Assembly (NCBI RefSeq): GCF_018977255.1
Contig: NW_024704750.1
Span: forward strand, 11,594,001 to 11,658,000
Reading direction: 5' to 3'
DNA length: 64,000 nt
Origin: Callorhinchus milii
Taxonomy: Eukaryota
Part shown: one piece after another, positions 1-64,000 of the stretch
How positions within the stretch are numbered: the stretch's first letter is position 1
How the letters are laid out: each line of letters opens with the position of its first letter
Translations under genes and position numbers: made by a program
The notes under the pieces: generated by a model
What the model saw: only the letters and a program-made list of their open reading frames with translations
Told to the model about the DNA's origin: nothing
The model's database searches: none

Positions 1-295
1 TTTTTTTCTAAAAAAAAAGAGTGCATTTATTTAAGAAAGCCTAGTATAAAAATCTATTTGCTATCACGGAATTGAGAATAGTTTTCCCAGTTGTAGAGTG
101 GCAGACGATAAGTGTTACAGTTCTCTTTTTTTTGGTAAACGTGCGTAGCAGTTTTCTAAAAAAATTATTACAGATAGAAAGCTGTGCTATTTTTCAAACC
201 TTTTGGTGTTCTAATAATTGCAGATCATTTTAGTTATATTACACAAGCAGATCTCTGTTTTCCAGCACTCCATTCACGGCTCACCAGAATCTACT

Positions 296-358
296 GGGGG
301 TGGTGGGGGGGGGGGGGGGGGTGGTGAGGAGGAGGTGTGGGGGGGGAGGGGGGGGGGA
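296..358. repeat. Poly-G / G-rich low-complexity tract
   Basis: Long G runs (source of the spurious poly-Gly ORF 218-424). Confidence 0.9.
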
Positions 359-1012
359 AGAAAAACAAAGTCTGTATCCCAATTAGCAATAATGGATATA
401 AACCCTGTTTTGCTTCAAATTTGATAAATTATACATAATTAGCTATTGTGCAATGCGTGGCGTTGGAAGTAAAGGGATGGATTATTTTAGAACAACGATG
501 GAGCGGCAATTATGTGTTAGTTTCAGCGCTTTGTTTATGTTGTGTACCTTGAGCACCGACTGCAACAAGAGCATGTCGAGACAAGCAACTCATTTGGAAT
601 ATTTTCTGAGGGAGAACCGTTTCAGTGAGGTGTACCACAAAGCGGTGTCGCTGTCATTCTGACATTCGCTCTGCTGCAGATGTGACCCGATTTTAATATT
701 TATAATTATTCATATTCGCGTTATGTAAATTACATCAACACGTAAGGAGAAAGCAAGTGAGAATAATTGCCCAAATCGCCTGGAAATAAAATATTGCTCA
801 TCACGCGGTTAATATCAAATGTTGCAATTTTACACGTGAAACAGAAATCGTCGTATTCATTGATTCTGAAGAGATGGGGTTTTGCAAACGTGGTTACCAT
901 ATCTGGTGCAGTAACTCGGGTTAAATAAAGATAGATATTACAAATGGGAATTTATCCAAAAGAGTGTTTATTTCTTAATCTTAATTTCCACCGATATTGC
1001 TAAATACTAAAC

Positions 1013-1017
<5 letters not shown>

Positions 1018-1044
<27 letters not shown>
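1018..1044. repeat. (GA)n microsatellite
   Basis: Direct reading. Confidence 0.95.
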
Positions 1045-1047
<3 letters not shown>

Positions 1048-4000
1048 CGGGAGACTGAAACTGCAAGCTTGTCATTGAAATTTATTGAAAAACTTTTACA
1101 TTGAAGGATCTTTGAAGGGAATATTCTGTAATCGGATGCGAGATTTACAAAAAGTTGTAGAAATCAAAAGCATACGTTTTTTAAAAAAAAATAGAAAATG
1201 TGTTATAGTGTGCAGTTTGGACAGTACTATCAATTCATTTCCATTACAACTTCCAAACGTAAACATATATCCCTTAATGCAGTTGAAATAGTACCGTTTG
1301 CTTTATTACCACCACATAAACAAAGTTTTATGTATATAGTCTAAGTGGTCTTGATATAGAGTTCAAATGTTTGCAATATTGCACTAAGTAGATTATTAAA
1401 ATAATATTAAATATGATTGAAACATGCATGAAGCGATATCAAATTCAATGAAATATTAATGATTCACACATATGTTTGCTGAAACGTTCACTTCTGTCTT
1501 CTATGTGGTGTTAATTTCCATAGAAGCACAATTAATTGGTACAGTCGTGCTTTACAGGTTTATTTGCATAAGTCGTCGTTTTCATTTGAAAACTGAAAGT
1601 ATCGTGAACAAAAATAAACATGATTAAGTGATACATTTTTAATTTTGTCGAATTTCAATTTGACACAGGTAACATTGCTTTTTTATTTGAACCACAGCTC
1701 CCTTATGATGTGAAATGTGAGTTAAAAATCTTTATCTGCTTAAATGCGAGGTGTAACATCATCCGCGTTGATAGTCAATATTTGAGGGCAATCATAATGT
1801 TAGCGCAGCGCTTCCAATAAATAAACACACCCGTTCAAAACGGCAGCCTATAGACTTTACAGTCTGACAGACAAGATATTGTAAATTACAAGGTAGCGTT
1901 TATTCAAAACACCTTCATTCCTGATCTCCAATTGGGAGCACACATCAACGGAGAACAAAATTGGTGCAATGAATATGTTAGTAAATTAATATATGTTCAA
2001 AATAATCCTTTGCAATATAATGGGTAGATTGTATTTATTTATATTGACATGAGTTTCTCAATTTTAATTAAAGCTATTCTCGACATATAAAAGGAAATAA
2101 ACACGTTATAGAGAGTCGGTTGAGGGATCATCGGTTCTGTTATAAATTCATCTCTAACAACGTCTCCAGTTGCAGCCTAATCACCTGTACTCTTTACACA
2201 GATCAAAATAATTTTCTTGTGACACTAATATCACACTGAAAATTTGAGCCCTGAACATTAGAGACTTTGTCGATGCAAAACAACTTTTTTTTAATGACTT
2301 TTTTTTAAAAAATAATAACTGTTTCCGCCCACCGGATTTACACAGTGCTGATCAATCACTGGAACAAATATTACAAATATGTAAGGGCAAAAGCAAAATG
2401 AACAATAAAAAGGCCATTCAGTCCATTCAGTCCATCATTAAACTCCATATAGGAAACAAATGCTGGAACAAATTAAACTGAAAATCATTACATTCGTTGC
2501 TTTCCAATATATAATGCGTTATTTATATTTCAATTTTTTTATTTGTGTTTGAAATAGGATTGTTTTAAAAATATATATACTTGTCTTATTTATTCCCGAG
2601 GTAATTTTTTTTCAAAATATGTAACTACTAATTATTCAGAATGTTTTGCAACAACTTTTTTTTAAAAAAAAGCAAACGTTCTTATAAATCATATTCTGCG
2701 GTATATTTACACCCCCTACTCTCCTTTCACCAAGAGAGGTAGTGTCAAAAGAATTGTCTCAATGTTCGGGTGATTTGATATCTCAAGCAAAAGAAATAAA
2801 ATCCCTTTGCTAATTAGAAAGCTATTAAGCAAAATGATTTGCTTTCTGTGTTAGACTATTATTATGTATGTTAGACGCCGTCAGAAAGATTCGGCAGATT
2901 TCCAATAAGTTTCCAATTTTTTTTGTGCATCGTTTTAGATGAATACACCCTCGGATCACCCTTTTATCCCCTCAGTGTCTGGATCTCGAGCAGTGCAGTG
3001 GTCTGATACCGTATACTAGATGCCACTTAGATTTTCTCAACACCTACGCAGTCAATTATTCAGTCAGTTGAAATGCGTTTACAAGCATTTGAGGATGTAG
3101 TCTCAATACACCAAGTGAACTCAGCGGTTCACGGTCGTTGTCTTGTCACGGCTCAAAATGGGGTGTTTGCATGTGTTTTTAATCTCATTTACATCCTGCC
3201 CCCAGGACATTGACGTTTTAAAAGCGTGCACTTTTGGTATAGGAATAAAGCAGCAAAACAGCAATATATTGTCCGCAAATGTTTCAGTTAGGCATGTACT
3301 TCATTTAGTCTCCATAGACAATACATATATACAATCCTACTCACCACAATCCCGTGATGTTTCCTCTATCTGAGTCGTTACATTTTTACTGTGTGTACAT
3401 TTTCCAATTTTATTTTTCAAATCAATGTAATGATGCGCCAGTTACAATTATTCGTGTTAACATGACACAATGCGTTGGATTGGAGCGAATGAGCGGCCTC
3501 TTCTAGGTTTGTGTGGTATTTTTCTCCCTCTCTCTCTCTCACTCTGTGCAGTTTTCAGAATTTTCTCGGTGACACAATGTTATGATGGAAAGATGCTGTA
3601 AATGACAGCGCTAGTAAACGTTCGTCTTAATCATCGGGCCCTTAATTTAGTTTGGTGCTGGTCTTTGTGCTGAGGAGCCGCTGACAACCTATAGGGAGTT
3701 AATGAGTGACGAGGCAAGGCTGGTGTAGTAAAGTAACACTTTCCTGGTGCGAAGACCACTAACTGGGAAGTTTAGTTCACTACTGTTCTCGCAAACCTAA
3801 TAATATAACCTGTAACAAAAAAAAACACTTAAGGAAGATGCAACACGCTAAATACAGAAACTTTCAATCAGTAATTATTAGCACCTACAGTCGGTTAGTC
3901 GAGTGTGGTATTTAATTCAGTTACTCAGATGAGAATTCAATTATTGGTTCTTTCAAACGTAAATACTGTATAATGCACGTTTAGATCACTTACGGACGAG

Positions 4001-4794
4001 AGAGTCATAAAATATATAGTTGACGTCTGTCCAATCATATCTCCGGTGGGGTTTTTTTTTTTGGTCAAAGTTCGTAACAAATGAATGATCCGCTTTTGTA
4101 AAATGAGCAGCTCTGGCAGTGACTCGAGGTGCAACGCACAAACCAGATCACAAGTTAGATGCAGTGTGTCGCAAATTTTTGCTCATTGACTTATTCAAAG
4201 GTAAATGTTACCATTCGTCGTGAAATAATGTTTCAAATGCTATTTTAATCGAGGACTGCATTAATCATTCCATGCATGATTCGTTTTTTTAAAAAAAATA
4301 TGCCACTGTTAAAAAGTCGACCCTTTATGGCTTTTAAATCCTCTGTTTTTGCTTGATGTGTGTAATCCCAATAAATCTGGAATCTGACAATAAAAGCTAT
4401 CAGGAGACAAGCTGTATATTTATTCGTCCAATTTTATTTAATCACATTTATATATCCGTTATATAACTCTACACGGATTCGTTATAGTAATGAGGATTCG
4501 CCATTTTTTCAGGAAAGAAGTGCAAATGATCACAAACTACATTTTAAAGTAAAACACCCAGATAGATAAAGATATATTTGTGACAAACTATAAATTAGTG
4601 TACAGTTCCCGGGTTCTCCATGATTTAGAGAAAAATAATCTGGAATCCAATTCAAAATAAATGTTTTCTTTTCATTGCAGTTCGATGATAAAAATCTGCA
4701 AAGGAGACAAATAAACATATTGTTAGAAATTGTGTTCCCAGAACTGAAAATACTGCTAGATACGTTGTGAAACGTGTCATGACCATTAAAATGC

Positions 4795-4819
<25 letters not shown>
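4795..4819. repeat. (AT)n microsatellite
   Basis: Direct reading. Confidence 0.95.
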
Positions 4820-4825
<6 letters not shown>

Positions 4826-6178
4826 CAGAGAAATACAATGAGCCAAGTGGTCCTTTTATGGGGCTATCTGGAAAGCGGAAGCTCTAGTTCTAACCCAGGC
4901 GCACATCCACCACATAACTCTCACTGTATTTTTTAAACTAGTTTTTTCCATCTCAGTTCTCTCGGTCAGTATATTAAATGAATGCATTCTAGTCATTATA
5001 TAAACTTCTTCTTCCATCAAATGGTGAACAACCAATGGCACGTTTCGGATAGGCATTTTATTCATCAATTATGTAACACCCAGTCCTTAAATGTTGAATA
5101 CCTGTATCGCTGCGCTTACGTTTGCTGAGTCCATTTACAATGCATCTTCTTTGGGGCAATCTTTTTCTTTTAGAAACAAAAATGAAATAATATCAATCAA
5201 GCACAATTAAAAGATTGCAATGGTACCGAACTAGCACAGTTTGCGTCCTTCTTTCAGACAGTGTTCCAAAAATCAGTGTGGAATACACATTTGTAAACGA
5301 TTCTAAATTGTTACACAGAAATGTTGATTTGAGTACTGCTAAATCACAGCAACAACAGAGGTTCAATGCAAACAACAGCTGTGTCTATTTTTTTAAAACA
5401 ATCCCAATGACGATTTGCGCATATGAGCATGCACAGCTAATCTCGCTTTTTCTTCGTGTTAATCAACACTTTCCTTCCTGTATATCAGAATACACGCACT
5501 ATAGTTACTCCACATCAGTAAATGTTTATGTAACCTGTCCTTTCCCAGGAATCCGGTTACGCTAAATCATTTCACGCAAGAGTGGGTAAGAAAACCAGTG
5601 GATCATCATACTGCCCTTCAGATTTAATACGGAAAATATAAGAGAAAGGTTCACTATTTATTTATTAAAATATGTGTGCGCGCGCGCATAGAGGCGGATA
5701 TACAGACCCCCCAAAACAATTTACGACCTTGTGCAGATTTCATTGGTGACCTTTTGGCCTCAGATATGTTGCTGTATTAAAATGGAGAACTCCAGTAGCT
5801 GATGTAAATGCAATAATAGCTCGTAGCCACATCGAAGGATTCAAACGTGCAATTTATTTTTTTTGCCATATCTCAGTCGCGTATCACAAATGGCTGAAAA
5901 TCCAACAGAATAGGGCTTTTCTCACTGGAGGGCCCTCTCCTCCCGACCACTCCGAAGCACAACTATTAATATTCGGTTCTACGCAACGCCTCGTTTAACG
6001 CACTTCTCAGTAAGTTTCGCATCACATCGTTACAATCTGGAAGAAGCCTCTGCGTATTATACTGCCGACACGTTGCGAAACCGTTTAAAATAGGAACGTT
6101 GTTTTTTTGTTTCTTACACCCGTTCATTAAAATACCTTGTACTTTTATACGGGAAAGAATTATCGAGCCTGTGAGTGA

Positions 6179-6228
6179 GTGTGTGTGTGTGTGTGTGTGT
6201 GAGAGAGACAGAGAGAGAGAGAGAGAGA
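6179..6228. repeat. Compound (GT)n(GA)n microsatellite
   Basis: Direct reading. Confidence 0.95.
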
Positions 6229-7384
6229 GGTAGAACCAGACGAGCGTGAGAATCTGTATTTTACTCCCGATAGATTCGATTTCAAAGGAAAGTATATTTA
6301 AAGTGGTATTTACGTGGTTACTGTGACACTGTGACTGTAACAGGGCCGCAGGACCGTCGCTTCGGCATTGCAGTGTGCGGGGCAGTGCTGGTTTTGGTGC
6401 TCGTGGCTTTGGTTTTTCTCGGGTTCCCAAACAGTTCCCAGTCAAACGTTTGCACCCAAAAAAAAACGGCGTTTCGACTCGTAGTGATCGGGCCAAAATG
6501 CAAAAAAAAAAAAAACATGACCTCCGCAAAAATCGGTGCACACAAAGGCGGCTTATCATCCCCCCCCCACACACACACACCCCACCACCTCCCACCCCAA
6601 GTCTAAAGCGATCGCTGTATTTCGTGCACAATGTGCAAAACGATTGGCATTACACGGCGACCCAAACATTGCACACGGGATAAAACGCGTTTGAAAACAT
6701 CTGCGGAATAATACCCTCCTTCCGTTATCTATATTTTTTTCTCTCTCCACCGTTTCTCGATCGATTCGTAGTTTAACAAATCTTTCAAGAGGGGAGAAAC
6801 GATACGATAGAGAAATCCGACATGTGGGAGGCGTTTAAACCAAACACTGGTTTGTGGTCGTTTCCTTATAAATAAGCCCCAGTAGAGACTGATCTGTGAC
6901 CAACATCACAATTTTGCCCCTTTTATATTTCCATTCCACTCTTAACCGATTATTCCGATTATTTTATTTTTATGTAAAAAAAATATATTTTTTTTTTTGG
7001 CGGGAGTGAAAAGGAGGAAATGCTTTTTTTTTCTCTCCAGTCACACTACTGCGAAATCAGAAAAGATATATCCGTGAATTATTGACACAGACCATTGCAA
7101 CAACATCCGCCATTAAGATGTCAATGTGAATGGCATGGGCATGGGGGCGGGGGGTTGGGGGGGGGGGGGGAGGAGGGGGGGGGGAAGGAGGGGGGGGGAT
7201 AATATTAAGAGGATAAGGCTACATTTCTGCCTGATCTCCGGCCAATGTGAGAGGCAGCTCAGCCCCAGCCCTGTGTGTTAAGCACCTTTTTTTGTCCCCC
7301 CCCCTTTCGCCCCCCACCTTTTTACACGGGATGAGAATTGCCCCTGAAATCACACTTGCCTTCGGTCCTTTGCCCACCCCCAAC

Positions 7385-7418
7385 CATCATCATCATCATC
7401 ATCACCATCACCACCATC
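7385..7418. repeat. (CAT/CAC)n trinucleotide repeat
   Basis: catcatcatcatcatcatcaccatcaccaccat. Confidence 0.9.
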
Positions 7419-7532
7419 GCCGCTCTTTATTGTAGAGATGGCTCGTCTGCCACCAAACAACTTCTTTCGCAGCGCGAGAGTAGGATGGCCTCCAAATTGT
7501 TCTGCGCCAATTGGATTTATTTTTTCTTTGCT

Positions 7533-7800
7533 GGTGGTGGGGTGGGTGGGGGGGAGAGAGAGAGAGAGAGGGGGGAGAGGAGAGGAGAGGAAAGAGGGGG
7601 TGTGGGGTGGGGGGAGAGAGAGAGAGAGAGAGAGGGGAGAGGAGAGGAAAGAGGGGGTGTGGGGTGGGGGGGAAGTACTCTGAAACTCAACAAATTATGT
7701 TTAAAATCGAAAAAAACCTCTTGGGGGGGAGGGGAGGGTTGGGTGTGGGGGGAGAGGGTTGGGTGGGGGTGAGGGGGTGGGGGTGAGGGGGTGGGGGGGC
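7533..7800. repeat. Purine/G-rich low-complexity tract with a ~57-bp tandem duplication
   Basis: AAAGAGGGGGTGTGGGGTGGGGG at 7591 and 7648, embedded in (GA)n and GGGGT runs. Confidence 0.9.
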
Positions 7801-8031
7801 CGATGGACAAAAAAGATTGGTTTAGAGCCACTTCCAGAATGGAGGCTTTTTATAATGGAAAATGGTGAGAGCGGCCTCGGAGGTATAAAGTAGTTCCAGG
7901 CTTCTTTCGCTCCCCACCCCATCCCATCCCATCCATCCACCCACCACCCGACTCTTTTTTTTATGATTAATAAAATTAATTCGGTGGTTGAAGGTGTGAA
8001 TGGTGATGTTCCTTCTCTGCAGAGGGAGTGT

Positions 8032-8063
<32 letters not shown>

Positions 8064-8074
8064 TGAACTGACTG

Positions 8075-8379
8075 AGTGATGCGGCGGCCGAACACCCCCC
8101 CCCCCCCGGGGCCCGTGAGGGAAGGAAGCCTCCGCGCGGTGGGAGGGAGGGAGGGAGTGCGGGTGGGTGTGTGGGGAGTGGGGGGGGGGGAGGGGGCGGG
8201 GCGGACAGGCGGGCGAGGCGCTGATTGGCCGCGGCCTGGCCGGACGCACGGGCACGCACGGCGCGCTGATTGGCCGCGCGGTGAAAAGGTTACAGCGAGG
8301 GTTTGAGCCGAGCGCCGAGTGTCCGCGTTACATCGCAGCAGCTGAGAGCTGTGGCGCCGCTCGACCTGCTCCAGAGAAC
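8075..8379 (+). promoter_or_regulatory. FOXG1 proximal promoter / CpG island with GC boxes and two reverse CCAAT boxes
   Basis: Very GC- and CpG-rich. GGGGCGGGG near 8193-8201; GCGCTGATTGGCCGCG occurs at 8218-8233 and again at 8263-8278; lies directly upstream of the CDS. Confidence 0.85.
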
Positions 8380-8514
8380 NNNNNNNNNNNNNNNNNNNNN
8401 NNNNNNNNNNNNNNNNNNNNNNNNNNNNNNNNNNNNNNNNNNNNNNNNNNNNNNNNNNNNNNNNNNNNNNNNNNNNNNNNNNNNNNNNNNNNNNNNNNNN
8501 NNNNNNNNNNNNNN
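8380..8514. other. Assembly gap (135 N) in the FOXG1 5'UTR region
   Basis: Run of N between the promoter and the ATG. Confidence 1.
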
Positions 8515-8563
8515 GGCGATTGCGGTCCAACTGTGCTGCTGCAGTTTCTTTCACCCGTGTGTG

Positions 8564-9799
8564 ATGTTGGACATGGGAGATAAGAAAGAAGTGAAAATGA
8601 TCCCCAAGTCATCGTTCAGCATAAACAGCCTGGTGCCCGAAGCGGTTCAGAGTGACAACCACCATCACCACCGATCTGCCCCCGACGATGAGGACAAAAA
8701 CCTTTTGCCAGCGGTGGAGTCGAAGTCTGAAAATGTTCCCAGCAAAACTGACAGCAGCTCCGGGGAGCAGCCCAGCGCGGAAGAGAAGGAGAAGCAGGAA
8801 GAGAAAAAGGCAGACGGTAAAGAAGGGGATGGTGGAAAGGAAGGAGAAAAGAAAAATGGCAAATATGAAAAGCCTCCGTTTAGTTATAACGCGCTGATCA
8901 TGATGGCCATCCGTCAGAGTCCAGAGAAACGATTGACATTGAATGGAATCTACGAATTCATCATGAAAAATTTCCCTTATTACAGAGAGAACAAACAGGG
9001 TTGGCAAAACTCTATTAGACACAACTTGAGTCTGAATAAATGTTTCGTGAAAGTTCCGAGGCATTACGATGATCCTGGGAAGGGGAACTACTGGATGTTG
9101 GATCCATCTAGTGATGATGTCTTTATAGGTGGCACTACGGGAAAACTCCGGAGGAGGTCCACAACATCAAGAGCAAAGTTAGCTTTCAAGCGAGGAGCGC
9201 GCCTCACTTCTACCGGACTGACATTTATGGATAGGGCAGGTTCCTTATATTGGCCTGTATCTCCATTCCTATCCCTCCATCATCCCCGGGCCAGCAGTGC
9301 CTTGAGTTATAATGGGACCACCTCAGCTTACCCGAGTCACCCGATGTCCTACAGCTCGGTGTTAACTCAGAACTCTCTGGCAAACAGCCACTCGTTTCCA
9401 ACTTCAAATGGGTTAAGTGTAGATAGACTTGTAAACGGAGAGATTCCTTATGCCACCCACCACCTAACGGCAGCAGCTGCCCTGGCTGCCTCGGTGCCAT
9501 GTGGTTTGTCTGTTCCTTGCTCAGGCACATATTCCTTAAACCCATGCTCAGTAAATCTTCTGGCAGGACAGACGAGTTATTTTTTCCCTCATGTTCCTCA
9601 CCCGTCAATGACTTCTCAAAGCAGCACTTCAATGTCGGCGAGGGCAGCGTCCTCCACATCTCCACAGGCGCCTTCAACTCTTCCCTGTGAGTCTCTAAGA
9701 CCCTCTTTGCCAAGTTTCTCCACAGGACTTTCTGGAGGGCTTTCTGATTACTTCACACATCAAACCCAGGGCTCCTCTTCAAACCCTCTAATACACTAA
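8564..9799 (+). CDS. FOXG1: Forkhead box protein G1 (BF-1), 411 aa, single coding exon
   Basis: ATG at 8564 gives [29 protein letters not shown], the diagnostic FOXG1 N-terminus with the eh1-like FSINSLV. It is followed by a short His run, the forkhead domain [30 protein letters not shown]...[20 protein letters not shown]...[10 protein letters not shown], and the FOXG1 C-terminus ...GSSSNPLIH*. The ORF-track start at 8303 is a TTG read across the N gap. Confidence 0.99.
8870..9157 (+). other. FOXG1: Forkhead (winged-helix) DNA-binding domain of FOXG1
   Basis: KPPFSY...GKLRRR; matches the human FOXG1 forkhead domain as I recall it. Followed by the RRRSTT basic/phosphorylation motif. Confidence 0.97.
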
Positions 9800-10103
9800 C
9801 AAACCCCCTTCGAACAGACTGTAAGTTAATGTTTTACACATATTTGCATTGTAAATAATTCTCAAAATAAGAAGCCCAGGTATTTTTATTCAAGTCCCCA
9901 TTTTTGTCAGCATTTTTTGTCAAATCCCATAGGGTTGTTTGTTTATTCAATTTCAGCAATGTGCAATTTGGGGCGGTTTAGATAGGAAACCACTGATAAT
10001 AGTTAAATTAATGTAGACTGTGTATTTAAAAAAAATGACTGCATTCCAACTAAAATTTAACGAGGCAGGTCTGTTTCAATCAATCCACCTCTGTCCATGT
10101 TTG

Positions 10104-10111
10104 CAGTATTA
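10104..10111 (+). promoter_or_regulatory. miR-200b/c/429 8mer site (CAGTATTA)
   Basis: Perfect complement of seed AAUACUG plus A1; Foxg1 is a known miR-200-family target. Confidence 0.75.
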
Positions 10112-10301
10112 TAAGTTATCATGGTTCTGTTGGTGGCTGCTGATTCCATTATTGGCGGATCTTATTTTTTTCAATACACTTATACGAGTTCAACGCTTAA
10201 TTTGTATTCAAACAGTTCACCGGTAATATTACTTAAACATGCCTAACCTTTCGGTCATTTTTTTTCCATTTCGTTGCAAAATGGTTCATGTTTACTTTTA
10301 G

Positions 10302-10309
10302 ACCAAAGA
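10302..10309 (+). promoter_or_regulatory. miR-9-5p 8mer site (ACCAAAGA)
   Basis: Perfect complement of seed CUUUGGU plus A1; miR-9 regulation of Foxg1 is established in vertebrates. Confidence 0.85.
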
Positions 10310-10319
10310 CGGGGCTAGA

Positions 10320-10326
10320 AATGCAC
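10320..10326 (+). promoter_or_regulatory. miR-33-type site (AATGCAC) next to the miR-9 site
   Basis: Complement of miR-33 nt 1-7 (GUGCAUU), 10 nt downstream of the miR-9 site. Confidence 0.5.
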
Positions 10327-10682
10327 TCCTTGTTTAAAAGAACAAGTAATTTGAAAGTAATTCATATTTTCCAGTTTACAATACTGCCTGTATAAGAATC
10401 AGAAGGGGACACAATTGATGATTGCCTTTAGTTTGTGTTGTGCATAATTCGATGTATGTGATCACTAACAGGTCCCTTTTCTTTTCTTTATGTAAATGTA
10501 GTGAGATGTGTAAACCTATTGTACTTAAAGGTAAACTTTGCGGACGTGTAACCTGTGTTGCTTAAATGCCTCATAAAATTCCTTGAGTGATTGTTAATGT
10601 CGTCTCTAAATTTCATGATTGTGATATTGTGATCATATGCCCGTGTTGTCACTTAAAATGTTTACTATACAGAAGGCACCGA

Positions 10683-10688
10683 AATAAA
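10683..10688 (+). terminator. Polyadenylation signal AATAAA of FOXG1
   Basis: Canonical hexamer about 0.9 kb after the stop, followed by TGTTGATATCTTGTCCTTTTCTTT. Confidence 0.75.
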
Positions 10689-13600
10689 AAAAATAGGTTA
10701 CATTCAGAAGTGTTGATATCTTGTCCTTTTCTTTACCACCACTAAATCAATAGCTGTCTGCAGTCCTATTTTAAACCGTAGCTTCCATGATGTCATTCCC
10801 GTAGCCCGTCTAAAGCAAACAGAGTCTGCTGGAAGCGACACTGATTCTCGAATGAAACTTCCAACATTTTTTTAGGCCTAAATTCTAAATCAATCATTCA
10901 AAGTTTCTGCCAGGTTTCAATTTAACTGCCATCTTCATTTTTCCCGTTTACCACTTACAATATATATATATATCTATATTTGCAATTGATTTTACACATT
11001 TACTAAACATATTAACAACAACAATAATAATAATAATATATTTTTGGTATTGTTGTACGTAAAATCCGTGCATTTTAGCTAAGCTCAATCAAAAGAGAGT
11101 TGACAACAGAATGCTGCTTGTGGATTCTAAATAGATTCATTTTAGAATTTATTTCGCCACTGTGCTGTTAATTAAGCAATTGAATCAGTTTCCATCATTT
11201 TTTGAAGCACATGGGCGCATACGTTTTTCTAAAAAAATTTTGTGGTTTTGCGTTGTTTGCCTTAATTTTGAAGCTACTTTTACTGGGAGAACAAGACTTT
11301 CCCAGTAGAATCACGCTGCACATACATATTAGTAAAACCCCATAGTGCTCAGAAGATAATATTCCAGAATGTACCATATTTCCCAAATGTAAGGTTTTAA
11401 TTAAAACATCGAAGATGTTAGGAAATTAATTTGATAGTTTCTGAACTGATAGTTTTATGGGCACTGTTACTGCAGTTGTTATTGTAAAATGTCAAATTCT
11501 AAAACCACAATGCAACACGATGTCAATTGAAATAAATATTCATTGTAAATGAACACAGCTGTATCGGCTGTGATCCAGGCTTCTTCAACACTCATTTGCT
11601 TGAAGCGAAGCCCAACTAAGATATTATGGGTCAGAGTTTGTATAAGAAGTTATGCATATAGAGTATTTCATTTTATTTAACAAAAATAATTCACAGCACT
11701 ATTTTGCAGGCAATACATCTATTTGCATTGCTACTTTGCCTCGCCCCTAAAATATTGAATATGTTCTGGCGGGACAGATTTCCACATAGAAGATATCAGA
11801 TATTGTGAGAAAACGTTTGCTAACAATCTTCCCGCTAATCTGATCCGCCTGTTGGCCTGTACGGGGTGATTTGCTCATTTGTTCGTCTTGCATTGTATTA
11901 AATTTGTCCACGAGTAATGTAATAAGGCCAGTACCTTTCACAATAGGCCTGAAGGAAAATGAATCTCTCCTCTAGATGGTATCGCTCCAATGTTAAACGG
12001 GGTGATACGAACGAAGGATGTGCATACTGTGGATTAACAAGAGCATTTATACGGAAAGAGAAATGAGAGTTTGAGTGAGGCAGTTGCTATAATCTTTTAA
12101 TAATAATTTTCCAAAGAAAAACGTGAAGCCTCATTTGCATAGTGCCAAGACGCGGTGACGTGAGCTGTTCTCTGCCGAACTCTCACTCTGAATACATATA
12201 ACAGAGAAAATACTGTATATCTCCCTCCTCTCTCCTCAAAATCAGCCCTACAGACCTGAAAAATTAAAATGTCCAATCTGCTTATAATCCGGTATATAAA
12301 GTATACTATAGATGTGTAATACAATATTAAATCCTGATCATTTGGCTCCATCACCGGTTAGTTACTTGGTTACTTAGTTCTGTCTTATTCTGGCATTTCT
12401 GCAATTGTGTTATTGACGAAGGTAGTTTTTTTTTTAAAAAATTGCAACGCCGTTTCCAAACTAACTTCATCATAATTTAGTTGAAAGTTTGAGAGTTTTT
12501 TCATAAAGTGCTGAGATGCAGTTTTATGGAGAGATCTACTGGACGCGGCGAAGCTTGGGAGTCAGAGGCGTGGAGCAGGGCACGGTTCATGGCCTTTGGG
12601 TAAGTCCATTTATTATTCAACCTTACTAAGAGTTCTAGTTTTCTTTCTCGAAGGCCCTCTGAAAATATATACGATTGCAAAGATTTTAAAGCCCATATGA
12701 TTGCCCTCACCCAAATGCAGCATAACACTGTGCGGAACAGTTAAAGCTATATTGACCTTTTCTGTGTTATTTGAGTTCTGGACCTAAATAAGAGTTGAAA
12801 TGTTTCCTACTTCAGAAGTCGAACTGATGAAACTGTCCGTTGTTGGTTTAAGTAGACTTTACGACAGAGGTATTGAATTATGCGGTATTCGTGTCTTCGG
12901 AACGAGACAGTCTTGTAAAATGGAAAGAAAATAATTGCAACAAAGTTGATTTTAATTAAAGGGATTATATTAGCTCCATATTTTACACAGGCTCTGGGCG
13001 TCTGTGACCCAATTTATAGTAAAAACGTTGCGCTGATTATTTCCACGAAAAACAACACAACCACGATTTCAAAAAAATATCAGTGGGGTGTGTTTTGGGG
13101 GAATACGGTTCAACAGCCGACAAGGTAGGCGAAATAATTGGAGCCCTCGTCTGTAATATCACAATAAGATTTCTATCATTGTCAGCATGTTTTCGTCTTA
13201 TCAACCGGGGTGGGAGGAGAAACTGGATCTTAACAGTATTTCTATTTACTCGGTTAAATTGCTCGGCTGTGATTGAAGGACTATCCAATGCGAAAACAAA
13301 ACAAATCTCCAATTACCCTGACACGAAAGAACATCAAATTCATCGGAACGACCTCTGGAAATTATTATATAAAAGTGAGAGAACCAGCTTTTCTGCTCTG
13401 CAGCGCCGAGCATGTTATAACTTTTAATCGAAATAGTCCCAAGAATCAGAATAACATGTCGAGGTAATACATTCACATTATAACTATTGTTTCCCGAATA
13501 TTAGATGATCCGGCTTTCGATTTTTATGAAATAATAGTGTTCAATAACTTCTGTTTAACAAAAAAATGCTCTTTCTAAATATTGGGAAAACGAACACATT

Positions 13601-16600
13601 TTGTGCATTGTTGGTGCGGTTCATTACAAAGCGGGTATCGGGTACAAAGCGGGATTTTTACATAAAGTCAAGTGTCCGCTGCTGTCTGCTGTAACAGGAA
13701 TGTTGCATAGGACTGAGTTCCGGGAAGAAAGCTTTCACTGAGAGAAAAAAAACGAAAGGTGAAACAACTGTAACAAACTTTTTGCAGCTTTTCTTCCTCC
13801 ATGGGTCTCTTTTTGTGCACGAATTCTTTGGCCTCTTTAATTTTGCAGAATGGGAAACACCTCAATCCTTTGTGTGGCAGCAGAGTGCTTTATGCAACGC
13901 CCGTGATAAGATTTCAAAATACAGAAAGGGAATGAACGTAGCATCTCAGGTGTATTTTAAACTATTTTGCTTTGTTACGGGATAATGAATTCGAAAACAC
14001 GATTTCTACACTTTCGAGTTGGCAGTACTTTTTTTGGCACACAGTGTCGTTTTTCCTGATATTTATTTCTATTCTCTAAGTTCTTTAGGCCATGTCTTAG
14101 TGTCGTCCCTTCTAATAAATGCCAAAAGAACAGTTACACTGAATGTATGTCCGATCAGTTCTAATAATGATCATGATATCCAGAATAACGTACGATAAAT
14201 ACTGCTTGCTTGCATAGGAGTTAGGCGACTTTTTAAAAAAAAAATGTTATGTTTATTTATTTACCGGAAAGACCCGGGGGTTTCAATAACCCCCAAAGAG
14301 CGAAATTTCCGATGGAGCGTTTGGGTCAACTGTGATGTTTGCTGGGTTAGGAAAAGGTGAAGGTGAAGATCATTAGAGGTTTTAGGGGTGTGTGAATGGT
14401 GCTAAGGTTTGTCTTATTGTACTCTGAGGGCGGAGTACTTGCACATTGTAAAGTTCCTGGCCAAACCTCACTAGAAGTGCCTTGAAACAGATGGCAGCGA
14501 CATAGAAACCGGACCAGAGTTTTAGCATCAATCCGCATTAGGTATGTAATCTATAACAATAATGTGGTATTAGAATACCTGAAGTAAAACAAGACTACAC
14601 TAACAAAAATCAAGTTACGCGACCTTACAGTTTACCTGTAATTATTGAGAGCAAACAACCTTTTTTTCCAATAACTTAAAGTTGTAGCTCAGTACTTCTA
14701 TTTTTTATTAAACCTTGTCTTTCCGGAAACAACGTTAATTTACTTTATGTGAGCTAAAAACCTTTAAAGTATAAAGATACTCCTCCGTCGTAAGTCATTT
14801 TTATGCAACCCCTTCAAAAAATGATATATAAGTCCAAAGTAAAGAAGTATATTTACCAACAAGTAGATCCAACAACGCCTAGAGCATCTTGCCTTTGGGT
14901 TGCTGACGCCATGCCTTAAATAGGTTTTAATCTTTTTTTTTACAATAACCTGTGAATTGCTCTTTAGCTTTAATACAAGCATATATACTTATGTTTGCGT
15001 AAAATACAAAGCATATTGTAAAAAACAGCAAAAATATTTATCCGATGTCTTAAATGGAAATAATAACCTGAGGAAATGGATACACATACAGATCAATTGT
15101 GCAGAATTTCGCAATTGATAAAGCGGATATATTAGGGATTCGTATTATACCACAATATACCACAATACGATACGAAATACCAACATTAGTTGCGTTTTGA
15201 TGAACAGTACTGACATGGTGAGTTTTGGTTCCTTGCTGAGTTCTGTATTTTAAAGACAATTGTACTAACATTTTTTTTATCATTACCTCTTATTTAACTG
15301 AGGCACAATAAAGGTTTCTTTGTTTGAAAGATTAGTTCCTATATGCCATTTATACAAAGCACAAATTCTCATGTTTAAGCACATAACTGAAGATTATAAT
15401 TAAAAAAAGGGGATTCAATTGGAACGCCACTATTAGTGAATGCATGTGAATGTGCATCATTAATAGGCATCATTAATAATGTAAAATGTTTCACTTAAGA
15501 TTAATTTGAACACAATATTAATGTAAGAAAGATGTTGGTGAAAGGTGTCTTTACAAAAAAATGTAGCTCAGGATTGCATGGACTGTCTGTTGGGTTCTTT
15601 GTAGGAACTCATTGCTTTAAAGCGCCGTGTTGACTTGTATATTGTATATGAATGTAGCCATGATGTATAATCACAGAATGCTGTTAGAAATAATGCAGGA
15701 CTGGTAGAAAAAAGAAGTTTTGCTTTACTGCAACACATTTTTAAAAAATTAACATATTTGGTCCGTTTCCTGTTTTTAAAACAACCATTGTTTCATTAAA
15801 TTATCTACATGGTGTTTCATAAATTTATAGATTGGGAACAAAAATAGTTGTCCCAAATTATTCAGACATTCAAAGTATTCACACACAAATGCAATAATCC
15901 ACAAATCGTAATTACACGTGTGTGTAAAACAAAAAAAGGTTTCTCTTTGTGTACAACCCTTTCATTTTGGGGGAAATAAATTACATTTCACATATTGGAC
16001 AACTGAAACCAATGACTGGTTTATTTAATTGCTGTTTATGAAACGAGCATTGCGTGAGTAGCCGACCTCATCCTGTACGCCAACATCATTGACGGTGACA
16101 GGTCACTTTGTTAGCCGGTACCTTGCTGTTGCGAACCCAGAGATATATAGTATTTTATTGGAAATTAACACAATGCGCCTATCAAACAATTCTAGATGAT
16201 TTCCTGATGATTTGTTTTAAGCGCCAAGACGTTTTCACGAAAATTAGTCGTATCGCTACCGGAACAGTCCGTGCAGAACACTTTACGTTTACAATCATTG
16301 CAGCTCCTTATGCAGTGCGCCTTATCATAATTATAATCCAAAATAAGCGTTGTAATGTGATATACATCTTCTATATATCAAAAGAACAGATTATATCACG
16401 CGAAGACAAGTATTAACTTTTGTTTTCGCCTTTGATAACCAATCGGCTTTTTCAAAATATCAAGGACAGAATGAATCAGTGATAGGATGGGGGCGCTGTT
16501 GTTAAAGCAATGGGACTAACAGCATTTTTTTTCTCTCTCTGTCTAATCTCTCCTTCTCTCTCGCTTTCCTTCACAGCTTGTGTCTGTGTTTCGAAAACAC

Positions 16601-19600
16601 AATACATGTCTTCGGTTGTCTTTTGTGCACCTAAAATCTATTTTAGTGGCTAAGGAACGGGTGACCCTGTTCAGAAACATGTCCTGCAGCATCTCAGTGT
16701 TCCCTGTTCGGCAGTGGTGTTTAATTGGCACAAAGTATATCACGTTGCAACTTATAGCTCCAGGAAATTATATTTTGATAAGGCATTGTGTTGACAAATA
16801 GAACAACGCATACAGTTTTAGCACCAATTATACTTGTTCAGAAGCGGTGTCAGATTACGAATCATATGCTCAGCTACACTCAATAAACTATAACAAAAAA
16901 CATTTTTGGAACAACGTTGAAACATTTTGAAAGCAAATCAATGATATTGTTCAACGGTGTTTTTGCAAATTATAAAATGCAAACATTTTGAAGCACAAAA
17001 GTTTCACTTACTTTGTGAACCAAGCTCTTTCATTTCACGCATGACGAGTAAAGCTTAATTTTAAGCATAACATATGTCAATCAGCTGTAATCGAAGTTAT
17101 AGGTTTATTCATTGTTTAACAGCAAAGAAGAACAATATATTAAACCGAGAGAGTGCAGATATATTGTTTTTAATACCATTTAAGAGACACATAGCCATGC
17201 AAATTGAAAAAAGAAATATAATTGTTCCAATCGGCTGCATTTTTAATTTTATTTAATATTTTGACATCTTTGAAATATCAAATGTCATTCTTAGAACCGA
17301 TATTTCGTCCTTTCAACCTTGTTGTTATGTAGGCATTCTACGGCTCTCTATTGCTCGTTTTTTTTAAACCGACACAGCTAATAAAACAGACTTAAATAAT
17401 TTTTTAATGGGGAGCTTATATCTTCACCAAAAACATTTGAAAAGGCATAGAAGGCTAGACCTTGATTAGGCAGTGCTATACTCCGTGTGTGTGTATGTGT
17501 ATTTGTGTGTGTGCGCGCATTTGTGCGTTTGTGTGTGTTTGTCTGTTACGGGTGAAATATACTTAAACATATGTCACTTCATACAGTTCACAAATATTCC
17601 ATTTTAGTAACCCCAATGAGTGCTTGTGTGTACACTGAACAAAATGTGTTCGCATATTTTGCAGGTGTACTTAACAGCAGTAAACATTGGCTTTCACCAC
17701 ACGATTTAAATAATTAAAAAGATAATTTAGGATTTATAAGATTTGATCTATCGGTACCGATGTATTTTAAAAATAGAAAATCTCCTGGTCAATATTACTT
17801 TAGATAGAACATCGGGAGATGATGTTAAATGTGAGACGAATCATACGCCCTTTTACATCTGAATGAAAGCAGCAGAAGTATTAACCACTCAACAGTTTGA
17901 CCAGTCCACGACCCTTTTACTCCACCTACTCTCAAACCACAAAATTTGTGCTTTTGTTCGACATAATTCGTCGCCAAGATTTCCCCGTTTGAGGAATATG
18001 GGTTTCATAACAGAAGGTGCTTTGTATGAGTGCAATTCCCGCATTCTAGAGAGATGCGACTTAAGTGTCGATGTGTGTAAATGATATGTGTGTTTCTGTG
18101 TTTGGATTACGAAAATCTGCGTTTAATGTAAACCGGCAAACAAAACAAACGCGAACAGTTATTTCTGTGCATTTTATAAATGAATAAGAACTCCATTTAC
18201 AGTGGGCCAGACATATTCAGAATGCAGATTTGGCGCAAGACAAAAATGATATTATTGAATTAAATAGTAGTGAAGTAAATGGTTATTTGTATTTGTATTT
18301 AACTGACTATTATTGCCTGAACAAGTGGTGTTATCATTTTCCGTTTACAATATTAGCTTTAATAAGTGATCGAGGGACAGTAACTCGATGAAGAATATGT
18401 TTGTTTGTGTTTCTTACACAATTTGTGATTTCAGAATAAGAAAAATTCTGCTCTATCAAAAAACGTTGGCTATCTGACTGAACTATCCAATACAACAAGA
18501 GAGTAAACGTCAGAAACGTACAATGTATTAAATATTTGGTAACGTTCCCAGTATTCACATACAAATGTTAAAACCCATCACAAAATGTGGTGCCTACCAT
18601 TAAAACTATGGAGAGTTCACACCTCAGTATTTAAGACGAAACGCTGATAATTGGTTTAACAATTACACTGCACCTTGTCTTTGTACGTTAACAGTTACTG
18701 TATCCTATATTTTTTTTACAATAATTATCTCCTTCGATTCATTTCAATTCTCGTTGCTAAAATTAATTTTCATACTACATGCAACCTCATTTTGCTATTT
18801 TCTAAAATAAACACTTTCGCTCGATTTACACTTCCCTTTAATATACTCTAATATCTCTTAATTCCGTGTAAATACGTTTCATGTTAATAAAAGCCTACTT
18901 AATAAAAAAAACACATATTAATAAACATACGTTTTAGATAGACATTTATTTTGTGGTTAGAAATTCTGTGAGAATTACTTTCCAGTGTAAAGCGACAGCA
19001 AATGATAACACCCACAATATCAATAGTAGATAAACGATAATTAAAATCCCACGTTTTGAGTAACATGGATAATAATATAGTTTTGAATATTATAGATATT
19101 AAGTAAATATTGATTTCCGAGCCGTAAACAGGCACTACTTCTTTTGATAGTGTGTTTTATATGTTTAGAAGATAGAGAATCTATCACTATATATTCACAC
19201 TGTATAAAACATTCGGAAGTCAATGGAATGAGCCTACCAACATGTATCCGACTGTGCATGTCAAATGAATGCGGATAAATCTACCATACTGTTACAAACA
19301 GTATAATGAAACAACATAGGATCACATTTTCGGTTCATTTCTGTTAACACTATACATTACAAAGGAAACCTCTTACTTGCTTTTTGTTGCTAAAATGATC
19401 GTTGCAAACAAACATATTTATATAAACAGAACACCGAATATAGCTATCGTCACGTAATATTTCCATTACACGGATTGCAAAGGTCTAATGTATTTTCAAT
19501 TTTTTTTACTCTTGCAGCACAGATATATGCCTACTGACAAGTGTTGATCTGCTGTGTTCTATTAACATTCTATTAAATCACACATTGGACTTCTTAGTTT

Positions 19601-22600
19601 AAAAATATCTGAATCTGACTTTAAGGTCTTGTTATCCCTTTAAAATACCGACTGCGATATCAATGATAAACATATGAACATATTACAAAGCAACAACAAC
19701 AATATTACATTTGCATAGTGCAGCCATTTATTGGGGATTAATCACAAACTACACATTTTAGATTTAAATTTAAACTTGTTTTCCTGTTGTTCCACTATAC
19801 CGGTGGCCATCTATTTGTTTGAAGTTTTATTTTCCAACATATTGATCCTTTGGTTTAGATTCATTATATGGGTTTGAAACATGTTTATTATAACTTGAAA
19901 TGAAATGTCACCAATCCGTTTTTTTACATTTCCTGATAATTTTACTGTACAGTAGGACCATTGGAGAGCATTGGTGAATGTGATTGTGTTTAAACAATTC
20001 AAGCATAGAGGTTCAATCGTTATCGTTATCGTTGTACCATGCCCATGTAGGAAATTATAACCAACAACACATGATATGTGTCCTTTATGCAGAGGCGGAT
20101 ATAACAGTGGCAGGACTTTAACTCATATTGGTGTGTGTTTTTCGCGGAGTTGTGTTAAGTTGCAGTGATTGTGCGAAGTGAGGATAAAGTGAGTTATACA
20201 AAGTGTTCCCTTTTTCGACCCAATTACTCTGAGTAATACTCCGAGTTAATAGCAACCAAAACTTGTTTATTATTTCACTGCGCCATCCTGAGTCTTGTTA
20301 CAAATTATAAAATACTTCAAAATGTTTCAAACAATATTTCGTAGTCAACTGCCACGATTGATTGAAAGGATTTGTGGAAAAAAAAGTCAATATTCAAATT
20401 GTATTTTATATCTTAAATTGCTTTTGGGTCAATGTTGAATCATTACATGTGTTGGGAAATGCATTTGGGCATTCATTGGATTGATAAAGAGATCGCTAGA
20501 TTTAACTAACATTGCTCATTCTTTATACTTGTCTACAGTACAACACACTAGAAAGTTGGAATTGGAGATTGACTTCATTTTTTTCAGATAAAACAGCATA
20601 AATATTAACTAGATTTACAAGGGAACACGGTATGTGTCACTGAGAAGTACTTGGGCGATAACCTATTATATCAATAAAGTGAGTGACAGCAACTCAAATT
20701 ACATACATTTCATTTGAAAATTAGTCAATCTCGGCTTTACGGTAACACTGGAAAATGACGGGAAACTGTGCAAAAAAAAATCTACCATGGAACCCATCGC
20801 TTTCAAATCTAATACAATTTATTGCGATGATAAAAAAAAATCCCGATATGCTATGTAAGTTTGTTTAGTATTGTGTTTGCGACGGTCTCCCGTGGGCTGG
20901 CACAACCTGTGGAGTACAAGCTCAATTTGGGCAGCGCTGTTTGAAAGTGCAGATCCTTTCTTCCTTTTGACTCGCCGGCCCAATACGTTGAGCTAATGCT
21001 GAGGGCTTCGTGTGAATGAACTAGAAAACACTCGACAGGTCGTGAATAATCGTTTTAATGAGTGTGTAAAGCATGCGACGGGGTGCAGAGAGCTGTCGGG
21101 TTAAACAAACAACTTGTACCCTGATGTAATCCGATTGTAAAAGTGCAAAGTGGTGTCATTCCAGTTTTCTGTTCCGTTCGTTAAAACCACAGCTCCAACA
21201 CGCGGGAGTCCAATTGTCCCAATTAAAGAAAAATAACAATATTTTCTTAACTTGAGTGTGATCTTGCTTAATGTTACTCTGTGGTTTAGCCAAGCATCAA
21301 GTCAAACAAAAAGGTGATTTGTGATCACACTATGGTCTTTAATCAAGGTCCAACCTAACCCATAATATATTTGCTATCCGTAGGACAACCTGTGTGTGAA
21401 TGTTCAGTGCATTTACTATAAAAAGGAGTTAGCAGATAAATTACAAAGGTAAATTATTTTATAAGTACCATGTAGTGCTTTGATTTGATTAATTATGATT
21501 TTTATAGCAGGAAAATACTCATTGAACCTTTTTGATATTATTTCAACTAAAACACGATTGGTTTCGAAACCAATGGATGGAAAGTTATACGATCTTTAAA
21601 AAGTTCGATGGATATTTCTAAATGGCAGATACTCTTTACATATGTTTTCAAAATGTTAGTCAAGTTAGTCCACTTTATTTGTAGTGCATTAAGAAATGTA
21701 TAGATATTTAAATAGGTTTGCCTTACATTTCCATTTCAAATACACTCTGTTAAATAGTTCATTGCAATTTTGAGGCAACCGCATCGTGTTAAATAACCTC
21801 TGAATTAACTGGCACTTCGACTTCCCCCAAAAAGAAAGAACTACCAGGGAGAAGCACATGATTTAAATAGACATTCCAAATGCCATTGGTTTCTCGTGAG
21901 TTGTCATTTGAAATCTAAGTTATATTCTGAACTGGTGTTGGATATAGATCGGACATTCTTTTACAAAATCGTCTGATGTTCAGAAATTATGGAACACGTT
22001 AATTTGAAGGTTTTGAAGTATTCAATGTTCAAAGTGGGAGACGGGCGTTTAGCTCCGAAGCCTTTCATTGTTTTTCCATTTTAATAAGCGAGGTTCACGA
22101 TTATTAACAGCCTAACGTTAAATATGAATAGTTGTTTCATACAACAACTTGTTCTTACAAAAGTACTTGAAAACACAGTTAGACAGAGTGAACTTGTAGA
22201 ATATCAGATTTAAGTCCATAAAATGGAAATATAGACGTTAATATTTTTTTCAAAATTAGTTTTCGGAAGTTGAAATAATATGCTTGCTTAAAACAACTTA
22301 CCTTCAGGCTTTCAGATTTTATACTTGTTTAATTACAGTTAATTGTGTTTATTTTGACATACACAATTCAAAGATAACCCTGTATATAACGCCGCCCAGT
22401 AAACACTTCAGGTAGTATTATACTAATTATACAGTTGTATGCAAAGTGCAGTACAATAAAACTTAACACTGTGTAGGTAAGAAATGCAAGTATTCTATGT
22501 CACTCTTTTCTGATCGTATTTCAGTATAAAAGTCTCAGTGAACATGTTCTACTTGCAAGTGCTAACATTCACAAAGTGTTTCAATAGATCACGTAAAGAA

Positions 22601-24204
22601 TTAGATGAAACAGAAGCCCCCTCATATCTGGGTGACTTGATTCCCCCCACAAATCTCCTAATAATCTAAAAAAATATTCCCCCCGTTTGCTTTCTATTCT
22701 GGTTGTTTGTTTTCCGTTCCCTTTGCTGTGCAAGTAAAATGCGCTGACACATGTTTACGTCAATACAGCTGTGCTTTAAGAAACGTTTGTCTTGCTGAAG
22801 TGAAAACAGGTTACAGAAACAAAAACATTTACAACGTCAGAAGCAGGCGGCGACAATTCCTCACTCGTCAACAATAACCCACGAGTTTCAGAGGCGAAGA
22901 GAAAGTGACGGCGTTCCTATCAGATATCTATTTGCCCAATCTATAATTTCAAGTTTAAAAATTAAGTATTCCACTCTCATTTACAGTTCTTTCGCGAAAC
23001 AAGTACTTTAGATGATAATTGGTCGACTTTAGCTTTACAGACAGATGCACTTATGCAATCATTTGATGCTCTGCGCCCTTTAAAGCTGGTGAAAACAAGC
23101 CACTTCCAAGCGATTTCTTTTTGTGGGGAAAAAAATAACACTGCCCTTTTCCCAATGCAGACTTGAGTGTTACGTCTATTGTGCGTGAACTATTGAAGAA
23201 TTGGAGTACAGAATAGATATGACAATCTGTTGGAAATTACAATTACAAAGAAGTGAATGTCGACTTTCTGGTCAGCCCCAGTTGACTGGAAATGAATACG
23301 TGAGGCGGCTGCCAAGCATCGTCATTATGTTTGCAGATTTCAGTTATCACAGTAAACCAACTTGTGAATCCGGAGTCTGAGATACCACCCTCTCTCTCGC
23401 TCTCTCTCTCAGAGTCATTGACCCCAACTCGAATCACAATGAGTCGTTCAATACTTCCAGCACGAGTAAAGTTCTCGTAAGTGACCCTAGGAGGTAGGAA
23501 CTGAGATAAGGTGTAATGTCTACTTAGCGATGTGACTGGGTGTCCGATCAGATGTCATGTAAACGAAAGTTGGACGTCGAGAGACATACTTGAGACCAAA
23601 GAAGAGGTGAATATGATGAATGAAACGCTGGTCACAGTGCACCGAGTCAATATGACATCCCGCCATAAAGTGTTCTTTTGTACAATAAAAAGGAGAGCTC
23701 GGCGCCGTTACAGGTTGTAGATGGTAAACAGTTCGTCTCTGCCGGAGCGGGGATTGCTATTGTTAAACTTGCTGAAGCCATTGTGTGCAAAATAAAGTGG
23801 AGCAGAGCACAGACCATCCCGAGATTGGATTTCTTGGTGTATTTTCTTCCGAAACAGTTCATTGGTTTTCCAAAAGTACTGTATCAAAAACAAAACATGT
23901 TATCTGCAAAATCGCGAGAACAGATGCCCAAGGTTAACTGCCTAATTGACAACACCTTAGACAAAATTGTAAAGTTCAGAATCTCCCGATTATCCGGACT
24001 GCTACAGCCAGAAAGCACACTTCTGATATTATCCTTTAAACATGATTGGTTCTGGTCCTTAAACCGCTGTTTTGGCACAATCCTGTAACCAAACTTATTA
24101 TTGTGATAGTAACTTTTTCCAAGGTTTACACTCCCATTAAAATAAATCAATACATGCTTCATTAGTGGTTGGCGTTCATTCATGGCGTTCAAAATACTAC
24201 TACT

Positions 24205-24385
24205 AATAATAATAATTTGGTCACTCACTCCATGACTGTTTGTGGGACACTGCTGTGCGCAATTGGCTGCCGCGTTTCGCCCACAAAATATACAGTAAAT
24301 TCACTTTACAGTATATTCTGTGAAGCTATTTGAGACGTCTCGAAGACTTGATCGGGCGCTATATCAAACGCAAGGATTATTATTT
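24205..24385 (+). mobile_element. 5'-truncated SINE (3' Deu-like domain plus L2-type tail)
   Basis: TTTGTGGGACACTGCTGTGCGCAATTGGCTGCCGCGTTTC...GTGAAGCTATTTGAGACGTC...GGCGCTATATCAAACGCAAGGATTATTA; recurs at 29.9, 35.2, 44.2, 54.2 and 63.3 kb. Confidence 0.85.
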
Positions 24386-26134
24386 ATTCATTAATTTATT
24401 TATTTAACTTTTCATCTAATTTCAAATACTTGTGCTTTGTTTACTTGTATCTCTCTACTGTAAGCGTTATGACAGTAGACTGGGGATTTTAATAGTCTAC
24501 TTACAGCTTTGAGTCACAGTTGAACTAACACATTCTGTATTAACTGTTTTCTAGTTAATCTTTATTAAAACAACAAATTCCTTGTTAAAATATGCATTGC
24601 ACCATCGTTTAAATGCTTTAAAATCATTCTGCATTGTTTAGAGGTTTAGTCAGCACACAACTTGCAACCGACGCTACAGTTAAAACAAGTGAAATGAGGC
24701 GACGTTAATTTATGTAAAGGCTTGCCACTGAATATTGAATACAGAAGAAATAATGTGAAAATGTTGCAATAATCCATTTGTTATTGATAAGTGGCAAGTA
24801 TCCCATATGTAAATGCTGTTTGCACTGAAACGATGTAAATTCTTTCACTCTTTGTTTTCTCAGATTTCTCAGCTCGTTGCTGAGGAGTCTTTTTTTAAAA
24901 AAAGCCCAAACGTCAATGATTGCCTCTTTTTGATGGCATTTTTGATCAATCCGGATAAACATCTCATCACATTATTCGATGTACTTCACGTACGTTTAAT
25001 GTTATAACTGATCTCATCGTTTCTGCAGATCATATCGACGTTGTCCTGTTCACATGGTCCTTGCATACTTTAGAAGATAGATACAATGAAAGTTTTGGCA
25101 TAAATAATCATTGTTTTGTGTAACACCGATATCGTTTGTCACAATATATTCTTCCTTGGTACACATTTTGAAGCGCATGTCAGGCTATGGATTTAACATG
25201 TTTTTACCATTGCCCCATTGCTGTTAAAATCAATAGGAATATATCTGGGTAACATGAATTCTTTACAGTGTTATTGAAACATAACATAAATAAAATCGGC
25301 GGGTAGTTTATTAATAATTTACAAGTAACAACAACATGCATTATGTTGCACCTGGAAAGTTTCAAATTGATAATTCACTTGTTAATGTGATGATTTTAGA
25401 CATCTGTTGTGAAATTATTTGACAAGTTACCAACACAACGCAGAAAGGCTCTGCTTTCATTCAGTACAAAACAAGAGGAAAGGGAAAGAGTAGTCTTTAT
25501 TCAACCTTCAGAAATGACACGAAGAATGCAACCCAAACAATCTGACGAACTTTAGTGGAGCTTATGGAAAATATCCAGAAATAATACGACCAACCAACAA
25601 GATATAACACATTTCCCTTAATCACACGTGTCCCACAGCCTTCGCCTCTAAGATATAAGTCAGATACCACTGTATATGTCCAAATCAAAAGCGTTCAAAA
25701 GTATTACTGATATATATTATTGATATAAATCAGCAGAGCAATCGTCTCCAAACAGTAATCGATAAATTAATATTTATCAAAAAGACAAACAACTGTTTAT
25801 GAATCGGTGTGCTTGTAGACGAGTGGCAAACTGAACATGGATTATTTCATTGAAGATTAAATGTCATTGGAAAAATCATCCTTACATTTATGAATGCTGA
25901 TATACTATAATATAAAAAAGTGAGAACACCCGTTTTCGCACGTTTTGCTCCTGGTCTTATAACAAAGTTAGGATGGCACCCGAGCAACCAAAATATTTCA
26001 ATCTGGAATCAACTGCAAAGTACTGTAGAACTAAACAAAATTCTGAGATGCGTTTTATATATATTTTAAAACATTGACTTGTCAAATTGTTATTCTTTTA
26101 AATTGGATATAATATAAATCTGGATACAATTTGA

Positions 26135-26154
26135 CCCCCCCCCCCCCCCCCCCC
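26135..26154. repeat. Poly-C tract
   Basis: Direct reading. Confidence 0.95.
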
Positions 26155-29100
26155 AACCAACCCCCAAATTCAAGCGATTGAATGGTTTGGTATTATATCA
26201 ATGTCCTTTCACCTTTGAGATCTGGAGCCAAGATATTTCGGATCATTGTTCGTTCTTTGATGGCTCTTGGGAATTGCAACTGAAAGAGATCGGGCAGTCT
26301 TAACTCAGTTTTCAGTGGATATAAATCCTCAGCAACAAAAAATGCCCACGATCTGGCAGTTATTGCAACTAATTGGGTGGGTAATCTTACCCAGCGAGTC
26401 TAACAGGACATTTTTGTTTATAGAAGACGGAAATGTAAGGGAATGCTGTAAGCAATACTGTGTTGAGGTTGTACATATTTGGACACATAGACACATCAAA
26501 TATCCCTCTCATTCCGACATAGTTCAGCACTTCTATGAATATTTATTTCTGAAATTAAGAGGATTCGTAGCTTGGGGAAAAGTGCACCAATAGAGAAACT
26601 AATTTAAAATGATAGAATCTAACGTTATTGTCAGGTAAACTAACATGTACAATGTAATGTTACCCACATTTGTGAGATTCATTTAATACTACAAGTATTT
26701 CTCTAGGAGCTCCATATAGAACTATCTGATTGTTATACAAGAATGCACAGACACTTGGGACCTTGACAATCAATACATATCTACTCCATGATTTAATTAG
26801 CCGTTTGTTGCTTCGTTCTACATCATATTTTTGCATGCATATAATGGAACCATAATAGCAATAACTTTAATCAGTATCTACTAAAAATACATATAGATAT
26901 TTCTTCTCACGTGTGGATGAAATGTGTAAACTTTTGAGTCGGATTTATTAGCATTTTTTGTAGAGTGTGCTTTTGGTATGCACAATTAGGATCATACATG
27001 TAGACATATGTGGCTAGTTAAAACAAATGGTATTTCCAGTTAAAACAAATTACATTTGTTCATTCAAATTTCACAATAGTATCATGTCATCTTCTGACTA
27101 ACATTACACCTACTTACACTTGTGCTTGCTTTGTTATAACTTGCTTCAGGTACTGCTGCAGTTATTTTGAGACCCGTATTTGCATCATAGTCACATGATA
27201 GTGAAATAGATTCCAGCAGTATTTACATGTATACATGAAAGTAACAAATGATAATGATTTATACCAAGGTGCCATGTATTTTGGGATAGGTATATCACAA
27301 GGATGTATTGCACCAATCGGCTGACTTCCCAGTCATTACACATTGAGGGTAAATTAGTAGTTACTAATGCAGAATATAACATATATTATTAGTAGAATTA
27401 TTGTTAAGAAAACTTATTTTTCTTTGAGGACATGTCCCACTTTATTTTTGCCTCTGATCTTCTTACAGGCCACATTAACCTCCTTAACCTTCACAGGCAG
27501 AATTCTGTTCTGGACTACTAGCAGATGAAAGATGATTTGGTCTCTGTTACCCACCCCCCTCCGTGGGAAAGTGCCTGGCTTTTGTTGAGCACCTCCCCAG
27601 AACATTGCAGCCGACATTGGGGAGGCATCAACATGCAGGGTCAAGCTTTGTCCCAATGTTGCGGTGGTCCTGACCATTGGTATATGTGCCCTAGATAAAT
27701 ATGTTTTATTATCAGGGTTTGCGCAGGAGTCTTCAAGCATTATAACTGTCTCTAGTGTTGAGTAAGGCTCAGTACGTAAATGTTCGGGTAATTGAGCTAC
27801 AATTATTCTGATGACTAATAGTGCTTGCTTGCAAGGTTACTTGAGTTCTGATAATATAAAACTGATATTTAGTTAAATTAAAAATATAACATGTAAAGGA
27901 AGATCAACATCATCAAAATGAGCAAACACTATTTTAACGTGTTCGTTTTGCATTAAATTATTATTAGTTAGTTTGTTGTTAATCTTGGGATTCGTTTTAC
28001 ACATCATAATCTTATAGATTTGCTTATAACGATTTCTCGAACATTATTGACAGCCTTGAATAAAAATTGAGGAACTGGAAGTCAAGGTCGGTTAGGTCAA
28101 TGGATTTGCTGCATGAGTGTAATTTTAATTGTAGTCTTAAATGAAATAAACATCTCATAATATTTACTTGGAGCATGATAAATTAAGAATATATGCATAT
28201 TCTGCATCGCATGTATGCACACAGTTCGACAGTAACAATGTATTGACAACACGCACTGTATTTAATTCGTTCAATAATATTATGTCTGCCTTGTACCAGC
28301 TTCATATTCATTTGTACTTGCGGCTATTCCAATGTAAATTGTTCCAGGTACCAGCTGGAGTGATATGTAACAGACCGCTTCCTGACAAGGTTCCAAAACT
28401 GTCATTAGAGAGGTATGGTTGAGTGCACTCTCTTCCCCAACTCCCCATCCTCCACTCTACATCCCCACCCGGTTTGCTCAAAATTCAGTGGTGTCAAGTT
28501 TCACATGTTCCTTTCGTTCTGGGATGTGTCATTCACGAGGATTGAAAACAAGTTTTTTGTTTAAAAAGTAACCCCTCAATAATAAATACAGATCATAAGT
28601 GCAATTAGGTTTGAAATTGATGTCATTTTTGCTTAATCCTAAGTGTTACCCCTAACATTGCACCAACGTTGACAGCTCTGATTTCCTATGATTCTTATGG
28701 AAATAAGTACTTCCCAATCCGGTAATAGAGTTCCCAGATTTTTTTTATTCCCAGCTGTTACCACTATCTTTGAACGGTGGCAGAGATGTACTCTTGCCCA
28801 GTATACCACCACGATCTTTCCCCATCTGAGCTAGTTCCGTATACATTAATATCACTTCAGAGCTGTCAACCTCAAGGAAGTGTTTAAGAGTGAGATTTAT
28901 GATCCAGAAAAGTGAGAACGATTGCAAACCTGTTTGAACATATGAAGCTTGTTTGTTTTTTCGCAGAGATACAACAAAATGTGTTCTGAGTGGGTATGTA
29001 ATTATTACCAATTGAAACTCAGGTATAGAGGGATGAATAATGATGGAGCTCAATATTTGTATTTCGTGGAAGACAGTTATTTTCCAGAAACAATGAAAGC

Positions 29101-29826
29101 CCATTAGAAAACTAAAAGGCCTAAAGCTAAAAGCTAAAAGGTGGTTCAGGTGGTATTAAGTTGTTGAATTCAGTTTCAATAAATGAATTAGCTGAAAAAC
29201 TGTTCCATTCACTGTTATTGATTATAAACAGGCTTTCACATTCCACAGTAAACGCCTAGGAGCTGGAGTACAGTGTAACACTATGGGAGGGAATTGCCTC
29301 AGTAGCTGCAGGAAACGATTCAATTGACATACCTTTTCAGTTTTTTTTAATTTCAGAATTTCATCAAAAGCCATTCTCACTGGATGTTAATCAAAGCATG
29401 GCTGAACCATTAATAGTTGTAATAAGACAAGAGACACAAACCAACTGATTTTCATTTCTGTTTAATTTCTGGGTGCATATGGAGTTTATTAGTGACCAAA
29501 GAAATCTGTTCCAGCAAATTCTAATTACAACATGATTTTTCCCTTATCACAACTGATAATTCTGGCCGTTTTTTTAAAAAAGGTTGTTTCTTTCTCCGTT
29601 TTCCATCTGATTTCTCCCTTACCTTTCCTATCCCGAAAACCAAGATTTATGGCATGGAATTCCCCAGTCAGAGGGACTTCGGTACATTCTCTGTCCATTC
29701 TTCATAGGTGAGCCAAAGACATTGAACATTGCTAGATGATTCAACCAAGGTGCGATGACAGCTAATCTTATCTTCAACCCCAGTGTCCTCCCATATGTTT
29801 TCTTGCAGGAGACATTTGATAAGCTT

Positions 29827-30095
29827 AGTCCTGTAGCTCAGCGGGTAGAGCACTCGCCATGCAAGCAAGAGACTTGGGTTCGATTCCCAAAACCTTGGGC
29901 AAGTTTCCTTACTCCACGCTCCTGATAATAATCCCTCAAGAAAAAAATAATACAAAAATGATAATTTGGTCACTCAATCCATGACTGCTTATGGGACACT
30001 GCTGTGCACAATTGGCTGCTGCGTTTCGCCCATAAATATACAGTTAATTCACTTCACAGTATATTCTGTGAAGTGAATATTATTATTATTATATT
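29827..30095 (+). mobile_element. tRNA-derived SINE (head + CORE-like piece + 3' Deu-like domain, tail partly deleted)
   Basis: A box TAGCTCAGCGG at 29834-29844, B box GGTTCGATTCC at 29877-29887, CCTTGGGCAAGT at 29893, then the same body as the 24.2-kb copy. Confidence 0.88.
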
Positions 30096-33000
30096 ATTAA
30101 TATTATAATCCTTCCATTTGATAATCAGGATCGCATATTCTGCCAAATGTTGGCTTTTCATGTCGTGAGACGAATTGTAGCATCCAAGTGCCTTTCACTG
30201 CTGCCCCGGTTGAGGTGTGATGCACCAGTGGAGGGGAGATCAGTAAAAAGAAATTGTTTTAACATTATTTGTACATTATCTTGTATTTGGATGATGATTG
30301 GTTGCTGCGGTCGCGTTCAGAGTATTAGAGTAAATAGAAATGACTGGGCTGTCATTTTGCACCCTCTCTGTAAAAGACAGACAGAGACACAGAGAAAGAG
30401 AGAGAGAGAGAGAGATGGGGGTGGGTGGGGGGTAAGATGATGTGTTAGGAATTGTTTTGCACACAAATTAAACTTTGCTTTCAATTACGATAGATTTAGT
30501 TGGGCAGTTGTTTGGGTCAAAGTGACACGGTTTTGTGAAATGTGTGTGTAGGTAAGATAATCTAAAGCTTTAATGCAGACGTGGTGGATAGAGGGAACTG
30601 AAATCCTGGGCACTCCTCGTTTATCCCGAGGATCAAATAGATGGTCGGCTGAAACTGTGGAGCCTCTCATTGCTGCATTTAAGGTAAAGGAACGACCAAG
30701 AAGTTAATGGTTGGAAAGCCATTTATTGTTTTGCACCAGCTGGACTGTGAGGACAGCGGTGTGGACACGTTACTAGGACAAGCTTACGGTAAGTATCTGT
30801 TTACCGTGTTGGTAAGTATCTTGACACGTTCTCACCTGTGGTTGGTCTTTGTATGACCGGTTGTAACAAGTCCAAAACCTTCTCCACCTTCCAGCAGCAC
30901 TTGTTCCAATCGATTTCCACTTAATTTGCTTTCTCCCATACACTTGAATCGCAAGAGCAGGAGTCGAACTTGGATAGTAAATGCTGTACTGTTATAAGGC
31001 AATATATTCATCAATGTGTATTACAGATGCAATTAAACGGCAGTTACTTTTTACCTTTGCATTAAATGGACAGTATTTTTTTCTACCATAATAAAGAAAA
31101 GCAGAAGGTCGGTTACCACAGGTAAAGCTTCCAGGATGATACCCACCCCGTCCACAGACACATACATACACATACAAATCTGAACGCAGACTTTCATCCA
31201 GTGAAAGTGCGTCGCTCTTCGAGATTTAGGGCTTTCAGCATTGAAATATTATCACTGATCTCTTCTCTCAAACGCATCAATTTACATTTTGAGAAACATT
31301 CAAACAGCAGGTACTTTATCGGGGTGAGAATTTAATAATATTCTTAAGTAGATGCTTTTTATTAGAACAACACATTGATGTTTTCTTTTCATATGTAACC
31401 CTATACTGGCATGCATTCTTGCTTGCAAAAGTATGCAAGATGGTAAAAGAATGCATTCAACCCCAGACAGGTTGACATTAGTATTTCCATTTAGCTACAA
31501 CTGATTTCACTATGAAAAATAAGGCACTGTGCAATTTTTGCCAGTGTGACCATAACATAAAATTGAGTTTCTAATCTAAATAATTTAAACACAAAGTATA
31601 CAGAAAGCAGAATCCCCATGGTTATCTACATGTGTGGTCATTGCCACCAAGACATTTTTTTGCCACCATGATTTTTGGGAGCCAGCTGGGTTTCTAACAC
31701 ATGCAGAAACCCATCACTATGCTTCAGTCAATCCAAACCAAACTTAAGAGTTTCATGCATTCCATCTATACATGGAAATTCCAGAGATGTTTATTGGAAT
31801 GGAATGTGCATTCTCTCTGGAGGGTTGAATCCTGCTTACCTAATTCTGGAAAGTATTAGGCATAGTTTGGCAAGAGACAAGGCTTATGGACCCCAGAGTG
31901 TGCATTTGGGTATTGCTGTGATCCTGTGATCCTGACATGTGCATCATTGCTATATCCATATAAGTAACTATGCCAATATATGTCAAAAGATTCATTGTAC
32001 CAATTTACTTCTGTAATATTGTAAGCAAAGTGTTCAAGCACAACTAATATAAACTATTTTAAATTCTAGAATATAATTCCAACAGCAAAGTGCAAAAAAT
32101 AAGTTCCAGTACAAAACGTTATGAGCTTCAGAAGAATATTGCTGATAAACAATGCAATTAAGGATCCTGATAATGAAGATTTGAGTTTTCATTCAATTTA
32201 ATTAAAATTTCATTTTAGTCAGTATTAGATGTGGAAGTTATGGTATTCATGAGTAAAATAAATCCAATACCACTTTAGGCCTAATCACATTGCAGAGAAT
32301 TGGTAGCTAACCATCCTTTGCTGTCCACCGTGAACCCTTCTGCCAAATCAAAACATTGAACTAAAAACAGAAAAGGTAAACAAAAACTATACTTCTGTCT
32401 ATTTTGACAATAATATGCTTCACATTATCTTGGAAGACATAATGAATTTTATGATTCAGGTGACATTAATACATTGATGGAGCTTCTCTTTTGTGATTCA
32501 TGACTTCTCCTTAAAATAAGATGGGCTATAATACACAACTTGTACCCTGATCAAATTTAAATTAATATGAATACTAAACTGAGACGTATCTGAAAGCAAG
32601 AGAATTGCAAGACAGGTGACTGTTGTGATACTTGTTAAAAGAAAATAGGTTTAAAGTATTTCTGCTGCATTATGGAGGATTTAGAGCTTACCTACTGGCA
32701 TGTTTTCTCAACCACTGCTCCATAATGAAAACATGAAGAAACCCTGGGGAATACAATACATTGCCAAAATCCCATAATCCTTCGAAAGTAAAACAACAGC
32801 ATTGTAACTGCAGCATGTGGATCAGCACTTTTTCAGAATTATGGCAAGAATGTAGGCAAATAAATAGATGTAACCAAGCATGATTCTGAGTCAACACTCA
32901 ATGGTCGCTTCTCACAACTGCTTCTTGTATATATGATAAACTTTTTTTTAGAAAAAGCTATTAAGTTTTAATTTATTATATTTTAAATATTGAAATAATT

Positions 33001-35139
33001 TAAATATATAATATTACTTGAGAACCTAACAGGTATAATGTTTCAGATATTATGGTAATCTGCATCTGTTTAATTCTATTGGAAGAAGATAAAATAAAAT
33101 TGTGAACTTCATGTAAAATAAATTGTGAATTTTGAACTCAAATTGCATGGTAAAGCAATGTATTGGTTTCCAGCATTCTGCAGTGTGGGTACCTTCTTTA
33201 GGGGGAAAAGAGGTATAATATCAAAGATTTCGATCTGACAGGAAAATTACATTTCCGCCATTACAAAGGGGTAATCAGCAGAAAAAAAAATAGGTCACGA
33301 TCACAGTTTGATGTGGTCTGTTAGATGCGGAAAAAACACACTTATGCTCATCTGCCTGAGGATGCAACAGACATCAATCTTAGAGATTGACAATTAAAGT
33401 ACATCATATCATTTCTAGTAACCAACATAAAATGTCCTGTTCATGTTCCAAATGTCCCTGTCAACATTTTGAAAACTTGAACAAAGACGTGTATGAAAAA
33501 AAATCTTACACTAACAATGATCAATGTGGATGATATATTTATAGAAATTTTAAGTGATTTTCTCAAGAATAAAAATCAACATTATTGTATCTTCTCTAAA
33601 TACTATTTTTTATGATGCCATGGTTATGCTGATGCTCAGTATAATCATCACAAATCTATTTCATTTGATTAAATATGTCAAGCATTTGTAACTACTTTTG
33701 TTTTAAATAGTTCACATAATGTAATGTAACAGCTAAGTAATTCATTCATCCCCGGCGACATGCTGTTTCAAGAATAGTATAGCAAATGCAGCAAAGATAA
33801 AATGTTGGCTATTTATATTTCTGCACTGAGAGTTTGCCATGCAGACACTTCTGCTCACTCACTGACCTGTAAAATCTCAGGTGGTGATTAGGATATGGAA
33901 GTTGAAGTTTGTTTCAAAAAGTTCAAGTTATATTCACAGGGTTTAAGTAATTTGTTAAACACCTGTCTGTTCTGTGGGAAATTTTAACATACCACATGAA
34001 TCCCCAGGAACTCAGAGGGATGTTCTCACAGTTTATCTGCAATTCACCGTAAAACCAAATGTTGTAAAATTAATCACTACACCATTACAGAAATATCAAC
34101 TGTATTACAGCTCACCACAGACGAAAGCTGCCATTCAAATGTTGATAAGCAAAACTACAGAATAATTGTTAATACAAAACTTAAAGTATCATTTAAACAT
34201 TTAGAAAATACAGTACTTCTGAAATACATAAAGCTAATGAAAACTAGGTGGAGATTCTTCAACTTTTCTCAGTGAACCACAAAGAATGAAGATGTGTATG
34301 ATTTTTGCAAGAGTGGACTGGGTTGTCTATCAGTTGGGTATTGGCGACAGTCTGTCTGCAGACCGTAAGATGATCTCAACAGCTTCAGAGGAAAGTAGGC
34401 AGGATTCCTGGCTTGCAAGCATAGATATTGATCTACCTCAGGCATCTAAACAATGCCTCACCTGTTTGCCTTGTTCGTATTTTATTTTATGCAGCCTAAT
34501 GCGTGTTTTGTTTGGCTTTTCTTTTATTTATGTGGATCTGAGGTTTGATACACTTTGGGAGTATATAAACAGTGTTGTACTTGAACACCACCATACCTTC
34601 AAGCCCTTTGGTGGTTCTAGACCACCCCCTCCTTGTAGAGACATGTACTGTGATGCCAGATTAAGTGAACAGCTAAAGAAATAGTTCTTAAAGAGGATGT
34701 TAAATTAGAAAGGCTCATGTTTACCTATGCACAACATAATAGTAATTTTTTTACTGTAACCTTCAACCAACATTTAAGATAGTCCTCACCTTTTTTTAAA
34801 ACTGAAGTTAATTCTTTTTTTAAGTAAACATTCAAAAGTGTATTACAATGGTGGTGGTAGCACAACATTTTTAAACTGCATAGACAAATATATCTGACAT
34901 GTAGGAAGCAAATTATATATTCATAAATCATGTTCTGATTATTTGAAATCTCTTCATTTAGGAATTCTGAAATGATAGAAACTGTTAAAAAGGTTTAAAT
35001 AATTGTAAAGCTATTAATTGCACCTAACATTTGATTTTTTTCTATTGGTTTAAAGGTTGTTTTGTTGGAATTGCTATGAATAGGATTACTAACTCTAATT
35101 GGAATGTGTAAATATAGATGCAGAGCTAGAAAGCAGATT

Positions 35140-35342
35140 TTGATAATAATCCCTTCAGAACAAAAACACAATAATAATTTGGTCATTCAATCCACGACAG
35201 TTTATGGGACACTGCTGTGCGCAATTGGCTGCCGCGTTTCACCCACAAATACACAGTCAATTCACTTTACAATATGTTTTGTGAGGCACTTTGAGACATC
35301 GAGAAGATTTGAAAAGTGTTATATCAAATGCGAGGATTATTA
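35140..35342 (+). mobile_element. 5'-truncated SINE, same family
   Basis: GATAATAATCCCTTC...TTTGGTCATTCAATCCACGACAGTTTATGGGACACTGCTGTGCGCAATTGGCTGCCGCGTTTC...ATATCAAATGCGAGGATTATT. Confidence 0.85.
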
Positions 35343-36009
35343 AGGGTTATATTATTATTTTACTATGCAAATTGATAAATATTTGTTCGCCAGTTAGAAC
35401 AGGGATATCAGTCAGAGAATATCATGGCATGTGTATGATGCAATATCCCTATTTAATGACAAAAATCACCTAAATACATCTGAGCATAAGAAAAACAAAT
35501 CCAAGAAGTTGATCAGAGACAATCTGCCAGAAAATAAAAAAGTTTTTTTGATGGATGAAGAGGCTAACAGACAGATCATTTTCGTAAAATGAAGGAAATC
35601 CCAAAAGGCTCATCACCACTTAATCCTCTGGAGTAGAGGTTCTGCCCATTGAGATTCTGGTGGCCATTAATACAACAGTCCAAGACTGAGAAGTAGGAAA
35701 ACACCTATTACCTCTATTTAATAAAAAAACAATATCCATGAGTATTATTACTAAGAAGTTCTGAAAGATTGGAACAAGAAAAGGGCATTTGGCATGTCAA
35801 ACACACTTCTTCAACAGATCTATAAGCTAGTTAATTATGAACTCCATTCATACCAGTTATCTGTGGGAAAGCTATCTCCTTGTGTGTATATATATATGTA
35901 TATGATCATCCAAAGTCAATTAGGCAAAAAAATTCAGTTCATTCACCCATCTCTCAAATTCAAGCCTGGCTACTCAACAACAACAACTTGAAATGATGTA
36001 GTGCCCTTC

Positions 36010-36215
36010 ACAGGGATTAGCATCTCGGAGTGCTCCACAATTGCAAGGTAAGGCTGCCCATTGTCACCCACCCTATTCAATGTATTCATCAATGATGCGT
36101 TGGATAGCATTGATGGGGATGGACTCGGTGTATCTGTTCCAGGCCTTTCTGACAGGATTGTGGCACTTCTGTTTGTGGAGGATATTGTACTGCTGGCGGA
36201 CTCATTTTGGGACCT
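36010..36215 (+). mobile_element. Degenerate non-LTR reverse transcriptase fragment (RTE/RTEX-like)
   Basis: R*GCPLSPTLFNVFINDAL...IVALLFVEDIVLLADS corresponds to the RQGCPLSP and (F/Y)ADD motifs, with a stop at the Q codon and a mutated catalytic motif. Confidence 0.75.
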
Positions 36216-36739
36216 TTTGCCTGCAGTCACCATCTCGAACACTGGACCAACCAGTGGAACATCATGATGTGTTTCCCAAAGTGCAGAATCATGATTTGGC
36301 TCAAGAGAAAGCATTGAGGGTATTGATTGGAAGATACAAGGAGCATCAATCCCAATTATTGATTCTTATTAGTAACTGGAGGTTGCGGTAGATGCCAACT
36401 TCTGCTTGGACACTGTCTTGAAGGACTGCACAGAGATTGAGTGAAAGGCACACAGGTCAAGCTTGTGGCACATAAGTCCTATGTGCAAACAGTTCTCCTT
36501 TATGGATCTTAGCTCCTGGGGATACAGTAGAGAGACTGTTCCAGCTCATTCACAATGTATAGGATCAAGCAATGAGGTGCATTTGTGGCAAACATATGAA
36601 GTGGCAGCAGGGAGGGAGGGCTCTGGCCTACACTGAGCACCCTGGAGTGACATTCTTTTTTAATCAGGGGGATAGGACCATAGGATCTATAAAGTCTACC
36701 TGAACAGGGAGACACCCTTGGCTTACTGTCTCATATGGA

Positions 36740-36862
36740 GTATGACACCTCTGTCAATGCAGCACAACCCCAGCAGTTTGAGTCTATTAGCAAAAAAATC
36801 TCAGCCTTAGTCTTGAACTAATAATCTTCTGACAGAGGTGAGAGTGCTACCAGCTGGCCAGA
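36740..36862 (-). mobile_element. Old tRNA-derived SINE head fragment
   Basis: TTCTGACAGAGGTGAGAGTGCTACCAGCTGGCCA reads on the minus strand as a tRNA-like SINE 5' end. Confidence 0.45.
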
Positions 36863-38479
36863 CCCTCCAGAAACTGTGCCTAGTCATCATATGTTACCCA
36901 GGGTGGCTACCATTCTTAAAGGAACCCATTACTACAATAAATCTTTTTGCCAGGTCTTTCATCCTTTGTCCAACTGTGTAAAATTGCCTCTTCTTGTTTG
37001 CTTTATTAATGCAGAGAATATTGACCCCACCCATGATTTATTAAGCCTTAAGGACTCTTACTGCTTGAGATGCATCTCCTTAAAAAGACTTTAAGCAGCT
37101 TAAATGCAGATTTTTAAGTATTTGACAGGATTTTGAACTCTTTTCACATTCCATGAGACTAATTTAGTACAGAAATTAGATCACTAAACTAATTTTTTAA
37201 ATCTTGATATCTCTATCATCTCCTCCTTATTTCCTCCTCCCTCTATTATTTTCAGCCCTCGGATATGTCTGTTGCCCCCTTCCAGACAGAGCAGAAGGAG
37301 CCACCAAAAATCCAAATTCAGGCATATTACTAAGGATAATCAAAGCTTACACCACCAGAATCCTTCCCTCCAGCTAGATTTAATTGCTCTACCACAATGA
37401 TTTGTTCTCTCCATAGAGGAAACCATGTGGTAGAACTTTAATAAAAAGACAACTTTTCAGCAAATTACTAGGAAACAAAAATTCTGACTAAGCAATCAGC
37501 ACAGTTACAATTGGTTTGAGATTAACTCCTGGAGAGGTCTCACATTGCTTTTCTTCATCCAATTCATGTGCCTAAAATTACAGTTTGCTGCCAGATTTGT
37601 GCATTTCAAAACTAATGACCAAATTGAAAGAATAAGCAAATAAAAAACTACGGTAGAATTGTTTTTAGATGTTAATCTTTGATTGAGAGACAAACTTGGT
37701 AGTATTAAAAATGTAATACACGTCTTCACATCAAATATCATATTGGAATGTTTAAGGATTTAACACATTAAAACAGGTTTTAATGGTCAAATATTAGGCA
37801 CAAAGTAGAGATGGCAGCTCATGCTTTACCACTTAAAAAATAAAACACTCTTATGTTTTATGTAAAGCATGAACCATTGCATTGGAAGATACCAGGGATC
37901 TAAGGTCTTAGATGTGAACTGTGGCAACTTTTTAAGTTTGCTTTTATTACATTTTTCACAATTTAGATAATGGAAACAATAGTCAAATGTATGCATTGAA
38001 GAAGATTACAACAAGTACTGATGCAAATACAGATAAATAAGATAAAATTTGCTGCAGTAATGGAGAGGTCTTCCATCAGTAAGAGGCCCCATAGAGTTGT
38101 TACAATTGAAATTGAAGAATCCTCTCAATCCAAGGTGATAAGGAAACTAATCTGTGGCAACTCTCAGGAGTCAGGACCCACCTGTGTGACTTACAATTAA
38201 TACCAGTCAAATGGTTTATTAGCAAAGGAATATAACTGAATATTCCACAATAGGAGAAATATTTGAGTATTTATTAATATTAGAATTTTATTTACCTTTT
38301 ACCAAATAAGAAGTGTCTATCACAAAAGTTGCTTGGCACGTGTAGATTTTTAACTAACCCCATCTTTGTGGGTGATAATAATTATCATTTCACTTCAGTT
38401 ATTATATCATTGAGACATCTCAAAGCACTTCACAAGATTTTACTTTTAAAGTGTTCTGATTCTGCATATCACCAACCTA

Positions 38480-38745
38480 GATCATAAGATTGCAAGAGAG
38501 GTTTGGATGAAGGAGTGCCCTTTGGCCAATTTCATCTCAACCTTCCAGAATATCCACTGCTCTCAATAAGTACATTGACAAAATAACAATTTCAGGAAAG
38601 ACTAAACCATCGATTCAAATAACTACTCATCACATTCACAGCATCAAGCTGTTTTTTTAAATGAGCCCAGCATTTTAATCTCAACCACCCTTCATGGTAA
38701 CCTCTTCAGGCCATTAATTGTCTTTGGATAAAGAAATACTTCTTG
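38480..38745 (-). mobile_element. Degenerate CR1-like 3' end
   Basis: ATCATAAGA...TTTGGCCAATT...TCAACCACCCTTCATGGTAACCTCTTC...AAAGAAATACTT resembles the reverse complement of a CR1 ORF2 end and 3'UTR. Confidence 0.4.
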
Positions 38746-38762
38746 GGATTGTCTGACCTGAA

Positions 38763-38850
38763 ATGAGTATAAGGAGAGAACCTGGGATAGAGCCTTGAGG
38801 TACACCGCAGATGACCATGCAAGGGCAGGAGGCAGAACCATTGGAGGAAT
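38763..38850 (-). mobile_element. L2 RT fragment
   Basis: Minus strand translates SNGSASCPCMVICGVPQGSIPGSLL, matching [25 protein letters not shown] in the young L2 at 47.7 kb. Confidence 0.7.
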
Positions 38851-41800
38851 CAAAGTGGAAGCAATTCTGCAATATAAATGTTTTATTATTATGCTAATTT
38901 GTAATTAAAATTAAAATCAGAATTGACATAAGGAAAATGCTTGCTGCCTTTAATAGTGGTTGTAATTATCCAAGTGTATCTGATACCTAGAGTATGAAAT
39001 ATCAATCTATAATATGGTAATGTCATTCTTTAGATCCAAATGAATACTATAATTCTTCATCCTCTTCCTCCTCCCAGCATTTTTACCTTGTAAACCAGCA
39101 CAGATTCCCAGCACAGGTGTGGACTTTCCTAAAGACACAGCTAAAACGATTCAGGGTTGTTTAATTTAGAATTAGGTTTTTCAATGGAATATTGTTGGAA
39201 TTTGGATGTTTTATTCTTTCTTGAAATTATTATGTTACTGTACATATTTGCAATTTATAATTCCAGTTGTAACATAGTCAAAAGGGACACTTTAGATGTT
39301 TTTACAAGAAAATATTGATGAGTCTTGATATGTCTTTATTTAGATGTTCATGGCACAAATTTTCAAAAATATATTTTAAATAATTTAAAATTCTTGAATT
39401 ACAATTATTTATTCACAAAAAGTTGAATGCAGCGTAAAGGTTCAAAAACTTACAGATGTTTTTACATTGTTTCCCTTAACAATTTGAATATAATTTAGAT
39501 ATCAATCAGAACATCTTTTCTTTGGTCCCATGATTGTAGCTGGTACCTTACACAAGGGAAAATGGCAACTGGTTTTGCTGAGTGTTGCTTCTTGCTGTCA
39601 CTTATTTTTTATAAACAAAAAAACCCATGCAAACAAACAATGTAGATCATTTTGTCCGTGTCTGAGGTAATCAAAATGAATTTTAACCAACAATGTGTTT
39701 TAAAAATTGAAAATATGGAATGAAGGTTGGTAGGTTTTTCAGACCCTATGCTGGAAAATAAATGTTTCGATTTCACATTTTTTTTCTAAACCATTTCCAT
39801 TGACACCTTTGTCCATTTACCTAGTTGTCAAAAATTGCAGTGTTTGAATTGCTGAACCAAATAACAAATACAGTAAGACGGTACGTGTGTTTTATCTTGC
39901 ATGACATTATAGCAAAAACGAGTAAATAAAAGGAAATTGACCAAGTGGAATTAACTCACAAATATGAAACTGGATTCTGGAAAATTTGGTACAGCTTTAT
40001 ATCTATCATTCAGCTTCTGCAGCAATATCAAGCTACTGCATGAGCAAATACATCAGTTTGAGTAATTGAAAAATATCAATGGATGTACTTACATTCTAAG
40101 TCTACTAATGCAGGAACAAACATTATATAAAATTATATTTTAAAAGTTCTAAACTAACTTTTTACATATTTGCTGAAGTTTACTTTTGGACCCAAATATG
40201 TATTGTTTACAATTATTTTTCCTTTTAAATCCCTATAAATAGTCAACAAAGAAAGTATTTTGTCTATCAAGAAAAAAATATTTCTATTTCTCTAACAACA
40301 TTCATTATTAATTTAACAAGTTTGTTTTTCTTATTTCCTGTTATGCTTCCTGAACTCTTGATAATATTGCTTTGATTTGGGCATGCATAATAATTTTGTA
40401 AAAGACCTGCTGGGGAGTGGATATAGCAGCTTATTGTTCACAATGCACAGAGAGACAAAAATCATCATTAGACAAAAAGCAGATTCAGAGAGATGTTTGA
40501 AATTATCGAAAAATAATTGACTTGTTTAATAGAACAATTAGCATACTCTTGACTGTTCAAAAACTGTTTCAGGATTGCAATCAGCATTAGCTTGCAGCTG
40601 GATCTCCAAGGTCTAATAGGTGATTGAAACTTGTGAAGGGAAAGAAACAGATGATGAAATTCACAGGAGATTTTATCACGCTGTTTTCAATACCCAGTGC
40701 AACATATTAAGCCCTGTCATTGTTGTCAGTATTTCTATGATTCAAAGAAACCTATACTATAACTTCACCCTTTAATGAGCTACTGGAGAGTGGGTTTTCC
40801 ATAGAGCACCTGAAACACACAACAAAACACCTTTTATGGGAGAGCTGTGAGGGTTTGCTGCTGGCAAAATTTGTACACAGAGGTCTGTAAACCTGTACTC
40901 AGCCAGCTGGGATGCAAGGCAACAGATTCAGCCTTTGCCATAAACTTCACAGACCAATTATCTACTTGGAATCATGGGAGTTTAGCAAACAAACACAAGC
41001 CCCCGCTGAGCCATTTCAAACCAACAGCTTGAGGAGTGATTGAGCAACATCAGTGACTTTCAGACAGATCAATTCCTTATCAAGACGTAGGTTCAAATAG
41101 CTAAGTTAGCGTCCTGCTTCAATCGTTTTCTACAAAGTGGAACCTTTTTGTTGACTTGCCACTTTCAAAATGTTTACTGCTTGTTAATTTATATTCACCC
41201 TTTAACTTTGCCTGCCAATCAACAACACTTAATAATTTAGTTGCAGGCTGCCCACAGTAGATGCTTACTTTTGAGGCCAATTGAAGCAAAGAAAAATGGA
41301 GGCACTAGTGATTAAACATACTGTAGCAAATTCACAGCTTTAAGCTGCAATATGACATCAGTGTGATGCCTAGCCAAGTGAAGATGACCATTCAGTAAGT
41401 TTGCCTTAATGTTCAATTTAAAAATGGATAATCTAACATTAATTCAAAATGCATCTGCTATTGTTTCTATATTTAAAGAGAAAACACCACTAAACATATA
41501 ATGTCATTTCACTGATGATCTTTAAAATTGTAGAATAACTTGTTCAGATTAAAATAGAAGTACTTAAACTTTATCCTTGGATTTGATAAACTTTCCGTTA
41601 ACAGCCTCACACTAACTGGAACATTTCAGTTAATGATTCATAATCAGATTGGTGGTCCAGTGAATTAACCACTAATTGTTGACATCTAGGAATCTAGATG
41701 AAAGCCTTCTATATCTGTTGGCCATAACATCGTACTTGAAATGGGTTTGGGCAGTGTGAAACCAGTTCTCAGTAGGCATGAGCTCAGTTTTACAAAAGTG

Positions 41801-42109
41801 CCCGTAATATGGCACGAAATTATCAATCTCACTCAAAGAAACACAGGATAGCTGGTGTTGAAAAAAGGGTACAATGATACAGATGGGGGGGCAACTTCTC
41901 TGAGCTGGGTCGGAAGCATATTACTAACGCAGAGTAGACAGAGCTTTACTCTGCATTCAAATGACCTGGCAGTGTTCGATGTTGACACTATAACTTCAAA
42001 TGAGAAAGTACAGTATTCCTCTTCCAAGACCAATATCTATCACTTTGATCAACTATTCTTTAGTGCACCTGTTTAAGTGGGTTTAAACCTCTTTGAAAAT
42101 TTCTACATT

Positions 42110-42190
42110 TCATAAGAACGTAAGAACAGAAGAATTTGCCAGGCCAATGTCTATCCAGTTCGCCTTCCATCATCCTGGCAGTCGCTTGAC
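42110..42190 (-). mobile_element. CR1-like 3' tail fragment
   Basis: CATAAGAACGTAAGAAC...AGGCCAATGTCTATCCAGTTCGCC, the typical CR1 (TTCTTATG)n-type end in reverse. Confidence 0.45.
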
Positions 42191-42364
42191 AGGTCATATA
42201 TACTGTATCCCAAGATATTATTTTCCTTGTACTTCTCATCTGGCTGGCCATATAGCTCAATATTAACACCTAATATTATATTAAAAGACATATTTCCTTG
42301 CTCATTAGAGAGTTGAGTTACGGTGTATACATTTTAAGAGCTATTGTTCATATTTGTCGACTTT

Positions 42365-42434
42365 CCATGCACCATGGGACGTCCTCCCAAAGGGAAAGGC
42401 CCTATATAAATGTAAATTTGTATTGTATTGTATT
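42365..42434 (+). mobile_element. L2/SINE 3' tail fragment
   Basis: GGGACGTCCTCC...GAAAGGCCCTATATAAATGTAAATTTGTATTGTATTG, similar to the young L2 tail GGGACGTCCTCCTGACGTGAAAGGCGCTCTATAAATG. Confidence 0.65.
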
Positions 42435-44019
42435 TCAAAACAATTGAACTGAAATAAGTGTTGATAGCATTAATCCATTTCTCAGTGCATGTGAGTCCAC
42501 AGCATAGAATTCCTGATAATTTTGCTGTAAATTTTAAATGTCACTCAGTGGGCTCACCTCCGTTATTGTTAAGCACTCCAAGACACTACCCCGCCCGAAC
42601 GGCATTATAGAAATGCTAGTTGCTGTTATTGTTTCTGTCCTAGTAAAAGTGTATTTGAATATTCACAAATGTTATACCAAATTGCTGTTAAACCAGAAAG
42701 ACAATCATGAAAACAACATTGGTTACCTGATGCATTGCAAAGGCTGCAAAATACTTAATACATAGCATGATTCTACCTAAAGTGTTAATACTAAAGAATG
42801 TCTTTATTGGAATCATAACATTCCAAATAATTAAAAGATATCGAATTCCTGTGATTAGGAAAAAATGTTTCAGAGAATCTAGTTTTGGTGAATTAAAGGC
42901 CAATGTGAATTGTTGTAGCACTGTATTGCCCAATCAAAAACAATGGAGCATGACTAGATGTGAGTTTTAAACTACACCAGATCAATCCCATAGCCAGTAA
43001 ATGGATATTATTAAACAGCATGGGGTAGTGCAAACTGGGAAGCAAAACTTGTGGTGTGCTGCCTTTGAATAAGCCTTGCTTGTGTGCTATGGCAGAGCAA
43101 TTGTCAACATGCTTTTTCATGCCAATCTGCAGCTTTTTTTCAATACTGGCTGCCATGGTAACTGGAGCTTAACAAACTAAGCGTCTAACAAGCCTCCCTG
43201 ATGGAGTTATCTATTTCTATGATTGTCTTCTCTCACAGATAAAATAGACTGAATCCCCTTGAGCACTTTATGCAAGATGATCATTATTTGATGGTCAATT
43301 GGAAACCCGTTTACTACAATTCTTGTGACAGTTTTGGATTTCTAATTATTATATCATCTACAATATAATGTCACTTAATGGTTGCATAATTTAGTTTGCA
43401 TTCCTTTTTTAATAATATAGCCCATGAGGTGCAATGTTTAATCTTGAAAATTAGTGATAATGTAAATAGGTTAAATTGATCGACAGTTATTGTGTTAAAA
43501 GGCTTTAACATTTTCATAGTTTTGTTAACATATCAATGGATTCTAATCTGTAGTAATCCCTAATGGGATTCCTTAATAAGTAATGATGAGTTGTGCAAGT
43601 GGGGACTCCATTTGGAGACTAGTACATCAAACCAACCTCTGGAAACTCCACTCTTATAAACTTCACTTCTAGAATGGATTTCTAGGCTCAACTCTCTTTA
43701 AATGCCATAATATCTTAAAAAAGTGACTGAATTGATGTGATTCTGTTTGCTGCTGCCATGTAACTGTAATCCTTTGTGTAAACAAAAGCTCTACTGCCAT
43801 CATAAAATGTAAAATTTTAAATATTTAAATTGCTGTTAATGGATCATTGAAATATTTGTAACTCAGACACTTTCACTGTGTTCCAGATCACCTGCAGTCC
43901 ATTTTTCAAGTATTGTTCAAATGGGGGCAAATGATCTCAACTCATTATCATGTCTGTCACAGAAGCAAACCCAATACACCTACAAATGTTATGCAAACTG
44001 GTTCTTTGATCGCCCTTCC

Positions 44020-44310
44020 CTTTTTGATGAGACGTTAAACCAAGGTACTGTCTGCTTGTTCAGATGGACATTAAATATCCCATGGTACCATTCGAAAAGG
44101 GAATGATTTTCATGCGGTGTCCTGACTGACAATCCCTCAAATACAATTTGTCACGCACTTTATGGCTGTTTATGGGACATTGCTGTGCGCAAACTGCTGC
44201 CACATTTCATCCACAGTCACTCCACTTTACAGCGTATCCTGTGAAGCGCTTTGAGATGTCTCAATGACGTGATAAGGCACTGTATCAAATGCAAGGATTA
44301 TTATTATTAA
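44020..44310 (+). mobile_element. DeuSINE with complete Deu domain and L2-type tail
   Basis: GATGAGACGTTAAACCAAGG...CAGATGGACATTAAATATCCCATGG...GGTGTCCTG...GGGACATTGCTGTGCGCAAA...GTGAAGCGCTTTGAGATGTC...CAAATGCAAGGATTATTATT; resembles the Deu domain of AmnSINE1/SacSINE1 as I recall it. Confidence 0.85.
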
Positions 44311-44444
44311 CTGTTTGCAGTGAGCATACGTTTGCACAATTATTTATACATTCATAAAAATGGTTTGTGTTACTCTAAACTTATACCTGAGTAGATATTC
44401 TCCACTGCAATATTGTTGATTCCAAACATTTTTCATTGGTAAAC

Positions 44445-44525
44445 AGATTATGGGGATACATGTTAGAGGTGTTTAAAAGTTTGAGAGGGATAGAAGTGAT
44501 AGATGTAACCAAATTATTTGTTGTA
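44445..44525 (+). mobile_element. CR1 ORF2 C-terminal fragment
   Basis: RLWGYMLEVFKSLRGIEVIDVTKLF resembles the CR1 RLRGDLIEVFKILxGxDxVD motif. Confidence 0.65.
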
Positions 44526-46129
44526 GATCAAATGGCTGAAGTTCCGTTCGGGGTTATGTATTACACCTTTGGCGATGATCGACAGGTTATGGAATTTCCC
44601 CAAATGAGCTCGGGAGAATGCCAACCGGAATTTCAGCCTGATTGAGAGCGGAACAAGATGATCAAAATCTTAAGCAGATTGGAAGGTTTTTTTTCTGTAA
44701 AGAAATAGATAGCTTGAACAGATTCCCAACAAAAGCACTTGCTTAAAAATATCTGGATAAGTGTCTTCTTGAGAACAATATTGAAGGATGTTAGGTGTTA
44801 GATGGAGAATGAGATGAAAAAATACTTCATGGAACACAATGTTGCTCTTGTGTGCTTGCAGGGAACAAATTGTACTTTGCAGTATACTGCCTATATCAAA
44901 TTTTAAGAAGCTCCATGTGAATATGTTTAGCACACTTTGACAATGTGTACGGATAATGGGATTTCCAATTATCAGCGCACATTGTAAGAGTACATTAATC
45001 TTACCAACAGAGCATTACCCTCTTAACTTGATACAGTCAGATTTTTAACTAGAAACAATATGGAAAGTCTAATGTGTGCAATTGTCCTATAACCAGTTTT
45101 TAATCATACTTGAGCTGTAAATAGGAGGGGTAATAACATCCAATTACTGTCTAAGTATTACCATAAGATTTAGCGATGTTTGATTTTTGCTGCTGGCAGT
45201 CAGTTAAGCCATCCAATTGAATTTTAGGTATAACCATGTAAAGAAGTTATGTTGACAACATAAATTAATCTCTTGATAACTGAGCAGATTAAATTCCACA
45301 AACTTTATTAGGAAAAATAATACCCAAATAATGTATAAAGTGTTGGAAAAATGCCTCAAATAGCCAGTAGGATCTTTTAGCATAAGAAAGCAATGATGCT
45401 CTGCTTGGGGGAGGGGAGGGAGAGCAGTTTCTGGTGAAGTTTCTGGTGAAGTTTCTGAATCCTATGTTGTTCACACAAATCATGCAATGTAACATTTACT
45501 GATTTTTCTTTCAATGTATTTTGCACTGATTTCCGATGGCAGGCAGACTGGAGGAGGGTAGTTACCCTGAAATTCTTAAGATTTTTGATGGGAAAATGTT
45601 GACATAAAATAAGGCTAGAGACAAGGTGTGCTGTCACATCAGTGTTTTGAGCTGCAGGGCGGTAAGATTCAGATTTGTGTCTGATATTTTACTAGATTTT
45701 AGCAGATCTTTTCAATAATGGGATCACAGTTTACAATACTTTCTACAAACTTAATGATAGTCTCCGCTGTTCCTGTATCCAGGTTATAAATATAAAGGGT
45801 GAAAAACTGGGCTACTTCACTGATCCCTGGACAACATCATTTGTCACAAGCCACCAATGGGAGAAACTTGTAGCCGTTGGAAAGTTGATCAATGCTATCC
45901 AAGCTTATTTCACATAAGACCCTTCCTGTCATCAGTACCTAAATGTTCATGCAATTAGTCAGGTCTGGATTCAAAATAAGATCTAAGAAATGGAAAAGCA
46001 ATATCTGTGGTCTGTATCATCTCCAGCTTAATTCAGTCCGCACTTGTCATTCACACACAAACATTCAAATCTGACGTGGAAATGCGACCCTCTTGAAAGG
46101 CGCTACAAAAATGCAAGTTGTTATTGTTG

Positions 46130-46295
46130 AAACTCCAGCTGATATTTCAAACTCTGGTTGAGGATAGGAAGGCAAAGAACTGCACTTCTACTGATGCTGG
46201 GGCTGAGATTGGCCAATTCAGGAAGACTAGAGATTGAGTCTGGATTTTTCCAAATATGTATGGCTCAAATAATTACTGAATAAGTGACGGAGCCA
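46130..46295 (-). mobile_element. Old tRNA-derived SINE, second family (fragment)
   Basis: GCTGAGATTGGCCAATTCAG..AGACTAGAGATTGAGTCTGG...TGTATGGCTCA is similar to the 61.1-61.4-kb element. Confidence 0.5.
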
Positions 46296-47289
46296 AAATC
46301 GGAGCTCTTGATCCATACGTTTTAGATTTTCCAATTCACAGGATTGTTCTATTCTTGACAATGAGTGGAATAGTGAGATGCAATTGATTTTGAAGATTTT
46401 TTTTATTTTTCACACATAAACAGATTTAATAAATAATTTACTTTTTATAATCAAGTATCAGCATGTAACTCAAATGGAAGGGACAAAATATTTGAATGTT
46501 TTAAATGTTTGAAGTAATGTTAGGCTGTACTACAACTATCTTATGAATATTAGGACAATAGCAATTTTGAAAGAACTGGAACACTGTCAATGCAAGATGG
46601 GTACACGTTGTGCTGTAGATTTTCAAAGTGCTCTGAAATCATTCATGATTGATGGGTGAATATAAGTTCTTCAGGGTTTAGCTATTGAAAGTCGATTCCT
46701 TGTTCCATAGGTCTGAATAGAACTGGTATTTTGCACCTATATTAGTGAAAAGTATTGCTTTGTGGAATGAAGATGGTGCGACAACAGTCAGAGCCAATGC
46801 AAATCGTAACCTTTTCTTTCCAAGAAAAGTATAAACTGCATTATGTGGCATAAGTAGTGTTTTTAAACAGCAACCAAAACATCAAAAAATGAGATTTGTT
46901 TTGGGAATCTTTGGAACAGGTGCCCCAGAAACATAATTTTCTTACAGGAATTCCAGGAGTTATATACGGCTGATAGTGAATATCCTGTTAACATACTGCA
47001 GCAAGAAAGTGAGGTTGCCTGATGCTGATAATATGGTCTGTGAATAGTTATCTGATGATTGCTATAAGTGAATGATGAAATATTTCATTGGTTGCAAGTA
47101 ACAAACTAGATGATGCAGTAAATAACAATTAACTAAGTTTACACTGTGTTTAAAGTTCTTCTCTGTCAAATTGAGCTAAATATCGCATCGTTTTTGTGCT
47201 GTGGACTATGGATACAAAACTAGATTCCAGTAAAAAAGTGGAATCCATGTTTACGAATATTCTGGAATTGGTACCAAATAAATGATAGA

Positions 47290-47420
47290 CTTGCTTGACG
47301 AGGTCTCATCTGCTGGATCAGATGAATGTTAGAGATCGCATGCCACTATTCAAAAATAGGAACTCTCTTTTGTCAGTGGTATAATTTATCATATTTGTCT
47401 GCCCATTGTGCTGTTTTTTG
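47290..47420 (+). mobile_element. Degenerate Deu-domain SINE remnant
   Basis: GAGGTCTCATCTGC..TCAGATGAATGTTAGAGATCGCATGCCACTATTCAAAA aligns by eye to the 5' Deu domain at 44040-44100. Confidence 0.55.
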
Positions 47421-47525
47421 GGCAAATGTATCCAAATCACTTTGCAACATGAACCTGGGGATTTTGACTTTACTTTCAAGATAAACATTTAAGTAGTGAT
47501 GATCTGATAAGTGGTGATGTTGATT

Positions 47526-47653
47526 ACAACAACAACAACAACAATTTGCATTTATATAGCAGCCTTTACGCAGAGTAGCACCCCGGAGCGCTTGACAGTG
47601 GTGGAGTCTGACACCGAACCAGGGGGAGAGGGAGGGGGAAGGTGACTGTAAGC
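47526..47653 (-). mobile_element. Older L2 3' end (left part, split by a younger L2)
   Basis: (ACA)n tail then TTTGCATTTATATAGC...GAGCGCTTGACAGT...GGAAGGTGAC; continues at 48858. Confidence 0.8.
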
Positions 47654-48860
47654 CTGTAAGTCTTCACTTCGTCTCAACGAATGGCTTCTCCTCCACCCCC
47701 CGTACTGTCTCATGTGGTGTCCCTCAGGGCTCTGTCCTCGGTCCCCTCCTCTTCACCCTCTATATGCTCCCCCTTGGTGACATCATCCGCAAACATGGGG
47801 TTAACTTCCACATGTATGCGGATGACACCCAACTCTACCTTTCCTCCTCTACTCTCAACTCCACGACCACCGATGTCCTGACAGCCTGCCTGTCCGACAT
47901 CGAGTCCTGGACGAGAGACAACTTTCTTCAGCTCAACGTGCGAAAAACCGAGGCCCTCCTGATTGGCTCACGTCAGCGCCTCCGCACCTCAGGCGCTGAC
48001 ACCATCAGCATCCAAGGCTGCACTCTCCACCTCTCAAAGCCAGTCAGGAACCTCGGCGTTTTGTTCGACCCTGAGCTGTCCTTTCTCCCTCACATCCGCA
48101 CCACAACTGGCACCGCCTTCCATCACCTCCGGAATATCGCCAGATTACGGCACTACCTCACCCCTCACGCCGCTGAAACCCTGGTTCACGCCTTTGTCAC
48201 CTCAAGGCTGGACTATGGGAACTCTCTCCTCACCGGCCTTCCCGCCACCTCCCTCCACAAGCTGCAGGTCATTCAGAACTCTGCAGCTCGTGTACTGTCC
48301 CGCACCAGGCTTCGCGATCACATCACTCCCACCCTCGCTCGCCTCCACTGGCTCCCCATCCCCCAGAGGATTGATTTCAAGATCCTCATCCTCACCTACA
48401 AGGCCATTCACGGCCTTGCTCCCTCCTACCTCTCCAACCTACTATCCCCCTACCTACCTGCCCGTACCCTCCGTTCCTCTGGCTCCGGTCTGCTCCACGT
48501 CCCCCGCCCCAACCGCCCTACCATCGGTGGTCGGGCCTTCAGCCTCTCAGCCCCCAGGCTTTGGAACTCCATCCCCCAGTGCCTTCGCCTTGCTTCCTCC
48601 CTTTCCTCCTTCAAGGCCGGTCTCAAAACCTTTCTCTTTGACCGTGCCTTCAGCTCCCCTCTCGACTCTCTTCCTCCTCCTCGCTCCCTCCCTTCCCTCC
48701 CCTCACCCTGACCATTTCCCCCCTCCTCTCTCCCTCCCTTCCCTCCCCTCACCCTGACCATTTCCCCCCTGCTCGGGTCATGACCCAACTGTGCAGCGCC
48801 TTGGGACGTCCTCCTGACGTGAAAGGCGCTCTATAAATGGAATCTTGTTGTTGTTGTTGT
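47654..48860 (+). mobile_element. Young 5'-truncated LINE-2 (L2): RT C-terminal half, 3'UTR and (TTG)n tail
   Basis: Open frame ~47660-48711: [87 protein letters not shown] at 47647-47653 and 48858-48864. Confidence 0.95.
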
Positions 48861-49235
48861 AAGCACGATCAAAGAGGAAGGTCTTTTGAAAGTTGGGAGG
48901 GAGGGGGCAAGGAGGAGGGATTGAGGGAGAGAGTTCCAGAGTTTCGGGGCATAGCAGTTGAAGGCACTCGATTCGATGGTGGAGCGGAGGGGATGAGGGA
49001 CAAACAGGAGGCCGGAGCCAGCCGAGCAGAGGCAGCAGGTGATGGAGTGGGGGGTAAGCAGGTTGGATAGGGTAGGGAAGTGTGAAGGTATGAAGGGATT
49101 TGAAAACGAGTGAGAGGATCTTGAAATCAATGGGTTCGGTAATTGGGAGCAAGTGGAGCCTGGCAAGGACTGGTGTGAATGGGAGGTGGGGGTACGGAGT
49201 TTTGTGTGGGTGAGTATCCGGGTGGCAGAGTTTTT
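48858..49235 (-). mobile_element. Older L2 3' region (right part)
   Basis: Minus-strand translations EPIDFKILSLVFKSLH and SAFNCYAPKLWNSLP with frameshifts. Confidence 0.85.
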
Positions 49236-50240
49236 AATTAATTGAATTAAATTGAATTACTTGAGCATGGAGATATACACAGGACTATATATCGAACGCG
49301 GTACCCAGGCTTTTAGCTAAGGACTGTTGTAAATGGAGAGAATTTTTTTTAACTAGTAACAGCAATGCTGTGAATAATACAATTCTGTATTAGCTGTTAA
49401 ATTAAGCCTATTTGTGATAAAACAAGTCATCTTACACAACCCATAGAGATCCTAATCTACATAAGAGTTCCAGGGATGATTATGGGAATCATAATCCTTT
49501 TGCCATTTGAAATACTTTCAAGATGCTTCTAGCATTATAATGCCCATAATTAAACACATCCACTTACCCCTCTACAGTAAGAAATTACACTCTCTCTAAA
49601 AGAGCTTATAATTTCTCTACAAAGCATGCCATGTAGAGCACAGAGACTGCACATGGGTTTGGTTTGGCTGTCCTCAAGTGGAAATAGCAGTATCAATTCT
49701 ATGTCTATTCCTCCTTCAACGCAATCCCACACATGCCAGCTGATGCCATGTGCATCAAACAAATGATCAAATCATATTGCAAGCTGCAGATATCTGTATG
49801 TTTATTAAATTGTTTATAGTTCTATTTTCACTCCAGTAAATGGCAGACCAAATCCTGCACTGATTTTTCATTCCACCACACACCATGCTGCTAAGTGCAT
49901 GCAGCTCTTTCACAACATTTTCAGGATTCTGCCCGTAACTTACATTAATGGAATAATAATGCTGGTACTGTTCAAGAACCACATCATAAAATTGCAGGAA
50001 ACCATATTCATTTTCTTCTACCCATTTCAAATATAATACTGAATATTTATGAAACATTAAATCATCGACTGAAAACTAATATAAACATATAGTAGTCCCC
50101 ATACTACAATATTATGCAGGGTTTCATCTTAAGTATAATTTCAGAAATTTTAATTTTCAAATGCACAACATGGAAACGTAAGGGCACTTGAGTAAAAATA
50201 AACAGGCACATCATTTCCAAGCAATCATTTAACCTGAATT

Positions 50241-51151
50241 AACCTGTCCGACATCGAGTCCTGGACAAGAGACAACTTTCTTCAGCTCAACGTGCGAAAA
50301 ACCGAGGCCCTCCTGATTGGCTCACGTCAGCGCCTCCGCACCTCAGGTGCCGACACCATCACCATCCAAGGCTGCACTCTCCACCTCTCAAAGCCAGTCA
50401 GGAACCTCGGCGTTTTGTTCGACCCTGAGCTGTCCTTTCTCCCTCACATCCGCACCACAACTGGCACCGCCTTCCATCACCTCCGGAACATCGCCAGACT
50501 ACGCCATTACCTCACCCCTCACGCTGCTGAAACCCTGGTCCACGCCTTTGTCACCTCGAGGCTGGACTATGGGAACTCTCTCCTCGCCGGCCTTCCCGCC
50601 ACCTCCCTCCACAAGCTGCAGGTCATTCAGAACTCTGCAGCTCGTGTACTGTCCCACACCAGGCTTCGGGACCACATCACTCCCACCCTCGCTCGCCTCC
50701 ACTGGCTCCCCATCCCCCAGAGGATTGATTTCAAGATCCTCATCCTCACCTACAAGGCCATTCACGGCCTTGCTCCCTCCTACCTCTCCAACCTACTATC
50801 CCCCTACCTACCTGCCCGTACCCTCCGTTCCTCCGGCTCCGGTCTGCTCCACGTCCCCTGCCCCAACCGCCCTACCATCGGTGGTCGGGCCTTCAGCCTC
50901 TCAGCCCTCAGTGCCTTCGCCTTGCTTCCTCCCTCTCCTCCTTCAAGGCCGGTCTCAAAACCTTTCTCTTTGACCGAGCCTTCAGCTCCCCTCTCGACTC
51001 TCTTCCCCCTCCTCGCTCCCTCCCTTCCCTCCCCTCACCCTGACCATTTCCTCCCTGCTCGGGTCATGACCCAACTGTGCAGCGCCTTGGGACGTCCTCC
51101 TGTCGTGAAAGGCGCTTTATAAATGGAATCTTGTTGTTGTTGTTGTTGTTG
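50241..51151 (+). mobile_element. Second young 5'-truncated L2 of the same subfamily
   Basis: Near-identical to 47889-48860; carries a 22-nt frameshifting deletion near 50905; (TTG)n tail; TSD TGAATT at 50235-50240 and 51150-51155. Confidence 0.95.
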
Positions 51152-52183
51152 AATTGCATGTATACTTTGAAAGCTGTATTGGAAATGTACATGTACCCTT
51201 TAACAATACTACAATAAAAAGTGAAATGCTGGGAATTGTGGCTTGAAATTAGTGACATTGGATTTTATTTGAAATCCCGATGATAATCGTCCAAAGGAAG
51301 ACAAGGGATATTTGAAACAAAAACAGAAGCGCTGGAAATCTACAATAGTTCAATGAGTATCTGAACAAGAAAGATGGATTATATTTTTAAGGATTGATCC
51401 TTCATCAAAATTTAAACAATAGTCTGCAGGACCTCAATATAGGATAGAGGCAATAAACATTAAAAGCATTCTAAAATTAGAAAGTAATCACATAAGGAGG
51501 CCTTTTGGTGGTGGATCAATAACAGATTGTGAAATACTGTTAAAGGGAGGACTAATCTACATGTAGACTTGGTGTTGGTCACTGATGACACTCTTGCCAT
51601 CACAGGCTGATTTGAAAGTAAAAAAAAAGCAGCCCACTTTGATACATGGGTGGCTGAACCAGTTCTGCTGCTGGATACCATTTCTACTGCCGCTCCCAGT
51701 TACTGAATACCTAGTAGTGGAGCTTTGTTTCCTCGCGTATGTTGTCATCGCATTACTTCCAGCACCACCCACCCCCCACCTCGTCCCCACTGTTATTTAT
51801 AATGCAGCCAATCAGGTAAAAGATTGTCTAAATTTCTGAGTCTGCATAGAACCAATAACGTCATTGTGTTGCATGCACGATGTCGATGAGTATTTAATGA
51901 AATTACATCAGTGGTTCTGCTCAATTACAGAAATTAAACCAAAAAAAGACATTGAATGTGAAAGCAGAGGTTGTACAAAGCGCATTGCTCAAAAAATCAT
52001 TAGTGCATCCACTCGAGTGTTGCTTGTTGTGAAGCAGGTGCCATGGTCTAAACTTAGAGTAAAAATGAAATGACCCAACAGTAAAATGGCATGTAATTCC
52101 AGAACAACTCAGAAAAAGGGACGGCAGGAAAGCAAATGAGCCTGGAGATGGAGTAGGAAAACAGAGCTAAGGTTCACAAGATC

Positions 52184-52520
52184 ACAACAACAATAACAAC
52201 TTTGATTTATATAGCACCCTCCACACCAGACGGCGTCTCAGAGCGCTTCACAGTAACAGATTCTGGGGCCGAGCCAGGGGGATGGGGAGGAAGGTGACCA
52301 ATGGCGCGGTCAAAAAGAAAGTTCTTCAGCAGGGACCTGAAAATAGGAAGAGAGGGGTGAGGAAGGGAATTCCAGAGCCTTGGGGCATAGTGGCTGAAGG
52401 CACAGCCCGCGAGGGTGGAGTGGATGATTCGGGGGATGAGGAGGAGGCCAGACCCAGAGGAACGAAGGCAACGGGTACTGTTTTGAGGAGAGAGGAGGGG
52501 GGTGCAGAGGAGTGGAGTCT
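52184..52520 (-). mobile_element. Older L2 3' end
   Basis: (ACA)n tail, ATTTATATAGCACC...GAGCGCTTCACAGT...GGAATTCCAGAGCCTTGGGGCATAGTGGCTGAAGGC (reverse of AFSHYAPRLWNS). Confidence 0.8.
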
Positions 52521-54189
52521 TATTTTTTCATAGGAAAACATAGATTCAGAAAACATAGTTTTAACAATAAGCATATGAGAACTAAGTCATGGATGGTATT
52601 AAAATGTCTCTGTTTTGTGTGGTTTGCCGAATGTAAATTCACAACGTATTTCTGCTTCGTGACTTCTAACATGGCTAGATAAGGTTAATTTTTTTTTTTT
52701 TCGTTGCTAGTAATCTTTAGTAAGAAAGCTTTCACAGTTGACTCTTAAAGAGATAGAATATAAGAAGCTCCAATGAAATATAATTCTTGAGAAAAATAGA
52801 TGATAGTAGATAAAAACATGTATAACAAGGTTAAATTCTTAAATTGTAAAACCAATATCAGATAATTCTTTACAGAATAAATCCACCTTTGCCTGTGCAA
52901 AATAATAGATTATTGTTGTTGTGTTTGTGAAACTGCTGTTTTTTCGTGCTCTGTTAGACAGTTTCCTGTATGATTAATTGTAGTGTTTTTGTCTGAGAAG
53001 ATGTTCATTATTAGTTAATTGCTGTTAACTAAGGTGGACATGAATAGTTGAAGAGAGTTTGACCTATGAATAGTAAAGGTTTTAACCATGAATGAGTGAC
53101 ATTTCTCCTACCTGTATTGTTTGGGGCAGGAAGGGTGGGAAGGGGATCCAGAGCTTTTGTTGCCTCTGTATTGTCAAGATATATGCTGTAAAAGTTTCTA
53201 GCAGCAAGCATCCAAGGCTTGTCACTCAGGCACAAGTTGCAAAATAAAAGAGTGAATAACCAAAAGATGGATGTTCCCTGTGGTCGACTATTCATGATGC
53301 TCACGATCCCTTAAAAGGAATTTTACCAGCTGTTAGGTAATCTGTCATTTCACATGACCTACTTCTTCAGATTCCCAATGTGTCCAGCACCTTTCCTGAT
53401 GTTCTATACCAATGGTGCTGGTATCATGGGAATTAAAAAGTAAGAGTATAAAAAAACTCCAAGTATTCAAGCACTGAAGGAGAATATAGAGTGTAGAATT
53501 TAAGAAATGTAAAGTAAATAACATTTCAATGGGAATTTGGGGTTAGCTGTTTAATAGATGTGATATTGTACAACCTGTAATTTAGTTGATTAATACACTC
53601 CAGATAGCACCTGTTAATTTAGATGACTGTCACGGACAAATTCTGTTGGGTGGACAAAGCTGCGCTTACAAATTGTGCAGAAATAGTAAAGCTGGTCTGT
53701 TTGAAATGTTAATCATACAAATTGTTGAAATAAAGAGCTGGTTAAATGGAGACATTGTTATTCTGTTTTTCAGTCATTTTAGTCACTTCAAGAATTTTGT
53801 TCTATGGAAACTAAATTTTTCTTTTTTTTCAAACCTAAAGTATCAAATAATTTAATTGTACATTTAAATGTAATTTTTATTACAATTATATCTAAGTAGA
53901 CAGGAACAAACGTTACAGCAACATATTTCCTACCTGGAGCCTAGGGTATAGAATTAAATTAATTAGGAATGAAAATGCTCATGGTTTGTTTTTTGTATGT
54001 GTAAATTGATTTTCTATTCTATGAAATTCACAGTTTAATCAGATAGCTGTTTTCCTTTATACAGCTTTGGAAAACTGACGATATAGTGCAGTGTTATTTT
54101 GTAAGATGACACAATGGAAAAACAAATAAGTCTTATCACTCTTATATTCCAATAACTGATCATGGCCCAACATAACAATCTTTCTAGTT

Positions 54190-54312
54190 AATATTGCACC
54201 TTATCACCTTATCAAAACATCTCAAAGTACTTCACAGGAATGCACTGTAAGGAAGTGTAGTGACTGTGTATTTGTAGGTGAATGTAGCAGCCAATTTGCA
54301 CGCAGCAACATC
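54190..54312 (-). mobile_element. Degenerate DeuSINE 3' part
   Basis: ACATCTCAAAGTACTTCACAG...GTGACTGTG...GCAGCCAATTTGCACGCAGCAA is the reverse of the SINE body and tail. Confidence 0.7.
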
Positions 54313-55220
54313 AATAATTAATTTATTGTAATGAAGTGGTTATTTCAAAGGTTGAATGAGTGGTCAGTTATGGGAAACTATGCTAAGTGTAAACCCATAA
54401 TCTTGTTATAAATAAAGGAATATTTAATGTCTTCTTTGAATGCAATATTGTACATTGCTCAAGATGCTTTGAGATGTATTATGTGTCAGTTGGGGGTTTT
54501 CAGGTGCGTGTGGAAACCTGTCTCTGAAAGAACAAAAATCAATTGCTGGCAGATCTGCAATGTCAGCACTGTTATCCTGCTTTGCCATACCTGATTGTTT
54601 TCTGTCCCTAATCCTTCTTGGAATTCTTTCCTTGCTCCCACTGAGTCATGGCCCGCTGCCTCAAAAAGTCAGGTTCCTACAGGAACTTACAGCCTTTTGA
54701 CCCAGACGCAAGAATGTTACCACCAACTGAGTCTCTTCCGATTCCTTACTTTGGATTGAGAGAATATGTGTTCAGGAGCACAAACGTATCTTCCAGCCTG
54801 CGAACAAGTACCCTATCGAGTACCTCTGGAAAATGCCTCAATTTTATAAGGCTGTGGGCTCTCTTGGGACACTTCATTGAGACACTTCATGGTGAGCATG
54901 AAAAGCAACCTGGCTGTCCTATGAGCAGAAGTAGCAGAATACTGGTGCACAAACCTACAAAGAAAGGGGGTTAAAAGCATGAATTAGTCTGATTGACAAC
55001 TGTCTAACCAGACTGGACCAACAGATGGAGTGCATGCTCTACAGGGACTGACTCATCACAAATTATGGTCAGTGACCTTGACACAATTCAATCTGAAAAG
55101 CATGGGCAAAACCTTTGGAGTGAAGGAATGAGCAGACAGGCCAAGACATCAATTCCTTCATCAGACACTCTGCAACAAGCTCTTACACCAAATCCTGGTA
55201 ATCTCGTAATGTAACAAATT

Positions 55221-55530
55221 GATCATAGAGTGATAGAATGTTTACAGCACAGAGAAAAGTAATTTGGCCAATTTTGTCTGTGTTCATGCTCGCTCCCCCA
55301 CTTATCTAACCCCCATCCCTCCAATCTTTAATATGCATTAATATTATTTTTCTTCCAGCATGTATCCAATAATTATTATTATTATTATTATATTTCTTCT
55401 AACTTCCTTCTTTTGTCTTATGATGTTAGCCCTCAATTTATGCCCCTTTGTGAACTGATTTATCCCACTTAAACTGTTCCAGTGAAGAAAGTCCCAACTT
55501 GTTAAATCTCCACAAAACTATGACCTCTCA
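55221..55530 (-). mobile_element. Degenerate CR1-like 3' end
   Basis: ATCATAGAGTGATAGAATGTTTACAGCACAGA...TTTGGCCAATTTTGTCTGTG resembles a reversed CR1 3'UTR. Confidence 0.45.
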
Positions 55531-55594
55531 CCATGAGAAAAAATCAAAAGGAAAAAGAGGTGAAATTATTGGCCGACACTAGAAAAACTCTGTA

Positions 55595-55680
55595 TTTCTT
55601 CAAAAAAAGTGCTATGCATTCTTTAACATTCACCTGAACTGCCAAAACAGTCAGATGGAGTCTTGGTTTAATGTCTCAAC
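55595..55680 (-). mobile_element. Deu-domain SINE remnant
   Basis: Reverse complement GTTGAGACATTAAACCAAGACTCCATCTG...TTCAGGTGAATGTTAAAGAATGCATAGCACTTTTTTTGAAGAA matches the 5' Deu domain. Confidence 0.65.
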
Positions 55681-55727
55681 CACAAAGCCTCACATTAGGA
55701 ACCTGCCAAACACCTTCTCAAAATTGT

Positions 55728-55920
55728 GATTGAATTATTTAGGATTATGAAAGAGCTAGACAAAATAAGCAGTGAGTGACTTTATTCACCTGGAGGATCC
55801 ACTAAAGAGGACATAAACCTAAATTGGGGTAAAATGGGTTAGGACCAAGATGAAGGAAAAAATGTCACAGAACATAATAACTAAATGGAATGCACTGCTA
55901 CAGAAGACCATGGATGAGAA
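55728..55920 (+). mobile_element. CR1 ORF2 C-terminal fragment
   Basis: IELFRIMKELDKI, GGACATAAACCTAAATT (GHxxKL region) and TGGAATGCACTG (WNAL). Confidence 0.55.
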
Positions 55921-57399
55921 ATCAGTTGACTATTTATGGTCCTTTAGCCATTTTTTAAAAAAAAGAAAGCTAGGTTTCTTATTTGAGTATATTTGTTGAA
56001 ACATGCCTAAAATTGACAGTTAAAGGCACTTTTGAAATTAAATACATATACCGGAATTTCCTTTAAAAATGTATTGATAGTGAATTGCTGTGCAAGAGAA
56101 ATATGATCACTGATGATATACTGTAAATTTCTTTGTACAATTAGGAACAACAATACTTCTATATCTTTCATCGACCTGTCAATACATGACATTTGTAATG
56201 ACAAGAAAGGAGGTCTGTGTCAAAATCTGGACTAAGTTTAGTTTTTGTGGGTCGAAAACATAAAGGTCGATGTGGCAGCCTTTTGACTCTGAAACCTTTA
56301 CTAAGTCAATATATTATCTGATTTTAAAGTGTACATAAAAGCTACTTTATAGATGATTATGTGTGTTTTATTGTGGTTTTACAAGAATGGTTTTCTTTGA
56401 TGTTTTTTTTGAAAGGTGAGACTAGCATTATGTAGTTTGCCTGGGGAGTTGCCATTGAAAACTTTACATGATGCACTGAGCTCAAACAGCTCATAAGGAA
56501 CAATGCTGCTTCACATACATTATTATATCCCATCAGTCATTTGTTTACATTGTATCTGTGAAGTTGAAATAGGGTTTGTCAACTTTCTTTGTCGAGGTAA
56601 TGAAACAATAGCCAAAACAAGGTTCAGGATTAAATTTTCACTATGTGTGTATTGCCTCAGGTTATAAATAAGGTAGTTTTGATAGCTGATGGACATCTGT
56701 GAGCCTTAATTTTGATGTGCACCTTATTTAGTTGTCAGACGTGTGCCCGATATAAGGATTACGTGACATTTGATTGACTATAATTACTGAAATAGTAACA
56801 ATACTATATATATGCCCAGATATTTGGAATATTATTTCTAACAGCTAATAGTTGGTAGTTGGAAATGTGCAGTAACAGCGAAAGTTTCAATTGAATTAAC
56901 TAAAGAGTCAAAAAGAACCTATCTCTTACAAGGCTCAATAGAGAAGATTGGAGAATCATATTTAAGTTTTAAAGTCTTTAGTCCACTGATTATCAATTAC
57001 TATTCGTATAATTATTAGACTTTTGTCAACGCATCCAGCTATCAAACTCTTGTACTAATTATTAGTAATAGTTGTATATATAAGTCCACATTTAGTTAAG
57101 AAGTTTTTTGGATGGAGAACATAAAAGTTGATAGGGAAACCTTTAACTCTGAAATTAAAGTCCATTGCTGGGTGTAATTTGGAATAACCTGTGGTTTCCA
57201 TCTTTAGTCAATATCTGTCAACATTAGTTTGGGCTAAGAGAACAAAGAATATAGGTCACCAACTAGGTGATTTCATTACCACACCTGTACAGCTACCACA
57301 ATGAGAGTAGAATTTTTCCAGCAAGAGGTAAAAGAAGCATTAGTCATGCAACCCTCAACCAAGCTCTTATTGTACAACTTTACATTAGCATACTTCAAG

Positions 57400-57640
57400 G
57401 GTATGGGGAAATAATCTGACATAAACTCAGAGGCATTATTCAAAGTCAAATCAGTTCAGGATAGATGGGCATTCTTAAAAGAAATAGTGCAGAGAATGCA
57501 GGACAAACATATACCCAAGTACAAAATGAATCAACCGGAAAATAAAAGAGATTAAAGAAAAAAAAAGGAAGAGTTACACAGCTTGTTCATGAACGGAGAG
57601 GGTGACCCATGGGCTAAATACATGACTATAGAAAAAAGTC
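57400..57640 (+). mobile_element. CR1 ORF2 fragment (EN-RT linker)
   Basis: RWAFLKEIVQRMQDKHIPK resembles the CR1 WxxFKxxIxxxQxxxIP motif. Confidence 0.55.
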
Positions 57641-57822
57641 TTAAAAAACTAATAGGGGAGTCACAAGCTGTCCTATAAAGGACCTCCAGCCATGCTGAAG
57701 GCAGATGTTTGTCAGATAGCTGGTAACTGAGCAGATATGAGGCTTAAGGAGACAGCTCCCCTTGTCGTCTTGTGACTTCTTCAGTCTGATGTTCTCAACC
57801 ATTTGAAAACCTGTGTTTGCGT

Positions 57823-58125
57823 AGCACATCCCCCGCCTCGCCCACCCCACCATTGGCTGGCAAGCCTTCAGCCGCTCTGCCCCTACCCTCTGGAACGCCA
57901 CCCCGCAGTCACTCCACCTCACCCCCTCCCTTGCCTCCTTCAAGACCTGTTTCAAGACACTCTTCGACCATGCCTTCGGTCACCCTCCTTCACTCCCCTG
58001 CCCCCCACTCTCCCTGATCCCAACCCCCAACTCGGGTCCAAAGCTCTGATTGTCTAGCACCTTGGGACATCCTCCCGACGTGAAAGGCGCTATACAAATG
58101 TAATTTTGTTTGTTGTTGCTGTTTA
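57823..58125 (+). mobile_element. L2 3' end
   Basis: HIPRLAHPTIGWQAFSRSAPTLWNA, then CTTGGGACATCCTCCCGACGTGAAAGGCGCTATACAAATG and a (TTG)n-like tail. Confidence 0.85.
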
Positions 58126-59184
58126 TTTGTATGACTGCTTCTCTTCCCTCACTGGTAATGACAGTTATCTTCCAGAGCTTTGACTCCAATAGTTTAGTAT
58201 AAACAGTATAAGCACTGGTTCGTATCAGTTCAATTTCTGAGAGAAGGCAATTTAGATCTCTGATTGAATTGCTTAAGACAAGTGACTATTTGTTCAATGA
58301 TAACTAAATGTTCCTATCTGCTAGAAATCCCCTGAAACTTTAGGAAGAAGGTTTGGATAGAGTCATGACTTGATGAACTTTTTCTCTGATGACACCAGGA
58401 TTGCCTTTCTTTGTAAGTGCAATCACAGGACAGTTTGAGATAAGTAAGAATGTGATTATTGATTTAGCAGATATTTATACTAATTATATTTTGTGTGGTT
58501 TCAATTGATCCTCTCGACATGACTGTAACAAAAATAGTCTGGGAAAATTTGCTCCAGACAGTTATGGCATTGTACAAGCCAGAATCCATTGTGTGCCCCA
58601 GGCTCTCAAAGGGTTTCTTTTTACACAATCTGTTGTGATTTGCCAGTTGTCTTTAAGGTCAAGATGAATCATATGTAAGGACCATTAAAATAGATTTGAA
58701 CTATTTTCACTAGTAAGTACGCTTTTTGAGTGAGTGAATCAGTAAAAAAATATTTTCACCAAGTTCCTTTTTAAAATTTGAATTTGCCAATCTTATTCAT
58801 CATCTGTGATATTGTACATACTCGTTGATAACACTGTGGTGATCCTGCTCGGCTTCCACTAGCATCTCACTAACACAGGTGCTGACACGATGGACCTCCC
58901 CAGTTGTCCCAAGAGTTGTCCCAGTTGAATCTTGTGGAGTCTTAATGTTTTGTTCAACCCTTGACTCTTATCAAACTTTTCATCTGGGCTTCTTCCAACA
59001 TGAAAGGATCCATCTAAGTGCAAATCATTTTTTTGTTTCTATGTTTAGTGATAGATACTTCAAACCGTCAGAACAGGATAGACATTCTCTTTTGAGCCTG
59101 AAACAGTTAACTGAGTAAGTCAGCAACCCCGTCATTTTATTCAATATCAGCCCTTTTTTAATTTCTACATCTGGTCTTTGATTA

Positions 59185-59430
59185 AGACCACCTTCCTCCA
59201 TCTCCGTAATATTGCTTCCACCACTATCTACCTCGAATATAGCTAAAACCCTCCTCTAATGCTTTGAGTTTAAGATCGCAATGTTGCCCATCATTCACCC
59301 ACAAAACAGAGTCGCTACACTTTCCTGTGAAGAGTCTTGAGATGCTCCCCTGATATGAAAAGTGTTATACCAAATGTAAGCTTTAGTGTTATTATTCAAA
59401 TCACTCCATGCTCTAGCTCCACCCAATCTT
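59185..59430 (+). mobile_element. Highly degenerate L2 remnants
   Basis: CCTTCCTCCATCTCCGTAATATTGC (FLHLRNIA), FKSLHALAPP and a tail-like GTGAAGAGTCTTGAGATG...CAAATGTAAG. Confidence 0.5.
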
Positions 59431-61109
59431 CTGCCTGAACTCCTGCTTACATCATCATCTACTCAAATTCATTTGGCACTGCTCATTGAGCAGCATGAAG
59501 CACTGCAAAACTTACATCTCGGATCATTCTCGCCTCTTGTCTGTGTGGTCAAGAAACAGCTAGAAGAAGAAAATGTAGGAAGGAAATGGTCCCACCCACA
59601 CTCAAATTAAAGTGTGTTTGTTTAAAACCATTTAGAACAATATTCTTTGTCATTCACTCATGTTTTTCTTGTCTATAAAATTCTCTTGAGAATTGCTTTT
59701 GTCAGAAGTTGCTCAATTCTTTTACAAATACCACAACAGTTTACACCCTTTTGTCACAATAAGGAATACAATGTATGGGAGCTGTCCTATTGCCTCTATT
59801 GGTGGTGAAATAAAAAGTGTGAACAATTAATTCCTTTATCTGTTCAGATATTAGAAAAAGAAAGGGTGTCAGTAGAACACATGTGAAGATTATCATTACA
59901 ATGCAATGGAATGCAATGTTGTTCCTTTTTGATGCGTTTTTTTAGTTTATACTGAGGCACATATCCTTATATTTTGTGTCAACAGTACAGCAATTCACAA
60001 TTCATCTTTTTTTTACTGAAAGTTTATAGATCAAGTGTTGTGGAAAGTGACTGCAGTTTTGGCTGCAAGAGGTCAGAGAAATCTGCGATGGTCCGTTTGC
60101 AAGTTTCACTCTCCAGGTTCAGACATCCTTCATTCCTGGATAGGACTCTATTGTGGTAAACCATGATGACAAAGTGTCTTATCATCCTGTTGGTTTGCCT
60201 GTGATGATTTTGGTGGTCTCTCTCTGTAGAAACACCCTCTTGCTCGATGATCAAATATCTGAGAATAGATATAAATCTCAACTGTTGAAAAACTGTACAA
60301 TACTATGATGGCACAGATAACAGTACAACTCAATGAGTCACACAAACACCATGATTTGGCCATAACAGGAGTTGTATACTTTGGAACGGAAATATTGTTC
60401 ATGGTGGTATGTGCATTCAGCTGCAAATAGTGTGCAGAAATTATGCTGTGCGAAAGATGTGCTTTTAATAGCTTTCTAGTTCACCTCATTATACCCACAC
60501 TTAGCAATTACTGCACAATGTTAACAGCGGTGTATTGTGACGAAAAAACATTTTTCAATAAAGGCTGTAATTACTTTAATATATGTCAGTATCACAGCAG
60601 CTGTGTGAAAACTTCCATTTTTATTTTCAAACTACGACTGCTTCATTAAATATCCTGACTGCACTCTTTTGGGTATGTCCTTAACTACACAAATCCAAAG
60701 GTCAAACGATTCACAGTGCATTGGGAGAGAAATGCTGCAGATTGTGGTGCAGACTCACCCAAGAACCAGTTATCAAGTCATTAACAGCTTGAATAAGCTT
60801 TATTTATTTGTATCTGAAAATAATTGCAATAACTTGAAATCTGGTCAGGGAGTCATCATTCATATTTGTTATCTACTGTGAATCCCGAAGAACTCACATT
60901 TTACTGCATTTAACATAATATAAATAATGGACTGACCTTGAAAGACTGTGCTTGATAGACAACCCCTACCCACCCCCCTCTTGTGACGTCAAAGGAGTGT
61001 TATTTTTGATTACTATTACAAAGTATAGTTACTGTGTTTTGCCAATTTTTTCTCTCTTCTACCCCAAAGGTTCCAACTCAGATATGAATCCTCAGACCTC
61101 TCAATATCT

Positions 61110-61430
61110 CACCCAATTGCCAATTTTCCAATTGTGAGATGAGAGAGAGTCAGTGTCAGCAAGCTATTCAACTGTAAAGAGTATGACCTGCTAGTCCCAA
61201 TCCAGCTATTACCCAAGATCTCCACTTTATAGAAAGAGTGATTGGATAATGATCAGAAGTAAAATCTTTCTCTGATTTTACCCTCCCTAACCAAGGGACA
61301 ATATCCTCATTTGTAATGATTCAGCTATCACTGAGATTAGGAAACTATAACAGACTGAGAGTCGAACTAGAAATCTTCTGGTCTGTGTGGCTTAATTCTA
61401 TTCTGGGCAGTGCTTTTATCCACAAGGCAA
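61110..61430 (-). mobile_element. Old tRNA-derived SINE, second family
   Basis: Minus strand has a tRNA-like head with TAGTTCGACTC (B-box-like) and a body ...GGTTAGGGAGGGTAAAATCAG...CAGTTGAATAGCTTGCTGACACTGAC; similar to 46130-46295. Confidence 0.55.
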
Positions 61431-63254
61431 TTGTTGGAGTCAAATAAGTTCTGAAGTTAGACATGAAATAAAAATAACTAAATTAACCTACTTTACTGTA
61501 TCTCTGGTACTTCTAAATTGTCTTTTTTAAACCAAAAAAGCATAAGATATCTACAAATTAATAATTACTTTTAAGAGTAATCTTATTTTTATTATGTTAC
61601 ATTATCTTTGACCTCTTGGTGACTTTAGGACATTGATTGACACTACAGGTATTATTATTGCTGAATATAAAAGTAGTGATTGTTCTATTTCTACTGATTA
61701 TTTAAGGATTACTAGATTCTTAAAATTGAAAATGCAACTAAGCAAGACACGCTAGTTCCCTTAAGTAAAAACTTTTCCCTTAAGCTGCTTGGAAATACAA
61801 TATGATAATACATCGCTGCTATGAAGTTTGCATACATTCCACGATGGCTTTTAAAATAGTGACAACCCCATTGTACCAAATTGAGGAAAAGACCTGGTCA
61901 AATGTCAAGCTTTTCTTGAAGATGGTTTGGTAAATAAGATGGTATAATGACTAAAGATTTAGGAGATAGACAGCACCTCCACAGTGAGGTCACTCTTTTT
62001 GTAGAACCAGATGTACTTCTTTTTATAGCCTGCAGGTAGGAATTGTAACTAAAGTGTAAAGTTACTCTAAATGGAGCAGACGTTTCTGATTGTACTTGAC
62101 TACAGAGGTTTTTTTGCATTAGGTTACATAACGGATGATGGTTTCAGATGAAAGAAAACCACCTCTCACAGGATTTTTGGTATTGTTTAATTATGTGGAA
62201 AGAAAACAAGTTGAAACAAATTCCTTGATGGTGAAAGTCAGCAAGGTTCTCCTATTATCCTTCTGATATTTCAGATGGGAAAGTTAGTTATGACAGTGTA
62301 CTCATCAATCATAGCTTGATCACAAAGATAGAAAAACATTGAATGAACTCAAAATCCAATTTATCCAGTTTGACAACTGACAATATGGCATCTTTTGTAC
62401 AACACAAACATACAAATGTTCTAAAACAGCCTGCAGCAGATATGTGAATGAAGATTTGTAAATTGTTGAAATTTATCTGCCAAGGTAACTTTTTTTTAAA
62501 GTAAAAAAAAGTGCCAAAGATTTATACTGTACACAGTATATATCTTGTATACTGATTATGTATAGCATTAAATGTTTATCTACATGCACATTCCATATTA
62601 AAATATCATACCAATATCCATTAATTGAGATTCCACTAAAGAGTAATAATTGTGAGGTAACAAGCCCCACTCTTTAGATCTCTAATGCTCTTAGAAAAGC
62701 AAGACGGGGAACATTTGAATTTTGATATGATCAGTGTTTCCCATTAAATATTAAGGTAATGTTTGTTTTTAAAATATATCTCAATCCTCAGCACTATTTG
62801 TTACAAGCTTGTTTTCTTTAATTAAAAGGAGGCTTTGTCCCACAATACATTTATTACAGAGATATGCAATTGTTTTTCAATTTAGTTAAATGTAGATTAT
62901 ATTGTCTTAATTGACATAGTTAAAGATTGAATTCTAAAATCATTTCAAGCAATGTTATAATCAGGGTGAATAGAAACCTGCTGAGAATTTTGCAAAACTC
63001 TTAAACTCATTGCAATACAATGAAGAATGGGCGGTATAAATCAGGCATCCCACTTCACATTATTCCACTGCTGAAAGAATATTGTTTTGCTTCCAGCAAT
63101 ATAAAATGCACAACAAAGCAGCAATGGTCTTATCTGAAACTCTTTTGAAACAGTTGCAACCATGAGCTCTGGTCAGTGCTGCAAGTTGAATATCAGTTTC
63201 GTCCTTTGTCATCCTTATTTTTCTGTTTTATGTTTATTCAACATATAATAATAT

Positions 63255-63556
63255 AATAAATAATCCTTGCATTTGAAATAGTACCTTATCATGTCTTGGA
63301 GACATCTCAAAGCGCTTCACAGAATGTATAGTGAATTGACTGTATATATTTTGTGGGCGAAACACAGCAGCCAATTGCGCACATCAGTGTCCTACAAACA
63401 GTCGTGGATTGAATGACCAAATTCTTCTTCTTTTTTGAAGGAATTATTACGCCTGGAAAAGCAATCCGCCAATCAACTAACAACCGGGTTCCTATTTACC
63501 GAACCCAGGTCTCTCGCTTGCGAGGAGAGCGCTCTAGCACTGAGCCACAGGGCTCC
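63255..63556 (-). mobile_element. tRNA-derived SINE (head, internal deletion, 3' Deu-like domain, L2-type tail)
   Basis: Minus strand GGAGCCCTGTGGCTCAGTGCTAGAGCGCTCTCCTCGCAAGCGAGAGACCTGGGTTCG, the same head as 29827, and the same body and tail as 24.2 and 35.2 kb. Confidence 0.9.
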
Positions 63557-64000
63557 AACACATAGGTAAGAACTAAAAATAATATAGGATAGGTGTAAAT
63601 TATAACTTTGAATGTAAGCTAAATTGATGCAGTTAGTACAGATTATGGTATTTTTGAACTGTATTATCTCTACTGTATTGTCATCTTATCTCCACGCAAT
63701 ATATCACAACACTAACAGTACACACTTCTTGACCTGCTTGTAATACAAGTCAATGATGTGTCAGTTTTGCCATCAGACTATTTATATTATTAGAGATTAA
63801 AAAAGAATTAGAACTAGTGGGGAGAAATTCCACCAAGGTCTAGGTTTATTCTATTTATGTAGCACTTTAGAAAGTTCAGAATTTTACAAATTCTTAAATA
63901 TAACCTTAATTTTGAAGACATGTTTGTAAGTTTTGTATAGGAACTACGGAAAATTTATTTCAAAGTTAAGACTATAAGCTATTCAAAAAATTGACAAATT

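What the first reader, a model, noticed from the sequence alone, without database searches (positions are those of the whole stretch)
9683..9692. Consensus splice donor inside the 'intronless' FOXG1 CDS, exactly 37 codons before the stop
Seen: CCCT|GTGAGT (GT at 9687-9688) is spelled by the codons TGT GAG TCT (Cys-Glu-Ser). All three synonymous choices are the ones that build GTGAGT. Splicing here (phase 1) would remove the last 37 residues, CESLRP...NPLIH. Recalled, needs checking: human fetal-brain FOXG1 variants splice to downstream exons and lose the last 37 aa. Inference: the same donor in a probable cartilaginous fish would make alternative FOXG1 C-termini an ancestral gnathostome feature. 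A second donor-like CT|GTAAGT lies at 9821 in the 3'UTR.
Basis: partly seen in the sequence, partly recalled or inferred. Interest (0 to 1): 0.7.

Follow-up and report, generated by a model that had tools for sequence, protein, structure and literature searches.

The report
Old splice donor inside FOXG1's tail
The forebrain gene FOXG1 of this cartilaginous fish carries a splice-donor motif 37 codons before its stop, at the spot where mammalian FOXG1 records switch to other tails, but only the unspliced form was seen in fish transcripts, so it is likely a mostly idle site and not an ancient second protein form.

Summary
The motif is real: CCCT|GTGAGT, GT at 9687-9688, phase 1 in codon 375 of a 411-aa FOXG1. 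Alone it is unremarkable: 42% of synonymous shuffles give a GTRAGT somewhere in the CDS, 20% at this site. It matches a donor used elsewhere: 20 of 232 FOXG1 records (16 species: mammals, a bird, a turtle, one teleost) leave the protein exactly here, and published human frameshift stops imply the same TGT-GA. Against an ancestral isoform: the new tails are mostly unrelated between lineages; 47 of 208 full-length proteins have Cys-Asp, which cannot give +5 G; 0 of 18 named shark/ray proteins have another tail; contigs of 4 of 4 runs cross the site unspliced (contigs drop rare forms). Keeping the question open: a textbook-looking acceptor at 16576 and a conserved element at about 21.0-21.1 kb that is an exon of the downstream gene in mammalian models. 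Verdict: orthologue of a known minor read-through donor; use in this fish not shown.

The parts
8564..9799 (+). FOXG1 coding sequence, 411 aa, one open frame
   Evidence: Forkhead PF00250 aa 102-187
9684..9692 (+). Donor-like site CCT|GTGAGT (GT 9687-9688), phase 1 in Cys375
   Evidence: same break point in 20 of 232 protein records; U1 pairing -5.5 kcal/mol
9686..9799 (+). Last 37 codons and stop, lost if the donor is used; strongly conserved tail
   Evidence: last 30 aa on average 89% identical over 187 full-length proteins
9818..9826 (+). Second donor-like site ACT|GTAAGT in the 3'UTR
   Evidence: -5.4 kcal/mol; no listed difference in run X3 and no joint
10302..10309 (+). miR-9 seed-like site in the 3'UTR (seed recalled), removed by either splice
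   Evidence: Foxg1 is a miR-9 target in mouse per PMC3834235 passages
10683..10688 (+). AATAAA poly(A) signal ending the unspliced mRNA
   Evidence: contigs of three other species stop at 10691-10701
16516..16576 (+). Candidate 3' splice site: branch-like CTAAC (16516), long pyrimidine tract, CAG ending 16576; would give a 25-residue tail in phase 1; use not shown
21003..21110 (+). Conserved element, likely the orthologue of the Foxg1-bound element in a LINC01551 exon; ends in TAAACAAAC (21102-21110); frame bounded by stops here
   Evidence: tblastn with a bat model's tail 79% over 33 aa, E 1e-11; PMC8685624 passages; macaque models

Best explanation
This donor motif sits at the position where other vertebrates' FOXG1 records switch tails, and in this fish it is likely a mostly idle site, kept by the conserved Cys-Glu codons and slow silent change. 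Shown: motif, phase, same break point in 20 records, unspliced transcript form ending at the 10683 poly(A) signal. Inferred mechanism: the gene is normally cut and polyadenylated about 1 kb after the donor, so no acceptor is transcribed and the site is ignored; when polymerase reads through, U1 can use the site (moderate strength, +3 to +6 pairing making up for a poor exon side) and join it to whatever acceptor lies downstream. In mammals those are exons of the neighbouring lncRNA-type gene, which give lineage-specific tails and drop the 3'UTR. The product would be a minor read-through RNA, not a conserved second protein.
For: Chance of the motif is high given the protein (0.42 anywhere, 0.20 here). 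Only moderate U1 pairing (264 of 3544). 20 of 232 records break here, each continuing with a residue codable by a T-first codon or ending (background share 0.30), which fits phase 1. Their tails fall into about ten unrelated groups; only mouse/hamster/elephant and ruminant/pangolin/tiger share exons, and mouse-elephant identity is 45% against a near-invariant normal tail. Cys-Asp in 47 of 208 full-length proteins, in teleosts, several frogs and a lizard. 18 of 18 named shark/ray proteins have the normal tail. Contigs bridge the site unspliced in 4 of 4 runs, three of them on to 10691-10701. In PMC8609283 supplements the four listed mouse isoforms keep the whole 481-aa CDS, while human FOXG1_LINC01551 and mouse FOXG1_GM43517 are one transcript each.
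Against: TGT is kept (or implied) in this fish, an elasmobranch-like run, a teleost, turtle, bird and many mammalian orders, though records that use the site are selected for having it. The strongest acceptor-like site of the window lies 6.9 kb downstream on the same strand (1 of 1704 + strand YAG, 0 of 1667 - strand, 1 in 400 strand-kb of flanks; rule set after seeing the site). The conserved element that is exonic in mammalian models is also present downstream. Tissue and stage of the runs are unknown and contigs drop rare forms.
Confidence: 0.6

Rival explanations
1. A conserved regulatory splice: read-through transcripts are spliced from 9686 (or 9820) to the acceptor at 16576 and onward, swapping out the miRNA-controlled 3'UTR or sending the RNA to decay, to tune FOXG1 dose; the tail sequence itself would not matter.
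For: Same break point from teleost to mammals; motif unchanged in run X3; strong single-copy acceptor-like site (about 3% chance in 11.3 kb by the strict rule); downstream conserved element; miR-9-like site in the skipped part.
Against: Acceptor rule is post hoc; without the branch-point term 15 such sites occur in 400 strand-kb. Seven other GTRAGT sites lie between 12600 and 20855, four of them before 16576, and could feed it. Repeated Glu-to-Asp change. PMC8685624 found no transcript support for the element in mouse, chicken or zebrafish.
Confidence: 0.22
2. One reading: an ancestral alternative C-terminal FOXG1 protein isoform of jawed vertebrates.
For: Break point shared by 20 records; two exon groups recur within placentals.
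Against: No alternative tail has a coding match in the window or 200 kb of flanks; the one strong hit is bounded by stops here. Tails differ even within mammals. 0 of 18 named shark/ray proteins.
Confidence: 0.06
3. The site is never used outside some mammals; non-mammalian records are gene-predictor artefacts drawn to the only GTRAG of the CDS, and the DNA is kept by coding or another overlapping element.
For: Bird, turtle and teleost records are 'hypothetical' or genome-project models with unrelated tails; three other models break at earlier points; 4 of 4 runs show the unspliced form.
Against: Does not explain the strong downstream acceptor-like site; mammalian records recur on the same exons.
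Confidence: 0.12

Closest known systems
Human FOXG1 (FOXG1B) fetal-brain splice variants, Shoichet et al. 2005 (PMID 16133170; only its title seen, in reference lists; content recalled)
   Same: Same gene; by recall, variants that leave the coding exon near its 3' end for downstream exons. Human TGT-GA at codons 453-454 is implied by three +1 frameshift stops at codon 454.
   Different: No transcript with the junction is shown for this fish; the downstream exons are not conserved as coding sequence.
FOXG1-LINC01551 (human) and Foxg1-Gm43517 (mouse) read-through transcripts, PMC8609283 (section 14, passages, supplement rows)
   Same: Read-through from FOXG1 into the downstream lncRNA; the window holds the likely orthologue of an element lying in a LINC01551 exon.
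   Different: The tables I saw give no junction coordinates, so use of this donor is not shown there; figure not visible.
Mouse Q8C9D9/BAC31234.1 and RefSeq/Ensembl-type FOXG1 models of deer, tiger, goat, sheep, elephant
   Same: Break exactly after APSTLP, phase-1 compatible.
   Different: Mammal-specific tails; no such record among 18 named shark/ray proteins.
Latent (cryptic) 5' splice sites and composite terminal exons (internal donor versus proximal poly(A)), general knowledge
   Same: Donor inside a last exon, usable only if transcription passes the poly(A) site.
   Different: Here the whole CDS is one exon and the donor is inside coding sequence.

Membership tests
FOXG1 orthologue | Forkhead domain plus FOXG1-type C-terminal half | tested here: met
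   96% to shark/ray FOXG1, against 46% to the paralogue in the same genome
U2-type 5' splice site | GT with U1-complementary +3 to +6 | tested here: met
   (moderate strength, rough ranking)
U2-type 5' splice site | Used: junction reads begin after 9686 in this species or close relatives | tested here: inconclusive
   no joint or loose end in 4 runs, contigs only, laid on 9500-21000; rare forms are dropped
Orthologue of the mammalian FOXG1 internal donor | Same codon and phase as the mammalian break point | tested here: met
Conserved (selected) splice site | Synonymous positions fixed beyond background | tested here: inconclusive
   only one other species' difference list is likely complete; p about 0.7
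Conserved (selected) splice site | +5 G possible in all gnathostome lineages | tested here: not met
   Cys-Asp in 47 of 208 full-length proteins
Ancestral alternative C-terminal isoform | Homologous coding exon downstream in fish and mammals | tested here: not met
Ancestral alternative C-terminal isoform | Protein detected | not testable with these tools
   needs proteomics or ribosome profiling

The most novel reading that the evidence does not exclude
Since the jawed-vertebrate ancestor, FOXG1 read-through transcripts have been spliced from this in-CDS donor to a downstream acceptor (here 16576) on the way to the ultraconserved Foxg1-bound element, trading the last 37 residues and the miR-9-bearing 3'UTR for a fast-evolving exon: an old dose-control switch hidden in a gene taught as single-exon.
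Probability: 0.2. Interest if true: 0.65.

Novelty: new member of a known kind. Interest (0 to 1): 0.3.

Why it matters
FOXG1 is dosage-sensitive and is described as having one coding exon (PMC8780739, PMC5575846 passages). If the donor were used in cartilaginous fishes, the mammalian read-through variants would be over 400 million years old and likely regulatory, which bears on reading variants downstream of FOXG1. As it stands the result is modest: the site is old, its use in fish is unshown, and one RT-PCR (9686 to 16577) would test it.

Tried and rejected
Runs: no RNA holder listed on record; kinds are guesses. Of 23 listed runs 4 were laid (X1, X3, X6, X7), on 9500-21000 only; no joint, no loose end at 9686 or 9820, no cover of the sequence after 16576; this is no evidence of absence. 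Short matches near 16525-16562 in X1, X6, X7 lie on the pyrimidine run and were set aside as low-complexity. 87 of 127 difference rows were not shown, so changes private to X6 or X7 at the donor cannot be excluded. Metagenome scan for vertebrate FOXG1 DNA: 0 of 588 candidate stretches. Search with the mouse alternative tail found it only in elephant and (partly) hamster among the 120 of 139 hits listed. Papers not held: Shoichet 2005 and three PMC ids. Ten literature searches listed no paper on this donor in cartilaginous fishes; 'FOXG1' with 'last 37 amino acids' gave 0; subscription journals and preprint supplements are not covered. Earlier scan notes: none. Dinucleotide shuffles for the acceptor (1 of 300) destroy CT runs and were replaced by real flanks. 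An exitron-type acceptor inside the 3'UTR (AG at 10106) has no read support and was not pursued.

Full report
Observation. The window holds a 411-aa FOXG1 ORF at 8564-9799 (+). Bases 9683-9692 are CCCTGTGAGT; the GT is bases 2-3 of Cys375, so a splice would be phase 1 and remove 37 residues. It is the only GTRAG in the CDS, and ACT|GTAAGT follows at 9821. The protein is 96% identical to shark and ray FOXG1 over aa 230-411. The genome is 0.99 Gb and gave two FoxG-type matches, which fits the two genes reported for a chimaera in PMC10789856 (passages); so likely a holocephalan (inference).

Chance. In 20,000 synonymous shuffles a GTRAGT occurs somewhere in the CDS in 41.6% and at this site in 19.6%. 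Against the genome's own U1 5' end the site pairs at -5.5 kcal/mol; 264 of 3544 + strand GT sites do as well or better (register not fixed). It is a fair, not outstanding, donor with a poor exon side; such donors depend on +5 G (general knowledge).

The same position is used elsewhere. I collected 232 FOXG1-like proteins (only the best 120 of 172 and 120 of 139 hits, and at most 15 members per cluster, were listed; nine downstream-gene proteins were left out of the count). 208 end in the normal tail; 24 do not. Of these 24, 20 from 16 species leave the sequence exactly after APS(T/S)LP: elephant, two camels, mouse, flying fox, hamster (2), singing mouse, goat (2), sheep (2), deer, pangolin, tiger (2), titi monkey, song sparrow, green turtle and the teleost Dallia. 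18 continue with C, S, Y, L or W, all codable by a T-first codon (background 0.30), and two end there; this fits a phase-1 cut after the T of TGT. Three others break earlier and one differs only at its very end. That the mouse record is a full-length cDNA and that RefSeq isoform models rest on RNA-seq is recalled, not checked; several others are genome-project predictions. For human, three +1 duplications in PMC5575846 (passages; K287Qfs*168, E154Gfs*301, L325Ffs*130) all stop at codon 454; counted from the C-terminus on primate and other proteins, 453-454 are Cys-Glu, so the shifted stop is T+GA and human has TGT-GA. PMC8609283 (section 14, passages, supplement rows) lists one human FOXG1_LINC01551 and one mouse FOXG1_GM43517 transcript, without junction coordinates in the rows seen, while its four listed mouse Foxg1 isoforms keep the 481-aa CDS.

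But the alternative tails are not a conserved protein. They fall into about ten groups; only mouse/hamster/elephant (mouse-elephant 45% over 127 aa) and ruminant/pangolin/tiger recur. The normal last 30 residues average 89% identity over 187 proteins. None of 15 tails tested has a match in 200 kb of flanks; in the window there are two hits, both short. 47 of 208 full-length proteins have Cys-Asp (most teleosts listed, several frogs, a lizard), which cannot give +5 G; salmonids, Amia and Dallia relatives keep Glu. All 18 named shark and ray proteins have the normal tail (16 CES, 2 CEA).

Transcripts. Four of 23 listed runs were laid on 9500-21000: X1 (same species label as the best holders) and X3, X6, X7 (three other organisms whose residue changes match elasmobranch proteins). 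All are contigs and RNA is a guess, though three stop at 10691-10701, just after AATAAA at 10683. A single contig bridges the donor unspliced in 4 of 4 (depths 4.6, 17.7, 73, 163); no joints were listed. Contigs drop rare forms and tissue is unknown, so this shows the unspliced form, not the absence of a spliced one. The 40 difference rows shown appear to be all of X3's up to 10076 (inferred from their order and density): none falls in 9683-9702 or 9816-9829. But only 16 of 99 third positions differ, so two unchanged positions have p about 0.7. 87 rows were hidden.

What lies downstream. (a) A single-copy acceptor-like site: CTAAC at 16516, a long pyrimidine tract without AG, CAG ending 16576. 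By a rule set after seeing it, it is the only such site among 1704 + strand and 1667 - strand YAGs of the window, with 1 in 400 strand-kb of flanks, about 3% for 11.3 kb; without the branch term 15 in 400 kb. Joined in phase 1 it would add 25 residues. Four other GTRAGT sites lie between the 3'UTR and it, so it may serve a separate RNA or none. (b) The bat model's tail matches 21003-21101 at 79% over 33 aa, E 1e-11, in a frame bounded by stops here. Macaque models of the gene next to FOXG1 join this piece with the exon used by the ruminant/pangolin/tiger FOXG1 tails. TAAACAAAC follows at 21102-21110. PMC8685624 (passages) describes an element conserved to fish, with two AAAC repeats, in an alternative LINC01551 exon about 11 kb from the human start site (with PMC4522966), bound by Foxg1 in mouse and without transcript support in mouse, chicken or zebrafish.

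Mechanism. Most likely (0.6) the donor is idle because the poly(A) signal 1 kb on ends the transcript before any acceptor; read-through lets it join downstream acceptors, giving minor RNAs with lineage-specific tails and no FOXG1 3'UTR (which holds a miR-9-like site at 10302; seed recalled). Shown: motif, phase, shared break point, unspliced form. Inferred: competition with polyadenylation, low level of use, retention by coding constraint. Rivals: conserved regulatory splice (0.22), never used outside mammals (0.12), ancestral protein isoform (0.06).

Novelty. Read-through splicing out of FOXG1 is known in mammals. Ten searches (listings only unless cited above) listed nothing on this donor in cartilaginous fishes, but the library lacks most subscription papers, and by recall the 2005 paper already mentions similar transcripts in mouse and other vertebrates. 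New member of a known kind; interest 0.3, or 0.65 if the junction is found in chimaera and shark forebrain.

Noticed in passing
window 21003-21110: Conserved element, likely the fish orthologue of the Foxg1-bound autoregulatory site tied to familial strabismus in PMC8685624; keeps the doubled AAAC motif.
   Followed up: partly
window 16516-16576: Unusually complete 3' splice-site anatomy in single-copy DNA 6 kb after the FOXG1 poly(A) signal; may mark an unannotated downstream RNA.
   Followed up: partly
window 43130-43198: Weak match (48% over 23 aa, E 0.003) to the tail of a teleost FOXG1 model; contains a CCATGG-centred X-box-like motif (label recalled); possible conserved non-coding element.
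   Followed up: partly
window 9688-9690: The TGA inside the donor is an off-frame stop; in human it ends the +1 frameshift alleles seen in PMC5575846 (codon 454), so splicing here would remove that stop (inference).
   Followed up: partly
L002:772-1983 (G000:C3): Second FoxG gene, 403 aa with Forkhead domain, 46% identical over the C-terminal half; the matching place reads Ile-Ala-Asp-Ala and has no such donor.
   Followed up: partly
window 47596-51122: Two similar LINE reverse-transcriptase fragments; the first hits RVT_1.
   Followed up: no
window 9500-10700: Very slow divergence: three other cartilaginous-fish-like runs differ at only 81-87 places over about 1200 bases, 3'UTR included.
   Followed up: no
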